Origin: Dehalococcoidia bacterium
GTDB lineage: Bacteria; Chloroflexota; Dehalococcoidia; Bin125
Reading direction: 5' to 3'
Assembly: GCA_963555985.3 (NCBI GenBank)
Contig: OY820591.1
Span: 2,752,001 to 2,816,000, forward strand
DNA length: 64,000 bases
The first letter of the stretch is position 1; every line of letters begins with the position of its first letter. The position numbers were made by a program, and so were the translations under genes. Shown here in pieces: positions 1 to 64,000 of the stretch. The notes beneath the pieces were generated by a model. That model was not told the DNA's origin. It did no database searches and saw only the letters and a program-made list of their open reading frames with translations.

Positions 1-744
1 GCAGAATGGATCGAGCACGAGATCGCCCGGATTGCTAGAGGCGCGAATGATGCGTTCGTAGAGCGCGAGCGGTTTCTGGGTGGGATAGCCCATGCGCTCT
101 TTGGCCATGTTATTGAGCGAGGGGATGTCGCTCCACACATCGAGCATTCCCTTTTGCTTGCCGGCCATCAGTTGGCTTGTCGCCGCCACTTTGGGCTTAT
201 CGAAGACATAGGAGGCCGACTTGGAGTAGAACAGAATCACGTCGTGCTTACGCGAGTAGTACTTCGGAGAGCTGCCACCCAGTCCATACGTCCAGATGAT
301 CTCGTTGATAAATCGCGCTCGCCCGAAGATGGCGTCGAGTAGGGACTTGAGGTAGTGGCTGGCGGTTGGGTCGCAGTGGAGGTAGAGGCTGCCGTCGTCG
401 CGGAGGACTCGGTGCATTTCGAGCAGGCGGACACCCAGCCAGCAGAGGAAGGCGGCCATGTCTTCGCCGGCGGCGGCTCGGGCGGCTTCGATTACTTGCC
501 AGACGGCGGGCCAGTCGTCCTGGATGGCGTCGACCCAGTCCTGGTGGACGTCTTTGTCCCAGCTCCAGCGGTCTTCGAACTTGGCGCCGGCGGCGAGGGA
601 GTCGGGGGTGGCGTGGAAGTCGCGGCCTTTGTTGAAGGGCGGGTCGGTGGCTATGAGGTGGATGGTGTTGGAGTTGAGGCCTCGGAGGAAGGGGAGGTTG
701 TCGCCGTGGAAGAGGGTTCGGTTGGTGAAGTTGGGGGTGGTCAT
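1..744 (-). CDS. Beta-class N6-adenine/N4-cytosine DNA methyltransferase (5' part; runs off the window start)
   Basis: Not in the ORF track. Manual translation from ATG at 744: MTTPNFTNRTLFHGDNL...IATDPPFN (motif IV)...GSLYLHCDPTASHYLK...GYPTQKPLALYERIIRASSNPGDLVLDPFC (start of motif I); open frame to base 1. Confidence 0.92.
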   Translation of the reverse strand, partial: MTTPNFTNRTLFHGDNLPFLRGLNSNTIHLIATDPPFNKGRDFHATPDSLAAGAKFEDRWSWDKDVHQDWVDAIQDDWPAVWQVIEAARAAAGEDMAAFLCWLGVRLLEMHRVLRDDGSLYLHCDPTASHYLKSLLDAIFGRARFINEIIWTYGLGGSSPKYYSRKHDVILFYSKSASYVFDKPKVAATSQLMAGKQKGMLDVWSDIPSLNNMAKERMGYPTQKPLALYERIIRASSNPGDLVLDPFC

Positions 745-829
745 GCTTCATATGTTCGCGTGGGTTGGGGTGGTTTGGCAAGTGGGCGGGGGGCGGCTGT
801 GTGCTGGGCTGACGTTCGTGCTCGACTCG

Positions 830-915
830 GCGAGATACCCGCGACGGAGCGCGGGTATGACGGAGTTTCTTTGGGGGAGAAGGGGAATGGATTCCCGCGT
901 GCGCGGGAATGACGG
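830..915. repeat. Palindromic REP-like pair: GAGATACCCGCG..GCGCGGGTATGACG plus dRS3-like ATTCCC-N8-GGGAAT
   Basis: cgagatacccgcgacggagcgcgggtatgacg at 831-862; attcccgcgtgcgcgggaat at 891-910; both recur many times in the window. Confidence 0.9.
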
Positions 916-953
916 ACGGGGATGGGGGGATTCGGCTGAGGGGGGGTAGGCGG

Positions 954-2015
954 CTAGGGGGTGTCTGGCTGGGGTTGTTGGCGGAGAGGGAGTTGGAAGA
1001 GCCAGAGGAATAGCAGGCCCAGGATTGAGATCGGGATGAGCACTAGCCCGTGCAGGGTTGCGGCGTAGGCGATTGCGGCTTCTTCTGCGGCTTCTGGGCC
1101 TACTGCTCCGAGGGTGGGCAGCCAGATTAGTAGCACGGCTTTGGTTGCCCACTCGAACGGTCCTACTCCGCCTGAGGTGGAGGGGGCGGTGATGAGTAGG
1201 TTCGCTCCGGCTGCGACGAGTAGATAGACGACGAAGGGCAGGCCCAATCCGAAGGCTTTGCCGACCATCCAGTACATCACCGCTTCGAGGCCCCAGGCGA
1301 GGAAGCTGGCGACCAGCGCGCCGATGACTTGGCGGCGGTTCGCCTGGGCGGACATGCCGACGATCACGGGTTGCAGCCATGACCACTGGCGCCCGCGCTG
1401 TCCAGGCAGGCGGCGGAGGAGGTTGCGGGCGATCCGTTCGGCGTCGCGGGGACGGCGCGCGACCGCTCCGAAGACGAGGAAGGCTCCGATGATGCCGAAG
1501 ATGAGGAAGCCCATCGCGGCGGTCAAGGCGTCGCCGGCGTAGGTCATGCCGTCCAATCCGACCAGGCTCGCGCCGACTCCGGCGCAGAGGAAGAGGGTCA
1601 GCATGAGGCCGTCGTAGACGCGAGTCATGAAGATGCTGGAGAGTCCGGACAGGCGCGAGATTGCGTGACGCTGGTAGAGGACGTGGGCGCGGACCAGCTC
1701 GCCCGCGCGGAGCGGGAGCACGTTGTTGACGCCGAAGCCGATGGCGACGATCGGGAACAGCCGCCACCAGGCAATGGTTTCGATGTGCAGGAGGAGGTAG
1801 TGCCAGCGCCAGGCGCGGGCGGCGACGCCGGCGAAGTAGACGCCCAGGGCGGGGGCGATCCACCAGGCAGAGACTTCGGTGAAGGCTCGTCCCACCTGTG
1901 CGAAGTCGGTATGGCGCAGGAAGAGGACGATGAAGACGGTGCTGCCGCCTACGCCCAAGAGGGCGCGCGCTGTCCGACCCGTCGCCCAGGGCGGAGGGCG
2001 CAGACTCCGCCGCAC
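954..2015 (-). CDS. Lysylphosphatidylglycerol synthase TM region / flippase-like membrane protein (UPF0104)
   Basis: Polytopic membrane protein with RAWRW, NNVLPLRAGELVRA and APSTSGGVGPFE motifs; exact start uncertain. Confidence 0.82.
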   Translation of the reverse strand: MRRSLRPPPWATGRTARALLGVGGSTVFIVLFLRHTDFAQVGRAFTEVSAWWIAPALGVYFAGVAARAWRWHYLLLHIETIAWWRLFPIVAIGFGVNNVLPLRAGELVRAHVLYQRHAISRLSGLSSIFMTRVYDGLMLTLFLCAGVGASLVGLDGMTYAGDALTAAMGFLIFGIIGAFLVFGAVARRPRDAERIARNLLRRLPGQRGRQWSWLQPVIVGMSAQANRRQVIGALVASFLAWGLEAVMYWMVGKAFGLGLPFVVYLLVAAGANLLITAPSTSGGVGPFEWATKAVLLIWLPTLGAVGPEAAEEAAIAYAATLHGLVLIPISILGLLFLWLFQLPLRQQPQPDTP

Positions 2016-2018
2016 GGT

Positions 2019-3011
2019 TCAGCTCACTTCGATCCGTCGCGGCGGCAGCCGCAGGCTCTCGCGCGCCCAGACCAGGGCGCGGCGTTTCCAGTTGAGCCAT
2101 TGGCGGCGGCGCTGGGCCCAGGAGAGACGGGCCAAGCGGACGCCTTCGACGATCCCCATGGCGATCGCGGCCACAATCGCGCCGGCGATGATGTCGGCTA
2201 GGTAGTGCTCTCCGAGGTACATCAGGGCGAACGCGAGCGCGGCAGAGTAGAGCAGCGCAATTGCCACCAGCCAGCGGGAGCGGACGAGCAGCCCGACTCC
2301 CACGACGACGAACGAGGCGGCGAAGTGGAGCGAGGGCATCGCGGCGGTCGGGTTCGGCTCGGCCATGGTCTCGAACGCCCAGGCGTAGAAGCTCTCGCCC
2401 AGGAGCGCGGGGCCGACGCCGTTCATCACGCGGACGATCCCGTCCACCATGCCTTGCCCGGCGGCCATCCAGGGCGGCGCGGTGGGCACGGTGAAGTAGA
2501 GCAAGGCGCCGAGCATGAAGGTGCTCGCCACGATCAGGGTTACCCGCCAGGCGTACTTGCGCGCGAAGAGCCAGACTCCGACCACGGCTGCGTGGGGGAA
2601 GACGAACCAAGTCCAGTGGATCACGGCCGAGGCGTAGGCGGCGATGCCCGGATCGGAGCCGGTACCGCCGATCCGGGCCTGGAGCCAGGCCGAGGGCGTG
2701 GCGCCGGCGAACATCCACAGTTCCCAGTCGAGGACGTAGGCGGTGAGTGTGCGCAGTCCGGTTTCGTCGGCGGCGTCGCGGAGTTGGATGAAGAAGCCCA
2801 TCGTGATGATGTAGGCGGCGAGCGGTCCCCATTCGCCCCAACCGCGCGCGAGCAGGAACCCGGCGACGATCGCCAGGCCTGCGAGCGGAGCAAAGATGAC
2901 CGCGTCGAGATCGACGGTCTGACGCAGTACGACCGCGAGCACACCCGCAGCCAGCAATGACCAACAACCGAACCGCAACTCGCTTCGCACTGCCTGCTTC
3001 GCCTTCCTCAC
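2019..3011 (-). CDS. PAP2-family membrane phosphatase / inositol-phosphorylceramide synthase (AUR1)-like protein
   Basis: PTAPPW, AAMPSLHFA and GEHYLAD motifs in a hydrophobic protein. Confidence 0.82.
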   Translation of the reverse strand: MRKAKQAVRSELRFGCWSLLAAGVLAVVLRQTVDLDAVIFAPLAGLAIVAGFLLARGWGEWGPLAAYIITMGFFIQLRDAADETGLRTLTAYVLDWELWMFAGATPSAWLQARIGGTGSDPGIAAYASAVIHWTWFVFPHAAVVGVWLFARKYAWRVTLIVASTFMLGALLYFTVPTAPPWMAAGQGMVDGIVRVMNGVGPALLGESFYAWAFETMAEPNPTAAMPSLHFAASFVVVGVGLLVRSRWLVAIALLYSAALAFALMYLGEHYLADIIAGAIVAAIAMGIVEGVRLARLSWAQRRRQWLNWKRRALVWARESLRLPPRRIEVS

Positions 3012-3120
3012 AGTCGCTCGCTGATGTGCGGCGACTACTCAGCAGACGCTCCGCGAATTCATGCTAACGAACGGGACACGTCGGCTCAGAGCACTACGAA
3101 GAGGCGAAACATCTCGCCCG

Positions 3121-3861
3121 TCACTCAGCGGAATCCACCGGCGCCGCGCGCAGACGATCGCTGATCAGCTTCGCCACTGCATCAAGATCGGTGAGCGGTT
3201 GGATGGCGACGGCGCTCAGGGCCGGGACGTCGACGCGCAGGGCGACTTTGGCGAAGACGATCGCGCCGTCTTGGGCGAACACCACCAACTGCGTGAGCCA
3301 GCTTCCGCCCTGATGTCCGTGCAAGAGGGCTACCGACACGGCGGCGTCGCCGATTTCCGCGAGGGGGCGCACGGCGCTGTCGAACAGCTCATGCTGGGGG
3401 CTCGTAAAGGCCAGGGCGGTGCCGGGGGGCAGCGAGGCCAGGTAGCGAACCCACTCGGTCGCGGACTCGCGGCTGACATCGGTGAAGACGTGCATCCAGA
3501 AGGTCTCACCGGTCTGTGCCTGGGGGCTGGGCTGCATCAGGGCGCCGTCCGAGTGCAGGGCCCGCTGCGGCAGGGCGGCCAGGATCGGATCGGACATTTC
3601 GGCCAGATCGAGCGGCAAACCGGCGAGCAGGGTGGTGTCCTCGAGGTGGGAGCCGATGTCGGCCGCGGTTAACTCGAGTGTCCGCACCGGCGGCGCGCCC
3701 GGTTGTTCCTGGGCCGGATCCGGGGATTGGATCTGTTGCTGTTGCTCGGGTTCGGTCTGCTGGGCCGGCTCCTGCACGAGCGGCGGCTCGGGTTCGCCGT
3801 TGCAGCCGCTGGCCATGAAGGCGGCCAAACCCAGCGCCAGCGCGGCCCAGAGGCGACCCAT
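3121..3861 (-). CDS. Putative lipoprotein of unknown function
   Basis: Signal peptide ending LAAFMASG-C, then a Q/P-rich linker and a globular domain; directly downstream of the kinase. Confidence 0.65.
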   Translation of the reverse strand: MGRLWAALALGLAAFMASGCNGEPEPPLVQEPAQQTEPEQQQQIQSPDPAQEQPGAPPVRTLELTAADIGSHLEDTTLLAGLPLDLAEMSDPILAALPQRALHSDGALMQPSPQAQTGETFWMHVFTDVSRESATEWVRYLASLPPGTALAFTSPQHELFDSAVRPLAEIGDAAVSVALLHGHQGGSWLTQLVVFAQDGAIVFAKVALRVDVPALSAVAIQPLTDLDAVAKLISDRLRAAPVDSAE

Positions 3862-3863
3862 GA

Positions 3864-5477
3864 TTAGGCCCGCGCCGAGGCGTCGGCCGACGGCTCGGCG
3901 CTGTCCGACTGAGACGATTCGGCCTCGTCCGCGCGGCGCAGGATCACGCGGAAGGTGGTGCCCTCGCCTTGCTCGCTTGAGACCTGGATTTCGCCCCCTT
4001 GCGCGCGCACCAACTCACGCGCGATTGCCAGACCCAGGCCGGTGCCGCCCTGCGCGCCCGGGCGATCGGACTTGTAGTAGCGGTCGAACAGGTGCGGAAT
4101 CGCTTCTTCGGCGATCCCGACGCCGGTATCCGCGACGGCGATCGACACGCTGGTCTCGCTCTCCACGCGGGCGCTGAGCACGACATCGCCGCCCGGCGGC
4201 GTGTGCCGCAGCGCATTGTCTACCAAGTTGCCCAAGACCTGATCGAGCCGATCCCAATCGCCCAAGACGTCGCCCACATCCGACTCCGCGACCGACAGGC
4301 GCACATCCAACTCCTGCGCCCGCAAGGTGAACAGATCGCCCACGTGGGAGAGCAGCGTGGCCGCGTCGACCGGCTTGCGTTCCACCTGTACCTGCCCCGC
4401 CTCGATCCGCGAGAGGTCGACCAAGCCGCCGACCAGCCGCAGCAGCCGGCGCGATTCGTCCTCGATGATGCGGTAGGCGTTCTGGCGGCCTTCCTGTTCC
4501 TCGACCACGTTGTCCATCAGCGCGCGCGAGAAGCCGTTGATCGAGGTCAGCGGCGTTTGCAAGTCGTGGGAGACGTTGGCGAGGAAGTCGCGCAGGGCGG
4601 TCTGTTGCCGCTCGACTTCCTCGGTCATCTGATTAAACGACTGGGCCAGTTCCTGCGCTTCTTGCGAGCCTTCGACGGCGACGCGCTGTTGCAACTGTCC
4701 GCGGGCGACGCTCCGCGCGGCCGCCGCCACTCGCTGGACCGGGCGGTAGATCGAGCGCGAGACGAGGAATCCCACCAAGGTCGCGATCACGAGCGCCAGC
4801 ACGCCCGCGATCACGAGCCGCGAGGAGAGGTCGCCCAGCAGGGCCGCGCGCGGCTCGCCGACTAGCGCCACTGCGACGCAGCAGTAGCCCTGACGCGCCG
4901 CTTCCTCCTCTGACAATCGCGCCAGTACGTAGGTCAGCCGCTCGCCGCCCTCGGCTTCGACTGCGCCCTCGACATACGTGGTCCCGTCCTGCGCTGCGTC
5001 TGCCAGCGCGCCCAGTTCTATCGCCAGCTGCTCACCCAGGAAGCGATCTTCTCGTTCGGAAATCCGCACCACCTCGCCCGAGGCAGACAGTCCCAGCACG
5101 ACCACATCCAACTCGGCGACGATCGATCCGCTGACGCGGAGATCGGTCTCGAAGATGCTCAGCAGACGCTCAAAGGTCCGCGCCTCGCGCTCCTGCGAGA
5201 ACAGTTCCGGGCCCCAGGCCGTGGCCAGTTCGCGCACGCGCGACCTGTCCACCTCGTCCTGATAGCCGCCCAAGACCAGGAACAGGGCCAGCCCCGCCAC
5301 TGCCAGCGTAAGCAGAATGATCGCAATGAGGGTGGCGTAGATCCGGGCCCGGATCGTGCGCAGTTGGAGTCCGGGCCAACGTGGTTTGAGTTCGGCAGCG
5401 GGAGCCCAACGGGCGAGGTTTAGCCCCGGCCGCCTTCGTCGGTGGGCGCCGCGCGCAGAGACGCCACTCGCAGTCAC
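3864..5477 (-). CDS. HAMP-domain sensor histidine kinase
   Basis: Two TM helices, HAMP, H-box NVSHDLQTPLTSI, N-box NLVDNALRH, G-boxes DTGVGI and GGTGLGLAI. Confidence 0.95.
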   Translation of the reverse strand: MTASGVSARGAHRRRRPGLNLARWAPAAELKPRWPGLQLRTIRARIYATLIAIILLTLAVAGLALFLVLGGYQDEVDRSRVRELATAWGPELFSQEREARTFERLLSIFETDLRVSGSIVAELDVVVLGLSASGEVVRISEREDRFLGEQLAIELGALADAAQDGTTYVEGAVEAEGGERLTYVLARLSEEEAARQGYCCVAVALVGEPRAALLGDLSSRLVIAGVLALVIATLVGFLVSRSIYRPVQRVAAAARSVARGQLQQRVAVEGSQEAQELAQSFNQMTEEVERQQTALRDFLANVSHDLQTPLTSINGFSRALMDNVVEEQEGRQNAYRIIEDESRRLLRLVGGLVDLSRIEAGQVQVERKPVDAATLLSHVGDLFTLRAQELDVRLSVAESDVGDVLGDWDRLDQVLGNLVDNALRHTPPGGDVVLSARVESETSVSIAVADTGVGIAEEAIPHLFDRYYKSDRPGAQGGTGLGLAIARELVRAQGGEIQVSSEQGEGTTFRVILRRADEAESSQSDSAEPSADASARA

Positions 5478-5482
5478 TGCCC

Positions 5483-6211
<729 letters not shown>

Positions 6212-6337
6212 CAGGTCACCGTCTGCCCGTCGCCATCCTCACTATAGCCATATCTCCGTAGACCGCGCACGGCGGTCTAGCTCTCGCTTGAGAGGGGGCG
6301 ACTGAAGCAATGTATGGCGCACTTGAGAGGACTGCGG

Positions 6338-6792
6338 CATCTCCCCCTCAAGGAGAGTTGCGCGTACATCACATTCCCGTTGCTCTCGTCATTCCAGCGA
6401 ACGCTGGAATCTCGCTCCGACCAGAGAGCCCGCAATTCCGGACGAGATTCCAGGTCAAGCCTGGAATGACGGAATCCGGGATTACGCGCAGGTCTCCGCA
6501 AGGGGGGGAGCGATGCATAACCCCTGAATTGCTGCAATTCCGCCATTCCAACCCAACGAGACATCATCCATCCCGGTACGTTGGGGCCTCGGAGGAGCGG
6601 AGCGCGCGATGTGAGGTCGGTGGTACGACCAAATTGGGAGTGGTTTCACACTTGGTTGCTTCGAGATTCCCGCCCCCTGTTCAGGCCAGGAGCAGGCTGC
6701 GCGGGAATGACGGAAGGAGGCGCGGGAATGACGGAATTTGGGATTACGCGCAGGTCTCCGCAAGGGGGGGAGAGAGGAGCGGGAATGACGCA
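6338..6792. repeat. Nested palindromic repeat cluster (dRS3-like hairpins, GATTACGCGCAGGTCTC termini, conserved ~75-bp spacer)
   Basis: Hairpins at 6391-6410, 6447-6467 and 6666-6708; gattacgcgcaggtctccgcaagggggg at ~6480 and ~6743; spacer 6597-6670 recurs at 33085 and (inverted) 46681. Confidence 0.88.
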
Positions 6793-6809
6793 GGGCGGGA
6801 ATGGGGGAC

Positions 6810-7748
6810 TCAATTGAGCGCCTCCAGGAGGGCGTCTCGGGCCAGATTGATTGCCACCATTTGCTCGGTGTTTCCGCCTGCGTCGGGGTGGTGGGCTTTG
6901 GCTAAGCGCCGGTGGGCGGCGACGATCTCCGCTCGCGTTGCTCCGGCTTTGAGCGACAGGACTCGCCGATGCTCGGCGAGCGGGTCGGCGGCGCGCGCCG
7001 CTGCCTGGGCACGACGCCGACGCTCCGCTTCACGGGCGCGCTCCGAGCCTGCTTCCTGCTCCGCGCGGCGGCGGCGATCGGCTGCTCTGCGGCGCTCTTC
7101 CGCCGCTTTTGATTCGCGCTGACGCTTGGTCTCGTTGCGGCGACGGCGTTGCTCCGCTTCGCGGCGGCGTTGTTCGGTTTCGGCCCGGCGCTGGCGATCC
7201 TGCGCTGCTCGCTGGCGGCGGCGCTCTGCGCGGCGACGCTCCAGTTCGGCTTCTTGCCGCTGCTCCCGTTCGGAGGCGGCGCGCACCTTGCGTTCGATCG
7301 AATCGGCGCGGCGCAGTTCCTCGCGGACGGTCTCGTAGGCGCGGCGGAGTTCATCCAGTTGCCAGCGCTCCTGACCGGCCGCACGCCCGGCCCGGGCTTG
7401 GCGTTGGTAGGCCTCGTCGACCTCTGCTGCGGACGCGTCCGCGCTCACTCCGAGCAGACGCCGCTCGGCCGAGACCGAGTCATCCACCTCATTCGACGAC
7501 AAGGCGTCCCAGAAGCGCCGCGCCTGGGCGAAGGCCGCCTCGCGGTTACGCAGACCCCACTCGTGGCCTTCGCTTCGCTCGCGGCCAACTGCGCGATCCC
7601 ACCAGCCCGCGCCCCAACTCTGCGCGCCCTGCTGCACCCAGACTCCGGCGATCGGATCGCGCCACTGGACCCAGGTGGTGGGCGCGGTCTGGCGAAATCC
7701 CGCCGCCCAATCGGGCTCGGCCTTGGCCTGCGTCGCTGTGGTCGTCAT
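6810..7748 (-). CDS. J-domain (DnaJ-like) protein with charged coiled-coil linker
   Basis: C-terminal VLSLKAGATRAEIVAAHRRLAKAHHPDAGG J domain with HPD; second degenerate J-like segment (LLGVSADASAAEVDEAY) lacking HPD. Confidence 0.82.
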   Translation of the reverse strand: MTTTATQAKAEPDWAAGFRQTAPTTWVQWRDPIAGVWVQQGAQSWGAGWWDRAVGRERSEGHEWGLRNREAAFAQARRFWDALSSNEVDDSVSAERRLLGVSADASAAEVDEAYQRQARAGRAAGQERWQLDELRRAYETVREELRRADSIERKVRAASEREQRQEAELERRRAERRRQRAAQDRQRRAETEQRRREAEQRRRRNETKRQRESKAAEERRRAADRRRRAEQEAGSERAREAERRRRAQAAARAADPLAEHRRVLSLKAGATRAEIVAAHRRLAKAHHPDAGGNTEQMVAINLARDALLEALN

Positions 7749-7760
7749 CTCATCAGTCCA

Positions 7761-7774
7761 CGAACTCCAGTACT
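7761..7774. promoter_or_regulatory. Putative LexA (SOS) box
   Basis: CGAAC-TCCA-GTAC, one mismatch to GAAC-N4-GTTC; ~13 bp upstream of the J-domain start and just downstream of a TAGGAT -10-like hexamer on the minus strand. Confidence 0.5.
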
Positions 7775-7888
7775 GATAGATATCCTAACACCAGATCGGG
7801 GCGCGCGGCTAGAGCGGCTTGTTACGCTCACTCCCAACCCCCGCACCAGACCACTATCGCTCCCCATTCCCCACAGGAGACGATCCCG

Positions 7889-9145
7889 ATGCCTCGACGC
7901 GAACTCCCCGCCGGTGTCACTGTCCGCGCCGCCAACGCCGAAGAGATGGAAGACTTCCGTTTCGTGGCCAACATCGCGCTCGCCGAACACGGCAACCCGA
8001 TGCGCGATCCGGTCACCTTCCTCAATCCCGAGTGGTCGACCTGCGTCTTCGAGCAGGGCGCGCTGGTGACCACCTTTGGGGCTTGGCCGTTCTCGATGCG
8101 CTTCAACGGCGAACGCGCGCACGTCGCGGGGGTTACGGCGGTGGGCACGCTGCCGACCAAGCGGCGGCGCGGATATCTGCGTTTTGCGATGGAGGCTTCG
8201 CTGACAGAGCAGTACGAGCGGGGGCAATCGCTGGCGGCGCTTTACGCCTCTCAAGCGGCGATCTACCAGCGCTTCGGTTATGCCGTCTGCTCGCGGCGGC
8301 TGAGCTACGAGATCGATCCGCTCGATCTGCATTTCGTGCAGGCGCCGACGCCGCGCGGCGAACTGCGCGTCGTCAACGCTAAAGACCTGCCTGACGAGGC
8401 TCAGGTGATCCGCGATCTCTACCGCCAATTCGCGGAGCCGCGCAACGGCCTGCTGCATCGCGGGCTGACGCTCTGGCAGGCGGAAGTCTTGGACGAACCC
8501 GAGGACATCAGCGAGGGCCCGGTGCGCTGTCTGCTCTATGAAGAGGACGGCGAAGTGCTGGGGTACCTGATCTACACGAGCTGCGAAGACGGCAAGCTGA
8601 ACGCCTTCTCGGCCGGTCAGCGCGATCACCGCACCCAGGTGCGCGAGTACGGCTGGCTCACACCGGACGCCTACATCGCGATGTGGCAGTACCTCGCCGC
8701 CCAGGATCTGACCTGGCGGATCACGGTCAACGACGCGCCTTCCGACGATCCGCTCTTTCACCTCGCCCGCGACCCGCGCACGCTGCGCACCAAAGTGATG
8801 GACGGCATCCTCGTGCGGATCGTCGATCTGCCCCGAGCCCTGCAAATCCGCCGCTACCCGGTCGAGGCTGAACTGACTTTCCGCGTGCAGGACGATCTCT
8901 GCGAGTGGAACGAGGGTACCTGGAAGCTCTCGGCCGGCCCGGAAGGGGTCGATATCCGTCAGGTTGATGCGGAGCCGCAGTTGTCGATGGACGTGTTCAC
9001 GCTGGCGCATCTGGCGACGGGCGCGCTGCCGGCGAGCTACGCGCATCGGCTGGGGCGGATCGAGGCGGCGGATCGGTCGGCTCTGCAAACGGCCGATCAG
9101 CTGTTCAAGACCGAGTACGCGATGCACTGTCTGAACCACTTCTAG
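7889..9145 (+). CDS. Eis-like GNAT acetyltransferase with C-terminal SCP2 domain
   Basis: VTAVGTLPTKRRRGY acetyl-CoA motif, LYASQAAIYQRFGY, DDLCEWNEG; ATG 7889 after AGGAG. Confidence 0.9.
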   Translation: MPRRELPAGVTVRAANAEEMEDFRFVANIALAEHGNPMRDPVTFLNPEWSTCVFEQGALVTTFGAWPFSMRFNGERAHVAGVTAVGTLPTKRRRGYLRFAMEASLTEQYERGQSLAALYASQAAIYQRFGYAVCSRRLSYEIDPLDLHFVQAPTPRGELRVVNAKDLPDEAQVIRDLYRQFAEPRNGLLHRGLTLWQAEVLDEPEDISEGPVRCLLYEEDGEVLGYLIYTSCEDGKLNAFSAGQRDHRTQVREYGWLTPDAYIAMWQYLAAQDLTWRITVNDAPSDDPLFHLARDPRTLRTKVMDGILVRIVDLPRALQIRRYPVEAELTFRVQDDLCEWNEGTWKLSAGPEGVDIRQVDAEPQLSMDVFTLAHLATGALPASYAHRLGRIEAADRSALQTADQLFKTEYAMHCLNHF

Positions 9146-9238
9146 GGGCGGCTGTTGACGGGAGAACCAGCTGTCACGTCATGTACACGTCGAACGGCGC
9201 GCTCAGCGCGTCCGCTACCTTGTAGCTACCGGAGCGCC

Positions 9239-9943
9239 ATGTCCACTGATGCTCAGACCACGACGCCGACCCTCATCCGCTTCCGTTTGCCGGAACCGCC
9301 TGAGCGGAATCCAGATGAAGTGACCTCCTACCAATACGTGCATCTGACCGGCAACCCGCATTTCCTGGCGCAGCACTTCGCCAAGCCCGAGACGACGATC
9401 ATCGGCGCGGAACTCTTCCTAGTCGCCGCGCGCCGCTCGCGGCCTTTGCGCGTCCCTGACCTGCTGATCGCCTTCGACGTCGATCCTGAGCTGTACTACG
9501 AGCAGAACGGCTACGTGATCTCGGATCAGGGCAAGCCGCCCGACTTCATCCTCGAGGTCGCTTCGCCCAGCACGGCGACGGTCGACACGATCGATAAACG
9601 GCGCGATTACGCCAGCTTCGGCGTGCCCGAATACTGGCGGTTCGACCACACCGGAGCATCCCACGGGGCGCGGTTGGCGGGGGATCGGTTGGTCGGGGAT
9701 CGGTACGAGGCGATTGAGATCGTCGAACTCGCGCCTGATGTTCTGCAAGGCGAGAGTGAAGCGCTGAAGCTTTGGCTGCGCTGGGACCAGGGGCAGTTGG
9801 GCTGGATCGATCCTGCGACGGGCGAGCACATTCCCACCTTCGACTCCGAGCGTGAGGCGCGGATTGCGTCGGAGGAGGCGCGAGCGACGGCGGAGGCTCG
9901 GGTGCGGGAGTTGGAAGCGGAGCTGCGTCGCCGGGAACAATAG
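9239..9943 (+). CDS. Uma2-family (PD-(D/E)XK) putative endonuclease
   Basis: VPDLLIAF, PPDFILEVASPST, KRRDYASFGVPEYWRFD; C-terminal coiled coil. Confidence 0.9.
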   Translation: MSTDAQTTTPTLIRFRLPEPPERNPDEVTSYQYVHLTGNPHFLAQHFAKPETTIIGAELFLVAARRSRPLRVPDLLIAFDVDPELYYEQNGYVISDQGKPPDFILEVASPSTATVDTIDKRRDYASFGVPEYWRFDHTGASHGARLAGDRLVGDRYEAIEIVELAPDVLQGESEALKLWLRWDQGQLGWIDPATGEHIPTFDSEREARIASEEARATAEARVRELEAELRRREQ

Positions 9944-9952
9944 CGCTCAAGC

Positions 9953-10888
9953 TCAGACCGCCTCACCCAGCAGGTAGCGGCCTACGGCTTCCTCTAGGGC
10001 CGCGACCTCGGCTGAGTCCAGGTCTCGGTAGGGGGGGCGGGTGTGGGTGAGGGGCAGGCCGCTGGTGAAGGAGACGAGTTGCTTGAGCGCTCCGACTCGG
10101 GGGAAGGCATTGAGGATGCCGTGGAGTTCGTTCAGCTGACGCTGCGGACGCTGCGGCTCGCCGCCTTCTCGGTGGGCGTACTGGATGGTCTTGACTAGGG
10201 CGGGGACGGCGTTCGCCATTCCCGAGACGCCGCCAATGCAACCCACCCCGTACAGATCCGCGTGCGCGCCGTCGAAGCCCGCCATTACTCGAAACTCTGA
10301 GCCGGGACCTTCCGCCGGCACCAAGTCCATGTAGCGCTGCGTCCGGACGGCGTCGCCGCCTGAGTCTTTGATTCCCATCAACTGATCGGGGTGCAGCTCC
10401 AATAATGCTCCCATCACCTCGTCGGGAATATCGATGCCGGCCTGTGCGGGCATGTTGTAGAGCAAGGCCTTGCCTTGCGGCGGCAGCGATTCGATCACGG
10501 TCGAGAACCAGTCCACCAGGCCGCGCGCATCGACGTTCTTGAAGAAGAAGGGCGGCAGTAGCGCGACTGCGTGCGCGCCTGCATCCAGCGCTTCGTTCGC
10601 TGCCCGCACGGTATCCGGCAGCGAGGGACAGGTCGCCCCGGCGACGACCGTTAGCTGGCTTGGCCCGACCCCTCGCGCGGCGGCGACCACCGCCTCGACG
10701 ACGGCTCGGCGCTCGTGCATCCCGACGGACGGACCCTCGCCGTTGGTTCCGAGGGTGAGAATGCCGGTGATCCCGAACGAGCGCAGCCAATCGACGTGTC
10801 CGGCGATCCATTCGGTGTCGACCTCGCGTCCGCCCGTCGTGAATGGCGTTACCTGTGCGGTCATCAATCCATCCAGAAACAGCGGCAT
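9953..10888 (-). CDS. Dihydrodipicolinate synthase-family aldolase
   Basis: TPFT, GTNGEG, LLYNMP and GIKDSGG Schiff-base motif. Confidence 0.9.
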   Translation of the reverse strand: MPLFLDGLMTAQVTPFTTGGREVDTEWIAGHVDWLRSFGITGILTLGTNGEGPSVGMHERRAVVEAVVAAARGVGPSQLTVVAGATCPSLPDTVRAANEALDAGAHAVALLPPFFFKNVDARGLVDWFSTVIESLPPQGKALLYNMPAQAGIDIPDEVMGALLELHPDQLMGIKDSGGDAVRTQRYMDLVPAEGPGSEFRVMAGFDGAHADLYGVGCIGGVSGMANAVPALVKTIQYAHREGGEPQRPQRQLNELHGILNAFPRVGALKQLVSFTSGLPLTHTRPPYRDLDSAEVAALEEAVGRYLLGEAV

Positions 10889-10948
10889 GGTTCACCCTCA
10901 ATCCAATCGCGCTCGTCTGCGCAGAGTACGCGCCGTAGGCTCAAGCTC

Positions 10949-12286
10949 GTGAGTTCCCCCCGCATCTACCTTTGCTCCGCGACGGGCGCGCTCACGACCG
11001 ACGCCGCGCCGGTCGGGGGCGGGGTGGCGGTGCTTGAGGCGCTGATTCCGCAGCTCGAAGCGGCCGGCTTCGAGCTCACGCTGCTGACTCCGGGTCGCAG
11101 CGAGCAACGCGCGGGCATTCGCCAAACGCTTGCTGTGCCGACTCTCACCGAGGCCGACCCTGAACGGATTTTGCGGCTCAACGCGCGCGAGTATGCACGC
11201 TTCGCGCTCGAGTGGGAGGCGGCGCTTGAGCGTTACTTCGCGGACGTGAACCCAGATGGCGCGGTCGTGCTCGCCAACGACACGTCGGAAGGCCCGCCGT
11301 TCGCGGCGCTGCATCAGCGCGGATTTCGGCAGATCGCGCTGCTGCACGTGATCGTGGCCGACTTCTTCACGCGCCGCTATCTGAGCCAACCAACCGGACT
11401 CCCGATCCAGGCGCGGCACCTGGCCGCGCTCTGGCGGCTGGCGGAGCGCAGCGGGATGAGCCGCCATGCGCCTGAGATTGCACGGCTCGTCTGGGCCAAG
11501 GAGAGCGAGCTTGCGCAGTATGTCGATGTCTCGATCGTGCCGTCCGCTCCGCTGGCGCGCACGATCTCCGACTGCTACCCGCAGACCGGCGTTGAGCAGC
11601 GCGTTCAGGTCTTGCCCTGGGGCGTGATCGGAGCAGCGCAGCCGAGCCGACGCCAACAGCGGCGCGCCGTGCTGCGCGAGCTCGATGTGGATGTCAACCG
11701 CTTCACCCTGCTCACACTCAGCCGCATCTCTCCGGAGAAGCGGATCGAACTGGCGCTGGACGCGCTCGAACTGATCGAGCGGGAATCTCCGGTCACGGCC
11801 CAGCAGATTCAGCTGATCGTGGCCGGCGCTCCCGCCTACATGGGCGGTCACGCCTATAGCCGCCAACTGCAACAACGCGCACGCCGCCTCCGCGCCATCC
11901 CCGTCCACTTCGCCGGCTATGTCGCCGACGAGGCCAAGTGGAACCTCTTCACCGCCGCCGACACGTTTCTCTCGCCGTCCTGGTACGAGGCTTACGGGCT
12001 GACGATCGCGCAAGCGCTGGGCAGCGGGACGCCCGTGATCGCGGCTCCGCACGCGGGCGCACGGGCCACGATTGAGTCTGATTGCGGCTGGATTGTCGAA
12101 GCGACGCCGCGCGCGTTCGCGGCTGCGATCCGGCGCGCCTTCCACGCACAGGAGACGCGCCAGCTCGAGCGCTTCCGCAATGCAGCTGCGGCATGGGGAA
12201 CGCGCCATCCATTCAGCGATGCGGCCGAGCGCATCATTGCGATCGCGCGTACTCTCAGCAGCGGAACCAGAGGAGCAAGCGCATGA
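10949..12286 (+). CDS. Glycosyltransferase family 4
   Basis: LSRISPEKR and SPSWYEAYGLTIAQALGSGTPVIA; start inferred at GTG 10949. Confidence 0.88.
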   Translation: MSSPRIYLCSATGALTTDAAPVGGGVAVLEALIPQLEAAGFELTLLTPGRSEQRAGIRQTLAVPTLTEADPERILRLNAREYARFALEWEAALERYFADVNPDGAVVLANDTSEGPPFAALHQRGFRQIALLHVIVADFFTRRYLSQPTGLPIQARHLAALWRLAERSGMSRHAPEIARLVWAKESELAQYVDVSIVPSAPLARTISDCYPQTGVEQRVQVLPWGVIGAAQPSRRQQRRAVLRELDVDVNRFTLLTLSRISPEKRIELALDALELIERESPVTAQQIQLIVAGAPAYMGGHAYSRQLQQRARRLRAIPVHFAGYVADEAKWNLFTAADTFLSPSWYEAYGLTIAQALGSGTPVIAAPHAGARATIESDCGWIVEATPRAFAAAIRRAFHAQETRQLERFRNAAAAWGTRHPFSDAAERIIAIARTLSSGTRGASA

Positions 12287-12927
12287 GCCAACAGGCCGTC
12301 CTCTTCGATTTCGGCGGCGTTCTGATCCGGATGGACTGGGACGGCTACGACACTTTCGGCAAGCGTTGGAACCTGCCTCCGGGCGCGCTGATCGACGCCT
12401 TCTACCGAACGCCCGAGTGGCACGCGATTGAGACCGGGCGGGGCAATTGGGAGACCTGGCAACGAGGGGTCGAGCAGCGCCTGGCCCCGTATCTCAGCGG
12501 GGATCCGCACACCGAAGTCAACGCGCTGCTCGAGGCCTGGTACGCGCAGCCGTGGCAGTATCACCACCCCAACTTCGAGCTCGCCCAGGAACTGCAAGAG
12601 GCCGGCTACCTGATTGGGGTGCTCTCCAACGCCCCGGACGATCTGCGCGAGCGGTTTCTGAGTAATCTCCCGGTTGAGATTGACTGGGACGCGATCATCG
12701 TCTCGGGCGAGATAGGTCTGCGCAAACCGGATCCGGAGATTTTCGAGTATGCGGCGAAGGAGATCGGTCTGCCGCCGGAGCAGTGCTTCTTCATTGATGA
12801 TCTTGAGGAGAACGTGGTTGGCGCTCAGGCTGTGGGGATGCGTGGGTACCACTTCACTCGGAACAACTACAAAGCGCTCAGGATCGCATTGCGAACCGCC
12901 GGCATTGACCTACGAATCCGGCCTTGA
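12283..12927 (+). CDS. HAD-family phosphatase
   Basis: LFDFGGVL, LSN, RKPDPEIF, FIDDLEENV; ATGA overlap with the GT4 stop. Confidence 0.92.
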   Translation: MSQQAVLFDFGGVLIRMDWDGYDTFGKRWNLPPGALIDAFYRTPEWHAIETGRGNWETWQRGVEQRLAPYLSGDPHTEVNALLEAWYAQPWQYHHPNFELAQELQEAGYLIGVLSNAPDDLRERFLSNLPVEIDWDAIIVSGEIGLRKPDPEIFEYAAKEIGLPPEQCFFIDDLEENVVGAQAVGMRGYHFTRNNYKALRIALRTAGIDLRIRP

Positions 12928-13218
12928 TCGCCGTGGAAGCAGATCGTCATACGCGACCTGCCGGCGCCTGATTCGCGTCACCACGATCAGCCGCTGGTCT
13001 GGAAACGCGCGATAGACAATTCGCCATCGACCGAGGATGTAGGTCCAGAGATCGTCGTACTGGTCCAACTGCTTCGACGCGGTCTGGTTGGGGCCGCGCT
13101 CGAGTAGCCGCAAGACCTTCTTTACGTCGCCGCGCGTCTTCGGACTCAGCCTCCGGAAGTCGGCTTCCGCGGTTTCGTCGCGTCTGATGGTCCAACGCAG
13201 ACCGAGCGGGATGCTCAC
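12910..13218 (-). CDS. RelE/ParE-like toxin
   Basis: Small basic protein with AEADFRRLS, SKQL and GRWRIVY...IVVTRIRRRQVAY; GTGA-coupled to the upstream acidic gene. Confidence 0.75.
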   Translation of the reverse strand: MSIPLGLRWTIRRDETAEADFRRLSPKTRGDVKKVLRLLERGPNQTASKQLDQYDDLWTYILGRWRIVYRAFPDQRLIVVTRIRRRQVAYDDLLPRRSRPDS

Positions 13219-13703
13219 TTGATCTCGACGTCAGTCAAGAAGAAGTCCCATGCTTCGGGAAACTCCCGCTTGAGTTGGTCGAAGAAGCGTTTGCCAACCT
13301 CCGACTTCGGATCTACGACGGACACCCACTCGTAGCCGTCCGGGAAGCGTTCGTCCAGTTTGCGGAAGAGCTCGACATCCTCCGGGTAGAGGCGATCCAG
13401 ATCATCTAACCAGTCACCCGGCAAGACGCGCACTTGCTCATCTTCTGGCGGCTCGTACTTGGGCCGCTTCGGACGCTCCGATGGACGACCGTTATAGAGC
13501 TTGACCACGCCCTCTTTTTCCTCCGGCCAGATTGGGTCTTCCGGCTCCCTCACCCAAGTCAGCTCTTCGGGCATGCCCCAGGCGATGGCTTGCTCAATGT
13601 GGCGCTCACGCCACCACAGCAGCGACTCGGCGTAGGTCATGTCCAGCTGTTCCGCTTGCGCCGTCAGCTCTGCCCGTGTCGGCAATCGTTCCTCTGTGAC
13701 CAT
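13215..13703 (-). CDS. Acidic hypothetical protein, putative antitoxin (copy 2)
   Basis: 162 aa, coupled to the RelE-like gene; C-terminal domain paralogous to 13976-14458 (PEDVE..RFP.G..WV..DP.S..G..FF..L..E.PEA.DFFL). Confidence 0.65.
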   Translation of the reverse strand: MVTEERLPTRAELTAQAEQLDMTYAESLLWWRERHIEQAIAWGMPEELTWVREPEDPIWPEEKEGVVKLYNGRPSERPKRPKYEPPEDEQVRVLPGDWLDDLDRLYPEDVELFRKLDERFPDGYEWVSVVDPKSEVGKRFFDQLKREFPEAWDFFLTDVEIK

Positions 13704-13709
13704 CGTCAA

Positions 13710-13799
13710 CCCCTTCTCCTCCAATCCTACTCAGTTTCGACCTCGCGGCGATCGCGCAGGATCGTGTGGAAGACGGCTGCGAATAGCGCTTCCAGCGCC
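13710..13799 (-). repeat. Diverged duplicate of the aquaporin 3' end and downstream RBS region
   Basis: Translates ALFAAVFHTILRDRREVETE* versus aquaporin ALFAAVFHTILRERREVETE* at 14485-14557. Confidence 0.9.
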
Positions 13800-13976
13800 A
13801 ACCCGGTAGACGCCTGGATAATCCTGTAGCTCCTTGTGTTCCGCCGCCTTCGGCCCTTCAGCAAGCGACTTGAGCGCTGCCTTCACGTCGCGTTTGCGTT
13901 TGGCCGAGAGCGCCCGATATTCCTCGTCGGCCTCATCGCTCCGATAGACGATCCAGCGTGGACGGCCTAGGACCAT
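13731..13976 (-). pseudogene. Truncated RelE-like toxin (copy 1)
   Basis: RWIVYRSDEADEEYRALS...GPKAAEHKELQDYPGVYRV aligns with 12910-13218, then is cut at ~13800 and reads out of frame into the aquaporin-tail duplicate. Confidence 0.7.
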
Positions 13977-14458
13977 CAGCAATCATCTTCGTCGTAGAGG
14001 AAGAAATCAGCCGCCTCGGGACGCTCATCGCGGAGTTCACTGAAGAACTTCGCGCCGCCTGGCGACGCCGGATCTAACCAGCGCACCCAGTCCCAACCCA
14101 TCGGAAAGCGAGCTTGCAGCCACTTCAGGAACTCGACATCTTCCGGATGGTCATCGTCGTCGAACATCGACCAGTCGCCGTCGAGAATGGGAAGCGGTTC
14201 TACTGTGCCGGCCGCGGCCGCGCGCATCGCCTCTACCTCTTCTGCGGTCGGATCGGGGTCGACAATGTCGACGTCGAACTCGTACTCGGGTGGAACGAGA
14301 CATGCCGTGAGTTGCCCGTATCCCCCAGCCTGAGCCTGCGCGACCAACTGCTTTCGCCTGTACTCGACGAACGCCGCGCGCCACTGCACCTGCGACTCGC
14401 TCGGCTTCCACCAATCCACCCAGTCCGCCGGGATGAGTTCGCGCCCATCGTCAGCCAT
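13976..14458 (-). CDS. Acidic hypothetical protein, putative antitoxin (copy 1)
   Basis: 160 aa, TGATG overlap with the RelE-like gene; paralogue of 13215-13703. Confidence 0.65.
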   Translation of the reverse strand: MADDGRELIPADWVDWWKPSESQVQWRAAFVEYRRKQLVAQAQAGGYGQLTACLVPPEYEFDVDIVDPDPTAEEVEAMRAAAAGTVEPLPILDGDWSMFDDDDHPEDVEFLKWLQARFPMGWDWVRWLDPASPGGAKFFSELRDERPEAADFFLYDEDDC

Positions 14459-14484
14459 CGCTAGCTCTCCCTTTTCTCCCAATC

Positions 14485-15249
14485 CTACTCAGTTTCGACC
14501 TCTCTCCGCTCCCGCAGGATCGTGTGGAAGACGGCTGCGAACAGCGCCCCCAGCGCCGGTGCGAGCCAGTAGACCCAGTGATCGGCCCAATGCCAGCCCA
14601 GGGCTGCCGGACCGAATGATCGGGCCGGATTCATGGACGCGCCGCTCACGTCGCCGCCCATTGAGACGGCGGCGGCGATGTATAGCCCCACTGCGATCGC
14701 GAAGACGGGCGCGCGATGGCGGCGCTCGGCGAGGAGCAGGATTGCGTAGACGAGGAAGAAGGTGAGCACGATCTCCAGGCCGATTGTTTGCCAGAGCGGG
14801 CCGCCGGGGCGGGTTGCTCCGAGCCATGAGAAGCCCTCTCCGGTGTGGTTGCGGAACAGTCCGTGCAGCACCGATCCCGCAATCAGCGCCCCGGCGATCT
14901 GCGCCGCGATGTAGGGAATTAGCCGCCGACCCTCAAGCCGTCCGGTGAGCCAGAGACCCAGCGAGACCGCCGGATTCAGGTGCGCGCCGGAGATCGCCCA
15001 GAACGCGAAGATCATCACCGCGACACCGGCGCCGTTGATTAGCCCCACGCCCAGCATGCCCAGGTTGCCGTCGGCCCACCAGTTGACGTGACCCGAACCA
15101 GCGCAGAACAGCACCAGTCCGAACGTGCCCAGCACCTCCGCCATCAGCACTCGCGCCTCCTGCGGCAGGCGCTCCGTGTCGAGACCCACGCGCTCCAGCA
15201 ATCCCTCGAGCGGGCTGAGCGGTCCCGTGATCGCCTCGCGTGCGCTCAT
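14485..15249 (-). CDS. Aquaporin (MIP family)
   Basis: AEVLGTF, ISGAHLNPAVS, GASMNPARSFGPA, HWVYW. Confidence 0.96.
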   Translation of the reverse strand: MSAREAITGPLSPLEGLLERVGLDTERLPQEARVLMAEVLGTFGLVLFCAGSGHVNWWADGNLGMLGVGLINGAGVAVMIFAFWAISGAHLNPAVSLGLWLTGRLEGRRLIPYIAAQIAGALIAGSVLHGLFRNHTGEGFSWLGATRPGGPLWQTIGLEIVLTFFLVYAILLLAERRHRAPVFAIAVGLYIAAAVSMGGDVSGASMNPARSFGPAALGWHWADHWVYWLAPALGALFAAVFHTILRERREVETE

Positions 15250-15313
15250 GCATCACCTCGGTTCATCCACGTGATCGCCTCGCGTGCGCTCATGCATCAC
15301 CTCGGTTCATCCA
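15226..15313. repeat. Perfect 44-bp tandem duplication over the aquaporin start codon
   Basis: cgtgatcgcctcgcgtgcgctcatgcatcacctcggttcatcca at 15226-15269 and 15270-15313. Confidence 0.95.
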
Positions 15314-15419
15314 GTCGCGACAAGCGCCGCTCAGGATATGAACAGCCCTCGCCAACGTCGGTTGACACGCTGTTAAGGTTGATTCCGCCGCCATCCCCGG
15401 CTCCGACGGGAGTTCTCTC

Positions 15420-17510
15420 ATGTCCGACCCCAGCAGCGAGCACGCTCATACCAACCAGCTGATTCACGAGTCCTCGCCCTATCTGCTCCAACACGCGCAC
15501 AATCCAGTGGATTGGCTGCCCTGGGGGGACGAGGCCTGGGAGCGGGCGAGACGCGAGGACAAGCCCGTGCTCGTCTCGGTCGGTTATGCCGCCTGTCACT
15601 GGTGCCACGTGATGGAGCGCGAGTCGTTCGAGAACGAAGCGATTGCGCAGCTTCAGAACGAGCTCGTCGTGAGCATCAAGGTTGATCGCGAGGAGCGGCC
15701 CGATGTGGATGAGATCTACATGGACGCGCAGCAGATGATCCACGGTCACGGCGGCTGGCCGCTGAATGTCTTCTGCACCCCTGAGGGTCGCCCCTTCTTC
15801 GGCGGGACCTACTTTCCGCCCCAGCGCCGCACGGGAATGCCCGGCTGGCCCGATGTCCTGCAAGGCGTCTCGCGCGCCTGGCGCGAGCAGCGCGAACAGG
15901 TCGAGCAGCAGGCGGCTCAACTCACGCAACATCTCAACCTCAACATCGCGCTCGCAGCTGAGGACATCACTGAGTCTCCCGCCCAGATCCGAGCTCGGGC
16001 CGCCGGCGCGTTGCTCGAAGCGGCCGACCGGCAGCATGGGGGATTTGGCGGCGCGCCCAAGTTTCCGCAGCCCTACTATCTCCACTTGATCCTTCAGCAA
16101 GCGCTCGATCCGCAGGCCGCGAACCGCGCCGACGCCCAGCAGCACTTCCTCAACACGCTTCGGCAGATGGCCGAGGGTGGGATCTATGACCAGCTTGCCG
16201 GCGGCTTTCATCGCTACGCCGTTGATCAGATCTGGCTGGTGCCGCACTTCGAGAAGATGCTCTATGACAATGCGCTGCTGATTCCGCTTTACCTCAGCGC
16301 CTCGCGGCTGCCCGGCGCGGATCCGCTCTTCGCCCGAATTGCCGAAGAGACCGCCGATTATCTCCTCCAGGGATTGCAAACCCCCGACGGGGCTTTCTAC
16401 GCCTCTACGGATGCGGACTCGGAGGGCGTCGAGGGCAAGTACTTCGTCTGGACTCGCGACGAACTGTTCGAGTTGCTGGAGCGTGACGACGCCGAGATTG
16501 CGGCCCGATGCTGGGGTGTGGATGTGGCCGGGAACTGGGAAGGCAAGACGATCCTCACGGCTGCGGCCTCTCCGGCTGCGGTCGCTCAGTGGGTCAATCG
16601 ACCGCTGATCGAAGTCGAGACCTCACTCGATAGCTCGCGCGCAGCTCTACTCGAACACCGTGCGACGCGGATTCCGCCCGCTACCGATACGAAGATCATC
16701 GCCGCCTGGAACGGAATGGCGATTGACGCACTCGCGCAGGCCGGAGCGGTGCTCGATCAACCGCGCTTCATTGACGCCGCGATCCGCGCTGCCGAGTTCA
16801 TCCTCTCCAACATGCGCGACGAGGACGGACGGCTGCTGCGAATTCACGCCGCCGGTCGCGCCTCTGTCCCTGCGTTCCTTGAGGATTACGCCGCGCTCGC
16901 CGACGGTCTGCTCAGCCTATATGAAGCCACATCCGACGAGCGCTGGTTTGCCGCCGCCCGCGACCTGGCCGACGAGCTCTGCCGGCGCTTCTGGGACGAC
17001 GCCGACGGCGGCTTCTTCACCGTCGCCACTGACGGCGAGGAACTGATCGCGCAGCGTAAGCCGAGCCAGGACGGGGCTACGCCGAGCGGGAACGCGCTGG
17101 CGGCGAAAGTGCTCGCCCGGCTCTACGCGATGACCGCCGACTCGCAGCACGCCGACCGGCTCGAAGCGATGCGCCACAGTTTCAGCGCCTTCTTGACCAA
17201 GGCTCCGACGATGCTGGGACTGTTCGTCTGTGTCCAGGACTGGCTTGCGCAACACCGCGCGGTCGCGCTGATCGGTGATCGCGACGATCCGGAACTTGTC
17301 CAGATCCGACGGAATCTCTGGACTGCGCCGCCGCGACCGACGGTGCTGATGCAGCGCGCCGCCGACGCGCGCAGCGCCATCCCGCAGCTCGCGGACAAAC
17401 CCGCCGTTCAGGGCCGGCCGACTGCCTATGTCTGCCACGCCTTCGCCTGCTCCGCTCCGATCCACAGCGCCGAAGAGCTTGATACGGTGATCGCTGAACC
17501 ACTCCTCTAG
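15420..17510 (+). CDS. YyaL/SSP411-family thioredoxin-domain protein
   Basis: [53 protein letters not shown]. Confidence 0.95.
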
Positions 17511-17538
17511 ACCGTTCAGCACCAGATAGGCACAGCGC

Positions 17539-17940
17539 GTGAGCACTCCCCACCAGACGATCATTCCCAGCCTTCGCTACGACGACGCCAACGAGGCGAT
17601 CCGCTGGCTGCACGAGGCGTTCGGGCTGACCGAGCACTTCGTCGTCCGCGATGAAGCCGGCCACGTCGAACACGCCCAACTCGCCTGGCGCGGGTCGCTG
17701 GTCATGCTCGGCGACGCATCGGACGATGTGCACAACCTTCCCTATAAGCACGGGTCGATCAGCATGACCGCCGAGTCAGCGGAGCAGGTAGATGAGATCT
17801 TCGAGCGTGCCGTGGCTGCGGGCGCGACGGTGATCCAGCCCCTGACCGACACCGACTATGGGTCGCACGCCTTCACGGTCGCGGACTACGAGGGCAATCA
17901 CTGGCATCTCGGGACCTACGACGCCTTGGCTTCCGAGTAG
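17539..17940 (+). CDS. VOC/glyoxalase-family protein (copy 1)
   Basis: IIPSLRYDDA..AIRWL..AFG, HAQL, DTDYGSHAFTVADYEGNHW. Confidence 0.9.
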   Translation: MSTPHQTIIPSLRYDDANEAIRWLHEAFGLTEHFVVRDEAGHVEHAQLAWRGSLVMLGDASDDVHNLPYKHGSISMTAESAEQVDEIFERAVAAGATVIQPLTDTDYGSHAFTVADYEGNHWHLGTYDALASE

Positions 17941-17957
17941 CCGGACGGAGGTCCCTG

Positions 17958-18365
17958 ATGACCCACCAGACCATCATCCCCGCCTTCCGCGCCAACGACG
18001 CCCAAGCGCTGATTGACTGGCTCCGCGAGACGATCGGCTTCAGCGAGCGCATGATCGTCCCCGACGGCAACGGGGGCATCGCCCACGCCGAACTCGAATG
18101 GCGCGGGAGCCTGGTGATGCTGGGCTCGGCGCGCGGCAACGGCGACTACCTGGACGACTCGATTGGCCGCGCCTCGATGAGCCTGACCGCCGAGTCCAGC
18201 GAGCAGGTCGACGACCTATATGCGCGCGTGCAGGATGCCGGGGCGACGATCACCGTACCGCTCGAAGACACCGACTACGGCTCGCACGCCTTCACCGTGC
18301 GCGACCCCGAGGGCAACTTCTGGCACTTCGGCACCTACGATCCGCTCGCATCGCAACTGGACTAG
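17958..18365 (+). CDS. VOC/glyoxalase-family protein (copy 2)
   Basis: Tandem paralogue; DTDYGSHAFTVRDPEGNFWHFGTY. Confidence 0.9.
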   Translation: MTHQTIIPAFRANDAQALIDWLRETIGFSERMIVPDGNGGIAHAELEWRGSLVMLGSARGNGDYLDDSIGRASMSLTAESSEQVDDLYARVQDAGATITVPLEDTDYGSHAFTVRDPEGNFWHFGTYDPLASQLD

Positions 18366-18372
18366 GCCGACC

Positions 18373-18849
18373 ATGGATGTTCCCGAACCAGAGCGGCCGC
18401 AGGTGCCGGATAGCTTCGGCTTCAGCATTGAGGACTATCCCTTCGAGCCGATGTCGTGGCAGTGGGTTGTGGAGCAGCTTGAGACGGCGCGCAACTACTG
18501 GATCGCGACGACTCGGCCGTCGGGACGGCCGCACTCGGTACCGGTCTGGGGCGTCTGGGTTGACGACGCCTTCCATTTCGCCACCGATCCGCTCGGGGTC
18601 ACGGCTCAGAACCTGAAGCAGAATCCCGAGTCGGTCGTCAACCTTGAGTCAGGCGACGACGTCGTGATCCTCGAAGGGCAGTTCGAGCTGCATGACTCGA
18701 CGCCCAGCATCCAGGCGGCCTTTAGCGCCAAGTACGACATGCCCTGGGGTGCGGAAGAGACGATCCCGGTCTTCACGCTCAGGGTGAAGAAGGCGCTCGC
18801 CTGGACGGAGGCCGACTATCCCAGCAACGCCACCCGCTGGCGCTTCTAG
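18373..18849 (+). CDS. Pyridoxamine 5'-phosphate oxidase-like (PPOX/F420-binding) protein
   Basis: NYWIATTRPSGRPHSVPVWGVW; start inferred at ATG 18373. Confidence 0.85.
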   Translation: MDVPEPERPQVPDSFGFSIEDYPFEPMSWQWVVEQLETARNYWIATTRPSGRPHSVPVWGVWVDDAFHFATDPLGVTAQNLKQNPESVVNLESGDDVVILEGQFELHDSTPSIQAAFSAKYDMPWGAEETIPVFTLRVKKALAWTEADYPSNATRWRF

Positions 18850-19619
18850 GTGCCAGTGAACTCCGCCGTGCGTCGCTCGTTGAAGGCGGCCACGCCCTCT
18901 TTCATGTCGTCTGTGTAGGCGAGCCGCTCGAAGTAGAGCTGCTCGATTCGCAGGCCCTCATCCAGCGATGTCTGCATCCCGCGCGTCGCGGCGGACTTGC
19001 AGGCGCGCACCGCCAGCGGTCCGTTGCGGCAGATTCGCTGCGCCATCTCATGCGCCGCGTTCATCAACTCGCCCGCCTCAACGACCCGATGTACCAGCCC
19101 AATCTCAAGCGCCCGCTCCGCCGAGAGCGGATCGCCGGTGAGCATGATCTCCATCGCCCGGCTCTCGCCGAGCAGACGCGGGAGACGTTGTGTGCCGCCC
19201 CAGCCGGGCAAGAGGCCCAAGCCAACCTCCGGCTGACCCATCTGTGCGCCTGCGGCCGCAATCCGCAGATCACAGGCCAGCGCCACTTCCAGTCCGCCGC
19301 CAAAGGCGTAGCCGTTGATCGCCGCAATCAGCGGCTTTGAGATGTACATCCCGCGCATGATCGAGGGGGCTAACTCGAAGCGCTCCTTGGATGGTTCGTC
19401 CATCAGGGCGGGGATCATGTCGCGCAGATCGGCGCCGGCTGAGAAGGCGCGATCGCCTGCGCCGGTGATGATCGCGACCCAGGCGTCATCGTCGTCGCGG
19501 AAGCGTGCGCAGGCCTCGGCGAAGGCCGCGTACTGTTCGCGGTCGAACGAGTTCAACGCCTTCTGGCGATCGAGCGTGAGCGTTGCGACGCGGTCGGATA
19601 CTTCGTAGGTCACTGCCAT
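18846..19619 (-). CDS. Enoyl-CoA hydratase/isomerase
   Basis: AFSAGADL, KPLIAAINGYAFGGGLE, PEVGLGLLPGWGGTQRL. Confidence 0.95.
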   Translation of the reverse strand: MAVTYEVSDRVATLTLDRQKALNSFDREQYAAFAEACARFRDDDDAWVAIITGAGDRAFSAGADLRDMIPALMDEPSKERFELAPSIMRGMYISKPLIAAINGYAFGGGLEVALACDLRIAAAGAQMGQPEVGLGLLPGWGGTQRLPRLLGESRAMEIMLTGDPLSAERALEIGLVHRVVEAGELMNAAHEMAQRICRNGPLAVRACKSAATRGMQTSLDEGLRIEQLYFERLAYTDDMKEGVAAFNERRTAEFTGT

Positions 19620-19660
19620 GATGTACCTCTCTTGGGAATCCAGTTTTAGGTCTGGCCGGA

Positions 19661-19710
19661 CCCCCCTCTGTCACTTCGTGACATCTCCCCCCGCAGTGCG
19701 GGGGGAGAGG
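19661..19710. repeat. Double-hairpin repeat (CCCCCTCTG..ACATCTCCCCC..GGGGGAGA family)
   Basis: cccccctctgtcacttcgtgacatctccccccgcagtgcggggggagag; relatives at 29115, 38640 (inverted), 47745 (inverted) and 54955. Confidence 0.85.
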
Positions 19711-19724
19711 GTTCTCGAACTCCG

Positions 19725-20579
19725 TTAGCCACCGTGCTCGTAGATGCCGCGCCCAGTCTTGCGACCCAGACGACCCGCCGAAACGAGCCGCCTCAGGATC
19801 GTCGGGGGCGCCAGGGTTGGGTCGCCGATTTCGCGCTGCATACTCTCGGCCACATCCAGCAGCACGTCCAAGCCGACCAGATCGGCGGTCGCCAGTGGCC
19901 CCAACGAATGCCCAAGCCCAAGCTGGCAGGCTTGGTCAATGTCCTCCGCCGAGGCGACGCCCGACTCCCACAAGCGCAAGGCTGATAGACAGAACGGCAC
20001 CAGCAGCCGATTGACGATGAAGGCGGGCGTGTCCTTGACTCGTACCGGCGACTTGCCCGTCGCCTCGACGAACGCCCAGGCTGCCGACACCGCTTCTTCG
20101 GATGCGGTCAGCGGTACGACGACCTCTACCAGCGGCAGCACCTGCGCGGGATTGAAGTAGTGCAGCCCGACGACCCGCGAGGGGTCGTTCATGCGCTCGG
20201 CGATTTCCTGGACTGAGAGCGAGGACGTATTGGTGGCGATGAACTGCGCCTCGGTGCAGATCCGTTCGAGTTGCACGAAGATGCTCTGCTTGAGCTCGAT
20301 GTTCTCTGAGACTGCTTCGATCACGCCGTCCGAGCCGGCCAGCGCTTCTAGATCGGTGTCCAAGGAGAGTCGTCCCAGCGCCGCCTCCCCTTGCTCCTCG
20401 GAGATTCGCCCGCGCGACTGCAAGCGGCTGACGCCGGCGCGGATTACCGACTGGGCCTGTGCGAGTTGACCTTCATCGACATCGACCAGCGTCACCTCGA
20501 CGTCTGCCAACAGCGCCGTCTGCGCGATCCCGGAGCCCATCGTGCCTGCGCCCAGGACACCGAGTCGCTGCACACTCAT
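19725..20579 (-). CDS. 3-hydroxyacyl(butyryl)-CoA dehydrogenase
   Basis: GAGTMGSGIA, IEAVSE, TNTSSL, GLHYFNPA, FIVNRLL, GRLGRKTGRG. Confidence 0.95.
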   Translation of the reverse strand: MSVQRLGVLGAGTMGSGIAQTALLADVEVTLVDVDEGQLAQAQSVIRAGVSRLQSRGRISEEQGEAALGRLSLDTDLEALAGSDGVIEAVSENIELKQSIFVQLERICTEAQFIATNTSSLSVQEIAERMNDPSRVVGLHYFNPAQVLPLVEVVVPLTASEEAVSAAWAFVEATGKSPVRVKDTPAFIVNRLLVPFCLSALRLWESGVASAEDIDQACQLGLGHSLGPLATADLVGLDVLLDVAESMQREIGDPTLAPPTILRRLVSAGRLGRKTGRGIYEHGG

Positions 20580-20689
20580 CAGTAATCCCCCGTACCTTCC
20601 GAATTGAGCCCCAGGTCAAGGCCGATTCGCAGCATACCGACGGCGATCCGCAGCTCAAGCGGATAGACTCGTGCCACGGAGGGAGCCCA

Positions 20690-21061
20690 ATGGTCAAGAC
20701 CTGCGACTGGCGAGACTGCAGCGCCCCCATCTACCGGAAACACATTCATCCCGCCACCCTCTATGAGCAGGACGTGTGCCTGACCCACTGGGCATTCCTC
20801 CGGCATACGGATGTGCTCGATACCCACACCCGTCAACTCAGCGAGCACAAAGATCTCTTGGCTGCGCTGGTAGAAGGCCAGAAAGCCTTGGTAGAAGGTC
20901 AAAACAGGCAGAACCTTATCCTCGAGCGCCACTCGCAGCAACTCGACCGCCACGAACAGCTGCTCGACCAGCTGACTAACCAACAGATCCGCCTGAACGA
21001 ACGTTTTGACCGCCTGATTGATGTGCTGGAACCAGTGCTCGTACAAGCCCACTCTCACTGA
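20690..21061 (+). CDS. Hypothetical protein: N-terminal Cys/His cluster plus coiled coil
   Basis: ATG after GGAG; CxxxxC..HxH..CxxH followed by heptad repeats (LVEGQKA LVEGQ). Confidence 0.6.
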   Translation: MVKTCDWRDCSAPIYRKHIHPATLYEQDVCLTHWAFLRHTDVLDTHTRQLSEHKDLLAALVEGQKALVEGQNRQNLILERHSQQLDRHEQLLDQLTNQQIRLNERFDRLIDVLEPVLVQAHSH

Positions 21062-21177
21062 GTCCGGGCCGCAATGCCCGGCGGAATTCGCCGCCCCGCC
21101 ACGTACTGTCAGATCCGCAAGCGCCGTTAGGCTATCTGGGATGGCCAGAGATCACGTTGGACACTGAGGAGCCCACG

Positions 21178-22185
21178 ATGACCCGACGCATTGGCATGGG
21201 ATTCGACTGGCAAGGCTCGATGAACCGCGAGACGGCGCTCAAGCGCGCTCAGATCGCCGACGAGGTCGGGATCGACTCGCTCTGGGTCGCGGAGGCCTGG
21301 GGGCAGGATGCCTTCACCACGCTCGTCCAGCTCGCGGAACGGACGCAGAGCGTTCAGGTCGGCACGAGCATCGTCAACATCTACTCGCGCACCCCGGCCG
21401 CGCTGGCGCAACACTTCGCCACCATCGACGAACTCTCCGAAGGCCGCGTGATCGTCGGTTTGGGCAACAGCGGGCCGCTCGTGATCGAGCACTTTCACGG
21501 CGTGCCTTTCCAGCCCGCCTTCAAGCGGATGCGCGAGACCGTCGAGATCATGAAGATCCTGTTCTCCGGTCAGCGCCTCAACTACGACGGCGACATTTTC
21601 AAGCTCCAGCGCGGCTTCACCCTGCGCTTCGACACCTACCGCAAGCAGGTGCCGATCTACCTGGCGACGCTCAACCCCAAGTCGGTCAGGATGACCGCCG
21701 AGATCTCCGACGGCTGGCTGCCGGTGATGATTCCGCTTGACCGGCTGGCGGAGGAGATCGGCCAAGTCAACCAGTGGGTGGTCGAAGCGGGTAAAGACCC
21801 GGCTGACTTCACCGTCCGCGCGCCGGGCGGCGTCACCGTCGCCAATACTCCCGAAGCCAAGGGCCGCGCCCGCGCCGCCCAAGCCGGCACGCTCGCCTTT
21901 TACTGCGCGCGGATGGGCGAGTTCTACTATCGCCAACTCTCGCGTCAGGGCTACGAAGACGAAGCCAACGCCGTCCGCATCGCCTGGCAGGACGGCGGCG
22001 GCGCAGCCGGCGCTCAGGCGATCCCCGAGGACATGCTGCTCCAGTTCGGTTTCGTCGGCACGACCGAAGAGTGCGTCGAACGTCTGGAACAGGAGCAGGC
22101 CGCCGGCGCGCTGCTGCACTCGGTCAACGTGATGGAGCAGGACCCCAACGAGTTCGGGAAGATTCTCGAAGCGCTCAAGGGCTAA
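21178..22185 (+). CDS. LLM-class flavin/F420-dependent oxidoreductase
   Basis: LWVAEAWGQDA, GTSIVNIYSRTPA, SEGRVIVGLG, DGWLP. Confidence 0.93.
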   Translation: MTRRIGMGFDWQGSMNRETALKRAQIADEVGIDSLWVAEAWGQDAFTTLVQLAERTQSVQVGTSIVNIYSRTPAALAQHFATIDELSEGRVIVGLGNSGPLVIEHFHGVPFQPAFKRMRETVEIMKILFSGQRLNYDGDIFKLQRGFTLRFDTYRKQVPIYLATLNPKSVRMTAEISDGWLPVMIPLDRLAEEIGQVNQWVVEAGKDPADFTVRAPGGVTVANTPEAKGRARAAQAGTLAFYCARMGEFYYRQLSRQGYEDEANAVRIAWQDGGGAAGAQAIPEDMLLQFGFVGTTEECVERLEQEQAAGALLHSVNVMEQDPNEFGKILEALKG

Positions 22186-22218
22186 GGTGGAACCAGCGAC
22201 GGCGCTGGAGTCCCCACA

Positions 22219-23673
22219 ATGGCCGATCCCAACTGGGCCAACCGCACCATCTGGACTGCCGACAACCTCGATGTCATGCGCGGCATGAACTCGGAGTCGG
22301 TGGATCTGATCTATCTGGATCCGCCCTTCAACAGCAACCGGGACTACGCCGCCCCGATTGGCTCCGCCGCCGCCGAAGCTGCCTTCAAAGACACTTGGAC
22401 GCTCAGCGACGTAGATCTCGCCTGGCACGGCGAGATCGCAGAATCGAATCCGGACCTCTACGGCATCGTCGACGCTGCCGGACTCGGCCACAGCAAGCCG
22501 ATGAAGGCCTACCTGATCATGATGATCGTGCGCCTGGTCGAGATGCGCCGCATCCTCAAGCCGAACGGCAGCATCTACTTGCACTGCGATCCGACCGCCA
22601 ACGCCTGGTTGACCGCGGCCATGGATTGCGTTTTCGGACAGGAGCAGTTCCAGCAAGTCATCATCTGGAAACGCACATCAGCGCACAACGACCGGCTCTT
22701 CGGCAGTGTCTGCGACACCATCCTCTACTACGCCCGCGAAGGCGCAACGCAAAACCTGGACCACATCCGCGTCCCCTTGGATCGGGACTACGTAGACAGC
22801 TTCTACCGTCACGAGGACGAACGCGGACGATATCGAGCGGGCGATCTCACGGCAGCCGGTGAACGGACAGGCGAGTCGGGCGAGCCGTGGCGCGGTATCG
22901 ACCCAACCGAAGTGAGCCGCCACTGGGCGGTACCGCGCACCGGCGCATACGCCGACTACATTGTCCGCTTCCTGCCGGACTATCTCGAAATCGAAAGTTC
23001 GCTGGCCCGTCTCGATACCTTGGACGAGGCCGGTTTCATTCATTGGCCAGCGGAGCCGGGTGGCGTCCCTCAGCTCAAGCGCTACCTCGACGCTTCACCC
23101 GGTCAGATCCCGGGCAATCTCTGGGACGACATCCCGCCACTGGGCGCGCGTGCCAAGGAACGGGTCGGCTATCCCACTCAGAAACCGCTCCGTTTGCTGG
23201 AGCGGATCATCCTCGCTTCCTCCAACCCGGGTGATGTCGTGCTCGATCCGTTCTGCGGCTGTGCGACCGCCTGCGTCGCCGCCGAGAAGCTGGACCGTCA
23301 GTGGGCCGGGATTGACCTCTCACCCGTCGCGCACGCGCTGGCGCACACACGCTTTCAGAACGAGTTGGGACTCACCTCTTTCAGCGTCACGCATCGCAGC
23401 GACATCCCCCAACGCACCGATTTGGGCGTCCTGCCCTCTTACAAGACGCATAAGCACACCCTCTACGGCAGGCAGGAGGGACTCTGCACCGGTTGCAACA
23501 CGCTCTTCCCCTTCCGCAATATGACGATTGTCCACATCCTCGCCCGCTCGCGCGGGGGCAGCGATCACTTCGACAACCTGCAACTGCTCTGCAACGCCTG
23601 CAACTCGCTCAAGGGCGCGAACTCGCAGGAGTGGTTCGTGGCCGAACTGCTCCAGCGCGGGATTCGCAACTGA
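22219..23673 (+). CDS. Beta-class DNA methyltransferase fused to C-terminal HNH domain (copy 1)
   Basis: IYLDPPFN (motif IV), YPTQKP, LDPFCGCAT (motif I); C-terminal CxxC...H...GG...NLQLLCxxCN. Confidence 0.93.
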   Translation: MADPNWANRTIWTADNLDVMRGMNSESVDLIYLDPPFNSNRDYAAPIGSAAAEAAFKDTWTLSDVDLAWHGEIAESNPDLYGIVDAAGLGHSKPMKAYLIMMIVRLVEMRRILKPNGSIYLHCDPTANAWLTAAMDCVFGQEQFQQVIIWKRTSAHNDRLFGSVCDTILYYAREGATQNLDHIRVPLDRDYVDSFYRHEDERGRYRAGDLTAAGERTGESGEPWRGIDPTEVSRHWAVPRTGAYADYIVRFLPDYLEIESSLARLDTLDEAGFIHWPAEPGGVPQLKRYLDASPGQIPGNLWDDIPPLGARAKERVGYPTQKPLRLLERIILASSNPGDVVLDPFCGCATACVAAEKLDRQWAGIDLSPVAHALAHTRFQNELGLTSFSVTHRSDIPQRTDLGVLPSYKTHKHTLYGRQEGLCTGCNTLFPFRNMTIVHILARSRGGSDHFDNLQLLCNACNSLKGANSQEWFVAELLQRGIRN

Positions 23674-23719
23674 CGGCTAGGGTGAGAGCAACCGGCGACT
23701 GAGGTGGGAAGGCGTCGCG

Positions 23720-25168
23720 ATGGCAGATCCCAACTGGGCCAACCGCACCATCTGGACTGCCGACAACCTCGATGTCATGCGCGGCATGAACAGCGAGTCG
23801 GTGGATCTGATCTATCTGGATCTACCCTTCAACACCAATCGGGATTACGAAGCGCCAATCGGCAGCGAAGCTGCGGGCGCTGCGTTTAAGGACACTTGGA
23901 CGCTCAGCGACGTCGACGAAGCCTGGCATGGTGAAGTCGCTGAGCGTCAACCGGGCGTCTACGCCGCCTGCGACGCAGCAGGCGCGATCCATGGCTCGCC
24001 CATGAAGGCGTATCTCATCTACATGGGCGTTCGCCTCCTGGAGATGCGCCGCCTGCTCAAGCCCACCGGCAGCATCTATCTCCACTGCGATCCCACTGCC
24101 GGCCACTACCTCAAGATGCTGTTGGACGCCGTCTTCGGACAAGCGAATTTTCGCAACGAGATCGTCTGGAAGCGGACAAACCACTCGAAAGGCACCGGCG
24201 ATGCCGATCGGACCTTCGGCTCTGTCACCGATTCGATCTTTTTCTACACGATGAGCGGCTCTTACGACTTGCACCCACGCGACGAAGAGCGAATCCCCGG
24301 CCCTCCGCGAAACGGCGAGTACGACGACGAGCAAGGGCGCCGTTATCGCTCCGGCCCGCTTGATGCGGAAGGAACGCGGGAGGGTACCTCCGGCCAGCCC
24401 TGGCGCGATACCGATCCAACATCCGTCGGACGGCACTGGGCTGTGCCCGGCCGGGACAAGATGCCGGATTGGGTTGAGCTCCCGGACGAGTATGAAGACC
24501 TGTCCACGCAAGAGAAGCTCGACGTACTCAATGCAGCCGGCATGATTCACTGGCCGCGCCGCAGAGGCGGCAAACCCCGTTTTCGTCTCTACGCAGATGT
24601 CGATGATCGGCTCAAGAGCCTATGGGACGACATCAACCGGGCAGGCGGCTCGGAACGAACCGGCTACCGAACCCAGAAGCCGCTGAAGCTGCTCAAGCGA
24701 ATCATCGGGGCGTCGTCCAACGAAGGTGAGGTCGTGCTCGATCCGTTCTGCGGTTGCGCTACTGCTTGTGTCGCTGCTGAGGACCTGGGCCGGCAATGGG
24801 TTGGCATCGACTTGTCGGAGATGGCCGACCAGCTCGTGCGATCGCGATTTCGGCGCGAACTCGGCCTCACCTCGTTCACTGTTACGCATCGCAGCGACAT
24901 CCCCCAACGCACCGATTTGGGCGTCCTGCCCTCTTACAAGACGCACAAGCACACGCTCTACGGCAGGCAGGAGGGACTTTGCGCCGGTTGCAACACGCTC
25001 TTCCCCTTCCGCAATATGACGATTGTCCATATCATCGCCCGCTCGCGCGGGGGCAGCGATCACTTCGACAACCTGCAACTGCTCTGCAACGCCTGCAACT
25101 CGCTCAAGGGCGCGAACTCGCAGGAGTGGTTCGTGGCCGAACTGCTCGAGCGCGGGATTCGCAACTGA
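23720..25168 (+). CDS. Beta-class DNA methyltransferase fused to C-terminal HNH domain (copy 2, DLPF variant)
   Basis: Same architecture; motif IV reads DLPF; YRTQKP, LDPFCGCAT; HNH tail nearly identical to copy 1. Confidence 0.92.
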   Translation: MADPNWANRTIWTADNLDVMRGMNSESVDLIYLDLPFNTNRDYEAPIGSEAAGAAFKDTWTLSDVDEAWHGEVAERQPGVYAACDAAGAIHGSPMKAYLIYMGVRLLEMRRLLKPTGSIYLHCDPTAGHYLKMLLDAVFGQANFRNEIVWKRTNHSKGTGDADRTFGSVTDSIFFYTMSGSYDLHPRDEERIPGPPRNGEYDDEQGRRYRSGPLDAEGTREGTSGQPWRDTDPTSVGRHWAVPGRDKMPDWVELPDEYEDLSTQEKLDVLNAAGMIHWPRRRGGKPRFRLYADVDDRLKSLWDDINRAGGSERTGYRTQKPLKLLKRIIGASSNEGEVVLDPFCGCATACVAAEDLGRQWVGIDLSEMADQLVRSRFRRELGLTSFTVTHRSDIPQRTDLGVLPSYKTHKHTLYGRQEGLCAGCNTLFPFRNMTIVHIIARSRGGSDHFDNLQLLCNACNSLKGANSQEWFVAELLERGIRN

Positions 25169-25171
25169 CGG

Positions 25172-26269
25172 CTAGGCCGCCCATTCGATCCACCAGCCGT
25201 GCGGCGACGACTTCGCCAGCAACTGACGCTCGTACCGACCATCCACGAAGCGCGTGATTGCGAGCTGCGGGTCTTTGGTGTCGGCGATGTCGTCGAGGTA
25301 GAGCTCCAGCGTGACCAGCCAGAGCGGACGCTCGCGGCTGGTGTGTGCGAGTGTCTGCATCAGCCGTTGCCGGCCTTCGGCGGGGAACTGGTAGAGCGCG
25401 ACGGTGGAGTAGACCGTCAGCGCAGCGTCGGCCGGGGTTTCGGCGATCATCTGCGGAAGCAGCTCAACTGCGTCTCCGGCTCGGAGATCGACGGGTGAGG
25501 CCGACAACTCCGCGGCGCTGTCGATTAGACGTTGATGGCGCTCGACGTGTTCGGGCCAGATCAGGGCGCGGAGCCAGCGCAACTCTTCGGGATCGGTGAG
25601 GTCGATCGGATTGAGATCGATCCCGCCCCGGAACCAGACCATGAGCTCATCGGCCAGCGGCGGCAACTCACCCGCGCCGCGCAGTTCCGCCTCTAGCGAC
25701 ACTCGCGCATCCTCGCGGCCCCAGGACGCGGTTTCGTGGCCGCCGCGCAGGTAGCGATAGCGGTAGCGGTCGACGTTGAGGTTGAGTCCGGCGCTGGCGC
25801 CGACGTCGATCAGAGCGAGCGGACGGCCCGACTCGGCCTGCACGATGGAGAAGGTGGGCAGCAGGCAGGTGCAGCGGCGGACTACGTTGGTCTGGGTGCG
25901 ATGGGTGCGGATCAGGTCGATGATCTGCTCGCGGTAGGTGAGGCAGAAGTCGCGGAAGTGGGGGAAGGCGGGCGTCATGGGACGCTCTGCGCCTGCGACG
26001 ATCGGATAGTGGGCCGCGAGTGGGTGCTTCGCGTATTCGCCGCCGCTGAGGAGCAGGTATTGGACGGCGGCGAAGAACATGTTGGGCGCGGGTTGGCGGC
26101 GGCGCTTTTGGGCGGCGATGGCGAGCAACTCGGGATCGAGTGAGACCCCGTAGGCGAGTTCGGCGTACATCGGCGAGGCGAGCCCGGGCGTCTCGATCCG
26201 GGCGAAGCGGTGGAAGACGTCGCGGTAGTGCGCCGCGGTTGGCGCATCGATGCCGTCTCGCTGCGTCAT
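25172..26269 (-). CDS. DUF2332-family protein
   Basis: SPMYAEL, TQTNVVRRC, DVGASAGLNL, GIDLNP, WLRALIWP, PHGWWIEW. Confidence 0.85.
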   Translation of the reverse strand: MTQRDGIDAPTAAHYRDVFHRFARIETPGLASPMYAELAYGVSLDPELLAIAAQKRRRQPAPNMFFAAVQYLLLSGGEYAKHPLAAHYPIVAGAERPMTPAFPHFRDFCLTYREQIIDLIRTHRTQTNVVRRCTCLLPTFSIVQAESGRPLALIDVGASAGLNLNVDRYRYRYLRGGHETASWGREDARVSLEAELRGAGELPPLADELMVWFRGGIDLNPIDLTDPEELRWLRALIWPEHVERHQRLIDSAAELSASPVDLRAGDAVELLPQMIAETPADAALTVYSTVALYQFPAEGRQRLMQTLAHTSRERPLWLVTLELYLDDIADTKDPQLAITRFVDGRYERQLLAKSSPHGWWIEWAA

Positions 26270-26279
26270 TGCACCAGCG

Positions 26280-27068
26280 CTAACTGCTGAGGAATTCGCC
26301 CAGCTTGGAGAGCACGGCTTCGGGTTCCTCGACCTGGGGCATATGGCCGGAGGCGGAGAACATGGCCAGTTCGCTGCCGGCGATGGCCTTGTTAAAATCT
26401 TCCCCGTACTGCGGGGGAACGAGGCCGTCGGAGGCGCCCCAGACGATCAGAGTCGGGGAGCTGATCCGGTGAATGCGCTCGGAGAGGCGCTTGTCGGGGA
26501 TGGGCCACATGAAGCGGGCGGCGGTCTGGAGCATCTTGGCCCGCTCGACCGTGACGGTGCGCAGCTCGTCGGGGTCGCTCGGGGGCGGTGCGGTCATCAT
26601 CTTCGCGCCCGGGTGCTCCTGGTCGTGGAACAGGGCGGGGACGAGTTCGTGCGGCATCATGGCGAAGAAGTCGGCGACCGGGTAGTCGTCGTTCCAGAGT
26701 CCGACCGGGGCGATCAGGACCAGCTTGGAGACGCGCCCGGGCTGCATCGCGGCGACCTCGGCGGCGAACCAACCGCCCATCGAGTGGCCAACCACGATCA
26801 CGTCGCCGCTGACGCCCACAGCGTCGAGGAAGTCCCAGTAGAAGTAGAAGACGTCGTGGTGGTCCATCAGCCACTCAACCCCGGTCGAGTTGGCGGTACC
26901 GGGCAGCTTGGGCGCGACCACGTGGTAGTGCTGCGAGAGCTGTTCGAGGAACGGGTCCCACATGAGACCGCCGGCACCGTGGATGAAGAGCAGATCGGGT
27001 CCCTCTCCGGCTTCCATGTAGCCGACGTTGAAGCGCCCGTTGACGACCGAGATTGTCTTGTCTTCCAT
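26280..27068 (-). CDS. Alpha/beta hydrolase
   Basis: IHGAGG, GHSMGG nucleophile elbow, WGASDGLVP, GHMPQVE. Confidence 0.92.
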   Translation of the reverse strand: MEDKTISVVNGRFNVGYMEAGEGPDLLFIHGAGGLMWDPFLEQLSQHYHVVAPKLPGTANSTGVEWLMDHHDVFYFYWDFLDAVGVSGDVIVVGHSMGGWFAAEVAAMQPGRVSKLVLIAPVGLWNDDYPVADFFAMMPHELVPALFHDQEHPGAKMMTAPPPSDPDELRTVTVERAKMLQTAARFMWPIPDKRLSERIHRISSPTLIVWGASDGLVPPQYGEDFNKAIAGSELAMFSASGHMPQVEEPEAVLSKLGEFLSS

Positions 27069-27156
27069 GACCTCGCCTCACACAAAGCAGACACAGCCTA
27101 ACCGCCGACTCTGAGCGACGGCTCTAGGCAAGGCTATGAGCGCGTTCGCGTCAGTG

Positions 27157-28470
27157 TCAATCAGCGGCGCGGGCGCGAAAGCGCCGCCGCCAGATGATCC
27201 CGCTGAGCACGACCAGGAGACCGAAGGCGAGCGTGCCGAAGGCCGCTCCGGCGGACGAATCGAATTGTCCCAGCACGAGCGTCAGACCGGCTGAGTAGAC
27301 GCCGATCACGCCGAAGGCGAAGGCGAGCCGATGCTCCCAGTAGACGCCCGCGATCAGCAATACGAGCGCCCAGACGAGGCCCAGCGCTCCCCAGCCCGGG
27401 CTGTGCGCGGCCAGGATCGAGGCTCCAGCCACGCCCGCGATCAGCAGCGTCGACTCCCAGGCAGGCGTGAGCCAGTGTCCGGCCAGGCGACCGGTCAGGC
27501 GGGGCCCGGCCAGACCGAGGGCGGTGAGTTCGAGGGCGGTCAGCAGGACGATCACGGTCAGGCCCAGGCGCGCTCCGTGATCGATGTCGGAGAGTCCGCC
27601 GGCAAGCGCGCCGACCAGGAGCAAGGCGGAGGCGGGCAAGAGTTCGGGGCGGGCGTCGCGCAGCGCCCAGCCGGTGATCACCCAGCCCGCGAGCAGGGCC
27701 ATCCAGTCGCTCACGGGGGAGGCGGACGCGCCGGCGAGTCCGAGGATGGCAACGCCCGTTCCCAAGGATGCGCCGAGCCGTCCCCAACGCGCGAGCTGGC
27801 CGTCGAGCCGGGGGCGGCTCAGCGCGTACAAGAGCGCGCCGCCGACCAGCGCGGCTACGGCGAGCGCAGCCCATTGCCGCCAGCCGTCGAGTGAGCCTTC
27901 GCTGCCATAGATGCCCGCTTCGAGTCCGCCTGCTTCGACGGCGAGCGTGAGCGGGATCAGGGCGACTGCGGCCGCGGCCGCGGCGAAGGCCAAGCGCGAG
28001 CGCACGAGCCGGACCAGTCCTGCGCCCGTCAGAGCGACACAGAGGCTGACCAGGAGCCAGCCAATCCAGACGTCGTCTTCGCCGCCGAGCTCGTCCAGCA
28101 GCGCCGCCAGCGCCGCCGCAATCAGCAGGACGGCCGCGCCGGCGCAGGCGTCCGACAGGGCGGCCGCCCCCACACGCTGCGACAGCCAGGCGGACACCGC
28201 TGCGATCACGCCGACCGCAACGCTCAAGGCGGCAAATGCGGCTGCGTCTTCGAGGACAGTTGCGCCCAGCATGTAGACGGCTGCGATCACGATCGAGACG
28301 CCGAGATAGGCGGCGGCGTCCGCTACACGTCCGTGCGCCAAGCTGCTGTTCGAGGCTTGTTCCGCTTCCCAAGCGCGAACGGAGTCCGCCGTCTGTTCGT
28401 CGACCAGGCCGGCGGCGCGCCAGCGCGCGAGGGCTGCGCTCCAGTCGTCACGGCCGAGCCATCCGGACAC
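27157..28470 (-). CDS. Polytopic membrane protein (DUF2157-like N-terminus)
   Basis: LARWRAAGLVDEQTADSVRAWE followed by many TM helices; GTG start after GAGGAGG. Confidence 0.75.
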   Translation of the reverse strand: MSGWLGRDDWSAALARWRAAGLVDEQTADSVRAWEAEQASNSSLAHGRVADAAAYLGVSIVIAAVYMLGATVLEDAAAFAALSVAVGVIAAVSAWLSQRVGAAALSDACAGAAVLLIAAALAALLDELGGEDDVWIGWLLVSLCVALTGAGLVRLVRSRLAFAAAAAAVALIPLTLAVEAGGLEAGIYGSEGSLDGWRQWAALAVAALVGGALLYALSRPRLDGQLARWGRLGASLGTGVAILGLAGASASPVSDWMALLAGWVITGWALRDARPELLPASALLLVGALAGGLSDIDHGARLGLTVIVLLTALELTALGLAGPRLTGRLAGHWLTPAWESTLLIAGVAGASILAAHSPGWGALGLVWALVLLIAGVYWEHRLAFAFGVIGVYSAGLTLVLGQFDSSAGAAFGTLAFGLLVVLSGIIWRRRFRARAAD

Positions 28471-28628
28471 GTCTTGGGCCTCCTCATAAGTCGCGGGGCA
28501 GTGTAAGCAGGGCTGCGGTCTGCTCCGAGCGCTGATTTTGAGCACGGTAGGGACTGGGCGGTCGCGGTTCGCGGCCTGACGGGGGCTGTGAGAAAAAAAC
28601 GAGGGGGTCGCCGCTTGCGGTCGGGGGA

Positions 28629-28985
28629 TTACTGCGGCTCTTCCTCTTCTTCGAGGCTGTCGTCGTCGTCCGGCAGGGGCACGTCTTCGCCGCGTATGAG
28701 GGCGACGGCGATGGCGTGGGGATGGAGGTGGAGTTCTTTCTTCTGCTCGGGAGTGAGCGGAGCTTCGGGCAGGCGGGGGGAGTGGTTGGGTCGGGGTTTG
28801 GGGGTTGGCTCGGGATGGGGTTCGAGGTCGAGCGCGTGGTGGATCTCACGGGTCTTGGCGTTGGAGGGGGAGAGTTCGCGGATGAGGAGGGCGAGCGCTT
28901 TGATGCGGACGTGTCCGGCTTCGTTGGAGTGGGCGATTTGGCCGACGCCGGTCATGCTGGACTGGTAGGTGTGGGTGAAGGGCAT
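28629..28985 (-). CDS. Small hypothetical protein in a repeat-flanked cassette
   Basis: 118 aa, AAAGGA RBS, acidic tail; downstream T-tract. Confidence 0.55.
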   Translation of the reverse strand: MPFTHTYQSSMTGVGQIAHSNEAGHVRIKALALLIRELSPSNAKTREIHHALDLEPHPEPTPKPRPNHSPRLPEAPLTPEQKKELHLHPHAIAVALIRGEDVPLPDDDDSLEEEEEPQ

Positions 28986-29114
28986 GGGGTTGTTCCTTTC
29001 TTGGGGAATGCAGGACTCTTGAGCTTATCTGGATGGATGTTCGGTGTGGTAATGGGAAGTGTGTTGTGGTTGTCGGAAGGCCAATGTGGGTTCTTTGGGG
29101 TTGTGGCGTTCTCA

Positions 29115-29325
29115 CCCCCTCTGCCCCTCTGGGGCATCTCCCTCCCCGCCTGCGCGGGGACAGGCTCTCAAGGGGGAGAGGTTTCTTGGAGGAGGTGGGT
29201 TGGGGGTTGGGTGCTGGTCACGGCGAGATACCCGCGACGGAGCGCGGGTATGACGGAGTTATCGGGCGCGGGTATGACGGAGTTGGTTGGGGGCGGGGTA
29301 ATGGAACTGGAGTGAGAATGACGGT
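29115..29325. repeat. Palindromic repeat cluster
   Basis: Double hairpin with nested tccccgcctgcgcggggacaggc insert; gagatacccgcgacggagcgcgggtatgacg at ~29224 followed by repeated right arms. Confidence 0.85.
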
Positions 29326-29337
29326 CTAGCGCGGGGA

Positions 29338-30636
29338 TTAGCGCGGGCGGGTGTGGCCTTGACCTCGGACGACCCACTTGTAGGAGGTGAGTTCTCTCAG
29401 GCCCATGGGGCCTCTGGCGTGAATCTTGCCGGTGGAGATGCCGACTTCGGCGCCGAGGCCGAATTCGCCGCCGTCGGTGAACTGGGTGGAGGCGTTGACG
29501 TAGACGGCGGCGGCGTCGACTTCGCGGAGGAAGCGTTCGGCGAGGCTGGGGTCGTTGGTAAGGATGGCTTCGGAGTGGCCGGAGCCGTGCTCGGCGATGT
29601 GGTTGAGGGCGGTTTCGGCGTCGGGAACGACGCGGACGGCGGCGGTCATCGAGAGGAACTCGGTGTCGAAGTCGTGGTCGCCGGCGGGGACGGCTTGGGC
29701 GGGGCCGTTGGCGAGCAGGGCGAGGGCGCTGTCGTCGGCGCGGAGTTCGACCCCGCCGTCGGCGCGATTTGCGGCTGACCAGCGTTGCGCGAGGCCGGGC
29801 AGGAAGGCTGCGGCGACGCCCTCATGCACGAGCAGCACATCGAGCGCGTTGCAGATCGAGACGCGCCGCGTCTTGGCGTTGTCGACCACATCCAGCGCCA
29901 TATCCAGATCGGCCTCAGCATCGACGTAGGTGTGGCAGATGCCGATCCCGCCGGCGACGACGGGCATTGAGGCTTGGTCGCGGACGCGCTCGATTAATGC
30001 TTTGCCGCCTCTGGGCACCATCAGGTCGATCAGGTCGTTCATCGCCAGCATTTCGCCGACCAGGGCGCGATCAGGGCTGCGCACCAGCTGGGCGGCGTTG
30101 GCGGGCAGACCGGACTCGCTGAGAGCGTCCTGCAAGATTTCGGCCAAGAGGCGGTTCGAGCGGCGCGCCTCGCGGCCGCCGCGCAGGACGCAGGCGTTGC
30201 CGCTCTTGAGGCAGATCGCGCCGATGTCGATGGTGACGTTGGGGCGGCTCTCGTAGACGGAGGCGATCACGCCCAGGGGCACGCGCACGCGCTCGATCCG
30301 CAGGCCACCGCCGGTCACGTGCGAGTCGATGGTCTCGCCCACAGGATCGTCGAGCTCGGCGAGCTGCTCGGTCGCTGCGGCGAGCGCATCTACACGATCG
30401 GGGGTGAGGCGCAAGCGGTCGATCATGGCGTCGCTGAGATGGCCTTCGGCGTCGGCCACGTCTTCGCTGTTGGCGGTCACGATTGTGTCGCAGCGCTCGC
30501 GCAGGAGGCGGGCGGTGGCGAAGAGCACGGCGTCCTTCTGCTCGCGGGTCGCCAGTGCGAGCGCGGGCGCGGCCGCTGCGGCGGCTTCGACCTGGGATCG
30601 GAGTTCGGCGCTGGCGGAGATTTCGATGGTGGTCAT
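29338..30636 (-). CDS. proA: Gamma-glutamyl phosphate reductase
   Basis: VPLGVIASVYESRPNVT, KSGNACVLRGG, SICNA, HGSGHSEAI, NASTQFTDGGEFGLGAEVGIST..HARGPMGL. Confidence 0.97.
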   Translation of the reverse strand: MTTIEISASAELRSQVEAAAAAAPALALATREQKDAVLFATARLLRERCDTIVTANSEDVADAEGHLSDAMIDRLRLTPDRVDALAAATEQLAELDDPVGETIDSHVTGGGLRIERVRVPLGVIASVYESRPNVTIDIGAICLKSGNACVLRGGREARRSNRLLAEILQDALSESGLPANAAQLVRSPDRALVGEMLAMNDLIDLMVPRGGKALIERVRDQASMPVVAGGIGICHTYVDAEADLDMALDVVDNAKTRRVSICNALDVLLVHEGVAAAFLPGLAQRWSAANRADGGVELRADDSALALLANGPAQAVPAGDHDFDTEFLSMTAAVRVVPDAETALNHIAEHGSGHSEAILTNDPSLAERFLREVDAAAVYVNASTQFTDGGEFGLGAEVGISTGKIHARGPMGLRELTSYKWVVRGQGHTRPR

Positions 30637-30654
30637 TGGTTGTTTCCGATTTCG

Positions 30655-30990
30655 CTAGCGTCTGAGTCCGCGCTTGCGCGGGGGATTGGGCGGATTGCCG
30701 ACACCGATGAAGGCGTATTCGTCGCTGGTCACGCCGAGCCGTTCGATTGCGCCTTCGACCACGTCGATCCGGGTGCTGTCTTCCGCGCCCCTTGCGCGCA
30801 GCAGATAGCCGCCGCCGAAACTGTGCTCAGGGTTGGAGAGGGAGGAGAATTTGCCCCGCCAGCGGCGCTCGCGGACGCCGGCGCTGGTGGTGGTCTCGAT
30901 GTCAACGATCGCAAAGCACTCGGTCAGCTGCTGCCCGCGCAGAGTGAGCAGATCGGCCTTGAATTGGCGGCGGCGGCGCATCGTGCTCAT
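30655..30990 (-). CDS. Hypothetical protein
   Basis: 111 aa, AGGAG RBS, co-oriented between the MFS gene and proA. Confidence 0.6.
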   Translation of the reverse strand: MSTMRRRRQFKADLLTLRGQQLTECFAIVDIETTTSAGVRERRWRGKFSSLSNPEHSFGGGYLLRARGAEDSTRIDVVEGAIERLGVTSDEYAFIGVGNPPNPPRKRGLRR

Positions 30991-31015
30991 GGCGCTCTCC
31001 TGGAGCCAGTCTATG

Positions 31016-32308
31016 TCAGCGGCTGCGCTGGGGCGCGAAGGTCGCGGCCACTCGTGGATCGGAGCCGACCAGGCGCCGGATCACGACCGGCCAAAAGACG
31101 GCGGTCAGCAGCATCAGCGCCGCCGCCTCGATCACGACCGCGATCAGGCCGCCCTGGATGCCGAACCAGTCGAAGAGCAGGAATACCTGTAGTCCCGTCA
31201 GTGGGCCGATTCCGATCACCATCGAGAGCACGCCGATCACGCGGCCCCGCATTTCGGGCGGGGTGCGGGTGACGAGGATGGCGGTCTGCATGATCGCAAA
31301 GGCGGAGAAACCGAAGCCCATGCTGAAGGCGACGACGGCGGAGAGCTCATAGACGGGCGAAAGCGCCATGCCGGTCACGCAGAGAATGAACCAGGCCGTG
31401 CCGGCGTAGTAGATCCGGCCCGACTGTCCCCAGCTGGACCAGCCGGCGATGGCCAGCGCGCTGACAAACGATCCGAGGCCGACCAAGGCTTCGAGCACGC
31501 CGATCCGCAGCTTGCTGACGTCTAAGAGTTCTTGTCCGATATCGGGCAGGGCGGCGGCGTAGGCCGGGAAGAGCAGGTTGAAGGCCAGCGTGACGAGCAG
31601 GGTGCCGACCAGCAGATTGTTGCCGCGGATGTAGCGCAGTCCGGCGGAGATGTCGACCATGATCTCGCGTGCGACCTGACCCCAGCCTTGCGCGGCCGCG
31701 CCGGAGTGGACGGGCTGGCGATAGGAGAGCGTGGAGGCGATCAGAGCGACGATGATGAAGACGATTGCGGTGAAGAGGTAGGCCCACTCTGCGCCCAACT
31801 CCTGGAGCAGTCCCGCGCCAATCAGCGGGCCGGGGATGCGCACGACCGAGTCGGTGCTCCAGTCGAGGCCGACCGCGCGTCCGACCTGGTGGGGCTGGAC
31901 GACGTCGGCGATCATCGCGCGGCGGGTAGGGAACTCGACCGACCAGACGATTCCGGTGATGAAGACGAAGATCAGCAGTTGCCAGAACTGGATGTCGGTG
32001 AGGGCGACGACGGCGGTGAGTCCGAAGTACATCACCGAGAGGATGATCAGCGAGGCGATCCAGATGCGGCGGCGGTCGAAGCGGTCGGCGAGCGCGCCCA
32101 CGAACATGCCGAAGAGCAGGCGGGGCAGCATCCGGATCAGGAAGGCGAGCGCGACGAAGCCCGCCGCTTCGGTGAGGTCGCGGGCGTAGAGCGAGAGCAC
32201 GAGCATGTCGAGCCAGCGCACCATGCCGGTGATCGCGCCGGCTAACCAGACCCGCCGAAACCCGGGGTTCGACAGCAAACTCCGTGACGAACCCGGGGGC
32301 CGATTCAC
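31016..32308 (-). CDS. MFS transporter
   Basis: FRRVWLAG, GALADRFDRRRI, PPEMRGRV; about 12 TM helices. Confidence 0.93.
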   Translation of the reverse strand: MNRPPGSSRSLLSNPGFRRVWLAGAITGMVRWLDMLVLSLYARDLTEAAGFVALAFLIRMLPRLLFGMFVGALADRFDRRRIWIASLIILSVMYFGLTAVVALTDIQFWQLLIFVFITGIVWSVEFPTRRAMIADVVQPHQVGRAVGLDWSTDSVVRIPGPLIGAGLLQELGAEWAYLFTAIVFIIVALIASTLSYRQPVHSGAAAQGWGQVAREIMVDISAGLRYIRGNNLLVGTLLVTLAFNLLFPAYAAALPDIGQELLDVSKLRIGVLEALVGLGSFVSALAIAGWSSWGQSGRIYYAGTAWFILCVTGMALSPVYELSAVVAFSMGFGFSAFAIMQTAILVTRTPPEMRGRVIGVLSMVIGIGPLTGLQVFLLFDWFGIQGGLIAVVIEAAALMLLTAVFWPVVIRRLVGSDPRVAATFAPQRSR

Positions 32309-32319
32309 TCAGTTGTCCG

Positions 32320-32868
32320 CTACGCCTCGGCTGCGAGACGCTCCCGCACCCGTTCCTGGAATTCGCGATCTTCGCGCTTGCCCCGATACACCGTCAGGTC
32401 AATTGCGCGCCAGACTTCGGGCGTGATCTTGAACAGCATTCGCGGCTCGGTCTGCATGTTGGCGAAGAAGGCGTCTACAGCATCGTCGTTGGCCGGATCG
32501 CCGCGGCCGACGTACTTCTCCGCCAGCAGCCGCGAGGTTGGCCAGATGTCGAACTCGGGCAGGGTGAACGCCTCCGCTGTGCCGTCGATCCCGATATGCC
32601 CGGGCCCGGGCGTGGAACGCTCGATGCAGAACGAAACGCGCGGATCGCGCATCAGTTGCTTGCACCAGACGCGGCTGAGCGTACCGGTGAACCAGAAGTG
32701 TCCGCGCGGCGGATTGCGCACTGGATGCGCGTCGTCGTCCACCTCACCCTCCCAGAGGAACCAGAGCGGGACGGTGTAGGGTCGTCCGTCGGCGCGCAGC
32801 GAGGCCAACACGCAACTCTCCGGTTGCTGGAGGAACTCGCGGATCACATCGGGTCGCATTCTGGCCAT
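32320..32868 (-). CDS. PPOX-class (F420-binding) protein, paralogue A
   Basis: LASLRADGRPYTVPLWF, RDPRVSFCI. Confidence 0.88.
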   Translation of the reverse strand: MARMRPDVIREFLQQPESCVLASLRADGRPYTVPLWFLWEGEVDDDAHPVRNPPRGHFWFTGTLSRVWCKQLMRDPRVSFCIERSTPGPGHIGIDGTAEAFTLPEFDIWPTSRLLAEKYVGRGDPANDDAVDAFFANMQTEPRMLFKITPEVWRAIDLTVYRGKREDREFQERVRERLAAEA

Positions 32869-32929
32869 CTCAACTCCCCCATCCGTCAGTCTGTCACTGC
32901 ACCGACATTGCCCCGATGGTAAGCCAACG

Positions 32930-33216
32930 TTGCCCGCGCTCCGTCATTGCCGCCCTTCTCCGTCATTGCCGCGCTCCGCCGCGGCAATCTCGCCGTGGTC
33001 GAATGCCGACCCCACCTCAGCGGCAAGTCTGCCATATAAGCCCCTTTGCAAAGGTCTCCTGTGGGCGCGTTGGAGCTTGGGGGGGCGGATCGCGCGATGC
33101 AAGGTCGGCGGTACGACCAGCTTGGGAGTGGCTTCATACTTGGTTGCTTCGAGATTCCCGCCTGCGCGGGAATGACGGAAATGGGGGTTTGCGCAGGCCG
33201 CTCTGCATGGGAATGA
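32930..33216. repeat. Palindromic repeat cluster between the PPOX paralogues
   Basis: cgtcattgccgcgctccgccgcggcaatctc at 32961; tttgcaaaggtctc at ~33045; conserved spacer 33085-33160; attcccgcctgcgcgggaat at 33154. Confidence 0.85.
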
Positions 33217-33240
33217 CAGTGGCACCTGGGCCTTGCCGGG

Positions 33241-33744
33241 TCAGATGTCCTGGCCCGGCTCAAACTCCGACAGATCAATCGCCCGCCACTTGATCGGCGC
33301 GACCTTGAACAGCATCGGCGTCATCGACTGCGTCGACTCCATGTACTGGTCAACCGCTTCGTCGTTGGCCGGATCGCCGCGTCCGACGTACTTCTCCACC
33401 AGCCGGCGCATGATCGGCCACGGATCGGCGTCCGCCTCGGACAAGACCTCAACCGTCCCGTCGATGCCCACATGCTTGGCTGGCGGTCCCTCCACATCGA
33501 TACAGAGGGACATGCGCGGATCCTGCTGCAAGTGCCGGACCCAGGTGCTCGTCTCGCCACCCAGGAACCAGGCGTGGCCCTGCGGCGGATTGCGGATCGG
33601 ATGCACATCGTCCGGCACCTCGCCTTCCCACAGGTACCAGAGCGGGATCGTGTAGGGACTGCCGTCGCGCCGCAGCGTCGCCAGGATCGCCGGCAGCGGC
33701 TCATCCAGGAACTCACGCAGGACTTCGGCTCGCATCTCAAACAT
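33241..33744 (-). CDS. PPOX-class (F420-binding) protein, paralogue B
   Basis: LATLRRDGSPYTIPLWY; shares HP.RNPP.GH and KYVGRGDPAND with paralogue A. Confidence 0.88.
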   Translation of the reverse strand: MFEMRAEVLREFLDEPLPAILATLRRDGSPYTIPLWYLWEGEVPDDVHPIRNPPQGHAWFLGGETSTWVRHLQQDPRMSLCIDVEGPPAKHVGIDGTVEVLSEADADPWPIMRRLVEKYVGRGDPANDEAVDQYMESTQSMTPMLFKVAPIKWRAIDLSEFEPGQDI

Positions 33745-33758
33745 CGCGCAATCCTTCC

Positions 33759-34673
33759 TTACGGCGTTGAGGGCAGACCGAGCAGTTCCCGCGCTTCCCC
33801 CGGACTCGCAACTGGACGCCCGACCTCGTCGCAGAGCGAGACCAGTTCCTCAAGCAGCTCGGTATTCGAGGGCGCGCGATCCCCGTCCCAGAAGTCCTCG
33901 AGGCCGACGCGGACGTGTCCGCCCTTCTCCAGCGCGAGACGGGCGAATCCGCTGCCCACGACATCTCCGCCGAGCACGGCGACCGACCATTCCAGGCCGG
34001 TGCCTTCGAGCATCGAGAGGTAGGCGTCGAGGCAGGGTTCGTTGGGCAGCATTCCGAAGCCCAGCGGGCCGCGGCCGGTACCGCCGAAGTAGAGCTTGAC
34101 GAGGGAGCCGCTCGGTACCAGTCCCTTGGCCGCGTAGGCGAGCACGACGCGGAGGAAGCCCGGTTCGAAGATCGAGATTGACGCGCCGCGACCCATGCGG
34201 TTGGCCAGGGCAAACATCTGACGCGCGTCGCGGTAGGTGTTGATGTAGACCGCGTCGACGTCATTCGGCAGGCCGTCCGCATCGCCGCCGCCCAGTGCGA
34301 CGCAGCCCGGGTCGATCAGACCCTGGCCCAACACGCCCGCCGCCTCCAGCGCCGCGAGGTGGCTGAGCCGCACGTGAATGTCGGTACCCGGCCCGCCGCT
34401 GGCCTGGGTGGGATAGAAGATCGTGTCCGGGCGTTGGTCGAGCGCCGCGCTCCAGGCGTCGATGTAGGGCTGCGGATCGTGCCAACCGGCGCGCAAGCGC
34501 GAGCGCTCGCCGATCACCTCGTCGTCGTTGTGGTTATGCACGATCGCCGCGCCCGCATCAACGGCGCGCACCGCGTCGGCTGCGATCTCCTCGACCGAAC
34601 GAGGGGAGTTGGAGTTGCGGGATTTGGGCGTGCCGCCGTTGATGGCGGCTTCGATCACGACAGGTTTGGACAT
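33759..34673 (-). CDS. 3-keto-5-aminohexanoate cleavage enzyme family (BKACE/DUF849)
   Basis: IEAAING, AGAAIVHNH, GGHVRVGLED, SNTELLEE, VASPGEARELLG. Confidence 0.92.
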   Translation of the reverse strand: MSKPVVIEAAINGGTPKSRNSNSPRSVEEIAADAVRAVDAGAAIVHNHNDDEVIGERSRLRAGWHDPQPYIDAWSAALDQRPDTIFYPTQASGGPGTDIHVRLSHLAALEAAGVLGQGLIDPGCVALGGGDADGLPNDVDAVYINTYRDARQMFALANRMGRGASISIFEPGFLRVVLAYAAKGLVPSGSLVKLYFGGTGRGPLGFGMLPNEPCLDAYLSMLEGTGLEWSVAVLGGDVVGSGFARLALEKGGHVRVGLEDFWDGDRAPSNTELLEELVSLCDEVGRPVASPGEARELLGLPSTP

Positions 34674-34730
34674 GGTTCAGCCTCCGTGCAGGGTTGCAGT
34701 CTAGGCGTTGCTCTCAGCCCCTCCCCGCCT

Positions 34731-34848
34731 CCGTCATTGCCGCGCTCCGCCGCAGCCTGCCCCTGGCCTGAACAGGGGGCAATCTCGCCGTGTTCGCGAC
34801 GACGGTGCAGATAACGGCGAGATACCCGCGACAAGCGCGGGTATGACG
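34731..34848. repeat. Inverted REP doublet with nested hairpin insert
   Basis: cgtcattgccgcg...ggcaatctc, a spacer, then gagatacccgcgacaagcgcgggtatgacg; homologous to 35261-35350, 37457-37556 and 56718-56810. Confidence 0.88.
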
Positions 34849-34956
34849 ATCCTTGATCTACGCAACGGCCTCCGCAGCCAGTGAACCCAAACCACATCCC
34901 CGCATCTCTGTCACCCACGTCACAACCCGCACTGCCTCAAACCGTCTATCCTGATG

Positions 34957-34970
34957 CGAACATCAGTACA
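34957..34970. promoter_or_regulatory. Putative LexA (SOS) box
   Basis: CGAAC-ATCA-GTAC immediately after a TATCCT -10-like hexamer. Confidence 0.45.
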
Positions 34971-35032
34971 CCAACAGCTCGCAAGGCGGCTCAATCATGC
35001 TCAGCTTCCCGCAGCCCCGGAGCCAATCAAGG

Positions 35033-35168
35033 CTGAACAAACCTGAACATCCTGAACGCCGTTCAGCCCGAGCAAGCCTGAACAACGCTGAACGCCCTGA
35101 ACAGCGTTTCTCCCAGCCAACACAGGAGATCAGCGATCTGCGCCGGCCAGAAAAAATTCTTCCTGAAC
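35033..35168 (+). repeat. Phased CTGAAC hexamer array
   Basis: ctgaac at 35033, 35043, 35052; 35078, 35088, 35097; and 35163. Confidence 0.8.
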
Positions 35169-35260
35169 GCCTGGGGCCGTCTTTTTTTTCGGCTCGCCCA
35201 AGAGTTTTTTTCTTCTCCCGAGTGCCGTCCGTTCGGAAGCGAACGAGGATGCAGGTTCCG

Positions 35261-35350
35261 CTGCCGCGCTGCGCAAGGGCAATCTCGATCCGTTGGCGAC
35301 GATGGCGCTGGTCACGGCGAGATACCCGCGGCAAGCGCGGGTATGACGGT
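35261..35350. repeat. Inverted REP doublet
   Basis: ctgccgcg...ggcaatctc, spacer, gagatacccgcggcaagcgcgggtatgacg. Confidence 0.8.
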
Positions 35351-35467
35351 TGTTCATCGGTCTCCGGGGGAGAGAGAAAGGGATTGTTGGCGGAGCTGCG
35401 TTTCTCTGTCTCTGGCAATTCCGATCCCGATTTGGCATATTGCGCGTGAACGAACAGGAGCACCGCC

Positions 35468-36766
35468 ATGATGATCGGCTACTTCACCGAGCGACCCTAC
35501 CAGGACCCGCAGACTGGGTTCTTCGGTGCGACCGGACTTGACCTGACCGACCTCGACGCCTCGAACTCGGCCTACGACCCGCGCGTTGGTTCCGACCTCT
35601 ACCACCGCTATCTAGACGAGAAACTGTATGCGGAGGAGATGGGCTTCGACGCGCTGATGCTGAACGAACATCACTCCACGCCCTTCTGTATGGGTTCGGT
35701 GATGAATGTGGAGGCGGCGATCCTGGCGCGGATCACGCGCAAGGCCAAGATCGTGCTGCTGGGCAACATCCTGCCGATCTGGGAGGATCCGCTCTGGCTG
35801 GCGGAGACGCTGGCCCAGATCGACATGATCTCGGGCGGACGGTTGGTCACCGGCTGGGTGCGCGGCGGCGGGCGTGAGTCGGTCTCGCACAACGCCCAGG
35901 CGCCCTTCAACTGGGAGCGCTTCCAGGAGGCGCACGACTTTGTGGTCAAAGCCTGGTCGACCGCCGGCCCCTTCCGCTGGGAGGGCGAGCACTACAACTT
36001 CCGCTACGTGAATCCGTGGTCGCGCCCGATCCAGGACCCGCATCCGCAGATCTGGATCCCGGGGATCATGTCGCGCAACACGGTCAAGTGGACGGCGGAG
36101 CACCGCTACCCCTACATCATGCTCGCCACCGACCTCGAGCCGACCAAGCAGTCGTTCGACTACTACGACGAGGTGGCGCGGGAGAACGGCTATGAGGCCG
36201 GCTCCGAGCATCACGGCTACCTCTTCAAAGTCCACGTGGACGAGACCGAAGAGCTGGCCGAGGAAGCGGGCCGCCGCTACCTGCAAGGCCCCTCCAACCC
36301 CTTCCTCGAAGGCAATCAGGGCGTCGTCCGCGCCAATCTCCAGAACCTGCCCGGCCTGACCTCGCGCACCAACGTCCTGCCCACGATCCAGAACTTCGCC
36401 GCCGCCGCCTCGCGCGGTCGCACCGCCGCCGCCGAAGCCGCCCTCGCCGCCCGCGAGCAGGAGCAGCCCGAAGCAGCCGACATCTTCGGCTCCTACGAAG
36501 ACCAGAAGGCGCGAATGACGATCATCACGGGCACGCCCAAAACGGTGATTCCCAAGATCCGGCACGTGCTCGAATACCTGCGCCCCGGCCAGATTTTCTT
36601 CTGGGACGGCGACGGCGCAATGACGCACGAAGACTCAATGCGCTCCCTGCGCCTGTTCGGCGAGGAAGTGATCCCGGCCACGCGCGAGATCGCCAAGGAG
36701 CTCGATCTCAAATCAGCCTTCGAGGTGGACACCAAGACGGGCGCCGATCTGACCGCGGCACCGTAG
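35468..36766 (+). CDS. LLM-class flavin-dependent monooxygenase
   Basis: AEEMGFDALMLNEHH, LAETLAQIDMISGGRL, PIQDPHPQIW, LFGEEVIP. Confidence 0.93.
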   Translation: MMIGYFTERPYQDPQTGFFGATGLDLTDLDASNSAYDPRVGSDLYHRYLDEKLYAEEMGFDALMLNEHHSTPFCMGSVMNVEAAILARITRKAKIVLLGNILPIWEDPLWLAETLAQIDMISGGRLVTGWVRGGGRESVSHNAQAPFNWERFQEAHDFVVKAWSTAGPFRWEGEHYNFRYVNPWSRPIQDPHPQIWIPGIMSRNTVKWTAEHRYPYIMLATDLEPTKQSFDYYDEVARENGYEAGSEHHGYLFKVHVDETEELAEEAGRRYLQGPSNPFLEGNQGVVRANLQNLPGLTSRTNVLPTIQNFAAAASRGRTAAAEAALAAREQEQPEAADIFGSYEDQKARMTIITGTPKTVIPKIRHVLEYLRPGQIFFWDGDGAMTHEDSMRSLRLFGEEVIPATREIAKELDLKSAFEVDTKTGADLTAAP

Positions 36767-37063
36767 GCGTTCTCAGTCGTCAAGAAGGCTGCCAGTGGGT
36801 ATGTTGAAGTCCATGGCAGCCTTCAACCGGATCAAGCAGATCCGCGTTGGGAGAGGCATGTGTGCCCGAGCGAGCGCGTATCCGCTCCTCACCGACCAGG
36901 CGCGAATTCAGGCAGGGCCTCACGCGCAGGCAGCGGGCATCGCTGGTCAAGTTCACGCTCGTTTGAGCTACTTTGCTAGCAGTTGCCGTTGCCGGCAGTG
37001 GGATTTTCCGGAGCCGATGACGGTCGCACGCTGAGCTCTCTTCGAGAGGATTACACTCCAGAC

Positions 37064-37339
37064 ATGGCGCTGATACAGCAACTCCGCATCTTCGAGATCA
37101 TCAAGCCTCATTGGGGCAGCGATGACGCACGTCACTTCGTTAATGCCCTGGGCGATGAACTCGATCCTCTCGTCAAGGACGAACAAGTCCGTTCCATCGT
37201 TCGAGAGATGACAGCGCTGTTCGGTGCAGCTCTTGCTCAATCAGAAGCGCGCGTGATCAAATTCGTTGTTGGCGCAAGCGCAGCCGTGATCGCGACCATG
37301 GGCATCTGTACCGGCATCATCGTCGCCTTCCTCGGTTAA
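37064..37339 (+). CDS. Small protein with C-terminal TM helix (DUF1640-like)
   Basis: GAGGA RBS; helical N-terminus then EARVIKFVVG and a hydrophobic tail. Confidence 0.6.
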   Translation: MALIQQLRIFEIIKPHWGSDDARHFVNALGDELDPLVKDEQVRSIVREMTALFGAALAQSEARVIKFVVGASAAVIATMGICTGIIVAFLG

Positions 37340-37456
37340 CTGCCGGGGCCTCGCCCGTGTCGTTCATTGGCGAGTGGTGACGGTATTCTTCGACCACCGG
37401 CGGCGAAGCACGCGATGAAACTCAAGATCGACAACGAAGCTGACGCGCCCATAGCA

Positions 37457-37556
37457 CCGTCATACCCGCGCTTGCCGCGGGTATCTCGCTGAGTCGAGCA
37501 CGAACGTTGGTGCAGCACATGGCGAGATTGCCGCGGCGGGGCACGGCAATGACGGA
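37457..37556. repeat. Inverted REP doublet (reverse orientation)
   Basis: cgtcatacccgcgcttgccgcgggtatctc ... gagattgccgcggcggggcacggcaatgacg. Confidence 0.85.
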
Positions 37557-37651
37557 GACGAGGGATTGCGCATCGGTCTCTGCGAGGGGGAGCAGAAGCT
37601 CAAAGCGCCGCTGTGATCGATCCCTCATTCGCCCATCTGAACAGGCTCGGG

Positions 37652-38620
37652 CTAGCGCAATTCGTCCACGATCTCCGACAACTCCGCCATCGCCTCCATC
37701 TGACGCTCCGGATGAATATCCCAGGCCGGAACATCGTACGCGGGCATCGTCAGCGCATGATCCAGACCTGCATCCGAATATGCCCCCAGCGTGTCCACGA
37801 TCTGGTCTCGGGAACCGCCGGCGACCGCTGGAAACGCGCTCACGCTTGACGGATCGCCGCTGAGCAGCACCATCGGACCCAGCATCGAGACTTCGACCTC
37901 TGCGGGGTCCCGACCGGCCCGTTCGAGCTCTTCGTTGACCAGCGCGATCTCGGCTGCGACCTCATCGGGCGTTGACGTGATCGTGTGGTAACCGTCGCCG
38001 TAGCGCGCGACTCGGCGGGCGGCAATCGGCCCCTTGCCGCCGATCCAGATTGGGACGTGAGGCTGCTGCACGCACTGCACCAGACCGCCCATTTCGCCGA
38101 AGCTACGGAACTCGCCTTCGTAGGAGATCGGGCCGTCGCCGGTCCAGGCTGCCTGGGCGATCCGCATCCACTCGTCCGTCACCGCGCCCCGGCGGGTGAA
38201 CGGCTCTCCGCCCAGGCCCAGCGCCTCAAACTCCTCCTCCATCCAGCCCACGCCGATGCCCAGCACGATCCGTCCGTGCGAGAGCCGATCGAGCGTGGCG
38301 ATCATCTGCGCCTGCACGAGCGGGTCGCGGTAGGGGATGATCAGGACGCTGGTCCCGATCTGCACCTGGCTGGTGCGCACCGCCACCGCCGCCATCGTGG
38401 CGATCGGGTCGAAGATGTCCTGGTGATAGGCGAAGCCGGCGACGCCGCTCTCGTTGTAGGGATAGCGCGAGCCGATCCGGGCGGGCATGAAGACGTGATC
38501 GTGTACCCAAACCGAGTCGAAGCCGAGCAGCTCTGCGCGCTCGGCGACGTCGACCACATCGCTGATGTCGCCGTACTTGCCGTAGGTGCCGAAGTTGCCA
38601 ATCGGAATCCCAAACTTCAT
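37652..38620 (-). CDS. LLM-class F420-dependent oxidoreductase (Rv2161c-like), paralogue A
   Basis: GFDSVWVHDHV, SRYPYNESG, GTSVLIIPYRDP, GIGVGWMEEEFEALG. Confidence 0.93.
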   Translation of the reverse strand: MKFGIPIGNFGTYGKYGDISDVVDVAERAELLGFDSVWVHDHVFMPARIGSRYPYNESGVAGFAYHQDIFDPIATMAAVAVRTSQVQIGTSVLIIPYRDPLVQAQMIATLDRLSHGRIVLGIGVGWMEEEFEALGLGGEPFTRRGAVTDEWMRIAQAAWTGDGPISYEGEFRSFGEMGGLVQCVQQPHVPIWIGGKGPIAARRVARYGDGYHTITSTPDEVAAEIALVNEELERAGRDPAEVEVSMLGPMVLLSGDPSSVSAFPAVAGGSRDQIVDTLGAYSDAGLDHALTMPAYDVPAWDIHPERQMEAMAELSEIVDELR

Positions 38621-38639
38621 CTCAAGCTCCTGATCTCCA

Positions 38640-38690
38640 CTCTCCCCCCGCTCTGTGGGGGGAGATGTCCCGTAGGGACAGAGGGGGGTC
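38640..38690. repeat. Double-hairpin repeat
   Basis: ctctccccccgctctgtggggggagatgtcccgtagggacagaggggggtc, inverted relative of 19661-19710. Confidence 0.85.
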
Positions 38691-38698
38691 TGCCACTC

Positions 38699-39664
38699 CT
38701 ATTGAAACGCCGGCAGTAGTTCGGACGACATGAACTCCATGCCTCGCATGACTCGTTCGAGCTGGGATTCGCCCTGGAACGTTGGCGTGCCGACAAGGTG
38801 TTCGAGGCCGACCTTGCCGAACTGGAGCAGGTCTGCGGCTATCTGGTCGGGTGATCCGTTCAGCAGCGGTCGTCCGTCCTCGTCCAGCGACGTGTCCGTC
38901 AGGAAGATCCCCGAGAGCATCGAGATCTCCAGTTCGTCGGGATCGCGCCGGTCGCGGCGGCAGGCGGCGTGCAGACCCTCGACCTCGGCGGCGAGGTTCT
39001 CGGGCGACTGGAAGGCGGCGTGGAAGCCGTCGCCCCAGCGCGAGGCTCTGCGCCAGGCGTTGATGCCGTTGCCGCCGATCACGATTGGGATGCTGCCGCC
39101 GTCCTCGCGTTGGGCGGGTTTGGGATATGCGCCGACTTGATCGAAGGAGACGTAGCGGCCGTGGAACGAGGACGGTCCGGTGTTCGTCCACATCTCCTTC
39201 ATCGCGCGCAGGAACTCGTTCGTGACTGCGCCGCGGCGGCGGTAGTGCTCCTCCGAGAGGCCGAGCGCTTCGAACTCCTCGCGCATCCAGCCGACGCCTG
39301 CGCCGAGGACGATCCGTCCGCCCGAGAGCCGATCCGCCGCCGCCAGCATCTTGGCGGTGACGGCCGGGTGTCGGTAGGGGATGACCAGCACCGAGACGCC
39401 GATCTCGACGGATTCCGTCGCTTCGGCCAGGGCGCACATCATCGTCAGCGGCTCGAAGCACTCGATTGAGGGAGGCGCGGGGAAGTCGCCGGTCTCGTTG
39501 TAGGGATAGCGCGACTCGATTGAGGTTGGGATGACCACGTGGTCGTTGCACCAAACCGAATCGAAGCCGAGGTCTTCGGCGGCCTGGGCGACTTCGAGGC
39601 AGGCGTCCACGCCTCCCGGATCACCGAATCCGCCCATGTTGCCTACGCCAACGCCGAATCGCAT
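38699..39664 (-). CDS. LLM-class F420-dependent oxidoreductase (Rv2161c-like), paralogue B
   Basis: GFDSVWCNDHV, SRYPYNETG, GAGVGWMREEFEALG. Confidence 0.93.
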   Translation of the reverse strand: MRFGVGVGNMGGFGDPGGVDACLEVAQAAEDLGFDSVWCNDHVVIPTSIESRYPYNETGDFPAPPSIECFEPLTMMCALAEATESVEIGVSVLVIPYRHPAVTAKMLAAADRLSGGRIVLGAGVGWMREEFEALGLSEEHYRRRGAVTNEFLRAMKEMWTNTGPSSFHGRYVSFDQVGAYPKPAQREDGGSIPIVIGGNGINAWRRASRWGDGFHAAFQSPENLAAEVEGLHAACRRDRRDPDELEISMLSGIFLTDTSLDEDGRPLLNGSPDQIAADLLQFGKVGLEHLVGTPTFQGESQLERVMRGMEFMSSELLPAFQ

Positions 39665-39804
39665 GGCCGCCCCTCCAAACGTTCGGCCGCGCTGTTGCCG
39701 ATGCGCGGCTGCGCGAATAGTAGGCGTTCAGGCGCAGGCGCTGCCAGACGAGTCGGCGATACACTGGCGCTCGCAGGCCGTGGACGGCGGATGCGGAGGC
39801 GGCA

Positions 39805-40848
39805 ATGTCGGAGTGGTCTCGCGCGAAGCCCGCAACCGCAGCACCATCCGAGGCCGTGCCTGTGGCTGCGCCCGCTCCGAGCGCGCCTCCTGCGCCGCTC
39901 CCGGATCATGCGCCGTTTGCCGATCTCCGCGCCGAGATCGCGCAGGTGATCGTCGGGCAGGATGCGCTGATCACGCGGCTGCTGATCGCGCTGCTCTGCG
40001 ATGGACACTGCCTGATCGAGGGCGTGCCTGGATTGGCGAAGTCGCTGACTGTGAGTACGCTCGCGGCCTGTCTGGACGCCGACTACACACGCTTGCAGTT
40101 CACTCCGGATTTGCTGCCGGCAGACCTCACCGGCAGCGAGATCTACAACGCGGCCCAGGCCGAATTTCATGTGCGGCAGGGGCCGATCTTCACCAATGTG
40201 CTGCTCGCTGACGAGATCAACCGCGCGCCGGCCAAGGTGCAATCGGCGCTGCTTGAGGCGATGCAGGAGCGGCAGGTCTCGATCGGCGGGGAGAGTTTTC
40301 CTTTGCCGCAGCCGTTTCTGGTGCTGGCGACGCAGAATCCGATTGAGCAGGAAGGCACCTATCCGCTGCCGGAAGCGCAGCTCGATCGCTTCATGCTCAA
40401 GGTGGTGGTGGATTATCCGGGCGAACTTGACGAGCGCGAGGTGCTTGACCGCCAGCTCGATGCAGCCGTGCCCACTGTGCAATCAGTGACGGACACGGCT
40501 GCATTGCTCGATGCGCGTCGTTCCGTCGCTGAAGTGCGGCTGGAACCGTCGCTGCGGGACTACATCGTGCAGCTCGCGCGGGCGACGCGCGCGCCTGCTC
40601 GCTGGCGGCGCGAACTGGCGGCCTATGTCCGCCACGGCGCTTCGCCGCGAGCGACGGCTGCGCTGGCGCAGGCGGCGCGCGCCCATGCCTGGCTCTCGGG
40701 CCGCGATTATGCGACTCCCGACGACGTGAAGACGCTCGCCTTGGACACCCTGCGGCACCGGATCGTGCTGAGCTACGAAGCCGAAGCCGACGAAATCGAC
40801 TCCGACCAGGTAATCAGCGAACTGTTGCAAGCATTGCCCCTACCGTGA
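39805..40848 (+). CDS. moxR: MoxR-family AAA+ ATPase
   Basis: GVPGLAKS Walker [42 protein letters not shown]. Confidence 0.95.
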   Translation: MSEWSRAKPATAAPSEAVPVAAPAPSAPPAPLPDHAPFADLRAEIAQVIVGQDALITRLLIALLCDGHCLIEGVPGLAKSLTVSTLAACLDADYTRLQFTPDLLPADLTGSEIYNAAQAEFHVRQGPIFTNVLLADEINRAPAKVQSALLEAMQERQVSIGGESFPLPQPFLVLATQNPIEQEGTYPLPEAQLDRFMLKVVVDYPGELDEREVLDRQLDAAVPTVQSVTDTAALLDARRSVAEVRLEPSLRDYIVQLARATRAPARWRRELAAYVRHGASPRATAALAQAARAHAWLSGRDYATPDDVKTLALDTLRHRIVLSYEAEADEIDSDQVISELLQALPLP

Positions 40849-41816
40849 CCGACGATGCCGTGAACCACCAGCGCTCGATCCTGGAACGCGCCCGCGATTG
40901 GCTGATTCCGCCCTTGCCGCCGGAGGGGGAAGAGGCGGCGCTTGCGCCTGAGCAGTTGCGTCGCGCGGTGCGGCGGATTGAGATCCGGGCGCGGAGATTG
41001 CTCCGCGATCAGCTGGCCGGTCAGTATGCGGCCGCTTTTCGCGGTCGCGGGATCGAGTTCGCCGAACTGCGGCCGTATGCGCCGGGGGACGAGGTGCGCA
41101 GCATCGACTGGAAGGCGACCGCGCGGCTGCGCCAGCCGGTGGTGCGGCGCTACGTTGAGGAACGCGAGCAGACCGTGCTGCTGCTGGTCGATCTGAGCGG
41201 CTCGGCCGGGTACGCCGCGAGTGGGCCGTCGGTCGCCAATCGCGCGATCGAGATTGCGGGCGTGCTCGGCTTTGCGGCTGCTGCGGCCAACGATCTGGTT
41301 GGGGCGGTCGCGTTCTCGAACCAGATCGACTTCACGATTCCGCCGGCCAAAGGCTCGCAGCATGTGCTGCGGATCGTGCGCGATCTGCTTGCTCAACCGG
41401 TGGGAGGGAGGACCGAGCTGGCCCGTGCCTTCCAACACGCGGGACGGCTGATGCGGCGGCGCGGGATCGTGATCATCATCGGCGACTTCATCGCGGTGCA
41501 TCCCGATCACGTCTGGGAACCGAGCCTGAGCCAGCTCGCCTTGCGGCATGATGTGGTGGCGGTCTGCGTGCGCGATCCGGAGGAGTCGCGGCTGCCGGCT
41601 GCGCCGCTGGCGACCTGGAGCGGGGCAGAGCGCGGCGATACGGTGCTGGCCGACGAAGCGACGACCGCACTCCAGCGCCGGCGGCTGCGCGAGGATCGGG
41701 ATGAGACTGTCGCTCGCCTGCGCCGCTGCGGCTGCGACGTGATTGCGCTCTCCACGACCGACGACTATCTGCCTCCGCTCACCCGCCTCTTCTACGAGCG
41801 CCGCCAACGACCATGA
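40845..41816 (+). CDS. DUF58-domain protein
   Basis: GRGIEFAELRPY.PGDEVRSIDWKATAR, DLSGS. Confidence 0.92.
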   Translation: MTDDAVNHQRSILERARDWLIPPLPPEGEEAALAPEQLRRAVRRIEIRARRLLRDQLAGQYAAAFRGRGIEFAELRPYAPGDEVRSIDWKATARLRQPVVRRYVEEREQTVLLLVDLSGSAGYAASGPSVANRAIEIAGVLGFAAAAANDLVGAVAFSNQIDFTIPPAKGSQHVLRIVRDLLAQPVGGRTELARAFQHAGRLMRRRGIVIIIGDFIAVHPDHVWEPSLSQLALRHDVVAVCVRDPEESRLPAAPLATWSGAERGDTVLADEATTALQRRRLREDRDETVARLRRCGCDVIALSTTDDYLPPLTRLFYERRQRP

Positions 41817-42688
41817 CTCGCGCCCTGTTCCTCAGTCTCTGTCTGCTGCTCGTGTTCTCTGTAGTCGCCCCTGCTGCGGCGCAGACGCCGCCCAGCGCCA
41901 GCGTCGTCGTTACGCCTGTTGATTCGCTCACCGTCGGCGATCCGGTGACGATCACCGTCACGATCACGCACGACGCGGAGACTCGCGTCGTGTTGCAGCC
42001 CGCCCTCACGCCGATGGGAGAGATGGATCCGGCCGTCCCGGAGATGGTCGCGGTCTCGCCCACCGAGACGGCCTTGACCTACGAAACTCGCGCGTTCAAG
42101 AGTGCGCGTTTCGTGATTGAATTGCCGCCAATCCCGCTCGAACGCGATGGTCAGCGGCTCGAACCCGTCAACGTCGATCCGATCCTGGTCACGGTGGTGA
42201 GCGTGCTCTCGTCAGTCACGGAACCGCGCCCGCTGACTCCGCCCGATCTGCTCGAAGCGCAGGAGCGGAACTTCGCGCCCTGGATCGTGGCGATCATCGG
42301 GATCGGCGTCGGATTCATCGCTGCGCGGCTGTTGCGGATGCGTAGGCGTTCGCAGCGCCCTGCAGAACAGCTATCGGAGATTGACGCGCCGCAGTGGGCG
42401 TTGCCCGAGTTTGATCCCTCGCTACCGCCCGCCGAACAGTGCCGGCAATTGGCGCAGGCGGTGCGCGAGCGGCTAGCGGCGGAATGGTCGCTGCCGGCGC
42501 GCTCGCTGACCACTGCCGAGTTGCCGAGAGCATTGGCGGCGGCGGGAGCGCCGGCTGCCACTGTCCAGCAGGTGCGCAATCTGTTGCAGGAGTGCGATCG
42601 GGTGCAGTATGCGGGTCGTGCGCCGGCTTCCGAGCGTCTGCGCGGCTATCACGAGCTGGCGGCGGCGATCATCGCGCAGGCTCGGTGA
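41813..42688 (+). CDS. Secreted/membrane accessory protein of the Bat-type operon (BatD/DUF4381-like)
   Basis: Signal peptide, Ig-like TVGDPVTITVTI, one TM helix, SLTTAEL...CDRVQYA. Confidence 0.7.
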   Translation: MTRALFLSLCLLLVFSVVAPAAAQTPPSASVVVTPVDSLTVGDPVTITVTITHDAETRVVLQPALTPMGEMDPAVPEMVAVSPTETALTYETRAFKSARFVIELPPIPLERDGQRLEPVNVDPILVTVVSVLSSVTEPRPLTPPDLLEAQERNFAPWIVAIIGIGVGFIAARLLRMRRRSQRPAEQLSEIDAPQWALPEFDPSLPPAEQCRQLAQAVRERLAAEWSLPARSLTTAELPRALAAAGAPAATVQQVRNLLQECDRVQYAGRAPASERLRGYHELAAAIIAQAR

Positions 42689-42701
42689 GGCGGAGAGTGC
42701 C

Positions 42702-43658
42702 ATGCAGCTTGAAGACCCCGCCTTGCTCGCGCTCTTCGCAGTGGTTCCGCTCTATCTCTGGGTGCTGGTTCGGGTGGGGCGGTTGCCGCGTCCTCGCTAT
42801 GCGTTGCCGCAGCTTGCGGGTGCGCCGCCGGATTCGGCGCAGCGGGGCTGGCGGCTGCGGCTGCTGCCCTGGCTGCCTGCGATTCGGGTGATCGCAGTCG
42901 TGTTGATCATCATCGCCATGGCCCGGCCCCAGGCGACGCAGGTCGAAGCCGTGCGGCCTGCCGAAGGCATCGACATCGTGCTCGTGATCGACACCTCAAG
43001 CTCGATGACCACGACTTACCTCTCGCAGAACGAGACCCGGATCGAGGCTGCGCGCCGGGTGGCCCGCGAGTTCGTCTCGCAGCGCGTCGAGGATCGCGTC
43101 GGGTTGGTCATGTTTCAGCGCCGCAGTTTGGTGCTGAGCCCGCTCACGCTCGACCTGGATGCGATTGACGCGATGATCGAGACCAGCGTGCGCAGCGGCT
43201 ATATACCCGACGGCACTGCCCTCGGCGTCGCGCTGGCCGAAGCCGTCGACCTGCTGCGCGACTCCGACGCGGCCAGCCGGATCGTCGTCGCCCTGACCGA
43301 CGGCGAGAACAACGTGCCCGACATCACTACCAATCAGGCCGCTTCGATCGCTCGTGCGCTCGGCGTGCGCATCTACATGATCGGCCTACCGACGCTGGGC
43401 GGGCGGACTAGCGTGGGACCGAGCGAACTCAGCCTGGTCTACATCGCCGACGAGACCGGCGGCGTCTACTTCCGCGCCGAAGACGCCAACGAACTGGCCG
43501 AGGCGTATGACCACATCAGCCAGCTTGAACGCGAGCGTGTGGGCGAAGAAACCCTGCTGACCACACGCGAGCTGGCTCCGCTGCTGCTGATTCCGGCGGG
43601 GCTGCTGATCCTGCTCGAACTGGCGCTGCGCGGCAGCTGGTGGCGGCGAGCTCCGTAA
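42702..43658 (+). CDS. VWA-domain protein (BatA-like)
   Basis: AMARPQ, MIDAS DTSSS, DRVGLV, PLTLD, LTDGEN; ATG 42702. Confidence 0.92.
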   Translation: MQLEDPALLALFAVVPLYLWVLVRVGRLPRPRYALPQLAGAPPDSAQRGWRLRLLPWLPAIRVIAVVLIIIAMARPQATQVEAVRPAEGIDIVLVIDTSSSMTTTYLSQNETRIEAARRVAREFVSQRVEDRVGLVMFQRRSLVLSPLTLDLDAIDAMIETSVRSGYIPDGTALGVALAEAVDLLRDSDAASRIVVALTDGENNVPDITTNQAASIARALGVRIYMIGLPTLGGRTSVGPSELSLVYIADETGGVYFRAEDANELAEAYDHISQLERERVGEETLLTTRELAPLLLIPAGLLILLELALRGSWWRRAP

Positions 43659-45532
43659 TGGCCTGGGGAGCGCCGGAAGCGCTGGCCGCGCTCGTACTTG
43701 CGCCGATCGCGTTGGCGGCGGTCTGGTGGCTCTGGCGCTGGCGGCGCGTGCATCGGATTGCGACGCGAGCGCGAGTGATCGGCGAGCGTCGGGGGAACCG
43801 TCTTGCGTACGCGCTGATCGGGCTGAGCCTGATCCTGCTCGCGCTGGCGGCTGCGCGACCGCAGTGGGGCGCAACCGAGCAGGCGCTCGAGCTCTCCGAG
43901 TTCGCCGTGGTGATCGCGCTCGATGTCTCGCAGAGCATGGCGGCTGAGGATGTCACGCCCAGCCGCTTTGCCGCGGCCCAGGCGGAAGTTCGCCGCCTGG
44001 TCGACGCGCGGCGCGGCGACCGGATCGGACTCGTGATCTTCGCGGGACAGCCATTCCTGCGTTTCCCGCTCACTCGTGATCACGCGAGCGCGCTGGCGGT
44101 GCTCGATGCGCTACAGCCCGGTGAGGCGCTTGCGCCGCCCGGCTCGAATATCGCGGCCGCGATCGAGACCGCCCGCGCGACGCTGGCACGAGAGGAAGCT
44201 CCGGGCGTGATCGTGGTCGTCAGCGACGGCGAGACCCACAGCGGCGATGCGGTCTCAGCGGCGGCGGCCGCTTGGGAGGACGGCACACAGGTCTTCACGG
44301 TTGGAGTCGGCACGGCGGACGGAGAGAACGTGCCGATCGGCGGCGGCCTGACCGGGCGTCCACGCGAGTTCAAGATCGACGCGCGCAGCGGACGGCCAGT
44401 GGTCTCGCGGCTTGATGCGGAGTCGCTGCGTGCGATCGCCGAGACAGGCGGCGGGCGCTACATCGAGCTGCGCCGTCCCGGCTCGATGACGGCGATGAAC
44501 GCGGACTTGGCCGCGCTGGAGCTCTCGCGTGAGGTGGCCGAGGTGGAGTCGGCGCTGCACGAGCAGTACCGCTGGTTCGCGCTGCTGGCGCTACTGGCAC
44601 TAATCGGCGCGAGCGCCGTGCGACTGTTGGCTCACGGAGGCTGGGCGCGGAATCGTGCGGTGCGTCGTGCCGCGCGGGTGTTGGGGCTGACGGCGCTTGT
44701 CGCGTCGGCCGCGGCGGTCAGCGGTTGTCAAGCTTCGGCTGTCGAGCGCGCTAATACCGAGGGCGCCGAACACTATGCCGCTGGTCGCTACGGGGAAGCG
44801 CTGGAATCCTGGCGTGAGGCGCAGCGGGCGGATCAGCGCGACGGCGCGATCGATCCGCGTCTGCACCTGAACGCCGGGCGGGCGCTGCACCAGTTGGGCC
44901 AATACGAGCGGGCCGAAACCGAGTCGCTGGCGGCGCTGCGCTCGACCGATCCGGCGCAGCGGGCGTTGGCTTGGTTCCATACGGGCAATCACCGCTGGGC
45001 CAACGAAGATCCGCTCGGAGCCAGAGCTGCCTACATCGAGGCCTTGCGTGAACAACCCGAGCTGCTCGACGCGAAGATCAACCTCGAACTGGTCAACCTA
45101 CTGCTCGATCAGGTGGAATCGGCGCAGTCCGAGCAGGAGGGCGCCGCACTCGCGGCTGAGTCGGAGCAATCCGCTGAAGCGGAGGGGCCTGGACTGAGCG
45201 CCGAGGCAGAGCAAACCGGGCAGGCGGCAGCTCCGGCGGAGGGCGAGCCGGAGTCCGCTGAGTCAGGATCGTCGGCCGCGGCTGAGAGTGAGGCTGATAC
45301 AGAGGGACAGAACGCCGGCGCGCCGACCAATCCCACGTTCGCCGAAGAAGATCGCTCCGACGCGCGGCGCGAAGCATTAGCCGAGCTCCAGGAGGCGTTG
45401 GACGCGCTGCCGCTGGAGGAGGCGAGCCTGGAGCAGGCCTTGGCAGTGCTGGATGCGCTGAGGGCGGTACCCGGTGATCGCCTGGCGGCGGGATCGTTGC
45501 CGACCGCGGAGTCCGGTGTGGCGGATTGGTAG
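43658..45532 (+). CDS. VWA plus TPR protein (BatB/BatC-like fusion)
   Basis: AAARPQWG, DVSQS, DRIGL, SDGE; then TPR repeats and an acidic tail; TAATG overlap. Confidence 0.88.
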   Translation: MAWGAPEALAALVLAPIALAAVWWLWRWRRVHRIATRARVIGERRGNRLAYALIGLSLILLALAAARPQWGATEQALELSEFAVVIALDVSQSMAAEDVTPSRFAAAQAEVRRLVDARRGDRIGLVIFAGQPFLRFPLTRDHASALAVLDALQPGEALAPPGSNIAAAIETARATLAREEAPGVIVVVSDGETHSGDAVSAAAAAWEDGTQVFTVGVGTADGENVPIGGGLTGRPREFKIDARSGRPVVSRLDAESLRAIAETGGGRYIELRRPGSMTAMNADLAALELSREVAEVESALHEQYRWFALLALLALIGASAVRLLAHGGWARNRAVRRAARVLGLTALVASAAAVSGCQASAVERANTEGAEHYAAGRYGEALESWREAQRADQRDGAIDPRLHLNAGRALHQLGQYERAETESLAALRSTDPAQRALAWFHTGNHRWANEDPLGARAAYIEALREQPELLDAKINLELVNLLLDQVESAQSEQEGAALAAESEQSAEAEGPGLSAEAEQTGQAAAPAEGEPESAESGSSAAAESEADTEGQNAGAPTNPTFAEEDRSDARREALAELQEALDALPLEEASLEQALAVLDALRAVPGDRLAAGSLPTAESGVADW

Positions 45533-45555
45533 GGGATGTTGGGATCCTGTCTGCG

Positions 45556-45640
45556 GAGACCGTTGCAAAAGTCCCCTCCCCTCTCCCCCTTGGAGACCTG
45601 CGCATAATCCCCATTTCCGTCATTCCCGCGAAAGCGGGAA
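45556..45640. repeat. Repeat cluster forming the left part of the IS30 target
   Basis: ggagaccgttgcaaaa, ggagacctgcgcataatc, cgtcattcccgcgaaagcgggaa. Confidence 0.8.
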
Positions 45641-46636
45641 GGTGGGTTCACATTGCAACTGCAACAACTGCCGACCGAAGACTTCGGCCGGGGAGAGGTA
45701 GTCGAGGCACTGGCGGGGGGTGTTGTTGTACAACTGCAGCACTTCGATCAAACGCGCGAGGCTGAGTTGGGCGAGGTCGAGCCGGCGCGGCAGGACCCGG
45801 CGCAGGCGTCCGATCGCATTCTCGATCCCGCCCTTCTGCCAGGGCGCGTAGGGGTCGCAGAAGAAGGTCTCCACGCCCAGCCGGTGCAGTTCGTAGTGGC
45901 GGGCGAACTCGGTCCCGTTGTCGAACGCGACCGTGCGCCGCAGGGCGGGCGGCCAGGCGCGGAGCAGGCTGAGCAGCAGGCGCGCGACCGGAGCGGCCGC
46001 CTTGCCCGCCACGGGCAAGCCCACGAGCAGCCGCGAGGAGCGCTCGTGCAGCATCAGCAGGAGCGGACCGCCGCGCCCGAAGAGCATCAGGTCGGCCTCC
46101 CAGTGACCGGCTTCGAGCCGCCCGGCGGCCGCCGCCGGGCGCTCGCTCAGGGGCCGCCGCAGTTGGATGCGCTCGACCGAACTGCCGCCTTTGCGCCCGC
46201 GCCAACCGCGTTTCGCCTTGCGCCGCGGCAGATACTGGCGCCAACCGCCGCCGCGGCCGGGCTTGGCCCGCGAGGCTTGGGCGTAGATGAAGCGGTAGAT
46301 GCTCTCGTGCGAGATCACCGGCGCGCCCGCCTCGCGCGCCAGCCGGCCTGCGACCTGTTGCGGCGAGAGCCCGCGGGCCAACTCGCGCAGCACCCGCGCG
46401 CGCAGCTGATCGTCGCGTTCCAGCCGCGAACCGCGCCAGCGCCGCGCCTGGGCCTGTTGCTGGGCGTAGTCGGGACGGTAGCCGTCGCGCGCCGTGTTGC
46501 GTTTCAGCTCTCGAGCAATCGTCGATGGCGAGCGATCCAGAGCTGCAGCGATCTGCCGGATCGAGCGCCCCTCGGCCTGTAAGCGGGCAACCGCGCATCG
46601 CTCCGCCAGGTCCAACTGCGTGTACTGCGCGCCCAT
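45620..46636 (-). CDS. IS30-family transposase
   Basis: HTH SIRQIAAALDRSPSTIARELKRN, ISHESIYRFIY, GHWEADL, FDNGTEF, PWQKGGIEN, YNNTPRQCL. Confidence 0.96.
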   Translation of the reverse strand: MGAQYTQLDLAERCAVARLQAEGRSIRQIAAALDRSPSTIARELKRNTARDGYRPDYAQQQAQARRWRGSRLERDDQLRARVLRELARGLSPQQVAGRLAREAGAPVISHESIYRFIYAQASRAKPGRGGGWRQYLPRRKAKRGWRGRKGGSSVERIQLRRPLSERPAAAAGRLEAGHWEADLMLFGRGGPLLLMLHERSSRLLVGLPVAGKAAAPVARLLLSLLRAWPPALRRTVAFDNGTEFARHYELHRLGVETFFCDPYAPWQKGGIENAIGRLRRVLPRRLDLAQLSLARLIEVLQLYNNTPRQCLDYLSPAEVFGRQLLQLQCEPTFPLSRE

Positions 46637-46680
46637 GGGCTCACCTCAATCATCTGTCGCACTTCGTCTGTGAGACTAGG
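45641..46680 (-). mobile_element. IS30-family insertion sequence (~1040 bp)
   Basis: Imperfect 26-bp IRs (ggtgggttcacattgcaactgcaaca / reverse complement cctagtctcacagacgaagtgcgaca); GAA direct repeat at 45638-45640 and 46681-46683. Confidence 0.9.
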
Positions 46681-46755
46681 GAATCTCGAAGCACCCCAAG
46701 TCCGAAGCCATCTCCACATCTGGTCGTACCGCCAACCCGCATCGCGCGATCCGTT
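46681..46755. repeat. Right part of the IS30 target: conserved spacer element
   Basis: gaatctcgaagcaccccaag...ggtcgtaccgccaacc..catcgcgcgatccg, inverted copy of 6597-6670 and 33085-33160. Confidence 0.85.
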
Positions 46756-46789
46756 CCCTCCCCTCTCCATAAACCACAATACACAACCC

Positions 46790-46830
46790 CGAACACCAAT
46801 TCACTATAGTCACCACAGAACCCATGTATC
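46790..46830 (+). promoter_or_regulatory. Putative promoter with two degenerate LexA-like boxes flanking TATAGT
   Basis: CGAAC-ACCA-ATTC (46790), TATAGT (46805), AGAAC-CCAT-GTAT (46817). Confidence 0.4.
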
Positions 46831-46850
46831 ACTACCTGAAAGGACTACCC

Positions 46851-47542
46851 ATGCAGATCCACCCCGCCCGCCGCCGCCGCGCGCTCCGCGTCCACTACCT
46901 CCGACAGCGCGGCCACTCGCTGCGCAAGATCGGCGAACAACTCGGCCTCTCCCACACCACCGTCCGCGACGACCTCCAACTGCTCGAAGCCCACTGGAGC
47001 AGCATCGCCGCCCCGGCCGCCGACGATCTCCTGCTCGAATCCCTGCAACTGCTCCAGTTCCGGCTCGCCCTCGCCACGCGCGACGACGAAGTCGCCCGCC
47101 TCGCCGACCACCTCACCCCGGTCGAGTACCTCCGCGCCCGCGACGCCCAGGACGCCCAGCTCACCGCCCTCGTCCGCGAGATCCGGCGCACCGTCGGCGA
47201 GGTCCACCGCCGCGCCGAGCAGCGCCCCGACCAACCCGGCCTCCAGGCCGAAGAGTCGCCGACCCCGGCCGAAACTCCCCAACCTTCCACAGCTTTACAG
47301 CCCGAATCGACGATCTCCAGTGCAGAGCGTGAGATCGTCGAAATTCCGGCCCCGCAGGAAAAATTTCTTCCAACTCCGTCCAACTCCCCGAGCCGCCCGC
47401 ACACGACGCTCTGCTCAGCGAAGTCGTCGACCGCTTCCCCCAGCTCCAAGGCCAGTCGGAGGAGCACATCCTCGAATTCCTCGACCAATTCACCAGCCCC
47501 AACGAGGAGCACACCCAAATCCAGACCGCAGCCGCCGGCTAA
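46851..47542 (+). CDS. HTH-domain protein, probably frameshifted (-1) at the A-run 47359-47363
   Basis: AAAGGA RBS; RQRGHSLRKIGEQLGLSHTTVRDDL HTH; the -1 frame after 47363 gives a protein-like C-terminus ending at TAA 47542. Confidence 0.7.
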
Positions 47543-47566
47543 CTCCCATCTCCTCCCCGTGATCGA

Positions 47567-47800
47567 TCTCCCCCTTGAGGAGACCTGCGCCTAATCCCAA
47601 ATTCCGTCATTCCCGCGAACGCGGGAATCCATGCGGCGTATCGAGTGGGACGTGAAGTCCCGCGAACGCGGGAATGACGAAACGCGCAGATCGGGGACTT
47701 CCGCAGAAGCCTGCCCCTGCGTAGGCAGGGGGACTCCGCAGGCGCGGAGGGAGATGTCGCAGCCTGCCTCTGGCCTGAACAGGGGGCAGAGGGAGAAGGG
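47567..47800. repeat. Nested palindromic repeat cluster
   Basis: gagacctgcgcctaatc, inverted doublet of cccgcgaacgcgggaat, and agcctgcccctg / agcctgcctctggcctgaacaggg inserts. Confidence 0.85.
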
Positions 47801-47864
47801 AACTGGTGTAGGGAAGTGGGGACTGATTCGTTCTTGGGTGATTTGAGATTCTCGGTTGTGTGTT

Positions 47865-50708
47865 TCAGTCCCCGGCCGGAGCAGGCGCTCCGCCTTCGAG
47901 CTCGGTAAGTTCGGGCTCCAGCGGACGGGGACGGCCTCCGGGCAGGTGCAGCATCCGTCTGACCAGGCGTCCCCGGAGAGTGCGCCAGGTCTGGGCGACG
48001 GCGGCGCTGTCCTCGTCGCTCAATTGCTTGCGTCCGAAGCGGACAGCGGCGTAGGACTGGGCCACGCTTTGGGCTTGAGCTTCCGAACCGAGCGTCTCAT
48101 CAATGCGAGCGGCGTGTTCGTGTGCGGTGGTCGAATCGACGGCGGGGATGCCCGACCAGCGTGCGAGACGGGCAGTGGCGACCCAGGCTCGCTCGGCGGG
48201 GCCGAGTCCGCGCAGGGAAATCCGCCAGACGATGGCGAAGACGACGATCATGCCGGCGAGGATCGCTGCTCCGATCGTCGGGCCCAGCCAGTACCACTTG
48301 CTCGGGGGGGGTTCGAGCAGCGCGCCTTCGCCCGGGAGCACGCCTTGGGCGAGGTACTGGAGGATGTCTTCAAGCACGACGTCCTGCATCACATCGCCGC
48401 CGAAGCCGGGGCGCAGATCGAGCCGCGGGGTGGTGAGCCGCTGGGTGGCGATCCGGCGTCCGCCCACGCCGCCGCCCGCGATCGAGGCGAGCGTCTCGTC
48501 GACCGAGGAGCCGGGCGTCGGGTCGAAATCGACCCAGCCGTAGTCGGGGAAGTAGACCTCGACCCAGGTGTAGGCGTCGTGTCCGCGCACGATGTAGTTC
48601 TCGGTGCGTTCGTCGAAGTTGTTGGAACTGAGCACGAATCCGGTCGCGATCCGCGCAGGTACGCCGGCCACGCGCAGCAGGATCGCCATCGCGCTGGCGT
48701 GGTAGTCGTAGTAGCCGCCAATCGGGCGTCCGTCCTCCATGTTCTCGAACAGGAACCAGAGCACCGCATCGGCGTCGGCGGGGGGCAGCTCAATATCGGT
48801 CGTGAGCGGGTAGAGCGGAATCGCGTTGCCGTCGTCGTCGCGGATGATCTGGCCGCGCTCATCGAGCGCCGGCGCGGAGCGCAGGTAGTTCTCAATCGCG
48901 GTGGCGATCGCGTAGGCGTTGTAGCCGCGATCGGGGCGATCGATGTCACGGGGCAGCCCGAAGCGCGCCGCAATCGTGTCGAGCAGGCGGCGGAGCTGCA
49001 CCTGCTCCTCTTCGGAGAACTCGGGCAGTTGCAGGAAGGTCTCGCGGACCCAGAGCGGGTAATCGTAGCCGGCTTCGGACAATGCGAGTTCGTTCGCGCC
49101 GGAGACGGTTCCCGTGATCTGGTAGGTGAAGCCCGCGCGCACGCGCTTCTGGGTGGGGCGCAGAGCGAGGATGTCGGCCTCTTCCGGCTCGGAGCGCAGG
49201 ATCACGCCGGTGGGCGTGCCGTCGCTCTCATCGGTGACGACATCCACGAGGTAGTACTGGGGCGGCACGTAGGAGGCGACTTCGGTCGCCGAGGGCGGCT
49301 CGGTTTCGTCATCAACCTGTTCCAGGCGCTCGACGATCGCGGTGACGGCGGGTTCGAGATCGGTGCCGCTGAAGCGTTCGGCGTCGGCGAAATCGACCGT
49401 GAATTCGGCGGGGGCGAGTGAATCGACGCGGGTGGCCTTATTCGCGATCACGGGCACGCCGAAGGAGAAGAGCACGCTCGGGCTGCGCTCGACCGAGATC
49501 TGAGCCGCGACCGGGCGGCGCTCAAGGTACTGGGTAATCACGACACCGCCGCCGGTGGAGCCTTCGTCTTCCGCCGCTTCACCGCTGATCGGTTCCAACT
49601 CGTCCACGGTGCGCGACGAACTCGGACTCTGCGTCCAGCCGCGACCGGTGTAGTTGTCGTAGGACGCTCCGCGCAGCAGACCGGGCTCGGTCGCGGCGGC
49701 TCGCATGATGATCGCGTCGCCCGGATCAACATCGCCCTGCAAGACCATGAAGTCGTCGAAGGAGTGGACGGGCGCGCCGCGATGGGAGTCGATCCCGCTG
49801 AAGACGCGGCGGAAGTCGTCGCTGAGGCCCTCGAAGGGATTGGCGATCGCCTGCCAGGCGTCTTCGAGCGCTTGGGATTCGTCGGGGCGGGGGAGTGCGC
49901 GGGAGAGCGTGAGCAGCAGGATGATCGCGATCATCGTCGCGCCGAGGAAGGAGAGCGAGATCCAGTCGGGGTAGGCGGCTCCCGCCGATCGCCAGCGGTC
50001 GAAGCGGCGGAGCAGGCTGGAGCGCATCAGCAGCAGCATCGAGCCGGTGAGGAAGAATCCGTAGGAGAGGTTCCACTGGCGGTCGGAGAGGTAGGAGACG
50101 TTCACGGCGAGCAGCGCGCCCAGCATGATGATCGCGATCCAGGCGTTGCGCCAGCGTGCGACGGCATATGCGCCCAGGAACGCAGCGAGGTAGATGAAGA
50201 CATCGGTGAAAAAGACAAAGGGCAGATTGTCAGTGGTCAGACCGGCGCTGAAGGCTTGCCGGAACCAGTCTTCGAAGCGGTAGCCGAAGTCGGTGAAGCG
50301 ATCCCAGAAGATCGGCTGTCCGCCCAGACTTTCGAGCTGCACCATCTGAGCCATGATCAGGACGCCGCCGAGCACGAGGCCAAGCAAGATGCCCAGCGGC
50401 CAGCGCAAGCGGCGAATCGCGCCGAAGATCATAGCCAGGATCACGCCGATCGTGGCTGTGATGCGCAGATCGGGCATCTCCGCGACCCAACCGGCGATGT
50501 AGATGCTGTTCGCCGTACTGAGCGCGACCAGCAGGAGGATGCCAAAGGTGATCGTGGTTTCCAGCCCGCGCTGGAACCACGAGCGCGGGCGCAGCTGTCC
50601 GGAGATGACGACGGTCTCGCCACTCTGGCGGCGAGCGAAGAATCTCCGCTCCGCTTCGGCGACGTTGGTACCCGCGCCCGGGTCCGGAGCGGACGACTGG
50701 GCGCTCAC
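47865..50708 (-). CDS. Membrane transglutaminase-like protein (TgpA-type), catalytic residues altered
   Basis: N-terminal TM bundle, YDNYTGRGW, GYYDYHASAMAILLRVAGVPARIATGF, AYTWVEVYFPDYGWVDFDPTP, C-terminal TM plus DUF4129-like domain. Confidence 0.9.
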   Translation of the reverse strand: MSAQSSAPDPGAGTNVAEAERRFFARRQSGETVVISGQLRPRSWFQRGLETTITFGILLLVALSTANSIYIAGWVAEMPDLRITATIGVILAMIFGAIRRLRWPLGILLGLVLGGVLIMAQMVQLESLGGQPIFWDRFTDFGYRFEDWFRQAFSAGLTTDNLPFVFFTDVFIYLAAFLGAYAVARWRNAWIAIIMLGALLAVNVSYLSDRQWNLSYGFFLTGSMLLLMRSSLLRRFDRWRSAGAAYPDWISLSFLGATMIAIILLLTLSRALPRPDESQALEDAWQAIANPFEGLSDDFRRVFSGIDSHRGAPVHSFDDFMVLQGDVDPGDAIIMRAAATEPGLLRGASYDNYTGRGWTQSPSSSRTVDELEPISGEAAEDEGSTGGGVVITQYLERRPVAAQISVERSPSVLFSFGVPVIANKATRVDSLAPAEFTVDFADAERFSGTDLEPAVTAIVERLEQVDDETEPPSATEVASYVPPQYYLVDVVTDESDGTPTGVILRSEPEEADILALRPTQKRVRAGFTYQITGTVSGANELALSEAGYDYPLWVRETFLQLPEFSEEEQVQLRRLLDTIAARFGLPRDIDRPDRGYNAYAIATAIENYLRSAPALDERGQIIRDDDGNAIPLYPLTTDIELPPADADAVLWFLFENMEDGRPIGGYYDYHASAMAILLRVAGVPARIATGFVLSSNNFDERTENYIVRGHDAYTWVEVYFPDYGWVDFDPTPGSSVDETLASIAGGGVGGRRIATQRLTTPRLDLRPGFGGDVMQDVVLEDILQYLAQGVLPGEGALLEPPPSKWYWLGPTIGAAILAGMIVVFAIVWRISLRGLGPAERAWVATARLARWSGIPAVDSTTAHEHAARIDETLGSEAQAQSVAQSYAAVRFGRKQLSDEDSAAVAQTWRTLRGRLVRRMLHLPGGRPRPLEPELTELEGGAPAPAGD

Positions 50709-52144
50709 TGTTCCGTCTCCTCAGCGCCGCCCGTGGGCATGACCACTTCTGCTGGACGCCCCCAATCCTCGATCGGAATCTCCGCTGCCTCCTCCATTGC
50801 CGAGAGTCCGCCAAGGTCGACGGCGGCAGCGCCATTTGCGCCGTTGGCGAGCGGCTGTTCGGCGGCGGCCGGCACGCTTGGTCCCGGGACCTGTCCCACC
50901 ATTACGGCGGGGAGGTAGTCGTCCTTGCGGATCAGATTGACTTGTACGCCCAGGGCGCGCAGTTCGGCGGCGGTGGCGGGCGCGCCGCCGCGCCCGCCCC
51001 AAGATTCGAGATCGAGGAGTGCGACGGCGGCTTTGACGCCGCGATGGGTGAGCGTCTGGACGGCTCCCTGCCAGCGTGGATCGGTGGAGCCGGTGACGAC
51101 GATCACGGTGGTGTGGCGTCCCCAGCGCCGCGACTGTTGATAGAGCAAGCTGGCGACGGGGACGGTGCCGTTGGACTGGGCGACGGCCAGCGCCTCGAGC
51201 ATCCGCCCGAAGTGCTGCGTACCGCGATCGGGCTCGATTACATCGAGGCGCTCGCCCATCATCATCAGCCCGACCGAGCGGTTCTGGTTGATGAAGAGTC
51301 GCAGCACGGAGGCGGCGATCGTGACGGCGGTTTCGACGGAGGCGTCGTCGCCGCGACCGGCGTGCTCCTGGGCGGCGAGATCGAGCACGACCCAAAGGTG
51401 GGAGGCGGGGTCCAGCTCGAAGGTCTTCACCTTGAGCGATCCAGTGCGGAGGCTGCTTTTCCAGTGGATGCGATTGACGGAGTCGCCTGGCTCGTACTCG
51501 CGGATGCCGCTCGCGTTGGGGGTGACGTAGTGGGTGCGGCGGCGGAAGCGTCCCTCGCCCGGGAGATTGGCCGGGGGAGCGGAGTAGCGGGGCAGTTCGA
51601 GCGCGCGGGGATAGACCACCAGTCCGCGCCGATGTCCGAAGCGGAGCTCGCGGCGGAAGAGATCGAAGGGATCGGAGCTATGCACCGAGATCGGGCCGAG
51701 TTGATAGAGGCCGCGGCGGTGGCAGGTGGTCTGGACGCGCCAGGAGCGTTTGCCGGTGCGTCCGAGGGAGGTGACGAATTGGGCGGTGTGGCCGGGCAGA
51801 TTGCTGGCTTCTTCGACTTCGAGCCAGAGTTTGGGCAGGCGGCTGTCGTTGATCACCTCGAAGCGCTCGATGATGTCTTCGCCGGCCTGTACGCGGTCGC
51901 GGCTGCGCGACATGCGCACGCGCAGGCCGTAGCCGGCGGACCAAGTCCAGGCGGCGGCGAGGAAGAGACCGAAGAGCAGGGTGTAGCCGAGCCGCTGGGG
52001 GAGCCAGTAGTTGGAGGCGAAGCCGACGGCGAAGGCGACGATCGTGAGCACGATCACGATGCTGAGTGATCGGCGGCTGCCGAAGCTCGCGCGCCAAGCC
52101 CGCCGCAGTGGTCGGAGCAGAGGGCTGAGCAATGCGGCGCGCAC
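50705..52144 (-). CDS. DUF58-domain membrane protein
   Basis: RRGLYQLGP...DPFDLF, LVVYP, IREYEPGDSVNRIHWKSS. Confidence 0.92.
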   Translation of the reverse strand: MRAALLSPLLRPLRRAWRASFGSRRSLSIVIVLTIVAFAVGFASNYWLPQRLGYTLLFGLFLAAAWTWSAGYGLRVRMSRSRDRVQAGEDIIERFEVINDSRLPKLWLEVEEASNLPGHTAQFVTSLGRTGKRSWRVQTTCHRRGLYQLGPISVHSSDPFDLFRRELRFGHRRGLVVYPRALELPRYSAPPANLPGEGRFRRRTHYVTPNASGIREYEPGDSVNRIHWKSSLRTGSLKVKTFELDPASHLWVVLDLAAQEHAGRGDDASVETAVTIAASVLRLFINQNRSVGLMMMGERLDVIEPDRGTQHFGRMLEALAVAQSNGTVPVASLLYQQSRRWGRHTTVIVVTGSTDPRWQGAVQTLTHRGVKAAVALLDLESWGGRGGAPATAAELRALGVQVNLIRKDDYLPAVMVGQVPGPSVPAAAEQPLANGANGAAAVDLGGLSAMEEAAEIPIEDWGRPAEVVMPTGGAEETEQ

Positions 52145-52178
52145 AGCTCATGCCTTTCGTTTGCGACAGCGCGCGCGA

Positions 52179-53135
52179 TTAAGAGGCGGCGGCCGCACGT
52201 GCGCCCGGGACGGCGACGCGATCGAGCACATCGTCGATCACGGTGCGTGCGTCCTGATTGCGCACCTGTGCAGAGGGGCTGAGGATGATCCGGTGTCCCA
52301 GCGCGGGATGCGCGAGCGCTTTGATGTCGTCGGGGATCACGTAGTCGCGCCCGGCCAGCAGCGCGCTCGCCTGTGCGCAGCGGAAGAGGGCGAGCGATCC
52401 GCGCGGGGAGGCGCCCAGGTAGACCGCTTCGTGAGAGCGGGTCGCGGCGACGAGTTGGACGGCGTACTGCTTCAGTTGGGGGTCAACCCAGATGTCACGG
52501 GCGACCTGGTGGATTTCGCGTACCTCTTCGGGCGAAGTGACGGACTGGAGCTGTTCGATCGGGTGGCGCTTCTGCTGGCCTTCGAGCACAGCGACTTCAT
52601 CGTTGGCGTCGGGGTAGCCGAGGTGGATGCGGAGGAGGAAGCGGTCGAGCTGGGCTTCGGGCAAGGGGAAGGTGCCCTCGTATTCGACCGGATTCTGGGT
52701 GGCCATGACCATGAACGGCGGAGGCAAGGGGCGAGTGACGCCGTCCGCCGTGACCTGGCGCTCCTCCATCGCTTCAAGCAGGGCGGATTGAGTCTTGGGC
52801 GTAGCGCGGTTGATCTCGTCGGCGAGCACGATCTGGGAGTAGACCGGGCCCTGCCGCCACTCGAAGTCCTGGGTCTTCTGGTTGTAGACGGAGACGCCGG
52901 TGACATCGGAGGGGAGCAGGTCGGGGGTGAACTGGATGCGGTTGAAGGTGCAGCCAGTGGAGACGGCAAGGGCTCGGGCGAGCATGGTCTTGCCGGTACC
53001 GGGCACGTCTTCGATCAGCAGATGGCCGTCGGCGACGAGCGCGAGCACGGCCTGCCGGACTTCGGCGGTCTTGCCCAGGATCACCTGCTCGACATTGGCG
53101 ACTACACCCATGAGAGTTTTGCGCGGATCGTCCAC
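52179..53135 (-). CDS. moxR: MoxR-family AAA+ ATPase (second copy)
   Basis: [60 protein letters not shown]. Confidence 0.96.
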
Positions 53136-53234
53136 CGGTTCTGCCTCCCTGCAATGCCGCGACCATCGTCGGCAACGTTCAGGGCAAGCCTATCCGATCT
53201 ATCAGCCCACTCCAGTCCTGCGGCTCGATCTTGC

Positions 53235-53335
53235 CCCTTGTGCCCGCGAAAGTGTGAATCCAGACGCTGCTTGATACGCCGCATAGATTCCCGCCTGCGC
53301 GGGAATGACGGAACATGGGATTTGTGCGACAGCCC
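53235..53335. repeat. dRS3-like doublet (one arm degenerate)
   Basis: attcccgcctgcgcgggaatgacgg at ~53287; spacer gatacgccgcat shared (inverted) with ~47630. Confidence 0.75.
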
Positions 53336-53376
53336 CTGCTAGACAGGGTGGGAATGATGGGGCGATAGTGAGGGTG

Positions 53377-54564
53377 ATGAGGTTCGAGCGGCCGGGAGTC
53401 AGGGTAGGTGCGGCGCGAGGCGTGCGGCAGCGGCCGTGGAGCCGTCGGGCGGTGCTGCGCGCGATGATTGCGGGCGGCTGCGGGGCATTGCTGGCGGCCT
53501 GCGGGGGCGACGAGCTCGATCCGTTTGCGGTGAGCCGCGACTCCGAACAGCGCCAGACGGTTCCCCCGCCGGCCGCCGCTGCCCCGGATAGCGAGAGCGA
53601 GCCGGAGGTGGCAGCGCAAGCGGCAGGACAAGCGCAAGTCGATCAGCAAACGCAACGCCAGACCGAGGCGGAACAGGCACAGGCCAGCGCCGAACAGACG
53701 CCGTTGCCGGAACCGCTGGTTTACATCGTGCCCTCGCCCGCGCAGCAAGGTCATGCAGTGATGATCCTGATTCATGCGCCAGGAGCAGCGGGCGCCGCAG
53801 TCGCCTGGGCGAACGAGACGCACACGCTGATCCAGGAGGAAGACCGGTTCATGGGCTTCTTCGGGATCGATGCGAACGCGCCGCCGGGCCCGCAGGCGTT
53901 GGGCGTTGCGGTCTGGGGTCCGAACGACCAACAACTGCTCTGGCAGGAGACATTGATCGAGGTTGAGGCGGTCGAATGGACGACGGACGATATTCAGATC
54001 GACGGGGCCAACGCGGCGCTGCTCGATCCGGCGGTGCGGGCTGCCGATGATGCGGCACGCCTGCCCTATCAAACGGAACTGACTCCGCAGCGACACTGGT
54101 TGGGCGTATTCGATCCGCCCTCGGAAGCGGCGATCACGGCGCTCTACGGGGAACAGCGCTCCTTCAATGGCGGGCCGATCAGCGAGTATCACACCGGGAT
54201 CGATTTCGGCGGCGAATCGGGCACGCCGATCGCGGCGGCGAACAGCGGCGTGGTGAGTTGGGCGGGGCGCACGGAGCGGCGGGGGAACGGGCTGATCATC
54301 GACCACGGCGCGGGGGTCTTCAGCGGCTATTACCACCTCTCGGAGGTGTTGCAGACGGCGGGGAATGTGGTGGAACAGGGCGCATTGATCGCGCGGATGG
54401 GGGCGACCGGTCTGGCGACCGGGCCGCATTTGCACTGGGAAGTGGTGGTGCGGGGGGTGACGGTGAATCCGTTGCCGTGGCTGCGGATTCTGGAGTATCC
54501 GGATCCGCATCAGGAGTTGAATCCGGCGAATGCGATTGCGGCGACCAACCTGGCTGCGGGGTAG
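53377..54564 (+). CDS. M23-family metallopeptidase with Tat/lipoprotein signal
   Basis: SRRAVL...LLAAC signal; HTGID, YYHL, ATGPHLHWE. Confidence 0.92.
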   Translation: MRFERPGVRVGAARGVRQRPWSRRAVLRAMIAGGCGALLAACGGDELDPFAVSRDSEQRQTVPPPAAAAPDSESEPEVAAQAAGQAQVDQQTQRQTEAEQAQASAEQTPLPEPLVYIVPSPAQQGHAVMILIHAPGAAGAAVAWANETHTLIQEEDRFMGFFGIDANAPPGPQALGVAVWGPNDQQLLWQETLIEVEAVEWTTDDIQIDGANAALLDPAVRAADDAARLPYQTELTPQRHWLGVFDPPSEAAITALYGEQRSFNGGPISEYHTGIDFGGESGTPIAAANSGVVSWAGRTERRGNGLIIDHGAGVFSGYYHLSEVLQTAGNVVEQGALIARMGATGLATGPHLHWEVVVRGVTVNPLPWLRILEYPDPHQELNPANAIAATNLAAG

Positions 54565-54569
54565 GGTGC

Positions 54570-54745
54570 GTCCAGGTGGGCGAGATTTTGGGTGTGGACA
54601 GCGAATTTGCAGTCGTGGGCGGGGAATTGGGCGGGAGGTAGTCCGGAAAAGTCCAGATTTGTCCAGATCCATCCGGATTTTTGGATGCTGAGAGCGGAGA
54701 TTGGGATATTGATCCAGGTTTGTCCAGGGGTGTCCAGGTGGGTTG
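54570..54745 (-). repeat. Phased CTGGAC/CCGGAC hexamer array
   Basis: Minus strand: ctggacacccctggacaaacctggat and ccggatggatctggacaaatctggacttttccggac (10-bp spacing). Confidence 0.78.
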
Positions 54746-54804
54746 CGGCGGTCATGGCGGGTTCCGTTGGTTGCGGCGGGTCGTCCGGCATGGGCAATGG
54801 TATA

Positions 54805-54818
54805 TGAACGGAAGTTCT
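54805..54818. promoter_or_regulatory. Putative LexA (SOS) box
   Basis: Perfect GAAC-GGAA-GTTC, followed on the minus strand by a TACCAT -10-like hexamer. Confidence 0.55.
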
Positions 54819-54889
54819 TTGGTTGGAGGCGGGTGTTGCGGGGGTTACGGTCGGGGGAGGGGGAGTTGGATGGGCTTGGGTGCAGGACT

Positions 54890-54990
54890 CGGCGAGATAC
54901 CCGCGGCGAGCGCGGGTATGACGGAGTTCTTTGGGGAGTGGGGCAGCTGGCGGATCCCCTCTGTCGCTGCGCGACGTCTCCCTTTAGCGG
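54890..54990. repeat. Palindromic repeats
   Basis: gagatacccgcggcgagcgcgggtatgacggagttctttgggg (near copy of 831-877) plus a cccctctgtcgctgcgcgacgtctccc hairpin. Confidence 0.85.
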
Positions 54991-55799
54991 AGGGCGGCGG
55001 CGGCTTCGGCGACTAGGGCGATGGCGACCATGCTGGCGGTTTCGGCTCTGAGGGGGCGGTCTCCGAGGGTGACCGGGATCCAGTTGTGGGCTCGGGCCAG
55101 AGCGGCTTCGGGGAGGCTGAAGCCGCCTTCGGGGCCGACCAGGAGATGAACGTGTTCGGGGAGTTGGGATTGTTCGCTGAGGATGGGGGCGATGCGCTGG
55201 CTGCGCTCGAGGGCCGAGGCGAGCAGGCGGAGCGTGCCCGGTTCCGGGGGGGCGGCGATGATCTCTTCGAGCTCGACCGGTGGGCTGATCTCGGGGCGGT
55301 GCTCGCGGCGGCATTGTTCGGCGGCTTCGGTGGCCAGGCGACGCCAGCGAGCCAGGCGTTGTCCGCCTTCGCCGCGCGTCAGCGACCGCTCCGACCAGAC
55401 GGGGCGGATCGCGACCACGCCAAGCTCAGTCGCTTTCTCGACCATGAAGTCGTAGCGCTGGGGTCGGATTAGGGAGGCGCTGATCGTGATTTGCGGTCTG
55501 CGGGAGGGGAGCAGTTCGCGCCGACTTGTGATCAGTGTGGTGACGGTCTCTTGCGAGACCCAATCGACGCGCACCTGGTAGAGCATTCCGCTGGGCGGGT
55601 GGACAATTTCGAGCGGATCGTCGCGGCGGACGCGCATCACGCGGATGAGGCGCCGCGCCTTGGGGCCGCGGATGTGAATGGCGGGAGCGTCGAGCGCGTC
55701 GGGGTCGTCGATGAAGTAGCGGGGGAGCAGGCCCAAGCGCCCCTCGTTCTGAAGCGGGTCGCGCTCGGCGGGCGGGTTGGTTTCGACGCTGGTCGTCAT
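54984..55799 (-). CDS. rsmE: 16S rRNA m3U1498 methyltransferase
   Basis: EKATELGV, EAAEQCRR, VGPEGGFS, LGDRPLRAETA. Confidence 0.95.
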   Translation of the reverse strand: MTTSVETNPPAERDPLQNEGRLGLLPRYFIDDPDALDAPAIHIRGPKARRLIRVMRVRRDDPLEIVHPPSGMLYQVRVDWVSQETVTTLITSRRELLPSRRPQITISASLIRPQRYDFMVEKATELGVVAIRPVWSERSLTRGEGGQRLARWRRLATEAAEQCRREHRPEISPPVELEEIIAAPPEPGTLRLLASALERSQRIAPILSEQSQLPEHVHLLVGPEGGFSLPEAALARAHNWIPVTLGDRPLRAETASMVAIALVAEAAAALR

Positions 55800-55903
55800 G
55801 TCCTCAGCTTAGCAACGACTCGATAGGTCTAGACTCCGCGCAGGCTCGAATACGCAGCGATCGTCAGCGATGCCGGAGCCGCAGCAGCGCAAAGGAACGA
55901 ATC

Positions 55904-56683
55904 ATGGAGCTGGGACTGAGCGGGAAAGTCGCGATTGTCACGGGCGGCTCGGAAGGGATCGGGCGGGCGACAGCGGTGTTGTTCGCTCAAGAGGGCGCGC
56001 AAGTCGCCATCGGCGCGCGGCGGCAGGGTCCGCTGGATGAGGCGGCGGCCGAGATTCGGGCTGCGGGCGGGGATCCGCTCGTGGTCTCGATGGATGTGAC
56101 CAGCGATGCGGATTGTCAGCGTCTGGTGGACGAGGCGATTGCGCGCTTCGGCGGGGTGGACATTTTGATCAACAACGCCGGCCAGTCGTCGTCGGGGATG
56201 ATCGAGTCGCACGATATCGAGACCTGGGCGGTGGATCTGGATCTGAAGCTGTACGGGGCGATTCGGCTGGCGAAGCTGTGCGCGCCGTCAATGCGTGAAC
56301 GGGGCGGTGGTCGGATCGTGAACCTGCTCAACATCGGTTGCAAGACGCCCGGGGCGGGTTCGATGCCGACGGCGGCGAGCCGGGCGGCGGGTTTGGCGAT
56401 GACGAAGGCGTTGAGCAAGGAGGTGGCTGCGGACCAGATTTTGGTCAACGCGGCCTGCATCGGCTCGGTCGATTCGGCGCAGTGGCACGGGTTTCATCAG
56501 GCGCAGATGCCGGACGCGACGTATGAGGAGTTTTTGGAGAGCGTGGGTCAGCGGATTCCGGTGAAGCGGATTGGCACGTCGGAGGAGGCGGCGAACATGA
56601 TCGTATTCCTGGCTTCGGGGGCGGCGAGTTTTATTTCGGGTTGCGCGATCAATATCGACGGGGGCGCTTCTCCGGCTTGGTAG
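55904..56683 (+). CDS. Short-chain dehydrogenase/reductase
   Basis: VTGGSEGIG, DILINNAG; active-site segment TAASR instead of canonical YxxxK. Confidence 0.92.
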   Translation: MELGLSGKVAIVTGGSEGIGRATAVLFAQEGAQVAIGARRQGPLDEAAAEIRAAGGDPLVVSMDVTSDADCQRLVDEAIARFGGVDILINNAGQSSSGMIESHDIETWAVDLDLKLYGAIRLAKLCAPSMRERGGGRIVNLLNIGCKTPGAGSMPTAASRAAGLAMTKALSKEVAADQILVNAACIGSVDSAQWHGFHQAQMPDATYEEFLESVGQRIPVKRIGTSEEAANMIVFLASGAASFISGCAINIDGGASPAW

Positions 56684-56717
56684 GGGGATTGGCGTCAGAC
56701 GGCACTCACAATTCCGC

Positions 56718-56905
56718 TATTGCCACGCTCCGCCGCGGCAATCTCGTCGTGTGAGTGACGACGGTGCAGATCGCGGCGAGATACCCGCGGCGGAGCGCGG
56801 GTATGACGGTGTTGCAAGCGCGGGTGTGACGGTGTTGCAGGCGCGGGTGTGACGGTGTTGCAGGCGCAGGTGTGGCGGTGTTTGCGGGCGCGGGTTGTCG
56901 GTGTT
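56718..56905. repeat. REP doublet followed by ~5 tandem 23-bp copies of its right arm
   Basis: gcgcgggtRtgacggtgttgcaR units at 56795, 56818, 56841, 56864 and ~56888, progressively degenerate. Confidence 0.9.
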
Positions 56906-56912
56906 TTGGACG

Positions 56913-58079
56913 TTAGCCGCCTGGGTTGACGAGGGACTCGAAGGCTTGGTTGCCTCGGAGTGAGTCGAAGTGGTCGTCGGTTTTGGCGGCTTCGGCGTAG
57001 CGGGGGTTGAGGGCGACGGCTCGTTGGAGTGCGCCGACGGCTTGGTCGGCCTGGTTGAGTTTGGCGGCGGCGGAGGCGAAGCCGTAATGCGCGCCGGGCT
57101 GGTCGGGTTCGAGGTTGACGGCAGTACGGAAGGAGTCGAGCGCTTCCTGGGCGCGGTCTTCGTAGAGCAGGGTGAGGCCGAGGTTGGTGTGGGCGGCGCC
57201 GTCGTTCGAACGCAGCCGCAGGGCGTGGCGGAAATCGGCTTCGGCGGTGTCGAATTCGCGTCCGAAGAGGCGCAGGAGGCCGCGATTGACGTAGATGTCG
57301 GGGTCGTCGGGGGCGAGTTCGATGGCGCGCTCGTAGTCGCTGGCGGCGTCTTCGGTGCGGTCGAGCCGGATCAGGGCGTTGGCGCGGTTGTAGTAGGCGG
57401 CGGCAGAGTTGGCGTCGAGTTCGATGGCGCGGTCGTACTGGTTGATGGCTTGCTCGTAGTTGGAGGTCTCGAAGTAGACGTTGCCTTCTTCGAGGTAGGA
57501 GGCGGCGCTGCGTTCGGGGATGGTGGAGGGCGGGGTCGCCACTGCGGCTGCGGCGGGTGCTGCGGCCGGGGCCGGGCTTGGCGGAGGGGCCGGAGGCGAA
57601 CTCGGCGGCGGCGCGACTGCCGCCGGTGCGGACGGCGCTGCTGCCGACGGCGCGGGAGCCGGGGGCGGTTCGGGCGCAGCCGGCATGGGCGGCGTCGGGC
57701 GGGGCTGAGGAGCGGCGGCAACAGGCGCTTCAGGCATGGGCGGCGCGGGCGGGGGTGGCGCAGGCGGAACCGAGATGGCGGCTGCGGCGGGTGGTTGCGG
57801 CATCGCCGGGGGCGGGTTTGGGCTCGCAGGCGGCGCTTCGGGGATCGGCATCGAGGGTCGAACAGCGTCCGGGTTGCCGGTCGCCTGGGCGATCTGGCGC
57901 GCCATCAGTTCGGCCTGCTCGCGCCGGCTGCGCTCGGTGCTGAGTTGCAGCTCCAGGTGTCCGATCCGTTCTTCGGTCAGCTCGCGTTCGAGGCGCTGCT
58001 GCGATTGCAGGGTTCGGTAGACCCAGAGCGCCGCTGCCCAGGGGAGGAGCAGACGGAGCAGAAGCGCGAGGAATTGCAT
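56913..58079 (-). CDS. Membrane-anchored TPR protein with Pro/Ala linker
   Basis: N-terminal TM, coiled coil, P/A-rich stalk, TPRs (YEQAINQYDRAIELD, AYYNRANAL). Confidence 0.9.
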   Translation of the reverse strand: MQFLALLLRLLLPWAAALWVYRTLQSQQRLERELTEERIGHLELQLSTERSRREQAELMARQIAQATGNPDAVRPSMPIPEAPPASPNPPPAMPQPPAAAAISVPPAPPPPAPPMPEAPVAAAPQPRPTPPMPAAPEPPPAPAPSAAAPSAPAAVAPPPSSPPAPPPSPAPAAAPAAAAVATPPSTIPERSAASYLEEGNVYFETSNYEQAINQYDRAIELDANSAAAYYNRANALIRLDRTEDAASDYERAIELAPDDPDIYVNRGLLRLFGREFDTAEADFRHALRLRSNDGAAHTNLGLTLLYEDRAQEALDSFRTAVNLEPDQPGAHYGFASAAAKLNQADQAVGALQRAVALNPRYAEAAKTDDHFDSLRGNQAFESLVNPGG

Positions 58080-58118
58080 GGGGAGCTCCTTTAGCGGCGT
58101 CGGGCCGCGGTGGTTCAG

Positions 58119-58553
58119 TTATCCGTTCGAGTCGGCGCGCAAATGCTCGCTGATGGCCTGAAGTCCGTTGAGGGCCAGGGTGAGGCGGTCGCGCGCGGAG
58201 AGGTCTTCGAGTTCGGCCAGGGTTTCGTCGCGCATGGAGACGGGATCGCTGGCGCCGAAGAGCGCGGCCGGACCTTCGTCGTCAAAGGAGAGTTGGAGTT
58301 CGCGCAGTTCTCCGGATTCGGTCACGATCACGCAGCCGATGTTCTTGTCCTCGAGGCCGTCGGGTTCGACTTCGACGCCCATCGTGAAGAAGGCGCCCGG
58401 GAAGGGAGGGAAGGGACGCAGTTCGAGGGCAGCCTCGCGCAAGAGGGCGAGCACGCGCTCAGCGGCGTCGTTGAGGATTTCGTCGGCCATGCGGAGGCGC
58501 AGGTCTGCGCGGATCGCATCGGGGGAGGATTGGCCGGGGCGCGCTTCGCTCAT
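58119..58553 (-). CDS. Hypothetical protein
   Basis: 144 aa from ATG 58553 with GC-typical codon use; LRPFPPFPGAFFT. Confidence 0.6.
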   Translation of the reverse strand: MSEARPGQSSPDAIRADLRLRMADEILNDAAERVLALLREAALELRPFPPFPGAFFTMGVEVEPDGLEDKNIGCVIVTESGELRELQLSFDDEGPAALFGASDPVSMRDETLAELEDLSARDRLTLALNGLQAISEHLRADSNG

Positions 58554-58740
58554 GCGCTCTCCGGTTGGGGTGTGTTGATCGGGTGGGGCATAGCTAGAGA
58601 TTATACGCGCGCACGAATAAGTACAGCGCCGGTATGTTGCGGCGTGTGCGGAAGACGGGCGTCGATTCAGCGCATCCGCGCGCCGACTAGGATGATGCTG
58701 AGGCCGGCGGGCCGGGTTGGCGCGGTCGGAGTGGGAGCAC

Positions 58741-61041
58741 ATGGCGGACGGCATCTGGAACTCGCAACTGCGAATCGCGGCCGGATACGCCGTGGACGAC
58801 GCGCCGCAGTTGGCGTTCGCAGAGCGCAGCGACGCACAGGGGCGGCTGGTCAGCCTCTACATCCTGGCCGAGCCGGTGGCGGCGGGTGCGGAAGCGTTTA
58901 TCGACTCGTTTGTGGGCCGGATCGGGGAGCTGTTCGATCCGGCGGCGCGCTCATTGACGGGGGCGCTGAAGCTGGCGATCGAAACGGCGCATGAGGAGTT
59001 GCGGGTCTGGAATCGCGAGCATCTGCCGGTGGAACAGGCGGCGTACGGGGTCTCTTGCCTGATTTTGCGTGAGGGGGGAGACGCGATTCTGGGGCAAGCG
59101 GGTCCGTCGCTGGCATTTGGGGCGGGAGATCCAGGTGAGGCAGGCTCACGGCCCACGCAGTTGTACGCGCATCGGGGCGAGGATCCCGTGGCTGCGCCGA
59201 TCGGCGGTTCGCAGCCGTTGCGGGTGCAGTTTGCGCCGCCGCCGCAGGCGCGGGCGGGCTGGGCGTTGCTGCTGACGTCGAATGTCGGTCAGTTGCTGGA
59301 CGCCGAGCGCCGGGTGGCGCTGAGCCGCTTGCCGGCGGACGAGGTGCTGCGCAGTCTGTATCCGTCGTTGACGCCGCTGTATGACGCGGCGGGGCTGATC
59401 GTGGCGCTGGCGGACGAGACGGTGATTCCGCCAACGCCGCCGCAACCGCTCTCGCAGCCGCCACAACCTGCGCCGCCGCCGCTGGCTCCGCAGTCTCCGC
59501 CCGGATCGTCCTTGGCGACTGTCGAGCCGTCTGCACAGGGGGAAGTAGCGGCTGAGGATGTTCGCCCAGCGGAACCGGAGCCTGAGCCGGAAGCGCAGAG
59601 CGAAGCCGATGCGCCGGGCGAACCTGACGATGAGACGGCGACGCGGCGGCCGGTCGAGTTTCGGCGCGAATTGAGCCTGTCTTCGTTCGCGGCGGGGCCG
59701 GAGTTGAGCGGGATGGCGTGGCCGCGCAACCCGTTTGCGGTAGAGGATTGGCGGGTGTTGACGGTGGCGGTAGGTCCGGCGGCGGCGCCCGTGCAGCGCT
59801 CGATCATGGAGGTGGGAGACACGCTGCCCACGCTTGGCGGGGAGCCTGCTCCTACTCCAGCCTCGCCTGCGCTCGTACGGCGAGGCGAACCGCGCGGATC
59901 GAATCGGCGGGCGGCGTTTGCGCTGGCGGGGATGCTGCTGATCTTTGCGGCGATCGCGGCGGCGCTGCTGGGGCCGCCACTGTTGCGTACCGAGCAGGAT
60001 GAGTTCACGTCGCTGCTGGAACAGGCTCGGACTGATCTGGCGGCGTCGAAGCTGGCAGTGGGAGCGGAGGCGTCGCGGCCCGCGCTCGACGATGCGTTGG
60101 AGCATGTCGCGGCGGCGTTGGAGCTGAACCCGCTGGCGGAGGAGGCGCTGACGCTGCGTGGCGAGATCGAGGCGGCGCTGGATCAGCTGAAGCTGGTGCA
60201 ATCGCCCGGCGAGTTGGTGACGCTGGTTGATCTTGGTCGCTACGGACCGTCGATTGCGCTGGGCACGCTGCGCGCCGGCGGCGGGCGAGTGTTCGCGCTC
60301 GACGACGCGGGCGGTCGCGTGTTTGCGGTCTCGGAAGAGGGCGTGGCGACCGTGATTTACCTCGAGGGAGCGGTGCTGAGCGCGGGCGGACAGATGCGGG
60401 CGGGGCGTCCGATCAGCATCACGGTCGAGTCGGCGGGCGATGAGACGGCGCTCTGGATTCTCGACTCGAATGCGCGGCTGTATCGCTGGAGCGAGAGCGG
60501 GACGTTGCTGATTCCGCTGCCGGGTGCGTCGCGGTTCGGCTCGATGGACGCGATCGCGGCGGGGGCGGGCGGTCTGTATCTGCTGGACGCGAGCGGGGGC
60601 GCGGTCTGGCGCTTCGATTATGACGGTCGCACGCTCTCGGAGCCGATGCGGGCGGTGGGCCGGACGGATCTGCATCAGGCCGACGAGTTGGCGGTCTGGC
60701 GCAATGAGCGAGGCCGGATTGAGATTCTGATCGCAGGCGGCGACGGTCGCTTGCGGCGGTTCGTGGACGGGGAGGAAGAGGCGGTGGCGTTGACGCTTGA
60801 GCGCGAGCTGCTCGCGCCCGCGTCGCTGACGGTGGGCGGGCAGTCGGGTCTGGTCTATAGCGCTGATCGTGGCGGCGGGCGAGTGATCGTGGTGCGTCCC
60901 GAGGTTGGATTGGTGGCGCAGATTGAGTCGCCGGAGCTGCGCGAGGTTCGGGGCGTTGCAGTGGACGAGGCGAGCGGGCGGATCGTGTACGCCTTGCCCG
61001 CTTCGCTGTTGCTGGGTCAAGCGCTCGGATCGGGGCAATAG
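58741..61041 (+). CDS. Membrane protein: degenerate PP2C-like N-domain, TM helix, beta-propeller C-domain
   Basis: LYILAE..., ALKLAIETAHEEL, LLLTSN; Pro-rich linker; one TM; repeated LWILD/LYLLD/VYSAD blades. Confidence 0.7.
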   Translation: MADGIWNSQLRIAAGYAVDDAPQLAFAERSDAQGRLVSLYILAEPVAAGAEAFIDSFVGRIGELFDPAARSLTGALKLAIETAHEELRVWNREHLPVEQAAYGVSCLILREGGDAILGQAGPSLAFGAGDPGEAGSRPTQLYAHRGEDPVAAPIGGSQPLRVQFAPPPQARAGWALLLTSNVGQLLDAERRVALSRLPADEVLRSLYPSLTPLYDAAGLIVALADETVIPPTPPQPLSQPPQPAPPPLAPQSPPGSSLATVEPSAQGEVAAEDVRPAEPEPEPEAQSEADAPGEPDDETATRRPVEFRRELSLSSFAAGPELSGMAWPRNPFAVEDWRVLTVAVGPAAAPVQRSIMEVGDTLPTLGGEPAPTPASPALVRRGEPRGSNRRAAFALAGMLLIFAAIAAALLGPPLLRTEQDEFTSLLEQARTDLAASKLAVGAEASRPALDDALEHVAAALELNPLAEEALTLRGEIEAALDQLKLVQSPGELVTLVDLGRYGPSIALGTLRAGGGRVFALDDAGGRVFAVSEEGVATVIYLEGAVLSAGGQMRAGRPISITVESAGDETALWILDSNARLYRWSESGTLLIPLPGASRFGSMDAIAAGAGGLYLLDASGGAVWRFDYDGRTLSEPMRAVGRTDLHQADELAVWRNERGRIEILIAGGDGRLRRFVDGEEEAVALTLERELLAPASLTVGGQSGLVYSADRGGGRVIVVRPEVGLVAQIESPELREVRGVAVDEASGRIVYALPASLLLGQALGSGQ

Positions 61042-61096
61042 CGATCGGGCAGCGTCGGTCTGGGAGTAGGCTGCTGATCCGGGATTGGAGCGGTTA

Positions 61097-62134
61097 ATGG
61101 CTTTTCGAGTGTTGGCGCTGGAGTCGTCGTGCGACGAATTCGCAGGCGCGGTGATCGAGGGCGGGGTGGAAGTCGTGGCGTCGGTGGTGGCGTCGCAGGC
61201 GGAGATTCACGCTCGCTACGGCGGGGTCGTGCCGGAAGTGGCGGGACGGGAGCATCTGCGCAATCTGGCGCCGGTATTGCAGGGGACGCTGGAAGCGGCG
61301 GAGTTGGACTGGAGCGATCTGGATGCGATGGCGGTGACGCAGGGTCCGGGCCTAGGCGGATCGCTGTTGGTGGGCGTGAATGCGGCGAAGGCGGCGGCGT
61401 GGGCGCGGGGCTTGCCGCTGATTCCGGTGCATCACATCGCGGGGCACCTGTACGCGAACTGGTTGCGTCCGGCGACGGAGCATTGGGACGACACACCGCC
61501 GCCGTTTCCCTGCGTGGCGCTAGTGGTGTCGGGGGGACACACCGAGTTGTTCTGGATGGAAGATCATGATCAGGTGGAGCGGATCGGACAGACGCGGGAC
61601 GACGCGGCCGGGGAAGCGTTTGACAAAGTGGGTCGGTTGTTGGGTCTGCCGTTTCCCGGCGGTCCGGAGATCGAGCGGGCGGCGAAAGGCGCGACCGAAG
61701 AGGCGTTGGCGGCGACGCCGCAGTTGCCGCGCGCGTGGATGCGGGGTACGGATGATTTCTCGTTCTCGGGTCTGAAGACGGCGGTGCTCAACCGTACCCG
61801 GCGCGGTCCCGTGGACATGGCGGCGACCGCGTACCGATTTCAGGAAGCGGTGGTGGACGTGCTGGCGACGAAAACGGCACGGGCGGCGGCGGAACGCGGA
61901 GCGGCCTGCGTGATCGTGGCGGGCGGGGTAGCGGCGAATTCGGCGCTGCGCGAGGGGTTGTATGAGCGCTGCGATGTGCCGGTGCGGGTGCCGCCGCCGT
62001 ATCTGTGTACGGATAATGCGGCGATGATCGGGGCGGCGGCGTCGTACCGGCGGGACGGAGCGGTGACGACGGACGGGCTTGATTTTGATGTGTACAGCAC
62101 GTCGGGGGTAGAGGTGTTCTCGCCGGGGGTCTAG
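61097..62134 (+). CDS. tsaD: tRNA N6-threonylcarbamoyltransferase
   Basis: LESSCDE, YGGVVPE, GPGL, HHIAGH, VSGGHT, DDAAGEAFDK, FSFSGLKT, CTDNAAMI. Confidence 0.97.
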   Translation: MAFRVLALESSCDEFAGAVIEGGVEVVASVVASQAEIHARYGGVVPEVAGREHLRNLAPVLQGTLEAAELDWSDLDAMAVTQGPGLGGSLLVGVNAAKAAAWARGLPLIPVHHIAGHLYANWLRPATEHWDDTPPPFPCVALVVSGGHTELFWMEDHDQVERIGQTRDDAAGEAFDKVGRLLGLPFPGGPEIERAAKGATEEALAATPQLPRAWMRGTDDFSFSGLKTAVLNRTRRGPVDMAATAYRFQEAVVDVLATKTARAAAERGAACVIVAGGVAANSALREGLYERCDVPVRVPPPYLCTDNAAMIGAAASYRRDGAVTTDGLDFDVYSTSGVEVFSPGV

Positions 62135-62169
62135 CAGGGCGCGAGCACACCGAGTTGTTCAGCAGCCTG

Positions 62170-63339
62170 CTAGCGATTGAGACTGGGAGTGAGTCCGCCC
62201 GAAGCCGTGGCGGCGCGGCTGGAACGGGACAGGCGCGCGAGCGGACAGGCGGCGCAGGCGCCGTGGCGGCAGCGGTGGCGTTCGAGTTCGAGTAGGGCCT
62301 GGGTATGGGGATGACGCCAGTTGAAGGTGGATTCGGCGTGCTCGGTTTCGGGTTCGAGGCGGTCGCGGAGGGCGTCGGTGCGTTGGTAGCAGGCCGGGGG
62401 CAGTTGACTCCAGGGTTCGAAGGCGTAGCTGAAGGGGTAGATTGCGTCGGCGAGGAGTTGACGGGCGCGGGCGGTACCGAGCCGGTGCGGGATTCGGAGT
62501 TGAGCGCCGGCCTCGTTGGGCGGCAGTTGAGCCAGGCGCTCGAAGGCGGCGGCGGGGCCGCCGTCGGTCTCGCGCCAGCGGGTGAGGAGTTCGGCGAGAA
62601 TCTGCGCGGCGGTTCGGGCTGCGCCGAGCGGCCCGCGTGCGTGTCTCCAGGGGGACTCGACGAGCGCCGATTCGAGCGGCGAGGCGAGTTCGTCCCAGTG
62701 GTCGGCTGAGGGCAGAGAGCGGAGGAGCGCGCGCCGGATGGCTTCGGCGTTGTGGGGCTGTCCGAGTGCGCGGGCGGCGGCGATCGCGGCGCGGCGGTCG
62801 TCTAACGAGCCCGGCCCGTTGGGAGGTTGGAGTTGAGTGATTTCGGTCGCCTTGCGGAGGAAGCGCCGCTGCGCGAGTTGGAGGAGTTGCGCCTCAAGCG
62901 CCGCGCTTCCGGCGCGTTCGCGGAGATTGGCGCAGGGAGGAGGGATGGCGGGCATAGCCGGGTCGCCATTGGGCAGCTCGATCGTGGCGAGAGCGGGACT
63001 GAGCGCCGCCGCCCCTGGTGAGTTCTTGGCGACCAAGTGGAGGATGACGTTGGCGTAGGCGGGATCGTGCTGGTGTCCGTGCTGGTTCCAACCGCTTGGG
63101 CGCAGGTGACATTCGATATCGCCGCGGCGGACGCGGCCGTCGGCGTCGAGTAGTTGGGCGTCGCGGAAATCGGGGCCGGGGCCGAAGTTCCACTGTCCGG
63201 CGTGGATGATTCGCAGCGGGCGGCCGTTCGCGTCGTGCAGAAGCGGCGCGGGCCAGGCGCCGCCGGCCCAGCGTTGTTGGAGGGCGTGCTCGCTCTGAGC
63301 GTCCGCTTCAGGCATCGGAGTCCGCTTCTTTGCGGTCAT
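62170..63339 (-). CDS. DUF2851-family protein
   Basis: GQWNFGPGPDFRDA, GDIECH...W..HGHQHDPAYANVILH; C-terminal QALLEL..C...C..CP. Confidence 0.85.
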   Translation of the reverse strand: MTAKKRTPMPEADAQSEHALQQRWAGGAWPAPLLHDANGRPLRIIHAGQWNFGPGPDFRDAQLLDADGRVRRGDIECHLRPSGWNQHGHQHDPAYANVILHLVAKNSPGAAALSPALATIELPNGDPAMPAIPPPCANLRERAGSAALEAQLLQLAQRRFLRKATEITQLQPPNGPGSLDDRRAAIAAARALGQPHNAEAIRRALLRSLPSADHWDELASPLESALVESPWRHARGPLGAARTAAQILAELLTRWRETDGGPAAAFERLAQLPPNEAGAQLRIPHRLGTARARQLLADAIYPFSYAFEPWSQLPPACYQRTDALRDRLEPETEHAESTFNWRHPHTQALLELERHRCRHGACAACPLARLSRSSRAATASGGLTPSLNR

Positions 63340-63604
63340 CGGGGTTGGCGTCGGCTCCGGATTGGTAGCCGAAGCGGGCGTCTTCGGCGACGCGGGTGAG
63401 CAGACGCGCGGCAGGGCCGCGGGGTTGGTATTGGCCCCGCTCCCACTCGGAAATGGTCTGCTGACGAGTGTTGAGTTCGTCGGCTAAGTCGGCTTGGGTG
63501 AGGCCGAGGTGGGCGCGCAGTTGACGGATACGCTCGGCGTCCCACTGGCGGTCGCGTCGGCGGCGTTGGGCATTGCGCTTGCGGCGGCTGCGGGGCTGGT
63601 TCAT
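63308..63604 (-). CDS. XRE-family HTH regulator
   Basis: IRQLRAHLGLTQADLADELNTRQQTISEWERG; overlaps the DUF2851 start. Confidence 0.9.
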   Translation of the reverse strand: MNQPRSRRKRNAQRRRRDRQWDAERIRQLRAHLGLTQADLADELNTRQQTISEWERGQYQPRGPAARLLTRVAEDARFGYQSGADANPDDRKEADSDA

Positions 63605-63802
63605 CAGACGCGCAGAATACACGTTTCCGTGTATCTCTGCTGATGTGGGCGTTACGCAACCAACTCATGTCCGGCTTGACGATTGGTTCAGGAGCGTCCT
63701 AAACTGCAAATGGCAACCCATGCCCCAGAACAGCACTTCCTCAGACCACGATCAGCAGCGATGCCGCAGACGGCCTCGGCTGCGTAGAGGTGCGTCGCCC
63801 GC

Positions 63803-63976
63803 CTAAATCGGAAGCGCGCCCCGATGCAGTCTTTGCGCCACGGCGGTTGGCGCGCTGTGGCATCTGATGATCCCGACGACTCTGTCGACGTGCTGACACT
63901 TGGGCGAGAGGCTGATTGTCGGTCGCGGCTGCTGTCTAGATGATGAGGCAGATTGGCGAGAAAGGGCGTTCCGCAT
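63803..63976 (-). CDS. Possible 57-aa small ORF
   Basis: Strong AAGGAGGT RBS ~10 nt upstream of ATG; MRNALSRQ...GALPI*; no recognisable motif. Confidence 0.3.
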   Translation of the reverse strand: MRNALSRQSASSSRQQPRPTISLSPKCQHVDRVVGIIRCHSAPTAVAQRLHRGALPI

Positions 63977-64000
63977 GGTACTCGAACCTCCTTCGGCGAC

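Follow-up and report, generated by a model that had tools for sequence, protein, structure and literature searches.

Two adjacent genes in the 64,000-nucleotide stretch of DNA analysed here (the whole of which is called the window) are nearly identical at both ends and strongly diverged in between, and the likeness of their ends is, judging from the sequence comparisons below, the product of recombination and not of purifying selection alone. Both genes, termed A and B, encode a beta-class amino-methyltransferase (MTase; PF01555) with a C-terminal HNH domain; they lie head to tail on the forward strand and both ORFs are intact. The explanation that we favour as a whole, and in which we have moderate confidence, is that A and B are paralogues from a mobile family whose ends have been converted, that the family consists of one-polypeptide restriction-modification (R-M) enzymes, and that the nuclease has become attenuated at this locus. 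The features of the window are as follows.

1 to 744, reverse strand: third, more distant family member, 248 aa visible, with a short target-recognition domain (TRD)
21157 to 22185: luciferase-like monooxygenase gene, upstream flank
22180 to 22186, forward strand: GGCTAAG, left junction of unit 1, with the TAA stop of the luciferase-like monooxygenase gene inside it
22219 to 23673, forward strand: gene A (P0001, 484 aa), from the ORF list and Pfam
22219 to 22321, forward strand: homogenised 5' end of gene A, differing from 23720-23822 at 4 of 103 nt
22322 to 23388, forward strand: diverged core of gene A, the remaining MTase domain including the TRD
23389 to 23681, forward strand: homogenised 3' end of gene A, covering linker, HNH and stop codon plus the following 8 nt and differing from 24884-25176 at 7 of 293 nt
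23530 to 23535, forward strand: codons GTC CAC for Val438-His439 in gene A, Asp-His in the family
23675 to 23681, forward strand: GGCTAGG, junction between unit 1 and unit 2
23720 to 25168, forward strand: gene B (P0002, 482 aa), built like gene A, from the ORF list and Pfam
23819 to 23830, forward strand: motif IV of gene B, DLPF (CCG to CTA) instead of DPPF
24884 to 25176, forward strand: homogenised 3' end of gene B, with Val436-His437 at 25025-25030
25170 to 25176, forward strand: GGCTAGG, right junction, with the DUF2332 stop codon (CTA on the forward strand) inside it
25172 to 26269, reverse strand: convergent DUF2332 gene, downstream flank

A previous sequence-only reading had described two units of about 1.5 kb bounded by three GGCTA(A/G)G motifs, and these were recovered at 22180, 23675 and 25170, spaced exactly 1495 nt apart. 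The motif copies are repeat-unit junctions, and the stop codons of both flanking genes fall within them; GGCTARG as a functional or target motif was rejected, as it shows no enrichment (7 copies in the window against 7.8 expected). Counted from each ATG, the first 103 nt of A and B differ at four positions, and the last 293 nt, which extend 8 nt beyond the stop codon, differ at seven, reproducing the count of the earlier reading. Its near-identical first 100 bp hold from the ATG onwards but not for the leaders between motif and ATG (39-45 nt), which are only about 70% alike between units and contain indels. Between the end blocks the identity of 60-nt windows is 32-83%, and whole units are 68% identical. 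Third codon positions differ at 2/34 sites in the 5' block and 6/98 in the 3' block, against 194/346 in the middle (Fisher p 5e-9 and 3e-21 for the ends against the middle), while windowed dS ranges from 0 to 0.17 in the end blocks and exceeds 1 over most of the middle. The strongly diverged middle is borne out by the window identities and third-codon counts, and uniform divergence along the genes, the outcome named beforehand as counting against the proposal, is contradicted by the identity windows and dS. The diverged part had also been equated with the TRD. The TRDs are indeed only 46% identical, but the divergence spans the entire MTase domain (aa 35-390), and synonymous changes have reached saturation in the codons of the catalytic motifs. 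A and B may plausibly recognise different target motifs.

Strong purifying selection on conserved domains, or an assembly artefact, might also be held responsible for the similar ends, and in the family's proteins the N-terminal and HNH regions are in fact conserved best (mean pairwise identity 73% and 58%). Synonymous sites, however, agree at the ends as well, and neither orthologues nor dispersed paralogues have the same pattern. Dispersed pairs from three other genomes, which served as a control, lack homogenised blocks, and the longest identical run in all three of these same-genome pairs is 15-23 nt against 113 nt between A and B. The blocks measure only 103 and 293 nt, there are 11 differences inside them, and both proteins are listed on a contig of 3,145,412 nt. 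Selection or artefact is therefore hardly credible as the cause, and purifying selection alone is ruled out by dS, the third-codon tests and the same-genome dispersed pairs.

Recombination is argued for by three observations taken together, namely that the cores own separate orthologues, that both ends carry common substitutions and that dispersed pairs are without blocks. Core orthologues of A and B occur elsewhere at 86-89% identity. For the core of gene A, P0003 is the sole close relative found (86% over the whole protein), and the core lineage of gene B includes P0064 (89%), P0089 (88%) and five more at 80-85%, with B-type cores present in at least seven other protein clusters. In the HNH tree A and B lie closest to each other, at a distance of 0.04, and the ten A- and B-type sequences group together to the exclusion of all others (support 0.954); the core tree puts A versus B at rank 110 of 256. 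By this placement the A and B cores stem from unrelated lineages inside the family. The derived A14 is found only in both window copies, with G in all eight orthologues, and the derived V438 is likewise confined to them. The MTase cores, TRDs included, go back to an ancient split and each have their own orthologues in other genomes, and approximately the first 100 nt and the last 290 nt have become near-identical through recent within-genome recombination, either by gene conversion or by unequal exchange between the tandem copies. Conversion most likely took hold at the ends because conservation was already highest there, so that a homology-dependent process could begin.

A rather unlikely alternative, although one with several points in its favour, is a recent tandem duplication of an A-type gene at GGCTARG microhomology, after which the core of copy 2 was replaced by an imported B-type allele, with homologous recombination taking place in the conserved ends. 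The exact spacing of the three junction motifs agrees with such a history, as do the B-type cores in other protein clusters, the exchange of internal segments among family members, and the C-terminal tail of B, which is identical to that of the A-type P0003 where it departs from the closest B-type orthologue P0064 (ANSQEWFVAELL). B-type P0089 and P0121-P0123 also possess SQEWFVAELL-like tails, however, which makes the donor of the ends ambiguous, and the leader lies outside the replaced tract yet has diverged with indels. The leader likeness in fact fits simply neither an old pair with repeated conversion nor a recent duplication with core replacement.

The earlier proposal of specificity modules exchanged between conserved flanks holds for the family as a whole and is not supported for this locus, where the repeats are direct and an invertase is lacking. 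In its strongest form this proposal is a programmed diversity generator, with identical ends serving the in-cell exchange of specificity modules and thereby a switchable R-M or epigenetic specificity. Such a generator would account for near-identical flanks around diverged cores, TRDs are exchanged across the family, and TRD movement through conserved flanks is known in other MTases from the available portions of PMC3077401, PMC3467074 and PMC1557822. Reciprocal exchange between direct repeats, however, leads to deletion or duplication and not to swapping, and the diverged tract is the whole MTase domain and not a TRD cassette. No inverted repeats were found at the unit ends, no recombinase, invertase or transposase was found in the ORFs scanned within about 16-31 kb, and a tandem pair of the window type occurs at 0 of 80 related loci. 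We therefore regard a programmed generator as quite improbable; with direct repeats, no invertase or inverted repeats and no tandem pairs among the 80 loci, recombination here is expected to delete or duplicate units instead of shuffling modules. A phase-variable shufflon of the Type I hsdS type was rejected, the copies being direct and without inverted repeats or a recombinase. In the conversion reading that we prefer, the direct repeats would allow a unit to be lost or gained, so that variants with A+B, with A alone or with B alone could arise.

Pfam matches above cut-off for both domains in both proteins (N6_N4_Mtase, 128 and 124 bits, cut-off 26.7; HNH_5, PF14279, 41-44 bits, cut-off 27.5; HNH, PF01844, 37-40 bits, cut-off 21.4) confirm the earlier description of the genes as beta-class MTase-HNH fusions. 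The permuted beta-class order is present: the catalytic (D/S)PP(Y/F) comes first, close to the N-terminus, the TRD follows, and the AdoMet motif FxGxG lies towards the C-terminus. In gene A these correspond to DPPF at aa 34-37, a TRD at about aa 150-315 and DPFCGCAT at aa 343-350, followed by a flexible linker and the HNH domain at aa 421-484, whose CxxC...CxxC zinc site consists of C423, C426, C458 and C461. Profile searches matched Type III Mod subunits over query residues 6-359 and McrA weakly (6ghc). The AlphaFold model has a pLDDT of 79.5, with a disordered linker (407-420) and an HNH part of low confidence (mean pLDDT of 10-residue blocks 39-85 across residues 401-484). In the fold comparison EcoP15I Mod scored best (E 1.8e-16), ahead of N6-adenine beta-class MTases, and the matches include RsrI, MboIIA and M.BceJIV.

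A complete HNH active site, with Asp next to His plus Asn, is absent from both window proteins, which have Val-His. The position of Asp438 is Asp in 252 of 257 relatives and Val only in the two window proteins, and the other HNH residues (His439 in 254 of these relatives, Asn453 in 255 and Asn462 in 253) are retained in both. The catalytic tetrapeptide of the methylase is DPPF in gene A and DLPF in gene B, the sole exception to a Pro35 found in 256/257 relatives. The HNH metal is held by Asp and Asn while His acts as the base, according to the accessible part of PMC4081073. With the metal-binding Asp lost from both HNH domains and DLPF in gene B, DNA cleavage by the window HNH domains is doubtful. 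In KpnI, an Asp-to-Gly change at the equivalent residue reportedly left specific cleavage. The nuclease at this locus may be attenuated or dead, in which case the Asp-to-Val substitution would have arisen once and conversion would have copied it to the second gene; the catalytic motif of gene B may also be starting to drift. Most likely the pair represents two probably adenine-N6 methylases of different specificity, or a decaying R-M pair, and the intact ORFs of A and B argue against simple decay.

The family to which the pair belongs is large and spreads horizontally; it comprises proteins of about 480 aa, thousands of which were found by search in many phyla, and typically joins a Type III Mod-like beta-class MTase, with its TRD in the centre, through a flexible linker to a C-terminal HNH domain. 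Plasmid and phage collections hold only relatives of at most 42% identity, almost all without the HNH part. Among 29 protein pairs with HNH regions at least 90% identical, 12 have TRDs that are at most 50% identical, and three locus pairs, each from different genome records, display sharp DNA breakpoints around nt 420-930; mosaicism among paralogues and relatives, for which a check had been proposed, was thus found. The protein alignments omit 14 of the 80 loci (9 matches split over two frames and 5 ORFs below 400 aa). HNH makes up the C-terminal module of 106 among the nearest 150 50%-cluster representatives, and the 13 HNH-less representatives that were scanned include five with Mrr_cat above cut-off and two with T5orf172/MUG113. 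From these comparisons the family is mosaic, with TRD cassettes and nuclease modules (HNH, Mrr-like, T5orf172) swapped among members.

Methylase and nuclease domains are joined in one chain without a separate REase gene. No conserved separate restriction gene was found among the neighbours of the 80 loci, nor any Res-like cluster near them, and the window flanks are the luciferase-like monooxygenase and DUF2332 genes. Lacking a separate restriction gene, the family fits a one-polypeptide R-M reading, in which the TRD would direct both the methylase and the tethered nuclease and a TRD swap would alter protection and attack together. Such joint retargeting would explain the free exchange of TRD and nuclease modules and a gene that travels alone, sometimes as IS1595 cargo. 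The earlier idea of a one-gene R-M system without a separate REase is upheld as far as no conserved REase gene accompanies the family, but a working R-M system is doubtful here (Asp lost, DLPF). Known defence-system models were tried and rejected, with PADLOC giving only generic MTase_II and MTase_III and NCBIfam scores far below cut-offs. Typical nucleases of homing or mobility, too, belong to the HNH and GIY-YIG types, and module swapping is therefore no proof of restriction.

The HNH domain might instead serve the gene's own mobility, as a homing or transposition helper, the unit being a selfish mobile methylase gene. Neighbour clustering, which covered the 80 loci plus the window stretch, identified the IS1595 transposase as the only neighbour family common to more than 9 loci (19 of 80), and at 12 of the 80 the transposase is directly upstream on the same strand. 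Terminal inverted repeats around transposase and MTase-HNH gene occur at 3 of 8 loci tested. At locus L032 the gene stands alone, flanked by perfect inverted repeats of 25 nt and a target duplication of 8 bp; the scan for this arrangement covered 64 loci far enough from contig ends, and IS1595 cargo features are present at L058, L036, L066 and L032. These elements speak for a mobility function, together with relatives at about 41-64% identity across many phyla and one archaeon and the use of HNH and T5orf172 classes by homing endonucleases. However, 61 of the 80 loci have no transposase within 6 kb, flanking short direct repeats at 48 stand-alone loci with sufficient distance to the contig ends do not exceed those of controls in length, the restriction-type Mrr_cat can stand in for HNH, and the window copies lack IS ends. 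A mobility nuclease is, in our estimation, unlikely. IS cargo was rejected for the window copies, which have no transposase, no terminal inverted repeats and no GGNAATTATAT-type IS end, and whose outer GGCTAAG and GGCTAGG match imperfectly.

Type III Mod proteins (EcoP15I and the phase-variable mod of Haemophilus and Neisseria) share with A and B the beta-class order and a central TRD, and provide the best profile and fold matches. Their mod alleles have conserved 5' and 3' parts and a hypervariable centre read as the TRD, according to PMC1557822. Unlike them, A and B have no Res partner and no phase-variation repeat tract, carry a C-terminally fused nuclease, and are smaller (about 480 aa against about 620-640 aa). 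Type IIG/IIC enzymes (the MmeI family, BpuSI) resemble A and B in having methylase and nuclease in one chain, one TRD and no separate REase; they are gamma-class and about twice the size. Single-chain methylase-nucleases with allelic TRD diversity are described in the available parts of PMC2582602, PMC2731913, PMC3185434 and PMC2853133, the first three of which give the order as N-terminal PD-(D/E)XK nuclease, central MTase and C-terminal TRD. In the A/B family, in contrast, a beta-class MTase with an internal TRD forms the N-terminal part and HNH the C-terminal part. Domain movement in Helicobacter pylori exchanges specificity domains via conserved flanks within and between genes (PMC3077401, PMC3467074 and PMC3983042, in their accessible text); that process concerns Type I S, Type III and Type IIG genes of one species, whereas here beta-MTase-HNH genes exchange across phyla and the homogenised parts in the window are gene ends, not TRD flanks. 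With IS1595 passenger elements, relatives share the upstream DDE_Tnp_IS1595 and Zn-ribbon transposase, terminal inverted repeats and, at L032, the 8-bp duplication, and transposase-linked R-M genes flanked by inverted repeats have been reported (PMC2853133, in part); the window copies differ in having neither transposase nor IS ends. HNH Type II REases (KpnI, Hpy99I, MnlI) and McrA share the beta-beta-alpha-metal fold and the CxxC...CxxC zinc site, going by the portion of PMC4081073 available. Those proteins stand alone with their own DNA recognition, whereas this HNH is a small C-terminal methylase appendage with Asp replaced by Val. A literature search, mostly outside subscription journals, found no paper describing an MTase-HNH fusion or such IS1595 cargo.

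More tentatively, and with doubt prevailing, the family could be an uncharacterised class of minimal (about 480 aa) one-polypeptide R-M enzymes, in which the internal TRD of a Mod-like beta-methylase aims an interchangeable HNH, Mrr-like or GIY-YIG-like nuclease and which would have spread over bacterial phyla and archaea partly as IS1595 cargo. The tandem would then be a recombination substrate for A+B, A-only and B-only methylomes, and Asp-to-Val would mark a nuclease disarmed before methylase decay. Some of the enrichment of PF01555 and PF01844 that is reported for sponge-associated microbiomes may stem from such a class. If intact Asp-His members do cut unmethylated sites read by their own TRD, no smaller modular R-M architecture would be known; one TRD-cassette swap would retarget protection and attack, which would inform how defence specificity can be safely diversified, and the compact scaffold might be used for programmable methylase-nickase tools. 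Because of its breadth, IS-borne copies included, the family is a notable means by which methylomes change in uncultured communities. The window itself offers a clean case of concerted evolution confined to gene ends, and an inactivating-looking nuclease substitution copied between paralogues would bear on the domestication of toxic R-M genes into orphan methylases.

The promoter scan returned 0 promoter-like sites and the terminator scan a single terminator-like site, on the opposite strand within the upstream gene; these scans, which are weak evidence, suggest read-through from the upstream gene into the pair. Rfam gave no match across the whole window. The third family member (1 to 744) crosses the left window edge, with its C-terminus outside the window, and is 39-47% identical to A and B over the N-terminal 180 aa or so.

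Genes A and B, which encode the MTase-HNH fusion proteins P0001 and P0002, lie head to tail on the plus strand.

Tandem pair and flanking genes
21157..22185, plus strand, luciferase-like monooxygenase gene, flanking the pair on the gene A side
22219..23673, plus strand, gene A, open reading frame of 484 aa
23720..25168, plus strand, gene B, open reading frame of 482 aa
25172..26269, minus strand, DUF2332 gene, convergent, flanking the pair on the gene B side

N6_N4_Mtase (aa 28-374), HNH_5 and HNH (aa 421-474) all score above their Pfam cut-offs in both proteins. Their motifs run from DPPF (aa 34-37) through a variable middle to DPFCGCAT (aa 343-350), the order of beta-class methyltransferases. 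Searched as a profile, the family aligns with Type III Mod subunits over residues 6-359 and, in its HNH part, with the HNH domains of Cas9/IscB, a group II intron endonuclease and McrA. An AlphaFold model based on a 30-sequence alignment (mean pLDDT 79.5, pTM 0.74) was confident over the MTase and target-recognition domain (TRD) body, with a disordered linker (407-420) and an HNH domain at lower confidence. Because EcoP15I Mod is the top fold match of this model (E 1.8e-16) and the N6-adenine MTases M.BceJIV, MboIIA and RsrI come next, adenine-N6 appears the likelier target base. A third methylase-family member occupies the window edge (1-744, minus strand; 248 aa visible), 21 kb from the tandem pair and adjoining an LPG_synthase_TM gene (954-2015, minus strand); it has DPPF, a short TRD and DPFC at the edge itself, and its N-terminal ~180 aa share 39-47% identity with A and B. 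A 122-aa open reading frame (20693-21058, plus strand) immediately precedes the monooxygenase gene; it lacks any Pfam match, begins with a Cys/His-rich stretch and ends in a glutamine/leucine-rich tail that resembles a coiled coil.

The sequence-only reading described near-identical gene ends around a strongly diverged middle, and comparison of A with B bears this out. The 5' block, the first 103 nt from the ATG, contains 4 differences, 3 of which represent a single TCG/AGC serine codon swap, and the 3' block, the last 293 nt including 8 nt beyond the stop codon, contains 7. Divergence is not uniform along the genes, with 60-nt windows in the middle ranging from 32 to 83% identity. Third-codon positions differ at 2/34 sites in the 5' block and 6/98 in the 3' block, against 194/346 in the middle (Fisher p 5e-9 and 3e-21 for the contrasts). 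By the Nei-Gojobori method, dS stays within 0-0.17 at both ends but exceeds 1 or reaches saturation over most of the middle. The three GGCTA(A/G)G motifs taken to bound the units are indeed present at 22180, 23675 and 25170, spaced by exactly 1495 nt, and mark where repeat units meet, with the stop codons of the neighbouring genes falling inside the outer two. The motif as such is nothing special, its count in the 64 kb (7 copies) being no higher than expected (7.8). The leaders from junction to ATG (39-45 nt) are only ~70% alike and contain indels.

These ends were homogenised by recombination, not by selection. Separate orthologues of the two cores occur elsewhere; protein P0003 shares 86% identity with A, and proteins P0064, P0089, P0121-P0123, P0117 and P0124 share 80-89% with B. 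Between A and B overall identity is 67% by BLAST and 69% in alignments, falling to 46% in the TRD. Trees were built from 257 sequences, comprising 191 proteins and 66 open reading frames from related loci in other genome records (14 of 80 loci were omitted as split or short). The tree of HNH plus linker places A and B mutually closest (distance 0.04) and groups the ten A- and B-type sequences in a clade of their own (support 0.954). The A-B distance in the MTase-core tree is 1.12, at rank 110 of 256, and in the TRD tree the pair stands at rank 217 of 256. Both window copies carry Ala14, where 8/8 orthologues have Gly, and Val438, where 252/257 relatives have Asp. Because these derived residues are common only to the two window copies, the sequences indicate that both substitutions must have arisen once and then been copied between the genes. 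Dispersed pairs of family copies in three genomes (L026/L038, L010/L052, L040/L068) served as a control. None of the three pairs has homogenised ends, their longest identical runs being 15-23 nt versus 113 nt here, and the 80 related loci contain no same-strand tandem pair; end-confined conversion is therefore a feature of the tandem arrangement here. Proximity combined with a higher starting similarity of the ends would explain it most simply. Nine of the 80 loci (L023, L034, L035, L038, L043, L051, L063, L071 and L077) have the family gene broken across two frames, which could reflect pseudogenes or assembly indel errors.

Mosaicism, which that reading had suggested looking for among relatives, was found in a comparison of 17,205 pairs from 186 family members. 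HNH regions are at least 90% identical in 29 pairs, 12 of which (the window pair and 11 others) have TRDs no more than 50% identical; conversely, 7 pairs combine TRDs at least 85% identical with HNH regions no more than 70% identical. At the DNA level, three locus pairs from different genome records (L003/L042, L004/L014 and L004/L016) show ~85-90% identity over the first ~400 and last ~450 nt and only 30-50% over nt ~420-930, with sharp edges. Exchange of TRD cassettes between conserved flanks therefore does occur in the MTase-HNH family. The proposed exchange of specificity modules through conserved flanks thus stands family-wide but not for swapping between the two window genes, whose repeats are direct; unequal exchange between the 103- and 293-nt repeats would instead lose or gain one unit. 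Such exchange is already known from other MTases, as described in the available part of PMC1557822 and in excerpts of PMC3077401 and PMC3467074.

The nuclease module is likewise interchangeable. An HNH core is present in 106 of the 150 nearest cluster representatives, and scanning of 13 HNH-less representatives, close methylase relatives, revealed a C-terminal Mrr_cat (PD-(D/E)XK) domain above cut-off in 5 (P0245, P0276, P0286, P0306 and P0332) and T5orf172/MUG113 in 2 (P0269 and P0327). Protein P0194 (1598 aa) has a ~650-aa N-terminal region followed by three consecutive beta-class MTase domains with GSGTT-type motif I, differing middles and no HNH, and thus consists of an array of related methylase modules fused in tandem behind that region.

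In neighbour clustering of the 80 loci, an IS1595-type transposase (19 loci) was the only conserved partner gene, in agreement with the claim that no separate restriction endonuclease (REase) accompanies the fusion. In 12 of the 80 loci the transposase gene immediately precedes the family gene in the same orientation, frequently running right up to its start codon, and all 4 upstream transposases tested contain DDE_Tnp_IS1595 and Zn_ribbon_IS1595. Terminal inverted repeats surround the transposase and MTase-HNH gene in 3 of 8 loci tested (L058, L036 and L066). Those of L058 also hold a small open reading frame; such a frame, with no Pfam match, separates the cargo gene from the right end in L058 (52 aa) and L066 (57 aa). 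In L032 the MTase-HNH gene stands alone between perfect 25-nt inverted repeats, forming a transposase-less 1.5-kb unit flanked by an 8-bp target duplication, TTCATTTT. At the tandem locus no transposase, terminal inverted repeats or IS ends were found.

IS1595-type elements with MTase-HNH cargo
L032, 5869-7407
L058, 4948-7428
L036, 5016-7226
L066, 4948-7703

Comparative evidence suggests that the family functions as a one-polypeptide restriction-modification system, in which the TRD would dock the enzyme on its site, the methylase part would protect host DNA and the tethered nuclease would attack unmodified sites. This reading is favored by the near-invariant nuclease residues across the 257 relatives, the replacement of HNH by other nuclease folds, the lack of a separate REase gene, and the free exchange of TRDs, which would be harmless only where a single TRD guides both activities. 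HNH enzymes hold the catalytic metal by an Asp together with an Asn, according to an excerpt of PMC4081073. Both window HNH domains have Val at the position of the metal-holding Asp, and gene B alone (1/257) has DLPF for DPPF. Given these changes, the window pair is expected to represent two methylases that differ in specificity and cleave weakly or not at all. Motif IV is changed only where the nuclease is altered too; this single case would fit the order expected if the nuclease has to be disarmed before the methylase can drift.

The protein search returned at least 8000 scored candidates; all 120 matches listed share the Pfam architecture at ~58-65% identity, and clustering at 50% gave 3123 representatives at E<=1e-30, HNH-less methylases included. 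Relatives in plasmid and phage collections reach only 42% identity or less, nearly all without an HNH domain. The 80 best genome loci were assigned by record titles and all belong to uncultured lineages, several of which are sponge-associated.

Lineages of the 80 best loci
Dehalococcoidia, 20
Ca. Poribacteria, 13
Other Chloroflexota, 11
Gammaproteobacteria, 8
Alphaproteobacteria, 8
Acidobacteriota, 7
Binatia, 4
Others, including one Nitrosopumilus archaeon, 9

The MTase-HNH fusion family is widespread and, so far as our searches reached, has no description in the searchable literature; TRD exchange, gene conversion and IS cargo are already known kinds of mechanism.

Other repeats in the window include a perfect 44-bp tandem duplication at 15226-15313 (2.0 copies, 100% match) containing GCTCAT, a possible start region for a gene on the minus strand. 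A 23-bp unit is repeated 4.8 times at 56795-56905 (88% matches), where GC skew is strongly positive; from ~51 kb to the window end the skew is 0.13-0.29 in every 1-kb window except 53-54 kb (0.08).
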